Of a stretch of 23,231 nt of DNA, positions 1-23,231 are shown piece by piece (position 1 is the stretch's first letter; each line of letters opens with the position of its first letter). A program made the translations under genes and the position numbers. The notes under the pieces were generated by a model that was not told the origin of the DNA, did no database searches, and saw only the letters and a program-made list of their open reading frames with translations. Source of the DNA: Candidatus Heimdallarchaeota archaeon (lineage in GTDB: Archaea; Asgardarchaeota; Heimdallarchaeia; Hodarchaeales; Hodarchaeaceae); assembly GCA_048881705.1 (NCBI GenBank), contig JBHLSH010000064.1:1-23231 (forward strand), read 5' to 3'.

Positions 1-92
1 TCAATGAGCGTTGTTTTCCCGACTCCCGTGTTACCCAAAACTGTGACCCGGATATCCCGATCGAAAATTTCTCTAACCTCTTTTACCTCAAA
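1..92 (-). CDS. Partial P-loop NTPase, probably a Ras-like small GTPase; runs off the left edge, start unresolved
   Basis: My own translation of the minus strand (92->1) gives FEVKEVREIFDRDIRVTVLGNTGVGKTTLI: a hydrophobic beta-strand followed by a GxxxxGKT Walker A/G1 motif. There is an in-frame TGA at 95-93 and no in-frame ATG/GTG/TTG upstream of the beta-strand. Not in the supplied ORF track. Confidence 0.6.
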
Positions 93-316
93 TCATCCTA
101 TTAAACAATTCCAAATCAAGCAGAACACCAAGCCCTATATAAACGGTTCCAATGGATCTACTCATTCGATGGTCTTATAGTCTACCTCCAACTAGTGTAC
201 CGTAAGAATGGAAATAGGAATAAGAGGAATCGGGGTGACAATGCTTGCTAAAATTGAACAAAATTCCACTTCGTTTCCTTATTAGCATTTAATAATCTTT
301 ATTTTGGTGAAAAAAG

Positions 317-1312
317 ATGAAATATACAAAATTTGGGCAAACTGGCCTTACAGTATCCAGAATTTGCCTTGGCATGATGTCTTTTGGAGACCCCAACGTA
401 AGTCCTTGGGTATTAAATCTTGATGAATCGCGACCTCTGGTTAAAAAGGCCCTTGATCTTGGGATTAATTTCTTTGATACCGCGAATGTGTATTCAAGTG
501 GTCGTTCAGAGGAAATTACTGGAGAACTCTTGAGAGAATATAGAGACCAGTGTGTTATTGCAACGAAAGTTTTTTTTCCCCTTAGCGGATTTGGATTGGA
601 TCCGAAGCCAAAACCAAATTCACATGGCTTGTCACGCTACCATATAACACGTTCAATCGAGGACTCGCTAAAACGCTTACAGATGGACTACGTAGATCTA
701 TATCAGATTCATAGATTAGATCAATCCTTGCCAATTGAGGAGATTCTTAGAACTTTAAACCATTTGATTGCGCAAGGAAAGGTTTTGCACATTGGAGCAA
801 GTTCCATGTATGCGTGGCAATTTACAAAAAGTCTCTGGCAAGCTGAAAGACATGATTTGGAACCCTTCCGTTCAATGCAGAACCATTATTCGCTCGTATA
901 TCGAGAAGAAGAGCGGGAAATGATCCCGTTATGTCGAGATCAGAACATTGCTCTTATACCGTGGAGTCCTCTAGCGCGCGGCTTTTTGACTGGGAAATAT
1001 TCAGCAGAATCTGAACCAGAATCCAAGCGCTATAAACATGATCGCTATTTACGCTCTCGTTTCTTCAATGATGAAGATTTCAAAGTGGTAGAACGAGTCC
1101 AAGAGGTTGCTAAAGAAAAAGACGTCACCCCAGCACAGATCGCACTCGCGTGGTTATTTGCCAAAGAATATATCACTGCTCCAATCTTGGGAGCAACCAA
1201 AGTTGAGCACATTGAACAGGCGGTCGATGCATTGGAAGTACAGCTCTCAGATGATGATATACAGAGACTAGAAGAAGTTTATGTTCCACACCCTATTATT
1301 GGTCATAGTTAA
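317..1312 (+). CDS. Aldo/keto reductase (NAD(P)H-dependent, YajO/Tas-like)
   Basis: VSRICLGMM, GINFFDTANVY (catalytic Asp/Tyr), IATK (Lys), DLYQIH (His), WSPLARG, LAWL, PILGATK. GGTGA RBS at 306-310. Confidence 0.92.
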   Translation: MKYTKFGQTGLTVSRICLGMMSFGDPNVSPWVLNLDESRPLVKKALDLGINFFDTANVYSSGRSEEITGELLREYRDQCVIATKVFFPLSGFGLDPKPKPNSHGLSRYHITRSIEDSLKRLQMDYVDLYQIHRLDQSLPIEEILRTLNHLIAQGKVLHIGASSMYAWQFTKSLWQAERHDLEPFRSMQNHYSLVYREEEREMIPLCRDQNIALIPWSPLARGFLTGKYSAESEPESKRYKHDRYLRSRFFNDEDFKVVERVQEVAKEKDVTPAQIALAWLFAKEYITAPILGATKVEHIEQAVDALEVQLSDDDIQRLEEVYVPHPIIGHS

Positions 1313-1503
1313 TTCAAACAATAGGCTTTTACTTACATCTACTGGATTTTATCTATTGAAATCTCTGCAAATTTGGCCAGCAACCCTAGCGAAATCAATT
1401 AATCTGGGCTATTCATCGTTAACTGGAATTACCATAATCATAAGCAAAATAATTTTCCTAAAAAACTTCCTAATGTCGCCCAGATGACTACGGAAAGAAA
1501 CAT

Positions 1504-3513
1504 ATGTCAAAATTTCAGTTAAAGGCCCCCTACTCTCCGAAGGGGGATCAAATTGAGGCAATTGAACAGCTTACAGAGGGAGTCAAAGCTGGTAAACCCT
1601 ACCAAACCCTACTTGGTGTGACGGGAAGCGGAAAGACCTATACAGTTGCAAATGTAATTGAAAGGGTCCAAAAACCTACGTTGGTAATATCCCACAACAA
1701 GACTCTTGCGGCCCAATTATACCAGGAGTTTAAAGAATACTTCCCTGATAACGCTGTGGAGTATTATGTTTCGTTCTACGACTACTATCAACCTGAAGCG
1801 TACCTCCCAGTTCCAGATAGGTACATCGAAAAAGATTTCAATATTAACGATGAAATCGATAAGCTCCGTTCCTCCGCAACGAGAAGTTTACTGGAAAGGG
1901 AGGATGTAATCGTCGTGGCCTCCGTTTCCTGCATATATGGTTTAACAAAACCCGAATTTTACAAAGGAATGAGTCTAGGTCTGACAAGAGGGATGACGAT
2001 TTCTAAAGAAAGGATTCTAGGGCGGTTGATAGAAAGTGCATATGAACGGGACGACCTCGACCTTTCTCGTGCCAAGTTCCGCGCAAGAGGTGACGTTATT
2101 GACGTCTGGCCTGCCTACGAAGATCGTCAGGCAATAAGGATAGAGCTTTTCGGGGATGAGGTGGAAAGGATCTCCAAGATTCACCCCGTTTCGGGAAAGG
2201 TCATAGCAGAATTAGAACGAACTTTTATCTTTCCAGCCAAACAGTACGTACGTCCTCGTTCGGAAGTGGTCAGGGTTCTTGGAGAGATCCGAAGGGAACT
2301 CAAGGGGCGGTTAAGGGAATTAACCCAGCAAGGAAAACTCGTCGAGGCTCAACGCCTCCAACAGCGTACGCAGTATGATTTAGAACTCATAGAGGAAGTG
2401 GGTCATGCTCCTGGGATGGAAAACTATTCTCGATACTTTGATGGTCGAACTGAAGGTGAACCCCCTTCTACACTATTTGATTACTTTCCAGATGATTATT
2501 TATTGGTGATCGACGAAACTCATATGACCATTCCCCAAATTGGGGGTATGTTGGAAGGTGACAGGGCAAGAAAAAAGAATCTTGTAGAGTATGGCTTTCG
2601 TCTTCCGAGTGCGTATGATCACCGCCCCCTAAGTTTTCAGGAATGGGAGGAACGTCAAGGTCAGACTATTTTCGTGTCTGCCACACCGGGCCCGTATTCC
2701 CTAAAGAAATCGGGAAGGGAAAGCGTTGTTGAACAGATTATAAGGCCAACAGGACTGCTAGATCCTGAAATTCAGTTGGTATTAAATAACCCTCATCATA
2801 TAGATCATCTAGTAGCTGAAATTCGGAAAACCACCGCCAATGGCGAAAGAACATTAGTAACAACACTAACCAAACGGGGGGCAGAGAATTTGGCTGATTA
2901 CTTTGATGAAATTGGGATCCGTGCTCGATATTTACATAGTGAAATCAAAACCCTTGAACGTACAGATCTACTTCGCTCATTGCGATTAGGCGACTTCGAT
3001 GTATTAGTGGGTATCAATCTACTACGTGAAGGATTAGATCTCCCAGAAGTTTCTTTGGTGGCAATCCTGGACGCTGATAAGATGGGTTTTCTTCGTAATG
3101 AAAGATCTCTGATTCAAACCATTGGGCGGGCGGCCCGTAATGCCGCGGGCCGGGTTATTTTTTATGCAGACAGGGTTTCTGAATCAATGGAGCACTCAAT
3201 TGCTGAAACAAAGCGACGACGCAGGAAACAGCTTGAATACAATAAAAAAATGGGGATTACACCTGAAACGGTCAAGAAAGAAATTCGCGCTCCTCTTATA
3301 GAAATGAAAACATCTTTCTCTAAACTCAGGGAAGAGAAGATCCCCGCAGCTGAACTTCCTAATTATCTTAAGGCACTAAAGCAAGAAATGCAAATTGCTG
3401 CCAAGAACCTAGAATTCGAAAAAGCGGCAGAAATTCGTGATTTGATTTACGAATTGGAGAATCCTCAACCAAAGAAGATCCCCAAGATCCTTGACAGAAA
3501 GGTATCAGGTTAG
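1504..3513 (+). CDS. uvrB: Excinuclease ABC subunit B
   Basis: GVTGSGKT Walker A, HNKTLAAQLY, beta-hairpin SFYDYYQPEAY, DETH, VSATPG, VGINLLREGLDLPEVSLVAILDADK, QTIGRAARN, C-terminal UVR coil (AAKNLEFEKAAEIRD). Confidence 0.97.
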   Translation: MSKFQLKAPYSPKGDQIEAIEQLTEGVKAGKPYQTLLGVTGSGKTYTVANVIERVQKPTLVISHNKTLAAQLYQEFKEYFPDNAVEYYVSFYDYYQPEAYLPVPDRYIEKDFNINDEIDKLRSSATRSLLEREDVIVVASVSCIYGLTKPEFYKGMSLGLTRGMTISKERILGRLIESAYERDDLDLSRAKFRARGDVIDVWPAYEDRQAIRIELFGDEVERISKIHPVSGKVIAELERTFIFPAKQYVRPRSEVVRVLGEIRRELKGRLRELTQQGKLVEAQRLQQRTQYDLELIEEVGHAPGMENYSRYFDGRTEGEPPSTLFDYFPDDYLLVIDETHMTIPQIGGMLEGDRARKKNLVEYGFRLPSAYDHRPLSFQEWEERQGQTIFVSATPGPYSLKKSGRESVVEQIIRPTGLLDPEIQLVLNNPHHIDHLVAEIRKTTANGERTLVTTLTKRGAENLADYFDEIGIRARYLHSEIKTLERTDLLRSLRLGDFDVLVGINLLREGLDLPEVSLVAILDADKMGFLRNERSLIQTIGRAARNAAGRVIFYADRVSESMEHSIAETKRRRRKQLEYNKKMGITPETVKKEIRAPLIEMKTSFSKLREEKIPAAELPNYLKALKQEMQIAAKNLEFEKAAEIRDLIYELENPQPKKIPKILDRKVSG

Positions 3514-3551
3514 ATTTTGAGCTGCTCAATATCTTAGCTCCGTAGAATAAG

Positions 3552-4136
3552 CTAAATTGTATATGGCATTAGCTCGTTACGAATGTAGATCGAAATTTCG
3601 GCTGCCATCTTAGAAAGCAGAGCGTGTGCCTTTGGGGATGATCCCAACTTGGAAATCACATTCAGAACGATCGCGTTAATTAAATCAACCAGAAAGAATT
3701 CGTTAAAAACCTCTTCCAGCCAATGCAGGAAAAACATCTGAAAGGGAGGGAACCTCCCAGAGGTCATCCAAATAGCATTGGCTTGACCCCTTTGATAGAG
3801 CTGAGTCATCATTTGGAGACGCAGATATCGGTTTTTTCCAAAATGGGAATGATAATCTTGTGCTCGATCTTGCATGTGTTGCCTAAGGTTGGTCAATTCG
3901 ACGGTCAATTCTCCCGAGATTCCCCTGATTTTTTCTCTCAAGTCAAATCGTATTAAATATGCCTGCTCAATTGAATCGAGCAAACTTTTCAGTAGCTTCT
4001 TTAAATCTCGAATCAGATCACCCGTGGTATCATCAGCATTTTCAAAAATACACCCTCCAAACAAAATTAAGGGTTCACGAGTCTGGTATTTGGATTGATA
4101 ATACAAGAAAGCATGTGGCTCTTCAACTATTCCCAT
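3552..4136 (-). CDS. Hypothetical protein, probably mostly alpha-helical
   Basis: 194-aa ATG-started ORF converging on uvrB, protein-like composition, no motif recognised. Confidence 0.6.
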   Translation of the reverse strand: MGIVEEPHAFLYYQSKYQTREPLILFGGCIFENADDTTGDLIRDLKKLLKSLLDSIEQAYLIRFDLREKIRGISGELTVELTNLRQHMQDRAQDYHSHFGKNRYLRLQMMTQLYQRGQANAIWMTSGRFPPFQMFFLHWLEEVFNEFFLVDLINAIVLNVISKLGSSPKAHALLSKMAAEISIYIRNELMPYTI

Positions 4137-4292
4137 GGCTATGAGAAAAGCGAGTGCCCACCTATTTCAATATTCCCAAATTCCCTTCCTCACCAAGATC
4201 GGTTTGTGAGCCATCATTCACGGGTAAACACAGGACATCCTAGTTCTGTTTATCGATTGATATCCCGAAATTTCCAATCACGGATCAATTTT

Positions 4293-5711
4293 CTATATAT
4301 GGATTGCTCTACCCAGCGCATCCAGTGTGGCCTCCTTAATCGTCTCATTAAGGACTGGGTGCCCATGTTCTACTTTAATTAGATCTTCTGCTTTCATACG
4401 ATTTGCCACTGCTAGTGCAGCCTCGGCAATCAACTCTGTAGCCTGCGGGCCAATGATATGTACTCCAATAATAACCGTTGATTCCTTATCCAAAAGCACT
4501 TTAACAAATCCTCGGTTTTCACCTGTAATAATCGCCCTACCAGATCCTATAAAGGGAACCTTACCTATAAGGACGGATTTGTACCTTTTTAATGCATCGT
4601 CTTCAGTAAGACCCACCGAGGAAACCTCAGGACTAGTAAAAATTACGCTAGGGACTGCACTATAGTCCATCTCGGAATTGTAGCCGAGAATATTTTCTGC
4701 CGCTACTTCTCCTTCATGATACGCCGTATATGCCAACATGGGAGAAGGAACACCCTGAACAACGTCTCCTATAGCATAAATCCCAGGCACATTAGTTGCC
4801 ATCTTATTATTTACAATGACGCCACGATCATACGCTATACCTGCTGAGTCGAGACCCAGGCCTTCAATAACCGGCGCTCGGCCGATCGAAACCAGAACGT
4901 AATCAGCCTCTAGATGATGCTCAGTTCCACTGCTATCAATGAAACTAACCCGTTTATTCCCCGAAGGTGTATCTGAGATTCGAGTAACGCGTGAACCTGT
5001 ATGACACTTAATGCCTACCCTTGTAAAGGCATCTTCGAGCTCTCTACCTAGATCGTGATCCTCCATGGGGATTAAACGCGGCAGCATCTCGATAATTGTG
5101 ACATCCGTTTCTTCAAAACATCGAAAGATGCATGCAAATTCTCCTCCGATAACCCCTCCCCCAATTACTATCAGGCTCTTTGGAATGTCATTTAGTTCCA
5201 AAACACTTTCGCTTGTCAAAACTTTGGCTCCTTCTATTCCGGGAATTGGAACAAACACTGGTTTACTACCAGTTGCTATGATTATGCCCTTTTTTGTGAC
5301 AATTCGATAAGCTTCTCCAATTCCATACCCCTTAACTTCAACCGTTTTGGCGTCAATAAAACTTCCTTGCCCTTTTATGACTGTAATATCGTTCTTATCC
5401 ATCAAGAATTTAATTCCCTTGACCATCCGTCGGACAATCAATCGCTTACGTTTCTGGATTTTCGGGAAATCGACACCTAAATATTCAGCCTTTAAACCGA
5501 ATCTTGAAATCTGTCTAAGGGCCTTACATTTTTTTGCTGACTCCACCAGAACCTTGGTAGGAATACAACCTCTGTTCACGCAGGTTCCCCCAAGGTCTGC
5601 CTTTTCCACAAGAATCACCTGGGCATTCAACTGGGCTGCTCTAATCGCAGCCACATATCCCCCTGGACCACCCCCGATGATGATAATATCAGCTTCAATT
5701 TCGTCAGCCAT
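4293..5711 (-). CDS. lpdA: Dihydrolipoamide dehydrogenase (E3 / L-protein)
   Basis: GGGPGG FAD fold, redox disulfide GGTCVNRGCIPTK, NAD site GGGVIGGE, YAIGD, C-terminal HGHPVLNE (variant of the HxHPTxxE His-Glu pair). No MerA-type C-terminal Cys-Cys. Confidence 0.93.
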   Translation of the reverse strand: MADEIEADIIIIGGGPGGYVAAIRAAQLNAQVILVEKADLGGTCVNRGCIPTKVLVESAKKCKALRQISRFGLKAEYLGVDFPKIQKRKRLIVRRMVKGIKFLMDKNDITVIKGQGSFIDAKTVEVKGYGIGEAYRIVTKKGIIIATGSKPVFVPIPGIEGAKVLTSESVLELNDIPKSLIVIGGGVIGGEFACIFRCFEETDVTIIEMLPRLIPMEDHDLGRELEDAFTRVGIKCHTGSRVTRISDTPSGNKRVSFIDSSGTEHHLEADYVLVSIGRAPVIEGLGLDSAGIAYDRGVIVNNKMATNVPGIYAIGDVVQGVPSPMLAYTAYHEGEVAAENILGYNSEMDYSAVPSVIFTSPEVSSVGLTEDDALKRYKSVLIGKVPFIGSGRAIITGENRGFVKVLLDKESTVIIGVHIIGPQATELIAEAALAVANRMKAEDLIKVEHGHPVLNETIKEATLDALGRAIHI

Positions 5712-5804
5712 CCGACCACACCATTACAATTTCGACGGGACGACTGCGTTTTGAATCGTTTAAATGCATTCTTTATCTATATTACCGCTACATTGCACAC
5801 AAAC

Positions 5805-5833
5805 AGCCATGAACTCCTACATGTTCATAGGCT
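5805..5833. promoter_or_regulatory. Inverted repeat (agcc-ATGAAC-N8-GTTCAT-a-ggct), possible operator or hairpin upstream of lpdA
   Basis: Directly visible 10-bp arms with one bulged A, about 95-120 bp upstream of the lpdA start. Function is inferred only. Confidence 0.3.
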
Positions 5834-6470
5834 AGGGATTTATCGCATAAATTGGATTGAAGCCCGATATTGCTATATTATCCGATTTTTATCGTAATCT
5901 GCGGTAAGATAATGAATTCGGTCTTAAATTGTCCAAAAATCGACAAGAGTGCCAATTTCGTATAAAGATTCTTATTGGCCCTCACAAAGTGTTTCAAATC
6001 CCTCTAGTATTCGTTTACAGCCGAAAAGGTTCCAAGAATATCTCCATCTCACAGCAATTCGATATCTTGATGCTACCCCAAAAAATCTCTTGGTGCTTAA
6101 TTAGCATCATTTATCCCAGGCCCCAAGACTTTAGAAGGCCATTATAAAGGATGACAGAATATTATATCGATCGGGCTATTAAGAAGAGTCGAAAAACGAT
6201 CCTCTACCAATGTCATATATTGATGGAGCTTTTCAACAATGAATGGAACTAAATCATATCTGGAACGCCTTTAAAAACTGATATATCCCTAGGATCCCCT
6301 TTTCAAGCGATATACGAAGGAGCGCGAGTCAGGAAAGCTATATTGCCATAAAAGAACACTTTAATACTACAGACTGTAATTCTTTTACATAGAAAAGAAC
6401 GAGTTGAAATTCGATATAAAGAGACCTACACACTCCAACCAGGGAATAAATACCTTTAAGGTGGATCAAA

Positions 6471-7256
6471 ATGGACTATGATGATTATAAGAAAGATGAT
6501 AACGATGAAATGGATGAGACAGACGAACTTAAGAAAGAACTTAAGGAAGAGATAAAAAGAGAGATAAGGGAGGAACTAGAAGAGGATACATTTTTTAAAC
6601 CGCCCAAATCTCCAAGACCGTCCCGTCCCCGAAGAAGATCACGTCCGCGTGGTTCAATCCGCGTTGATGCAGATGAATGGGATTCCTGGGGTGAAAGGTT
6701 TGGCGATACGTTGGAGCGATATATTGGTGGTGTATTGGATTCAATAGGAGATACAATTGATAGATCGATTGGTTCGCTTTTTCAGGTTTCCCCATCTCGT
6801 CGATCACGAAAATATAGGAAGATGCATCCAGATTTTGTTCCTGAGGAAGAACTCGAGGAATTCTATAATAAGGGAGCCGCTATTAGTGGAGCTTTGGCCG
6901 ATCCCACCAGACTACGAATGTTGAAAGAACTTGAAAGAAAAGCTCTTCGGCAAAAGGATCTGTCGGATCGAACAGAGACAAGAGGTGGAAATTTTAAACA
7001 CCATATCACAATCCTCATGGATGAGGGACTGGTTCGTCAGGAAGGAGTCCGAGAACGGTACTTGTTAACATATGCAGGCCGTGAAGCATTAAAACTTGTA
7101 GAATTCCTATATGCTAGAGCGAAAAGGAGGATTCCTATTCCAATCACAGACTCAGATGAGTCTGTCGATGAACAAGACTTCTATGCCGATGATAGGCAAT
7201 CTGAAAATGACTGGGAGGTAGATGATAAGTCTGACTTGGACGATGAGGTGAAATAA
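6471..7256 (+). CDS. ArsR-like winged-HTH transcriptional regulator with long charged extensions
   Basis: ALADPTRLRMLKEL...KDLS...GNFKHHITILMDEGLVRQ...YLLTYAG wHTH core at about aa 140-210. Acidic N- and C-termini and an Arg/Pro/Ser-rich segment. Confidence 0.75.
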   Translation: MDYDDYKKDDNDEMDETDELKKELKEEIKREIREELEEDTFFKPPKSPRPSRPRRRSRPRGSIRVDADEWDSWGERFGDTLERYIGGVLDSIGDTIDRSIGSLFQVSPSRRSRKYRKMHPDFVPEEELEEFYNKGAAISGALADPTRLRMLKELERKALRQKDLSDRTETRGGNFKHHITILMDEGLVRQEGVRERYLLTYAGREALKLVEFLYARAKRRIPIPITDSDESVDEQDFYADDRQSENDWEVDDKSDLDDEVK

Positions 7257-7928
7257 ATGCGGAGTTTATCATTGGGTGAAGAATTTTTCGAATGGACCGG
7301 AAATAAAGAAGTATTGAAAACCCCTTATTGGAAGGTAACCATTACAAGTCCCGCCATGGTCGTTTCGGTGAATGAAAATTTAAAACCCCGCGGTATCGTC
7401 ATATTGGGAAAGGTGGAGGCAATTGTAGATACTATTGTACCAACTTCAGAAGGGGCATTTGGTAACACAACCATCTTTGATGGTACAAACCTGGTAATTC
7501 TAGGGCTTACAATTGATGATTTAAAGGACTCTCTCTTCAGTAGAGGGCATGCATCGGAATCTACACACGAATGGAAACAGGATGCGCAAGCCATGATAAG
7601 GAAACTCCAGAACAGAATCAGATCGAAGGATTTCCATTTCGAACTCGATGGTGATGAAGACTTTGAATACGTCGTATTTGGAAAACGTAACTTCCTTCTT
7701 GTAGGCGATTCGAAGAAGTTCGTCCTTATTCATCGCAAACAGATCGCAATACGGAGCGGTGAGGAAAAATTAGTGCAGATCGATCCCATTGAAGGTATTC
7801 TTGTAGCAAACAAGAATGAGGTTCTGAACATAGGAGGTTATTCCACGAGCCTTAATCTAGGAGGCATGCTTAGTGACCTCGGTCTCCGAATTGCATCATC
7901 AGTTCTTGATCATGTACTATGGGATTAA
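7257..7928 (+). CDS. Hypothetical protein, probably beta-rich, translationally coupled to the upstream regulator
   Basis: ATG immediately follows the upstream TAA (TAAATG), GAGGTGA RBS inside the upstream gene's last codons. 223 aa, no motif recognised. Confidence 0.75.
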   Translation: MRSLSLGEEFFEWTGNKEVLKTPYWKVTITSPAMVVSVNENLKPRGIVILGKVEAIVDTIVPTSEGAFGNTTIFDGTNLVILGLTIDDLKDSLFSRGHASESTHEWKQDAQAMIRKLQNRIRSKDFHFELDGDEDFEYVVFGKRNFLLVGDSKKFVLIHRKQIAIRSGEEKLVQIDPIEGILVANKNEVLNIGGYSTSLNLGGMLSDLGLRIASSVLDHVLWD

Positions 7929-7990
7929 TCTATCCAACAAGCTTTATTCCGTAGACTTCTAGGTAAGGAGACCATTATTAAGAAGCAGTA

Positions 7991-8821
7991 TTAGGAGATG
8001 TTCGTCAACTCCCTCCTGATTTGTTCTAAATTCGCGTGATGAATACTTTCGGCGTAGTCCCTTGGGAGGGATTTTCGTGGCTCAGATAGACATTCTTCAA
8101 GTGGGATTCCTTGAATCTGACCTTCAGTTATTCCCGAATCGATTTGTTCTTGCACTAGTTTCCTTATGGACTCGAGGTAGCTTATATCGCTTTGGATCTT
8201 TTTTTTTCCACAAACAGATCCATGTCCTTGTACAATGATATCAACGTCCATTTTTTTGATTTTATGTAAGGATTCCAGCAGCTTTCTACTATCAAATTTT
8301 ACAAAGGGAAGCTCTATGACTACATCCCCTGCAAAAAGGATCTTCTGTTGTGGAAGATGCACAATACTGGAATCAGATGTATGTCCAGGCATATGATATA
8401 AGACCAAAGGGATTTCTCCGACCGAAAGACGAAAGGTCTCAGTATAGGTTTGGGTTGGAAAAACCTGGGATACATTCTTTAGGCTCGAAAAACTCTTTTT
8501 GGCGGATCTTAAAAGCTCTGTTCCTTGTTTCTTCATTAATGAAAGCGTCTTCTCATGAGCAATTATCTGTACAGCCCCAAAAAATTGATTACCCCATACG
8601 TGGTCGGCATCTGAATGAGTATTTATGACCCCCCTGATAACAAATCCCTTTTCCTCCAAATACCTTCTGATTTTCTTGGCATCTTCAGGAAAGAAAAGAG
8701 TATCAATCACAACAGCTTCCTTTCTTGAATAAACCGCTCCTGCGACAACTCCTCCCTCATCGATCGATAATGAGGGATGTTTTCCAACGAACCTCATAAC
8801 ATTTTCATTTAATGCCTCCAC
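7991..8821 (-). CDS. Metallo-beta-lactamase-fold hydrolase
   Basis: AVVIDT, THSDADH (HxHxDH variant), GHT, LFAGD, VQGHG. GTG start. Confidence 0.85.
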   Translation of the reverse strand: MEALNENVMRFVGKHPSLSIDEGGVVAGAVYSRKEAVVIDTLFFPEDAKKIRRYLEEKGFVIRGVINTHSDADHVWGNQFFGAVQIIAHEKTLSLMKKQGTELLRSAKKSFSSLKNVSQVFPTQTYTETFRLSVGEIPLVLYHMPGHTSDSSIVHLPQQKILFAGDVVIELPFVKFDSRKLLESLHKIKKMDVDIIVQGHGSVCGKKKIQSDISYLESIRKLVQEQIDSGITEGQIQGIPLEECLSEPRKSLPRDYAESIHHANLEQIRRELTNIS

Positions 8822-8850
8822 GATTCTAGCTTCCTAGTAATCATTTGAGA

Positions 8851-9489
8851 CTAACACTCCTTACAACAACAATCGATCAAGGAAGAATTTTGTACACCCG
8901 AAATTCGTGTCTTTAATGCCTCGGGGCTGAAGATCTTACTGGCATGGTCGAGAGCTTCATGAAAGGAAAGAATTTCTAATGAAGGATCACGGGGGACATC
9001 TTCACGTGATAGATAGAAATTAATTGAGGGACATTGGTCAATAGCTGAGATTTGTCCTTTACATTCACGCTTATAACTCACGATTAAGTCAGGTTTAGGA
9101 GTAGTTTCCACATTTGGATCAATTACTATCAAAATGGGTTTTTTTTTCTTATGATCGACTGTGGAAATAAGTGTCTTGGCTCCAAATGTATATGCTACCC
9201 CCAAGGCATCCACAGCGCACATAGCATATCCTGATCCTATCCCTTCAACTTCTATTTTATATATCGATTCAATAGGAGAAATTGGGTATGCTCCGATTAA
9301 CCTGTTATTCTTATCGAATCCCAGCATATCGCTTTCTATAACATGATTTAGATAATTAGTGTCCTCAAATTTCTTCCATAATTTATCCTTGATCCATTCA
9401 AAAGATTTTCCTTGCAGCAAATAACGCAGGACTTTGAGATGAATCGAAAATACAGCATTGATTTGATCATTATTCAATGAGGATTCCAT
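8851..9489 (-). CDS. merB: Organomercurial lyase (MerB)-like protein
   Basis: LIGAYPIS, YAMCAVDALG (equivalent to MerB Cys96-x-x-Asp99) and DQCPSINFY (Cys159 equivalent). Cys-rich tail DCCCKEC. Confidence 0.72.
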   Translation of the reverse strand: MESSLNNDQINAVFSIHLKVLRYLLQGKSFEWIKDKLWKKFEDTNYLNHVIESDMLGFDKNNRLIGAYPISPIESIYKIEVEGIGSGYAMCAVDALGVAYTFGAKTLISTVDHKKKKPILIVIDPNVETTPKPDLIVSYKRECKGQISAIDQCPSINFYLSREDVPRDPSLEILSFHEALDHASKIFSPEALKTRISGVQNSSLIDCCCKEC

Positions 9490-9651
9490 AGCGTCAATCC
9501 CATTACTCTCTTTTTTAAATTCAGTTGGGGTTCAGAAATTAAACTGTTTTGGTTTCACGTTTCATTTCTACTAAAATTTCTTACAAATTTGATCAGATTT
9601 ACAACTCTCAACCGATTGGTTATTTGGCTCCCAAGGGGGGGGAGACGTTGC

Positions 9652-10251
9652 CTACTCCCCCTTATTTTCGTTTTCTATTATAGCGCTGCTGTAGGCCCTT
9701 GCTTCGTCTATGAGATCAGGTGCAATATTTAATCTTTCAGCTTTCGCCCACTCAATGACTTCTTTGATCCATGACCCACAACATCGGCCTGATGGGTTGG
9801 TAATCTTACAATCCTTCCCCTGATTGGCTCCAGTAAAATCTTGGATATCTTGAAGTGAATCACAGCATTTTGTGATCAGGAGCTCATAGAGGATTTGTTC
9901 TTCGAGAACTCCCGTACAATAACACATTGGACGGCCTTCACTGCGAATTGCCATCTTGTGCATAACAGCGACCCGTAGCTCTTGTTGTGAGAAGTAGACC
10001 TTGGTGACATTGTTGAAGTAAACAATAGGACAATCACGCTCCTTACAGAAATAAAACCCTTTTTCTGTAAGGTGTGACCAGTAAATGGGATGGACATGAT
10101 TCGTCATTGTTATTCGACGAAGACGAATCCCCTTTGTTCCTGAAAGAGGGCAAAACCGCGCATCCGCGAAAATTTCATCGCGACCATTTGTTATCTTAAA
10201 AGAGAGCACTTCTCCGCTAACTGACCTAACAGATTTCGTGCGATTGTCCAT
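9652..10251 (-). CDS. CopZ N-terminal-type Zn-finger + BFD-like [2Fe-2S] protein
   Basis: CPLSG...HV...W...FYFCKERDC.IVYF...CYC...TGA..GK.C..TNPSGRCC matches the Archaeoglobus fulgidus CopZ N-terminal domain pattern as I recall it. Alternative GTG start at 10278. Confidence 0.8.
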   Translation of the reverse strand: MDNRTKSVRSVSGEVLSFKITNGRDEIFADARFCPLSGTKGIRLRRITMTNHVHPIYWSHLTEKGFYFCKERDCPIVYFNNVTKVYFSQQELRVAVMHKMAIRSEGRPMCYCTGVLEEQILYELLITKCCDSLQDIQDFTGANQGKDCKITNPSGRCCGSWIKEVIEWAKAERLNIAPDLIDEARAYSSAIIENENKGE

Positions 10252-10290
10252 CCTAACATCCAATTGGTTTCGCCTCACGCGTCATCGGAG

Positions 10291-10527
10291 TTATGTTACC
10301 TTAATGGCTTGTCGCTTTAGCACAATTGCACTATATCCTGCTTCATCCACTGCATCTCTCAGGCCACCATCATTTACCGTATCTAAAGCAAGTATCTTTC
10401 CTCTTCCTGATTTCCAACCGGTCATACTGACTTTTAATACTCCTTGAATTTCAGACAATACTTCTGTGATATCCATTACACATGATTCACATGTCATTCC
10501 TTCGATTTCTAATGTGATTTGTACCAT
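10291..10527 (-). CDS. Heavy-metal-associated (HMA) domain protein, CopZ/MerP-like chaperone
   Basis: IEGMTCESC metal-binding loop and AVDEAGY C-terminal motif, 78 aa from ATG 10527. An in-frame GTG at 10545 has AAGGAG upstream. The track's 10659 start adds an implausible extension. Confidence 0.87.
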   Translation of the reverse strand: MVQITLEIEGMTCESCVMDITEVLSEIQGVLKVSMTGWKSGRGKILALDTVNDGGLRDAVDEAGYSAIVLKRQAIKVT

Positions 10528-10636
10528 TTTTTCTTCGATATTCACTTTTTTTGACTCCTTTGATGAGTAATCAGAGTTTAAATACATGTTTAATGTTTTA
10601 AAGCCAAATCGTATTATTTGACTATTGATAAAATTC

Positions 10637-10650
10637 AATTTATATAAATT
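10637..10650. promoter_or_regulatory. Palindromic TATA-box-like element AATTTATATAAATT, likely promoter of the HMA operon
   Basis: Perfect 14-bp palindrome containing TTTATATA on both strands, about 95-110 bp upstream of the HMA start. Adjacent 6-1-6 inverted repeat TTATGA-T-TCATAA at 10649-10661. Confidence 0.45.
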
Positions 10651-10959
10651 ATGATTCATAAATCCAAGTTATTGATTTGTCAGAAATCATTCGTAGATTA
10701 ATTGCAAACTATATCTGATGAGGAGTTTGATGAAAGGAATACGCCAATCATTAAGAGAGTGAACACTTTTGAGGACGATGAGGTAGTAGAAATTTCTAAA
10801 AGCGGAATAGATAATTCTTACAAATGTGTAATAACAGATATGAAGGAAGGACAACAGTTGATGGAGTAAAATGCTGTTGATATAGAGTTAAGACCGAATA
10901 TTTCCTTTCCCAGAGAGAGAACAGCCATAGTCAAATTCGATGAACTTTTCGCAATCTAA
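10651..10959 (+). pseudogene. Possible decayed gene or small acidic ORF (10702-10869) inside the divergent promoter region
   Basis: One frame from ATG 10651 to TAA 10959 with two internal TAA stops. The middle segment LQTISDEEFDERNTPIIKRVNTFEDDEVVEISKSG...LME (55 aa, TTG start) looks protein-like. Confidence 0.25.
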
Positions 10960-10960
10960 T

Positions 10961-10972
10961 TTTATATAAATT
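10961..10972 (+). promoter_or_regulatory. TATA-box-like element TTTATATAAATT upstream of the ArsR regulator
   Basis: Exact 12-bp copy of 10639-10650, about 90-115 bp upstream of the regulator's candidate starts. Confidence 0.4.
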
Positions 10973-11061
10973 CTCATGGATTTATTTTTAAAGAAATTTG
11001 GCAACATATCTAGATGGATATCCCTTCCTCCTGTTTAAGAGGAACAGCTGAAAACTAGGAA

Positions 11062-11454
11062 TTGAACTCTATGATAATAAAATCCATGAAAAAAGATAAT
11101 GTTCGAGCACAAGCAGATAAACCCTCTAGAATATCATTTTTTGCAATGATTGCCGACCCCATTCGTCATACAATCGTAACAGAACTTTTATCTAAATCCG
11201 AGCTTTCCGTTAATCAACTTGTGGGTACACTCAAGAAACCTCAGACATTGGTCTCATACCACCTAAGATGTTTGCGAGAATGTGGATTATTAACTAGCCA
11301 AAAATCCCCAAACGATGGAAGAAAAATAATTTACTCTCTCCATGATCGAGACCTTATCTTGAATTTATTTACTCTTGCAGATGACTTCCTCAAGGATCAC
11401 GAAATCTGCTTAGGGCATCCCTCTTGTCGAATCAAGGAGAAAAATTCAAAATGA
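11062..11454 (+). CDS. ArsR/SmtB-family metal-sensing repressor, CmtR-type (alpha4C site)
   Basis: IADPIRHTIV...SVNQLV...VSYHLRCLRECGLL...DGRKIIYSL. CxxxC in helix 4 plus C-terminal Cys residues (EICLGHPSC). Start uncertain (TTG 11062, ATG 11071 or 11086). Confidence 0.85.
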   Translation: MNSMIIKSMKKDNVRAQADKPSRISFFAMIADPIRHTIVTELLSKSELSVNQLVGTLKKPQTLVSYHLRCLRECGLLTSQKSPNDGRKIIYSLHDRDLILNLFTLADDFLKDHEICLGHPSCRIKEKNSK

Positions 11455-11473
11455 ATTCTCCATCTTTCAAAGG

Positions 11474-12496
11474 CTAATATTCTCTTTCCAAGTCAATTTC
11501 ATTCAAGAATTTGCTCTCTCCGCCGTGAAATCTTTTGATGTTCTCAATAACCTCATCCCACCTCTTTAAATCGCTGAAGGGGGAGGCTCCTCTATGTGGA
11601 CTTAAAATAATGTTGGGAAGGGAATGAAAGGGATAATGAAAAGGATGTTTATGACCATTCTCGTCTGGATCGGGCTGATAATCATACCAAACATCGATAG
11701 CGGCTCCCGCAATTGTCCTAGTCCTTAATGCATTAAAAAGGCTTTTTTCATCAATAACTGAACCACGACTGACGTTAACCAACAATCCCTTCGGCCCTAG
11801 TTTTTTCAACTCTTCGGTACCAATCATGCCAACAGTTTTTGTTGTTTCAGGTACAGCTATAATTAGAATATCAATTTCAGTTAGAAAATCTGATAACTCT
11901 GACAAAGAAAATTTTTTTACAGGTGTGGGAAGGCTAATGGATTCGTCTGGCCACTGATACCGGAGAATCGAAAACTCCACATGGAATCCTTTGAGGAAAT
12001 CGTGCACCTTGGTATTGATTGCACCATAACCAAGTAATCCAATCCTTCGATTCCGGAGGGGAATAGAAGCCGCGTCTGAGTCTCCTTTTCGCCATAATCC
12101 CTGACTCATCCAGTTATGATGTGGTACAATATGATTGGTCATCCCCAATAATAGAGCTACTGCATGCTGAGCCGTGAAGTAACTATTTCCGTGCCCATTT
12201 ACCAATGTTACTTTCCGAGTCTTGTTAAGCTCCCGAAAAAAGGTAATGTGATGTTTAATACCGGCACCAGGATTGATGAAGAGTTTCATCTTTGTGGCTG
12301 CTAATTTCACTTCATCTGGTACGCGCCATCCTACCATAATATCAGTTTGGGGCGCGAATTCAAGCAAATCTTCTGTTTTGATAGGATCCTCTAGAAAAAT
12401 TAAATTAAGACCCTGAGTATGGTGTAAACAAGTTTTCAAGTGCTCGATTAAGCGTGTACTGAGGCCACGAGTGAAAAGTACGGTTGTTTCTCGCAT
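11474..12496 (-). CDS. D-isomer-specific 2-hydroxyacid dehydrogenase
   Basis: IGLLGYGAI Rossmann motif, VPETTKTVGMIG, LVNVSRG (Arg), AAIDVW, LSPHRG (His). ATG 12496 has a GGTGAG RBS; the track's GTG 12508 lies within that RBS region. Confidence 0.9.
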   Translation of the reverse strand: MRETTVLFTRGLSTRLIEHLKTCLHHTQGLNLIFLEDPIKTEDLLEFAPQTDIMVGWRVPDEVKLAATKMKLFINPGAGIKHHITFFRELNKTRKVTLVNGHGNSYFTAQHAVALLLGMTNHIVPHHNWMSQGLWRKGDSDAASIPLRNRRIGLLGYGAINTKVHDFLKGFHVEFSILRYQWPDESISLPTPVKKFSLSELSDFLTEIDILIIAVPETTKTVGMIGTEELKKLGPKGLLVNVSRGSVIDEKSLFNALRTRTIAGAAIDVWYDYQPDPDENGHKHPFHYPFHSLPNIILSPHRGASPFSDLKRWDEVIENIKRFHGGESKFLNEIDLEREY

Positions 12497-12637
12497 TAAA
12501 CTCACCACTGAAGTAAATCAGGCTAGAATGCTTGAACGATCTTCCTAGCGTTTTACAGAAATCCTCATAAATCAATAAGCACAAAATCCCTGCCAGATCA
12601 CAAAAGTCTGATTGAAATAATCCCAATCTAGAACCAA

Positions 12638-13189
12638 TCAAGAAGAAAATCCATTATGACTATAATGTTCTACAAAATATGTCAAGATATCCCGAATGTT
12701 CACAACGCGAATTGGATCATCCTTGATAATAGAATAGGAATAGTCGCCAAGGTACATGTGGTGGAGAGCGTAAGCGACGGCATCGTTCTTGTCTAGAATA
12801 ACGGGATCTTTCAACATAGCTTCTTTGACAGGCTTATCTAGATCGATAGGAGACTCATTACACACCCGTACGACAAGGGAACGTTCGGTAAAAATCCCCA
12901 CTATCTTATCTTCGTTATCGACAATAACTACCGAGCATTTGCGATTTTCACGCATTTTGTTGATCACCTGTCGAACTGACATATCAGGGGGAACCTGAAA
13001 GGCAATAGATCTATCGCCGCCAATTTCTGTAAGCTTATCCTCAGCGATCGCCTTACCAAGTTCGTCCTTGTACTTGTTACCGGATTTTGTACGCCAGAGG
13101 TGTGAAATATCGGTCCCGCAGTTCTTGCACTCTGTTGAACCCTCGATATTGGAGGAGCGACATTGGGGGCAGATAATGGCAGAAGTCAT
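12638..13189 (-). CDS. Zinc-ribbon + CBS-pair protein
   Basis: N-terminal CPQC-x10-CKNC, then tandem CBS domains (VPPDMSVRQVI...VGIFTERS; DAVAYALHHM...VVNIRDI). ATG 13189 has GAGGA upstream. Confidence 0.85.
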   Translation of the reverse strand: MTSAIICPQCRSSNIEGSTECKNCGTDISHLWRTKSGNKYKDELGKAIAEDKLTEIGGDRSIAFQVPPDMSVRQVINKMRENRKCSVVIVDNEDKIVGIFTERSLVVRVCNESPIDLDKPVKEAMLKDPVILDKNDAVAYALHHMYLGDYSYSIIKDDPIRVVNIRDILTYFVEHYSHNGFSS

Positions 13190-13260
13190 AAGTATTCCTC
13201 GAAACTTTAATGCACATTTCAATTGAAAGAGTTCTAATATAGTTTATCCTAGTGTAATTA

Positions 13261-14295
13261 CTATTCCACTACCCACGTTTCTCCTTCTTCCATGAGATCC
13301 TGAACTGACTGCTTTGTACCGCTCTTGGCCGTTTTCACTTGATCGTCAAGCATGCTGTCATAAGTTGGCTTTTGAATTGCCCTAAAAACCCCAATCGGTT
13401 CGGGAAAGTTTGGATAGCGCATCCGAGAAAGGAAAAACGCCAATGTTGACTCTCGAGCATATTCATCGTGATACAATAGATCTTTTTCTGAAAATCCCGT
13501 ATCCTTGAACTTAATGACCTTGGGTTGAAGTCCGTGTAGGAAAATACCCTTGTCTCGGTCTTTTCCAAATATCATTGGTTCTCCGTGACGCAGTTCAAGA
13601 ATATTATCATACCGAAGTTCTTTGTCAGTAGCAAATGCGAAAGCACCGTCATTAAAAATGTTGCAATTCTGATAAATCTCGACAAATGCTGTCCCCCGGT
13701 GTTCTGCAGCACGTCTGAAGGTCTCCTGCATGTGTTCGCCATATTGATATATAGTTCGGGCTATAAAAGTTGCCTCCGCTCCTAAAGCCCATGATATTGG
13801 ATTGACAGGATAATCAATGGTGCCAATGGGTGAGGATTTTGTTTTCTTACCCAATTCACTCGTAGGGGAATATTGGCCCTTAGTTAGACCGTAGATTTTA
13901 TTGTTAAAGAGCAGAATCTTGATATCTACGTTCCGTCGCATGGCGTGCATCAAATGGTTTCCGCCGATCCCAAGGCCGTCTCCGTCGCCAGTTACAACCC
14001 AAACAGAAAGATCGGGCCGAGTAATTTTAAGACCTGTAGCGATCGTGGGGGCCCTACCATGAATGGTGTGCATACCATAGGTATCCATATAGTAAGGAAA
14101 CCTGGAGCTGCACCCAATCCCACTAATAAATACGATATTCTCTTTTCGAAGATTCAATTTTGGAAGAATTTTCTTCATGTATGCGAGAATGCCATAATCT
14201 CCACACCCAGGACACCACCGAACATCCAGATCAGAAGCAAAGTCCTTTGATGTATATAATGGTATGGTAGAATTATGTGTTGATGATTCAGTCAT
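13261..14295 (-). CDS. korB: 2-oxoacid:ferredoxin oxidoreductase beta subunit
   Basis: WCPGCGD, GIGCSSR, HGRA, TPP-binding GDGD...NN, YGLTKGQYSPT, YQNC. Confidence 0.93.
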   Translation of the reverse strand: MTESSTHNSTIPLYTSKDFASDLDVRWCPGCGDYGILAYMKKILPKLNLRKENIVFISGIGCSSRFPYYMDTYGMHTIHGRAPTIATGLKITRPDLSVWVVTGDGDGLGIGGNHLMHAMRRNVDIKILLFNNKIYGLTKGQYSPTSELGKKTKSSPIGTIDYPVNPISWALGAEATFIARTIYQYGEHMQETFRRAAEHRGTAFVEIYQNCNIFNDGAFAFATDKELRYDNILELRHGEPMIFGKDRDKGIFLHGLQPKVIKFKDTGFSEKDLLYHDEYARESTLAFFLSRMRYPNFPEPIGVFRAIQKPTYDSMLDDQVKTAKSGTKQSVQDLMEEGETWVVE

Positions 14296-14298
14296 TGA

Positions 14299-16179
14299 TC
14301 AGTTATCTCCTATTATTTGAAGAACCCTATCATAAATTTCGTCTGTTTGAAACGGTCTCCCCTGGACTTTATTGATCCCAGTAGCTTGAACATCCGGAAA
14401 TCGGGAACGGATTAGAAGCAATAGCTGTCCGAGATTTAATTCCGGAATAACGATATGTTTGTAGGCTCGTAGAACCTCTCCGAGGTTTGAAGGGAATGGA
14501 TTGATAAATCTGAGGTTCGTATCTGCCACATCATAACCCTCTTCCCGGAGTCTCGTCCCCACCGTGTGTGTTACCCCAAATGTGGATCCCCAACTTAAAA
14601 TAAGTAGATCCCCTTGTTTTGGCCCGTTTACTTGTTGAGGAGGGATTTCTTGGGAAACTCTATCTACCTTTTCAGCGCGTGTCCGAACCATGCGCTCATG
14701 ATTCAAGGGATCGTAACTTACATTTCCTGTTTCGGGATCCTTCTCTAGCCCACCAATTCGATGCTCCAGGCCTGGAGTTCCAGGGATAGCCCAAGGTCTC
14801 GCAAGGGAATCTGGATCCCTCTGTCCATAGGGAAGGAAGGGAATATTCTGATATGCGTCTTTAGTGGGATGATCGAAAACGAAAGCTGGATATGTGCTAA
14901 GCCTAGGGATCTTCCACGGTGCTATGTTATTGGCCAGATATCCGTCTAGAAGTAGGACAACTGGGGTCATGTACTTCATTGCAATTCGAATGGCCTCGAT
15001 TGCCATATCGAAGCAATCGCTTGGAGTTTGAGGAGCTAAAACAGGAGCGGGGGATTCCCCATTTCTACCGTACATTACCTGTAAGAGGTCGGCCTGCTCA
15101 TTTTTGGTGGGCATCCCCGTGCTTGGACCGGCCCGTTGAACATTGACCACTATCAGCGGAAGCTCAGTCATAACAGCAAGTCCAAAAGCCTCTGATTTTA
15201 AACAAAAGCCCGGACCTGACGTCCCAGTTATCGCAATGCTCCCACCGAACGCCGCTCCAATAGCGGCACCAATCGCTGCAATTTCGTCTTCTGCTTGAAA
15301 TGTTCGAATCCCGAAACCTTTATGGTTAACCAATTCGTGAAGAAGATCGCTGGCGGGAGTAATGGGATATGCTCCGTAAAAGATCTCTTTCTTTGCAAGC
15401 TGAGTAGCAGCAATAAAGCCCAAGGCTAATGCCTGGGTTCCTGAGACGTATCTATAGAGTCCTGGGGTCATTTCGGCTTGTGGAACTTGATATTGAACCT
15501 TCCAAAACTCGTTGGTCTCTCCATAATAATAGCCAGCCTTTAAAGTTTTTATATTTGCTTCCACAATAGCGGGCCGCTTCTTAAATTTCGTTTCCACCCA
15601 TTCAATTGTAGGCTCCAACGGACGATCGTACAACCACGAGATAAGCCCCAAGGCGAAAAAATTGCGAGTTAAATTTACCTGCTTTGTTTTGAGACCAACG
15701 GATGCGACTGCTTCCTCATTCAATGAAGTAATCTTAACTGGGTAAAGACGGTACTTATCCAAGGACCCGTCTTCGATGGGATTTGAGGAATAGCCGGCTT
15801 TTGAAATATTATTTTTGGTAAAGGTATCCTCATTAATTATTAATATTCCATTAGGCTTTAAATCTGAGATGTTCACCTTTAGAGCGGCAGGATTCATAGC
15901 CACTAGGGCATCTAGCGCATCTCCAGGAGTGTAAATCAGAGATGACGAGAAATGAACTTGAAATCCAGACACTCCAGCCAGAGTCCCAGATGGTGCCCTG
16001 ATTTCTGCTGGAAAATCAGGAAGCGTTGAAACATCATTTCCAAAGATTACGGACGCGGTTGTAAATTTCAATCCCGCCAGCTGCATCCCATCTCCACTGT
16101 CGCCTGCGAGTCTAATGACAACCTGATCTAACTGTTTCGTGGTTTTATCCACATATGAGCCTGCTTTTACTTTTTCCAT
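14299..16179 (-). CDS. korA: 2-oxoacid:ferredoxin oxidoreductase alpha subunit (gamma-alpha fusion)
   Basis: RLAGDSGDGMQ gamma domain, PAEIRAP, YPITPAS, QAEDEIAA, TSGPG, QRAGPSTG, WGST, PELNLGQL. Substrate specificity cannot be determined from sequence. Confidence 0.93.
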   Translation of the reverse strand: MEKVKAGSYVDKTTKQLDQVVIRLAGDSGDGMQLAGLKFTTASVIFGNDVSTLPDFPAEIRAPSGTLAGVSGFQVHFSSSLIYTPGDALDALVAMNPAALKVNISDLKPNGILIINEDTFTKNNISKAGYSSNPIEDGSLDKYRLYPVKITSLNEEAVASVGLKTKQVNLTRNFFALGLISWLYDRPLEPTIEWVETKFKKRPAIVEANIKTLKAGYYYGETNEFWKVQYQVPQAEMTPGLYRYVSGTQALALGFIAATQLAKKEIFYGAYPITPASDLLHELVNHKGFGIRTFQAEDEIAAIGAAIGAAFGGSIAITGTSGPGFCLKSEAFGLAVMTELPLIVVNVQRAGPSTGMPTKNEQADLLQVMYGRNGESPAPVLAPQTPSDCFDMAIEAIRIAMKYMTPVVLLLDGYLANNIAPWKIPRLSTYPAFVFDHPTKDAYQNIPFLPYGQRDPDSLARPWAIPGTPGLEHRIGGLEKDPETGNVSYDPLNHERMVRTRAEKVDRVSQEIPPQQVNGPKQGDLLILSWGSTFGVTHTVGTRLREEGYDVADTNLRFINPFPSNLGEVLRAYKHIVIPELNLGQLLLLIRSRFPDVQATGINKVQGRPFQTDEIYDRVLQIIGDN

Positions 16180-16212
16180 TTTGTTGCGGCCATCCGATGC
16201 ATGTATGGTATA

Positions 16213-16692
16213 CTAAGCTCCCTCTCGTGTATCAGGGGGACTCATACCAGGTAGAACCGTAAATACACTATCCGCGTAATAGTCGATCAAATAATATATG
16301 AAATCACGCGCAGCTACTACACCGATCAGTTTTCCATCCTCCATGACCGGCATGTGATCGTATTTTCCTCCCTCGTACATAGCCATTACGAGTTTAGATA
16401 TTGAATCTGTGCTTTCGATGGGAGTGAAGTCAACTTCCATTATCGAACTTGCGAGGGAATCCTCCCTTAGTTCCCCGATCGCTGCCCATCTTAAAATTGA
16501 CCGTTCCGTGATTAATCCTTGAATCTGCTCATTAGAATCGACTAAGCATACATAGTCCGTCTCTCGCTCCTTAAGCGAGTTTAAAGCGTCTCTTATTGTT
16601 GCTGTCTCAACATTTAGGGTCTTTAATTTTGTTCGAATCAGCCGAGAACACTGATCCGTCTTAAACAGTTTAATTATGTCCGGATCTGACAT
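16213..16692 (-). CDS. Stand-alone CBS-pair protein
   Basis: TIRDALNSL...GLITERS and SISKLV..M...HMPV...IGVVAARD. ATG 16692 is preferred because the track's 16887 start leaves only 7 bp before the divergent gene. Confidence 0.85.
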   Translation of the reverse strand: MSDPDIIKLFKTDQCSRLIRTKLKTLNVETATIRDALNSLKERETDYVCLVDSNEQIQGLITERSILRWAAIGELREDSLASSIMEVDFTPIESTDSISKLVMAMYEGGKYDHMPVMEDGKLIGVVAARDFIYYLIDYYADSVFTVLPGMSPPDTREGA

Positions 16693-16894
16693 GGTCTGTC
16701 CCACGATTAGAAAATAAATTGTATTTGATAAAATTTTTTCTGATAAATTCGTTGCAATTGGCGAATTTGCAAACCCCTGAAAAAGATCCCTCCTTAATCG
16801 AGTCACTAAGGGATTTTTTCTATCATCCGTCCAGGAAATGTTAGTTACCAAGTAACCAATAATAAAACAGATAAATTCTTTTTCCAAAATTTAT

Positions 16895-19174
16895 ATGGCC
16901 GTTGTATTGGGATTCGGAATGAACTGGAATATTCTGCTTGCCTATTTCAATTCATTTATGGCTGCCATCGGTTCAGGAATTACCTTTACCGCCGTCTCCG
17001 TATTTATTACACAAACATTGGATTTATCAAATCTTGTTCTAGGGAATCTGTTTACAATAGCAGGATTAGCGTCAACAATCTTCGTATTTCCGTCTGGCTA
17101 CCTAGCGGATAAGTACCGAAGGGATATTCTAATTCGATTATCAGTACTTTTTCTACTTGTGGGCCAGATCTTGCTTATTACTTCAACGACTCTAATTGGC
17201 GATCCTGAAACCGCGTTAATTGCATTAATAGCAAGTCGTTTTCTTGATGGTATGGGCTGGGGACTATCTGGACCTGCTGTACAAGCTCTTATAGCTGACA
17301 GTCTTGAACCCGGTAACAGATCACGTGTGTATGCGCGGATGCATTTTGTGAACCTTGGGGCATCTGCCATTGGCCCTTTTCTAGCTATTGGACTAACCTT
17401 TGTTTTGGGTGATACCTGGGCCATCGGAACTCTTCAGAACTTGATCATAATGGGTGCCGTTGCCTCCATATTTGGGATTCTCTCGTTAGGACTCATGAGC
17501 GATGAGAATGCGGTTGCTTCAAGACTGGAAATCCCCTCTCAAGATAAACAGATAGATAAAGAACCCGTGATTGCCACTGTGTTCGGGCGAGAATTCTCAT
17601 ACGATGTTGTCATTCCAGGCGTTATGGTAATTTCGGGAATAATTATAGGATTTGGTGCAGGTGCAACGGTAGCCTTCTTTCCCGTGCTTTTTGCAGATCC
17701 CGATATTGGTTATGGATTACAACCCTTATTTACCTACACAGTCATGGGCATAACCAGCCTTGCAACGGGATCTGCTGGAATTATGGCCCAGAAATTGATT
17801 CAAAAAACGGGCAGAATCGGTAGTATGTTTCTGGTTCAAGGCCTTGCTATAATATGTCTCCTTGGATTAGTCATTAATCTCGCTTTGTATCAAGGAGGTA
17901 CAATTCTCTTTGATACATCAGTGTTAATACTTGTCTTCTTTTATATATCGCGTAATTCGCTAATGAATGCTAGTGGCCCAATTTCTCGATCCATCGTTAT
18001 GGACGTAGTTCCTTCCAAAGACAGGGGAAAGTGGAATTCGTTAGAAACATTGGCTTGGGGCATGTTCTGGTCTTTATCGGCATCTATTGGCGGATTTGTG
18101 GTTGATACGTTTGGTTTTTTGTACGTATTCGTATTTACCGCGACATTGTACTCTGTAGCAACTCTAATTTTACTCACAATTAGAAAGCGTGTTCCCAAGG
18201 AATCGGTCTTATCCCGAACCTATCAGATTGGAAAACTTTCAACTCGTAATCGTGTTGTTATGTCATCTAGTACTTTGGATGGAAGGTTAAAACCTGCAGA
18301 TCACGCGGGTCAATTAAAAACGGATACTATATCTTTTTATGCTAATGTATCTCAAGGAGGAGTGGGATTAATTTATCTACAACCTGCTTACATCTCTGAT
18401 TCCGGTAAACAGACTACAAACCAGTTAGGAATTCATGAGGACTATTGCATTCCACGTTTACAAGAATTAGTGGAGCGTGTGCACCAAGAGGGTGCTTTGA
18501 TAGGAATTCGCTTAACGCATGCCGGAGCCGCAACGCGGAGGTCAATAACTGGAACGGAACCTTTATCAGCTTCTAGCATCCAAATCCCAGGATATGACCT
18601 TCCTCGCGGGCTTGAATCTGGGGAGTTAATAGAAATTAGACAAGAATTTTTGAATGCCGCCCACAGAGCGATTGTCGCCGGTTTTGATGTTATTGAACTA
18701 TCCTCATTTTTCGATCCAAATCAAGTTCCAGACTTGTTTACTCAGTTTCTCTCTCCAAAATTTAATAAACGAACAGATGAGTACGGTGGATCATTTATAA
18801 ACAGAATACAATTTCCTTTGGAAGTAATAAGGGATATAAAGTCATCTCTTCCACCATCTACGATGTTAGCGTTCTATATATGTATTCCCCCGCACAAATT
18901 GGCATTTGATGAACTTATTGAATTCGTTGGCTCTCTATTTGACTCTGGAATAGAGATCCTGGGCCTAGATTTTGCAGATCGGTCAATCGAACAAGCAGAG
19001 TCTATTGAACTGATTGAAAAAATACGAAAAGAGTTTCCTGCGTTAGCCCTAGTTTTTTGTGGAGATTTTGATGTAAAAAGCGGAGAAAACGCGATTAAAA
19101 AAGGTCAGGCTGATCTTATTGGCTTTGAAACTTTGCTTCAACGAGATATATCTTTTCCTAATGCTTTGCGATAA
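16895..19174 (+). CDS. MFS transporter fused to a degenerate NADH:flavin oxidoreductase (Old Yellow Enzyme) domain
   Basis: aa 1-~430: about 12 hydrophobic segments and MFS motif A (GYLADKYRR). aa ~438-759: OYE scaffold (QIGKLSTRNRVVM, LTHAG, AGFDVIEL, QFLSPKFNKRTDEYGGSFINR). One uninterrupted frame. Confidence 0.85.
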   Translation: MAVVLGFGMNWNILLAYFNSFMAAIGSGITFTAVSVFITQTLDLSNLVLGNLFTIAGLASTIFVFPSGYLADKYRRDILIRLSVLFLLVGQILLITSTTLIGDPETALIALIASRFLDGMGWGLSGPAVQALIADSLEPGNRSRVYARMHFVNLGASAIGPFLAIGLTFVLGDTWAIGTLQNLIIMGAVASIFGILSLGLMSDENAVASRLEIPSQDKQIDKEPVIATVFGREFSYDVVIPGVMVISGIIIGFGAGATVAFFPVLFADPDIGYGLQPLFTYTVMGITSLATGSAGIMAQKLIQKTGRIGSMFLVQGLAIICLLGLVINLALYQGGTILFDTSVLILVFFYISRNSLMNASGPISRSIVMDVVPSKDRGKWNSLETLAWGMFWSLSASIGGFVVDTFGFLYVFVFTATLYSVATLILLTIRKRVPKESVLSRTYQIGKLSTRNRVVMSSSTLDGRLKPADHAGQLKTDTISFYANVSQGGVGLIYLQPAYISDSGKQTTNQLGIHEDYCIPRLQELVERVHQEGALIGIRLTHAGAATRRSITGTEPLSASSIQIPGYDLPRGLESGELIEIRQEFLNAAHRAIVAGFDVIELSSFFDPNQVPDLFTQFLSPKFNKRTDEYGGSFINRIQFPLEVIRDIKSSLPPSTMLAFYICIPPHKLAFDELIEFVGSLFDSGIEILGLDFADRSIEQAESIELIEKIRKEFPALALVFCGDFDVKSGENAIKKGQADLIGFETLLQRDISFPNALR

Positions 19175-19194
19175 GAACTGGGCATAACATAAGG

Positions 19195-19584
19195 TTAACT
19201 GGTACAAAACGTTTCATATTCTTCAGCATCCATTAATTTCGCAAGATCTTCTTCCAAGTTTGATGGCCGAACGCGGACAAGCCATGCACCATAAGGATCG
19301 GTATTAGTTAGTTCCGGAGAGTCTTCAACCTCCTCGTTAACCTCCATAACTTCTCCTGATAATGGCGAATGGACATCGGATACAGCTTTAACGGATTCAA
19401 TCGCTGCAAAGACTTCTCCATGGATTATTGTATCTCCGACCTCAGGAAGCTCAACCATGACAACATCTTTCAGAGCTTGTTGGGCAAAATCCGAAATGCC
19501 AATCAGACATGTACCATCATCTTCAACTCTGCACCATTGGTGCTCCTTATAGTATTTTGCGGACTTATCGTATTTATAGGACAT
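19195..19584 (-). CDS. gcvH: Glycine cleavage system H protein / lipoyl carrier
   Basis: EHQW, IGISDFAQQAL, lipoylation motif IESVKAVSD, SPLSGEV, DPYG.WL. AAGGAG RBS. Confidence 0.93.
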   Translation of the reverse strand: MSYKYDKSAKYYKEHQWCRVEDDGTCLIGISDFAQQALKDVVMVELPEVGDTIIHGEVFAAIESVKAVSDVHSPLSGEVMEVNEEVEDSPELTNTDPYGAWLVRVRPSNLEEDLAKLMDAEEYETFCTS

Positions 19585-19987
19585 TACATTATTCTCCTTG
19601 GAAAATCTTTCTGGTCATCTAATGAAAGGACGCTAGAAAGTCGTAAACCAGATAAAATCCTTTTTTTTTAAGTCTATTGGCGCGAGACCTATACCTGTGG
19701 TGATCCATTTCATTATAGTGATAAAATAGTCGAACAGAGAAAACTTAGTTTAATTCTGTCTAATATCGGAGTTACAAAACCAGAGGTCTGATCTTTATGG
19801 CTGCCATCATACCATCCATTTATCCTGAATTTTGGGATTGGATCGAATAATGTCTTTTGTTTTTCTATAAGAGTAGCCCCGGAATTACCAGAAAAACTAA
19901 TCCCTCATAGAATTAGCGAGACGAGCTATGTCACAGGACATCAAAAAATCGAGTGTTTAGGCTCGAAAGATTCACCATTCAGGATTC

Positions 19988-20005
19988 AATGACCTTGGGG
20001 TCATT
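19988..20005. promoter_or_regulatory. Perfect inverted repeat AATGACC-TTGG-GGTCATT in the gcvH/hdr divergent region
   Basis: 7-4-7 palindrome seen directly. Regulatory role is inferred only. Confidence 0.3.
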
Positions 20006-20334
20006 TTCCATCTTTGAAACACTGAATTGGAGTAGTGTACACTCTTAATTAGCGTATGAATTTTCCAATTTAAACAATTTAATTCATAATTATCGTTATT
20101 TACCGCAAATTAGAAATGAACTGTTCGTTGATCGCTTATTCACTCCAATGTGCTCACGAAATAGTTGTCAGGGGCGGATGGGCTAATTAACAATAATAAA
20201 TTCCGGAAATAAACGAAAAAAAAGAAAAAGGCCAAGTGCCATACGAGTACATGGAATTACCTATATATAAAACCAGAGGAGATTCCTATAAATAGCTCAG
20301 AAGTGCTCGAGAGTCTCTTAAATTGGGATTATTT

Positions 20335-20976
20335 ATGAGTACAAAAGTATATGAGTTAAATGATGAAAGCCAGGCTTTTCGTAACGAAGTTGTTGAAGAA
20401 GAGGGGGGCCATCACCTTAGGAGCTGCTTTCAATGTTCATCCTGCTCTTTGGCGTGCCCTGTGGCCGAAGTTGGTGTTGATCTGCATCCTCGTCGTGTTA
20501 TTCGCCAAATTCTTTTTGGCCTAAGGAAAGAAGTTTTGCAGAGCCCAGAAATTTGGAAATGTGTTGGGTGCTTTGAATGTACCGACACGTGTCCCCAGAA
20601 CGTGCGTTTTACAGAGGTGATAGAGGCCCTCCGACGGATAGCTATCCGTGACTCTAAACATAGAGATAAGAATCGTCGAATAGCATTACCCAAGGAAGGG
20701 GTTTTAAAACATTCGTTCGATAAAAGGTTCAAGGAAAGCGTATGGCTATGGGGACGGACTTGGGAACCTGGAATGATCGGTCGGTACTTCTTATATGGAC
20801 GGGGGCTCCCCTTTGGCGCCTTGATTGGATTTAAGTATGTATCAATGATTCTAAGCTTGATTGTCAAGTTTAAAATTGAATTCCTTCCTCCCCGAACGGG
20901 AGAGACGCGTAAGGAAGTTCGACGTATTTTCGCAAGAGCCAAAGAGTTACAGAACGGTAGGGGGCCATCATCATGA
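20335..20976 (+). CDS. hdrC: Heterodisulfide reductase subunit C-like (2x[4Fe-4S])
   Basis: CFQCSSCSLACP and CVGCFECTDTCP, HPRRVIR, IWKC. Stop overlaps the hdrB start (ATGA). Alternative TTG start at 20323. Confidence 0.85.
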   Translation: MSTKVYELNDESQAFRNEVVEEEGGHHLRSCFQCSSCSLACPVAEVGVDLHPRRVIRQILFGLRKEVLQSPEIWKCVGCFECTDTCPQNVRFTEVIEALRRIAIRDSKHRDKNRRIALPKEGVLKHSFDKRFKESVWLWGRTWEPGMIGRYFLYGRGLPFGALIGFKYVSMILSLIVKFKIEFLPPRTGETRKEVRRIFARAKELQNGRGPSS

Positions 20977-21872
20977 AGATAGCGTACTATCCTGGATGTT
21001 CATTACATAAAATGGCAAAGGAATATAATACGTCTACATACAAAGTTTCTAAAGCTCTTGATCTCGAGCTGGAAGAACTAGAGGGGTGGAATTGCTGCGG
21101 AGCAATGGAAGTTAGCGCTATTGATCCCCTGGCTGCTGATGGCATTGTAGCTCGTAATTTGGCATTGGCCGAAACTCAGGGCTATAACGATCTCATGGCG
21201 GTCTGTCCAGCCTGCTCTCATAAATTAATCTCAGTCAATCGAAAAATGGAACTCAATGATGCGAAGGCAGAGGAGATTAATTCGCTTCTAGACGGTTCCT
21301 ATACTCCTGGTGCAGTGAATCCAATCCATTTTCTGCAGGTTCTCAGAGACAAAATCGGTTTAGATAAAATAAGGCAGAAAGTCCTTCCAGGAAATCCGCT
21401 TGAGGGAAAAAAAGGCGTATCTTACTATGGATGCCTCTGTACTAGACCAGGGGACGTCATTCAGTTTGAGGATCCAAACAACCCAACGTTTATGGATGAT
21501 ATTCTTCGCGTAATCGGAGTTGAAGTTCCACATTTTCCCATGAAAACCAAGTGTTGTGGAGCCACGCAACTCATGGTGAACAAGCCCTTGGTTGAAAATC
21601 TTACAGGGAATATCTTATTGAATGCTCATGATGTAGGTGCTGAATTTGTTGTCGTAGCCTGCCAGATGTGTGCACAGGCCTTGGACGGCCAACAGAAACA
21701 ATCTCTCAGGCGTGTAGAAGCCAAGAATGTCAAACTTCCCGTGCTATACATATCTCAAGCCTTGGGTATTGCGATGGGTATGAGCTACGGTATGCTGGGT
21801 TTGGGTTCCAATTTCGTTTCACCCAAAAGGCTTCTTGCGCGTAAATCAAACGGAGGCACAGGTACAAAATGA
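20973..21872 (+). CDS. hdrB: Heterodisulfide reductase subunit B-like (two CCG domains)
   Basis: YYPGC...WNCCG...CPAC and YYGC...KCCG...CQMC: both non-cubane cluster motifs intact. Confidence 0.88.
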   Translation: MKIAYYPGCSLHKMAKEYNTSTYKVSKALDLELEELEGWNCCGAMEVSAIDPLAADGIVARNLALAETQGYNDLMAVCPACSHKLISVNRKMELNDAKAEEINSLLDGSYTPGAVNPIHFLQVLRDKIGLDKIRQKVLPGNPLEGKKGVSYYGCLCTRPGDVIQFEDPNNPTFMDDILRVIGVEVPHFPMKTKCCGATQLMVNKPLVENLTGNILLNAHDVGAEFVVVACQMCAQALDGQQKQSLRRVEAKNVKLPVLYISQALGIAMGMSYGMLGLGSNFVSPKRLLARKSNGGTGTK

Positions 21873-23005
21873 CATTATCTGGCCAATCTCCCTCTGGATT
21901 TCTTCCATTGGATACTTCCGATCCGATGTCTGTTATCTATGCATGTTATCAATGTGGATCGTGTACAGGGGTATGTCCTCTACGTAAAGTCTCACAATAC
22001 AATCCACGTGCCATTATTCATGCTTCTCTTCTGGGCCACTCTTTGTCAGAGGATGATCTAACCGATTGTCTGACTTGCCGTCAATGCTACGAAGTTTGCC
22101 CTCAACAAATTGATTTTCCTATCTTTATCCAAGGTCAACGGGCCCAACTTGGGGTTAACGAACAGAACTTCGCCCATCATAACATCTTCAATCTTCTCCA
22201 AGATATGCAAAGTAAAAACAGTGAGAAAGGGATGGAATTCGAGTATAAAGGGGATCTCAATCCTGAAGGGAATATTGCCTATTTTCCTGGTTGTATTGAC
22301 TTGTTTGATCGTTTACTAGACCTTGAAGAAGTTGACTTCCATCAGATAGGTCAAAGCGCAATCAACCTTATCAATAAGGCTGGAATAGAACCAAACCTTG
22401 TTTCTCTGAAATGCTGCGGCCACGATGCCTTTTGGAGCGGAGATAATGTATCTTTTAAGAAAATACGCTCCTATAATGAGAAGATCCTGAAAAAATCAGG
22501 AGTAACAACCCTCATTTTGTCATGTGCCGAATGTTATTATTCATTCAAAGAACTGTATCAGCTTGAAAACATCACAATTCAGCATATTTCAGAATTTATC
22601 GTAAAAAATTCTGATAACTTCTCAAAAGGAGATATGGAGCCCACGACCGTGACCTATCACGATCCATGTCGATTGGGACGCTATTTGGGTGAATATGACA
22701 ATCCTCGTGAGGCTATCAAAGGTATCGATGGCATTACGTTTACTGAACTCCCAAAAAATCGTGGATCTACTCAATGTTGTGGGGTTTCGGCATGGATGAA
22801 GTGTGATGACAAATCGAGATATTTAATGCTCCAAAAACTAGAAGAAGCAACAAGGACAGGTGCGTCTACGCTAACAGTATCCTGTACTAAGTGTTTTGCT
22901 CATTTAAACTGTGTTCTGCATGATAAAAAACCACAACACAATTTTGATATTCAGATCAAGGAGCTCGGAACCCTTGTGGACGAAGCAACCCCGCAGGTGA
23001 AATAA
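21869..23005 (+). CDS. HdrD/GlpC-like Fe-S oxidoreductase (HdrC+HdrB-type fusion)
   Basis: [12 protein letters not shown] and [12 protein letters not shown], then FPGC...KCCGH...CAEC and YHDPC...QCCG...CTKC. ATGA overlap with hdrB. Confidence 0.8.
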
Positions 23006-23007
23006 TC

Positions 23008-23231
23008 ATGGTAGCCAGTACGCAGGAAATATCTCAATCTTCAACGAAACTGGGATCCGTTTTAGTCATTGGTGGAGGAATAGCAGGTATCCAAGCATCA
23101 TTGGATCTAGCAGAGCAGGGGTTCCTGGTTTATTTAATGGAAAGCAATCCCTCCATAGGAGGTCGGATGGTTCAGTTAGATAAGACTTTTCCTACTCTTG
23201 ATTGCGCTATGTGTATTCTAGGTCCCAAATT
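23008..23231 (+). CDS. hdrA: Heterodisulfide reductase subunit A-like flavoprotein, N-terminal part; runs off the right edge
   Basis: My own translation: [74 protein letters not shown], the HdrA FAD-binding signature. AGGTGA RBS. Not in the ORF track. Confidence 0.88.

Follow-up and report, generated by a model that had tools for sequence, protein, structure and literature searches.

An MFS transporter of Asgard archaea fused to an Old Yellow Enzyme barrel that lacks the cofactor-binding and catalytic residues

Introduction

Few flavoenzymes have been studied as much as the Old Yellow Enzymes (OYEs), of which those of the YqjM type are obligate oligomers. Oxidoreductase barrels also occur next to transport proteins: the Kv-beta proteins are aldo-keto-reductase TIM barrels at the cytoplasmic face of Kv channels, which they are thought to modulate, and they are separate subunits that retain the NADPH site. 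Direct fusions of an MFS protein to an enzyme are known as well, the LplT-Aas type being a precedent for coupled transport and metabolism. In YajR, another MFS protein with an added domain, this domain (YAM) is small and ferredoxin-like. YajR of Escherichia coli (PDB 3WDO) is a DHA1-type transporter with 12 transmembrane (TM) helices, motif A and a C-terminal, cytoplasmic YAM domain (PMC8154325).

The protein described here is encoded in a stretch of 23,231 nucleotides (the window), taken from a draft genome of 155 contigs with an estimated contamination of 7.5%. Like YajR, it has a 12-TM MFS half, motif A and a soluble C-terminal cytoplasmic domain; however, the appendage is not a small YAM domain but a 320-residue, enzyme-derived TIM barrel. 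With Kv-beta it shares, by analogy, a TIM barrel of oxidoreductase origin that sits on a membrane transport protein at its cytoplasmic face. Unlike Kv-beta, the barrel is covalently fused and its cofactor site is destroyed, and the two are not homologous. The nearest relatives of the barrel are the 'thermophilic-like' OYEs YqjM, TsER (TsOYE) and GkOYE (PDB 1z41, 3hf3, 5nux, 3gr7). It resembles them in its complete (beta/alpha)8 fold with N-terminal hairpin (TM 0.85-0.87, 27-29% identity) and in the scaffold motifs NR, HAG, R..AGFD..E and QFLSP..N.R.D.YGG...R. It differs from them in its replaced FMN contacts and His/His/Tyr set, a five-residue insertion, the missing C-terminal Arg-finger tail and the fusion to a membrane transporter. 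In the literature, no description of an MFS+OYE fusion, of an OYE pseudoenzyme or of the Pfam pair Oxidored_FMN/MFS_1 was found, and the initial annotation likewise knew of no description of the architecture.

Results

The Gene and Its Start

16895..19174, + strand: longest open reading frame, encoding the MFS transporter with its fused OYE-like barrel (759 aa plus stop)
16919..19174, + strand: probable real gene, starting MNWNILLAY (751 aa; based on homologue starts)
16889..16895, + strand: TATA-like box TTTATAT, ~26 nt upstream of ATG 16919

In the alignment, all homologues begin with MNWN (M9 in the 759-aa frame), so translation probably starts at ATG 16919 and not at 16895. The ESM Atlas record also begins at residue 9 of the window frame, and an orthologue with 90% identity is annotated at 751 aa. 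From ATG 16919, the TTTATAT box would yield a leaderless transcript. The joining of about 12 TM helices of an MFS domain and an OYE scaffold in one frame, first noticed in the initial annotation, is borne out by the single open reading frame, Pfam and the AF2 model, with a linker of 16 residues between the two. In present annotations, some of the fused proteins go by the name 'MFS transporter' and others by '2,4-dienoyl-CoA reductase-like'.

The Transporter Half

16919..18172, + strand: MFS domain with 12 TM helices (aa 9-426; Pfam MFS_1, AF2 helices)
17096..17125, + strand: MFS motif A, GYLADKYRRD (aa 68-77), in the cytoplasmic TM2-TM3 loop
17351..17392, + strand: TM5 segment NLGASAIGPFLAIG, resembling antiporter motif C (partial match only)

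Pfam MFS_1 (PF07690) matches aa 17-350 with an E-value of 2e-37 and 129.4 bits, against a curated cut-off of 33.4. The AF2 model shows 12 TM helices (aa 11-426) with a central loop at aa 199-235, followed by the beta/alpha barrel. With its two six-helix bundles and a score above the cut-off, this half is a member of the MFS. Motif A (GxxxD-R/K-x-G-R-R/K) is present, and its residues G68, A71, D72, R75, R76 and D77 do not vary among the 25 sequences compared. The antiporter motif C of drug:H+ antiporters, located in TM5, reads GxxxGPxxGG (PMC8154325); SAIGPFLAIG in TM5 of the window protein is a partial match to it, in which G160 and P161 are invariant. Matches to the NCBIfam DHA models TIGR00880 and TIGR00900 are far below their cut-offs. 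A phmmer comparison of the MFS half with solved structures returned nothing at E <= 0.01; hence, the substrate could not be inferred. The transporter is probably an exporter of the H+-antiporter type, for which we infer the direction of transport.

Loops rich in K and R follow TM2, 4, 6, 8, 10 and 12, as read from the sequence. These positive-inside loops, the 12-TM topology and the position of motif A bear out the cytoplasmic location proposed for the barrel.

The Linker and the Barrel Fold

18173..18220, + strand: conserved linker LTIRKRVPKESVLSRT from TM12 to the N-terminal hairpin of the barrel (16 residues)
18221..19171, + strand: OYE-fold (beta/alpha)8 barrel, aa 443-759 (Pfam, AF2, Foldseek)

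The linker ranks among the best conserved stretches of the whole protein: P434, E436, S437 and L439 are invariant, and R432, V433 and K435 are conserved to at least 90%. Through it, TM12 runs on into the cytoplasmic barrel, and its conservation speaks for a rigid coupling of the two halves.

Both sequence (Pfam) and fold (Foldseek) place the barrel in the OYE family. Oxidored_FMN (PF00724) matches aa 444-651 (5.7e-35, 121.6 bits vs. a cut-off of 27), covering positions 7-215 of the 342 in the model, which fails to recognise the more strongly diverged second half of the barrel. The AF2 model of the domain has a pLDDT of 83.5 and a pTM of 0.87, Foldseek aligns the barrel with YqjM, TsER and GkOYE at a TM of 0.86, and a profile of the fused family matches the PDB sequence of YqjM at 3.5e-43. 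The structural motif QFLSP..N.RTDEYGG...NR is kept, as the initial annotation had it. The barrel stops directly after helix 8, without the C-terminal Arg-finger tail. A homodimer prediction with two copies of the barrel scored 0.00, which is evidence neither for nor against a dimer. When the barrel was used for a feature search of the ESM Atlas, all clusters returned were of ordinary NADH:flavin oxidoreductases.

Loss of the Cofactor and Catalytic Residues

The lists of FMN and substrate residues of YqjM (PMC4002455) were mapped onto the barrel. Residues were counted in 25 sequences of the fused family and 80 canonical OYEs, and alignments to TsOYE and YqjM were also used. The substitutions listed in the initial annotation (MSSST, RLTHAG, the replacement of HxxH-x-Y, AFYIC, CGD and GFET) were each found in place:

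18260..18274, + strand: beta-1 loop MSSST (aa 456-460), replacing M-S/A-P-M-C (YqjM S23, P24, M25, C26)
18509..18511, + strand: R539 in RLTHAG, at YqjM Q102, the FMN-binding Gln position
18701..18733, + strand: SSFFDPNQVPD (aa 603-613), replacing H164-A-A-H167-G-Y169 with a five-residue insertion
18869..18883, + strand: AFYIC on beta-5 (aa 659-663), at YqjM R215
19061..19072, + strand: GDFD after beta-7 (part of CGD/GDFD, aa 722-726), acidic at the FMN phosphate loop G284-M285
19121..19132, + strand: GFET on beta-8 (aa 743-746), at F305-I-G307-R308, the phosphate-binding G-R becoming E-T

About 14 of the 17 FMN-contact residues of YqjM are replaced in the window protein, most of them also family-wide; of the six substrate residues, none is kept in the fused family. 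The position of Q102 is Arg in 24 of the 25 fused members and Gln in 74 of the 80 canonical OYEs, and that of A60 is P in every fused member (25/25). The catalytic H164, H167 and Y169 correspond to S603, F606 and D613; throughout the family, these positions are S/A, V/L/F and D/N, respectively, and no member (0/25) retains the catalytic set. In place of the FMN-binding R215 stands A/S in one alignment register and Y/H in another. M285 is replaced by D/N/G, G307 by E in half of the family, R308 is variable and the tail carrying R336 is absent. Bulky, family-specific residues (R539, F725, F744, Y/H661) stand at former cofactor positions. The initial annotation had asked whether the substitutions are shared. 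The FMN and catalytic losses are common to the family, but GFET is restricted to the sublineage of the window protein; elsewhere, the segment reads GFGR or GFEK.

These losses bear on whether the barrel could still be an FMN-dependent OYE with an unusual active site. The complete fold, the Pfam score above the cut-off and the GFGR kept in some members would fit, but the family-wide replacement of the FMN and substrate residues, the acidic residues in the phosphate site (GDFD, E745) and the canonical paralogues of the same genome make this very improbable. These paralogues, two canonical OYEs, keep every motif (QxxHxG, HxxH/N-GY and GG). The barrel fails as a functional OYE both in its FMN contacts, including Q102, R215, G307 and R308, and in the His-His/Asn plus Tyr set. 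It combines enzyme homology, residue loss and purifying selection, the operational marks of a pseudoenzyme, with an inactivity that is predicted from sequence. We infer that it binds no FMN. Without the residues that hold FMN and those that bind and protonate the substrate, the barrel would most likely carry no flavin and transfer no hydride; hence, it would be a pseudoenzyme. Since H542 of the HAG motif and G723 are retained, as is GFGR in some members, a phosphate-less flavin or another planar ligand is conceivable.

Distribution, Junction and Selection

About 40 full-length homologues of 737-780 aa were found, with 51-90% identity and an identical junction. The fusion is present in more than 25 independent assemblies, including the closed chromosomes CP070695 and CP070760, which rules out the chimera that the initial annotation had wished to see excluded. 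Within the Asgard archaea, it is limited to the genus-level GTDB group of the window itself, in which 14 of 21 genomes carry it; no other group has it. The source records of this group bear names of the Hodarchaeales or Heimdall type. No stand-alone "dead" OYE relative was found in a profile search of 1.84 billion representative proteins: once one fragment (P0071) and the cluster of the family itself are set aside, the matches that follow, at ~200-245 bits, are canonical, and one of them, P0072, retains the HGY motif.

The dN/dS of the barrel is 0.109, compared with 0.099 for the MFS half, as estimated from one pair with the 90%-identical orthologue (dS 0.4-0.6). The barrel is thus under purifying selection, as had been argued from the long intact frame. 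The frame is intact in the family, at a mean identity of 47% over 25 sequences. An artefact or recent decay, that is, a chimeric junction or a neutrally drifting enzyme domain, can practically be dismissed: the common junction, the dN/dS of 0.11 and the frame kept intact at such divergence have effectively refuted it.

Most of the fused genes are flanked by a divergent gene for a cyclophilin-type PPIase and a convergent nitroreductase-PALP-BcrAD cluster. The window gene and a close relative lie between CBS/2-oxoacid:ferredoxin oxidoreductase genes and GcvH. No conserved co-oriented operon partner was found in the neighbourhoods of the family members examined, and gene context was therefore rejected as a clue to function.

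Repeated Loss of the Barrel

Unfused MFS orthologues and paralogues occur in the same archaeal group (P0043, P0045-P0052, P0054, P0055) and are 53-59% identical to the fused proteins over the MFS half. They end 5-10 residues past TM12, without a barrel, except for P0043, which extends ~50 residues past TM12 in a low-complexity tail that is not OYE-like. P0045 is a syntenic orthologue of the fused gene and ends at the junction. Separate orthologous genes with intact active sites, which would have spoken for recent decay, were not what was found: the unfused orthologues are merely without the barrel. For the ~430-aa homologues, a split gene was considered and rejected, the downstream frame at L005 encoding an unrelated membrane and zinc-ribbon protein. 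P0054 was likewise rejected as half of a split gene; it is a separate paralogue adjoining a full fusion.

In the tree, the MFS-only forms are nested among the fused forms, and the AU test rejects a single clade of all fused forms (p = 1.7e-6). The barrel has been lost at least two times, with the transporter intact each time; it is therefore accessory and not essential to transport.

Conservation within the Barrel

Conservation is no higher at the former active-site positions than elsewhere in the barrel (entropy 1.28 vs. 1.36, p = 0.33), and a new ligand site with precise conservation is thus not supported at this place. In the segment that stands in for the catalytic loop (aa 605-611), neither the sequence nor the length is constant among the family members, and most of the conserved positions of the barrel are scaffold residues common to canonical OYEs.

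A neo-functionalised barrel would have a pocket remodelled to take another ligand or cofactor, such as a phosphate-free flavin, a deazaflavin or the transported substrate. It would either act on the substrate or pass it to the exporter, coupling transport and metabolism. The family-specific residues S458, Q473, P497, Y517 and R539, all (near-)invariant and located on the C-terminal face or close to it, are consistent with such a pocket, as are the retained H542, G723 and E731 scaffold and a purifying selection equal in strength to that on the transporter half. Still, this explanation is rather unlikely, given the variable loop, the merely average conservation of the former site, the maximum of conservation in the scaffold, as in canonical OYEs, and the losses of the barrel from a transporter that is kept.

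The same concentration of conservation in scaffold and linker rather than in the pocket would suit a passive appendage, a platform for oligomerisation, stability or partner docking with no gating effect and no ligand. The obligate oligomers formed by YqjM-type OYEs and the dispensability of the barrel in some lineages point the same way. However, the tail that mediates the dimer contact of the YqjM type (the R336 finger) is absent, and the invariance of the linker speaks for a barrel kept in a defined position relative to TM12, something that a platform on a simple tether would not require. We regard a passive role as decidedly unlikely. Apart from the linker, the evidence fits a passive and a regulatory barrel alike.

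Discussion

It is reasonably probable that the protein is an MFS exporter with an FMN-free, non-catalytic OYE barrel as a cytoplasmic accessory or regulatory domain. The barrel derives from a YqjM-type OYE, of which it has retained the scaffold, and purifying selection keeps it as an accessory module that is dispensable for transport itself. From the cytoplasmic side, it may modulate the transporter by conformational coupling through TM12, presumably triggered by a partner or a small ligand. The conservation of the former site, which is not above average, weakens this explanation and lends no support to its ligand-sensing version. Given its repeated loss, some lineages can do without the barrel, as would be expected of a weak or niche role.

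In a more specific form, the FMN-free barrel would be a cytoplasmic receptor, one sensing or capturing a small electrophilic or aromatic metabolite or binding a protein partner, and gating the exporter through the rigid TM12 linker. To this, we give a modest chance.

The natural pairs of orthologues with and without the barrel (the window protein or P0009 vs. P0045 or P0052) would make its effect directly testable. The annotation '2,4-dienoyl-CoA reductase-like' is most likely wrong as a functional description. As the fusion occurs in one genus-level group only, where it is dispensable, it is of limited importance in general. In the literature, no non-catalytic member of the OYE family was found to be reported, and the barrel would be a natural case of the OYE scaffold re-used without its cofactor; with it, the short list of known accessory domains of MFS transporters also gains a large cytoplasmic one of enzyme origin. 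If the barrel is indeed a receptor, it would be a pseudoenzyme with no described precedent in the OYE family and a single invention in this Asgard lineage, the one that the literature places closest to eukaryotes. It would then correspond, in an archaeon and as a covalent fusion, to the tuning of ion channels by Kv-beta.

Gene, Frame and Fold

The MFS and Old Yellow Enzyme (OYE) parts are encoded in a single open frame, as the initial annotation had described, and the real gene probably starts slightly downstream of its first ATG:

16895..19174, +, single MFS-OYE open frame of 759 aa (ORF reading)
16919..19174, +, likely real gene, 8 codons shorter than the longest ORF (homologue starts, ESM Atlas start)

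In the family alignment, all homologues begin with MNWN, equal to M9 of the window frame, and the ESM Atlas record of the protein also begins at M9. In the 16889-16919 region, a TTTATAT box runs into the first ATG (16895) and precedes the ATG at 16919 by ~26 nt, a spacing that fits the later start and suggests a leaderless transcript.

Pfam matches MFS_1 at aa 17-350 (2e-37) and Oxidored_FMN at aa 444-651 (5.7e-35), both far above the curated cut-off. The second match is confined to model positions 7-215 of 342; hence, divergence is greater in the barrel's second half. All NCBIfam matches fall below threshold; they are to named OYE enzymes, NamA, BaiCD and NemA among them, and to models of drug-antiporter MFS proteins. 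The full-length AF2 model (pLDDT 77.8) has 12 long helices at aa 11-426, with a disordered central loop (aa 199-235), followed by a beta/alpha barrel. Modeled alone, the barrel reaches a pLDDT of 83.5 and a pTM of 0.87 and superposes on 'thermophilic-like' OYE structures with a TM of 0.85-0.87. Against the PDB, the family profile matches YqjM of Bacillus subtilis best (1z41, 3.5e-43), other 'thermophilic-like' OYEs coming next.

Loss of the OYE Site Residues

The site residues of YqjM, 17 FMN contacts and 6 substrate residues (PMC4002455), were mapped by HMMER alignment and counted over 25 family members. The substitutions listed in the initial annotation are all present at their positions, and the loss of site residues that it described extends over the family.

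Table. Family counterparts of YqjM site residues
S23: P/S
P24: S
C26: S/T
Y28: variable
A60: P (25/25)
Q102: R (24/25)
H164: S/A
H167: V/L/F
Y169: D/N, preceded by a 4-5-residue insertion
R215: A/S (Y/H by MAFFT register)
S249: D/G
M285: D/N/G
F305: G
G307: E or G
R308: R, K, T or Q
R336: absent

The counterpart of R336 is missing because the family protein stops just past helix 8. The former FMN phosphate site is now acidic (GDFD, plus E745 in half of the family), and family-specific bulky residues stand at the cofactor's place (R539, F725, F744 and Y/H661). The barrel is an OYE family member by fold; judged from its sequence, it lacks the FMN contacts and the catalytic triad that define the family's enzymes. 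That it is still an active OYE, as the fold might suggest, is very improbable with these residues replaced. Two ordinary OYE genes of the same genome have the QxxHxG, HxxH/N-GY and GG motifs intact, so the loss is specific to the fused copy:

contig C130:1054-2067 (seen as L001), +, canonical OYE paralogue, FMN and catalytic motifs intact, IHSAHGYLL
contig C99 (seen as L002:1360-2451), -, canonical OYE paralogue, FMN and catalytic motifs intact, IHGANGYIF

The first of these (on C130, genome G000) ends in a Cys-rich tail, CISCSKC...C.

Conserved barrel positions are overwhelmingly scaffold residues common to canonical OYEs, and conservation at the former active site does not exceed the mean of the domain (entropy 1.28 vs. 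1.36; p = 0.33 by permutation). This mildly disfavors a precise new ligand site. A neo-functionalized binder or enzyme, to which the altered pocket might point, is thus a possible but unlikely reading.

In the barrel-domain alignment, co-varying residue sets at former FMN-site positions split the family in two, roughly P-D / A / Y / D / S / G-R and S-N / S / H / G / H / E-K. The sites are domain positions 177/178, 224/226, 257, 287 and 310/311 (window aa 612/613, 659/661, 692, 722 and 745/746), and the sets probably represent two subclades.

A Real and Selected Fusion

Among 5.8 billion proteins, a word-indexed search returned ~40 full-length fusions of 737-780 aa, all with both Pfam domains and all from Asgard archaeal assemblies; one is 90% identical to the window protein and the others 51-59%. 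The closed chromosomes CP070695 (4.94 Mb) and CP070760 (3.16 Mb) each carry one of them. An assembly chimera, for which read mapping had been proposed as a check, is thereby excluded without it. In a Nei-Gojobori comparison with L004, the orthologue of 90% identity, the MFS half has a dN/dS of 0.099 and the barrel one of 0.109 (dS 0.4-0.6): the barrel is kept by purifying selection, as had been argued against decay. Mean family identity to the window protein is 61% in the MFS half and 47% in the barrel. An artefact or decay is hardly credible.

The linker, R-x-R-V-P-K-E-S-x-L-x-R-x-Y, is one of the protein's best-conserved segments, and its invariance mildly favors a fixed barrel geometry. A passive platform, which would have no need of such a geometry, seems quite unlikely. 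The domain is demonstrably dispensable, two or more losses of it having left the transporter in place.

Distribution and History

Full-length matches occur in 14 of the 21 genomes of the window's GTDB genus-level group and nowhere else among 400 phylum genomes. Another 4-5 genomes of the group have the MFS orthologue only (54-58% identity); outside it, the 400 genomes hold only MFS proteins of at most 41% identity. In a profile search of 1.84 billion representative proteins, the family appears as one cluster, at 482 bits, and a lone fragment, and no free-standing 'dead' OYE relative was found. The next matches (~200 bits) are canonical OYE and dienoyl-CoA-reductase proteins with the catalytic motif kept. 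The fragment, the metagenomic record P0071 (245 aa), opens with 60 unrelated Gly/Asp-rich residues, and the dead-OYE barrel follows with its C-terminal half only; truncation or a wrong gene call is the most likely cause, rather than a new architecture.

The unfused MFS forms are genuine. P0045 shares the synteny of the CP070695 fusion (PPIase, gene, nitroreductase-PALP-BcrAD) and stops a few residues past TM12; the ORF 3' of it encodes an unrelated membrane and zinc-ribbon protein. This ORF, at L005:7638-8843, has 401 aa; its product is multi-pass and hydrophobic, with a zinc-ribbon-like CxxC...CxxC end and no Pfam match. Within the usual PALP-nitroreductase ... PPIase neighborhood, the MFS-only paralogue P0054 (426 aa) is convergent to a full 764-aa fusion ~54 bp away (L010:1970-5598); fused and unfused copies thus lie side by side in some genomes.

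In a maximum-likelihood tree of the MFS halves, rooted on paralogues at 36-37% identity, P0052 and the P0045-P0051 clade are nested within fused clades with strong support, and a tree that keeps all fused forms in one clade fails the AU test (delta lnL 86, p = 1.7e-6). The identical junction and identical derived features of all barrels argue for a single fusion; with the nested MFS-only forms, this implies the two or more barrel losses.

Transporter Topology and Neighborhood

The 12-helix model, its K/R-rich loops after TM2, 4, 6, 8, 10 and 12, and motif A (GYLADKYRRD) in the TM2-3 loop place the C-terminus and barrel on the cytoplasmic side, the predicted orientation agreeing with the initial annotation. 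The transporter half is a regular MFS member, with no solved MFS structure detectably similar by sequence. SAIGPFLAIG in TM5 partially matches antiporter motif C (PMC8154325), and the weak NCBIfam transporter matches are DHA-type families; an H+-antiporter or exporter is probable, at low confidence.

A divergent cyclophilin-type peptidyl-prolyl isomerase (PPIase) gene lies directly upstream of the fusion or MFS-only orthologue at six loci (L005-L010). It is missing from window 16213-16918. CBS and 2-oxoacid:ferredoxin oxidoreductase genes replace it in the window and L004, so the transporter gene was relocated in this sublineage. Neighboring features are:

L006:5361-5834 and L008:4285-4770, divergent from the fusion or MFS-only orthologue, PPIase gene examples
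19195-19584, -, GcvH gene, between the transporter and the HdrC/HdrB-like string
20323-23005, HdrC/HdrB-like gene string: 4Fe-4S dicluster, then CCG, then Fer4+CCG fusion

At L004, a large HdrA-like flavoprotein extends this string.

Proposed Role

The best-supported reading is that the barrel would be a pseudoenzyme domain that binds no FMN and is kept by purifying selection, a cytoplasmic accessory module rigidly coupled to TM12 and not needed for transport itself. Its role is most likely modulatory: upon a cytoplasmic signal, it may act on the rocker-switch cycle, stability or partner recruitment, and sensing, gating and scaffolding versions fit the data alike. The interpretation first offered is supported in part: the evidence favors a selected, predicted pseudoenzyme on the cytoplasmic side, and the lack of extra pocket conservation speaks mildly against a precise new ligand site.

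The nearest precedent for a soluble domain appended to an MFS C-terminus is the YAM domain of E. coli YajR. Kv-beta subunits likewise place an oxidoreductase-type TIM barrel on a membrane transport protein's cytoplasmic side, an analogy without homology. No MFS-OYE fusion and no OYE pseudoenzyme turned up in literature searches, as had been supposed for the architecture. The feature is confirmed as real, selected, lineage-restricted and undescribed, and it extends two known kinds, pseudoenzyme domains and MFS transporters that carry an accessory domain.
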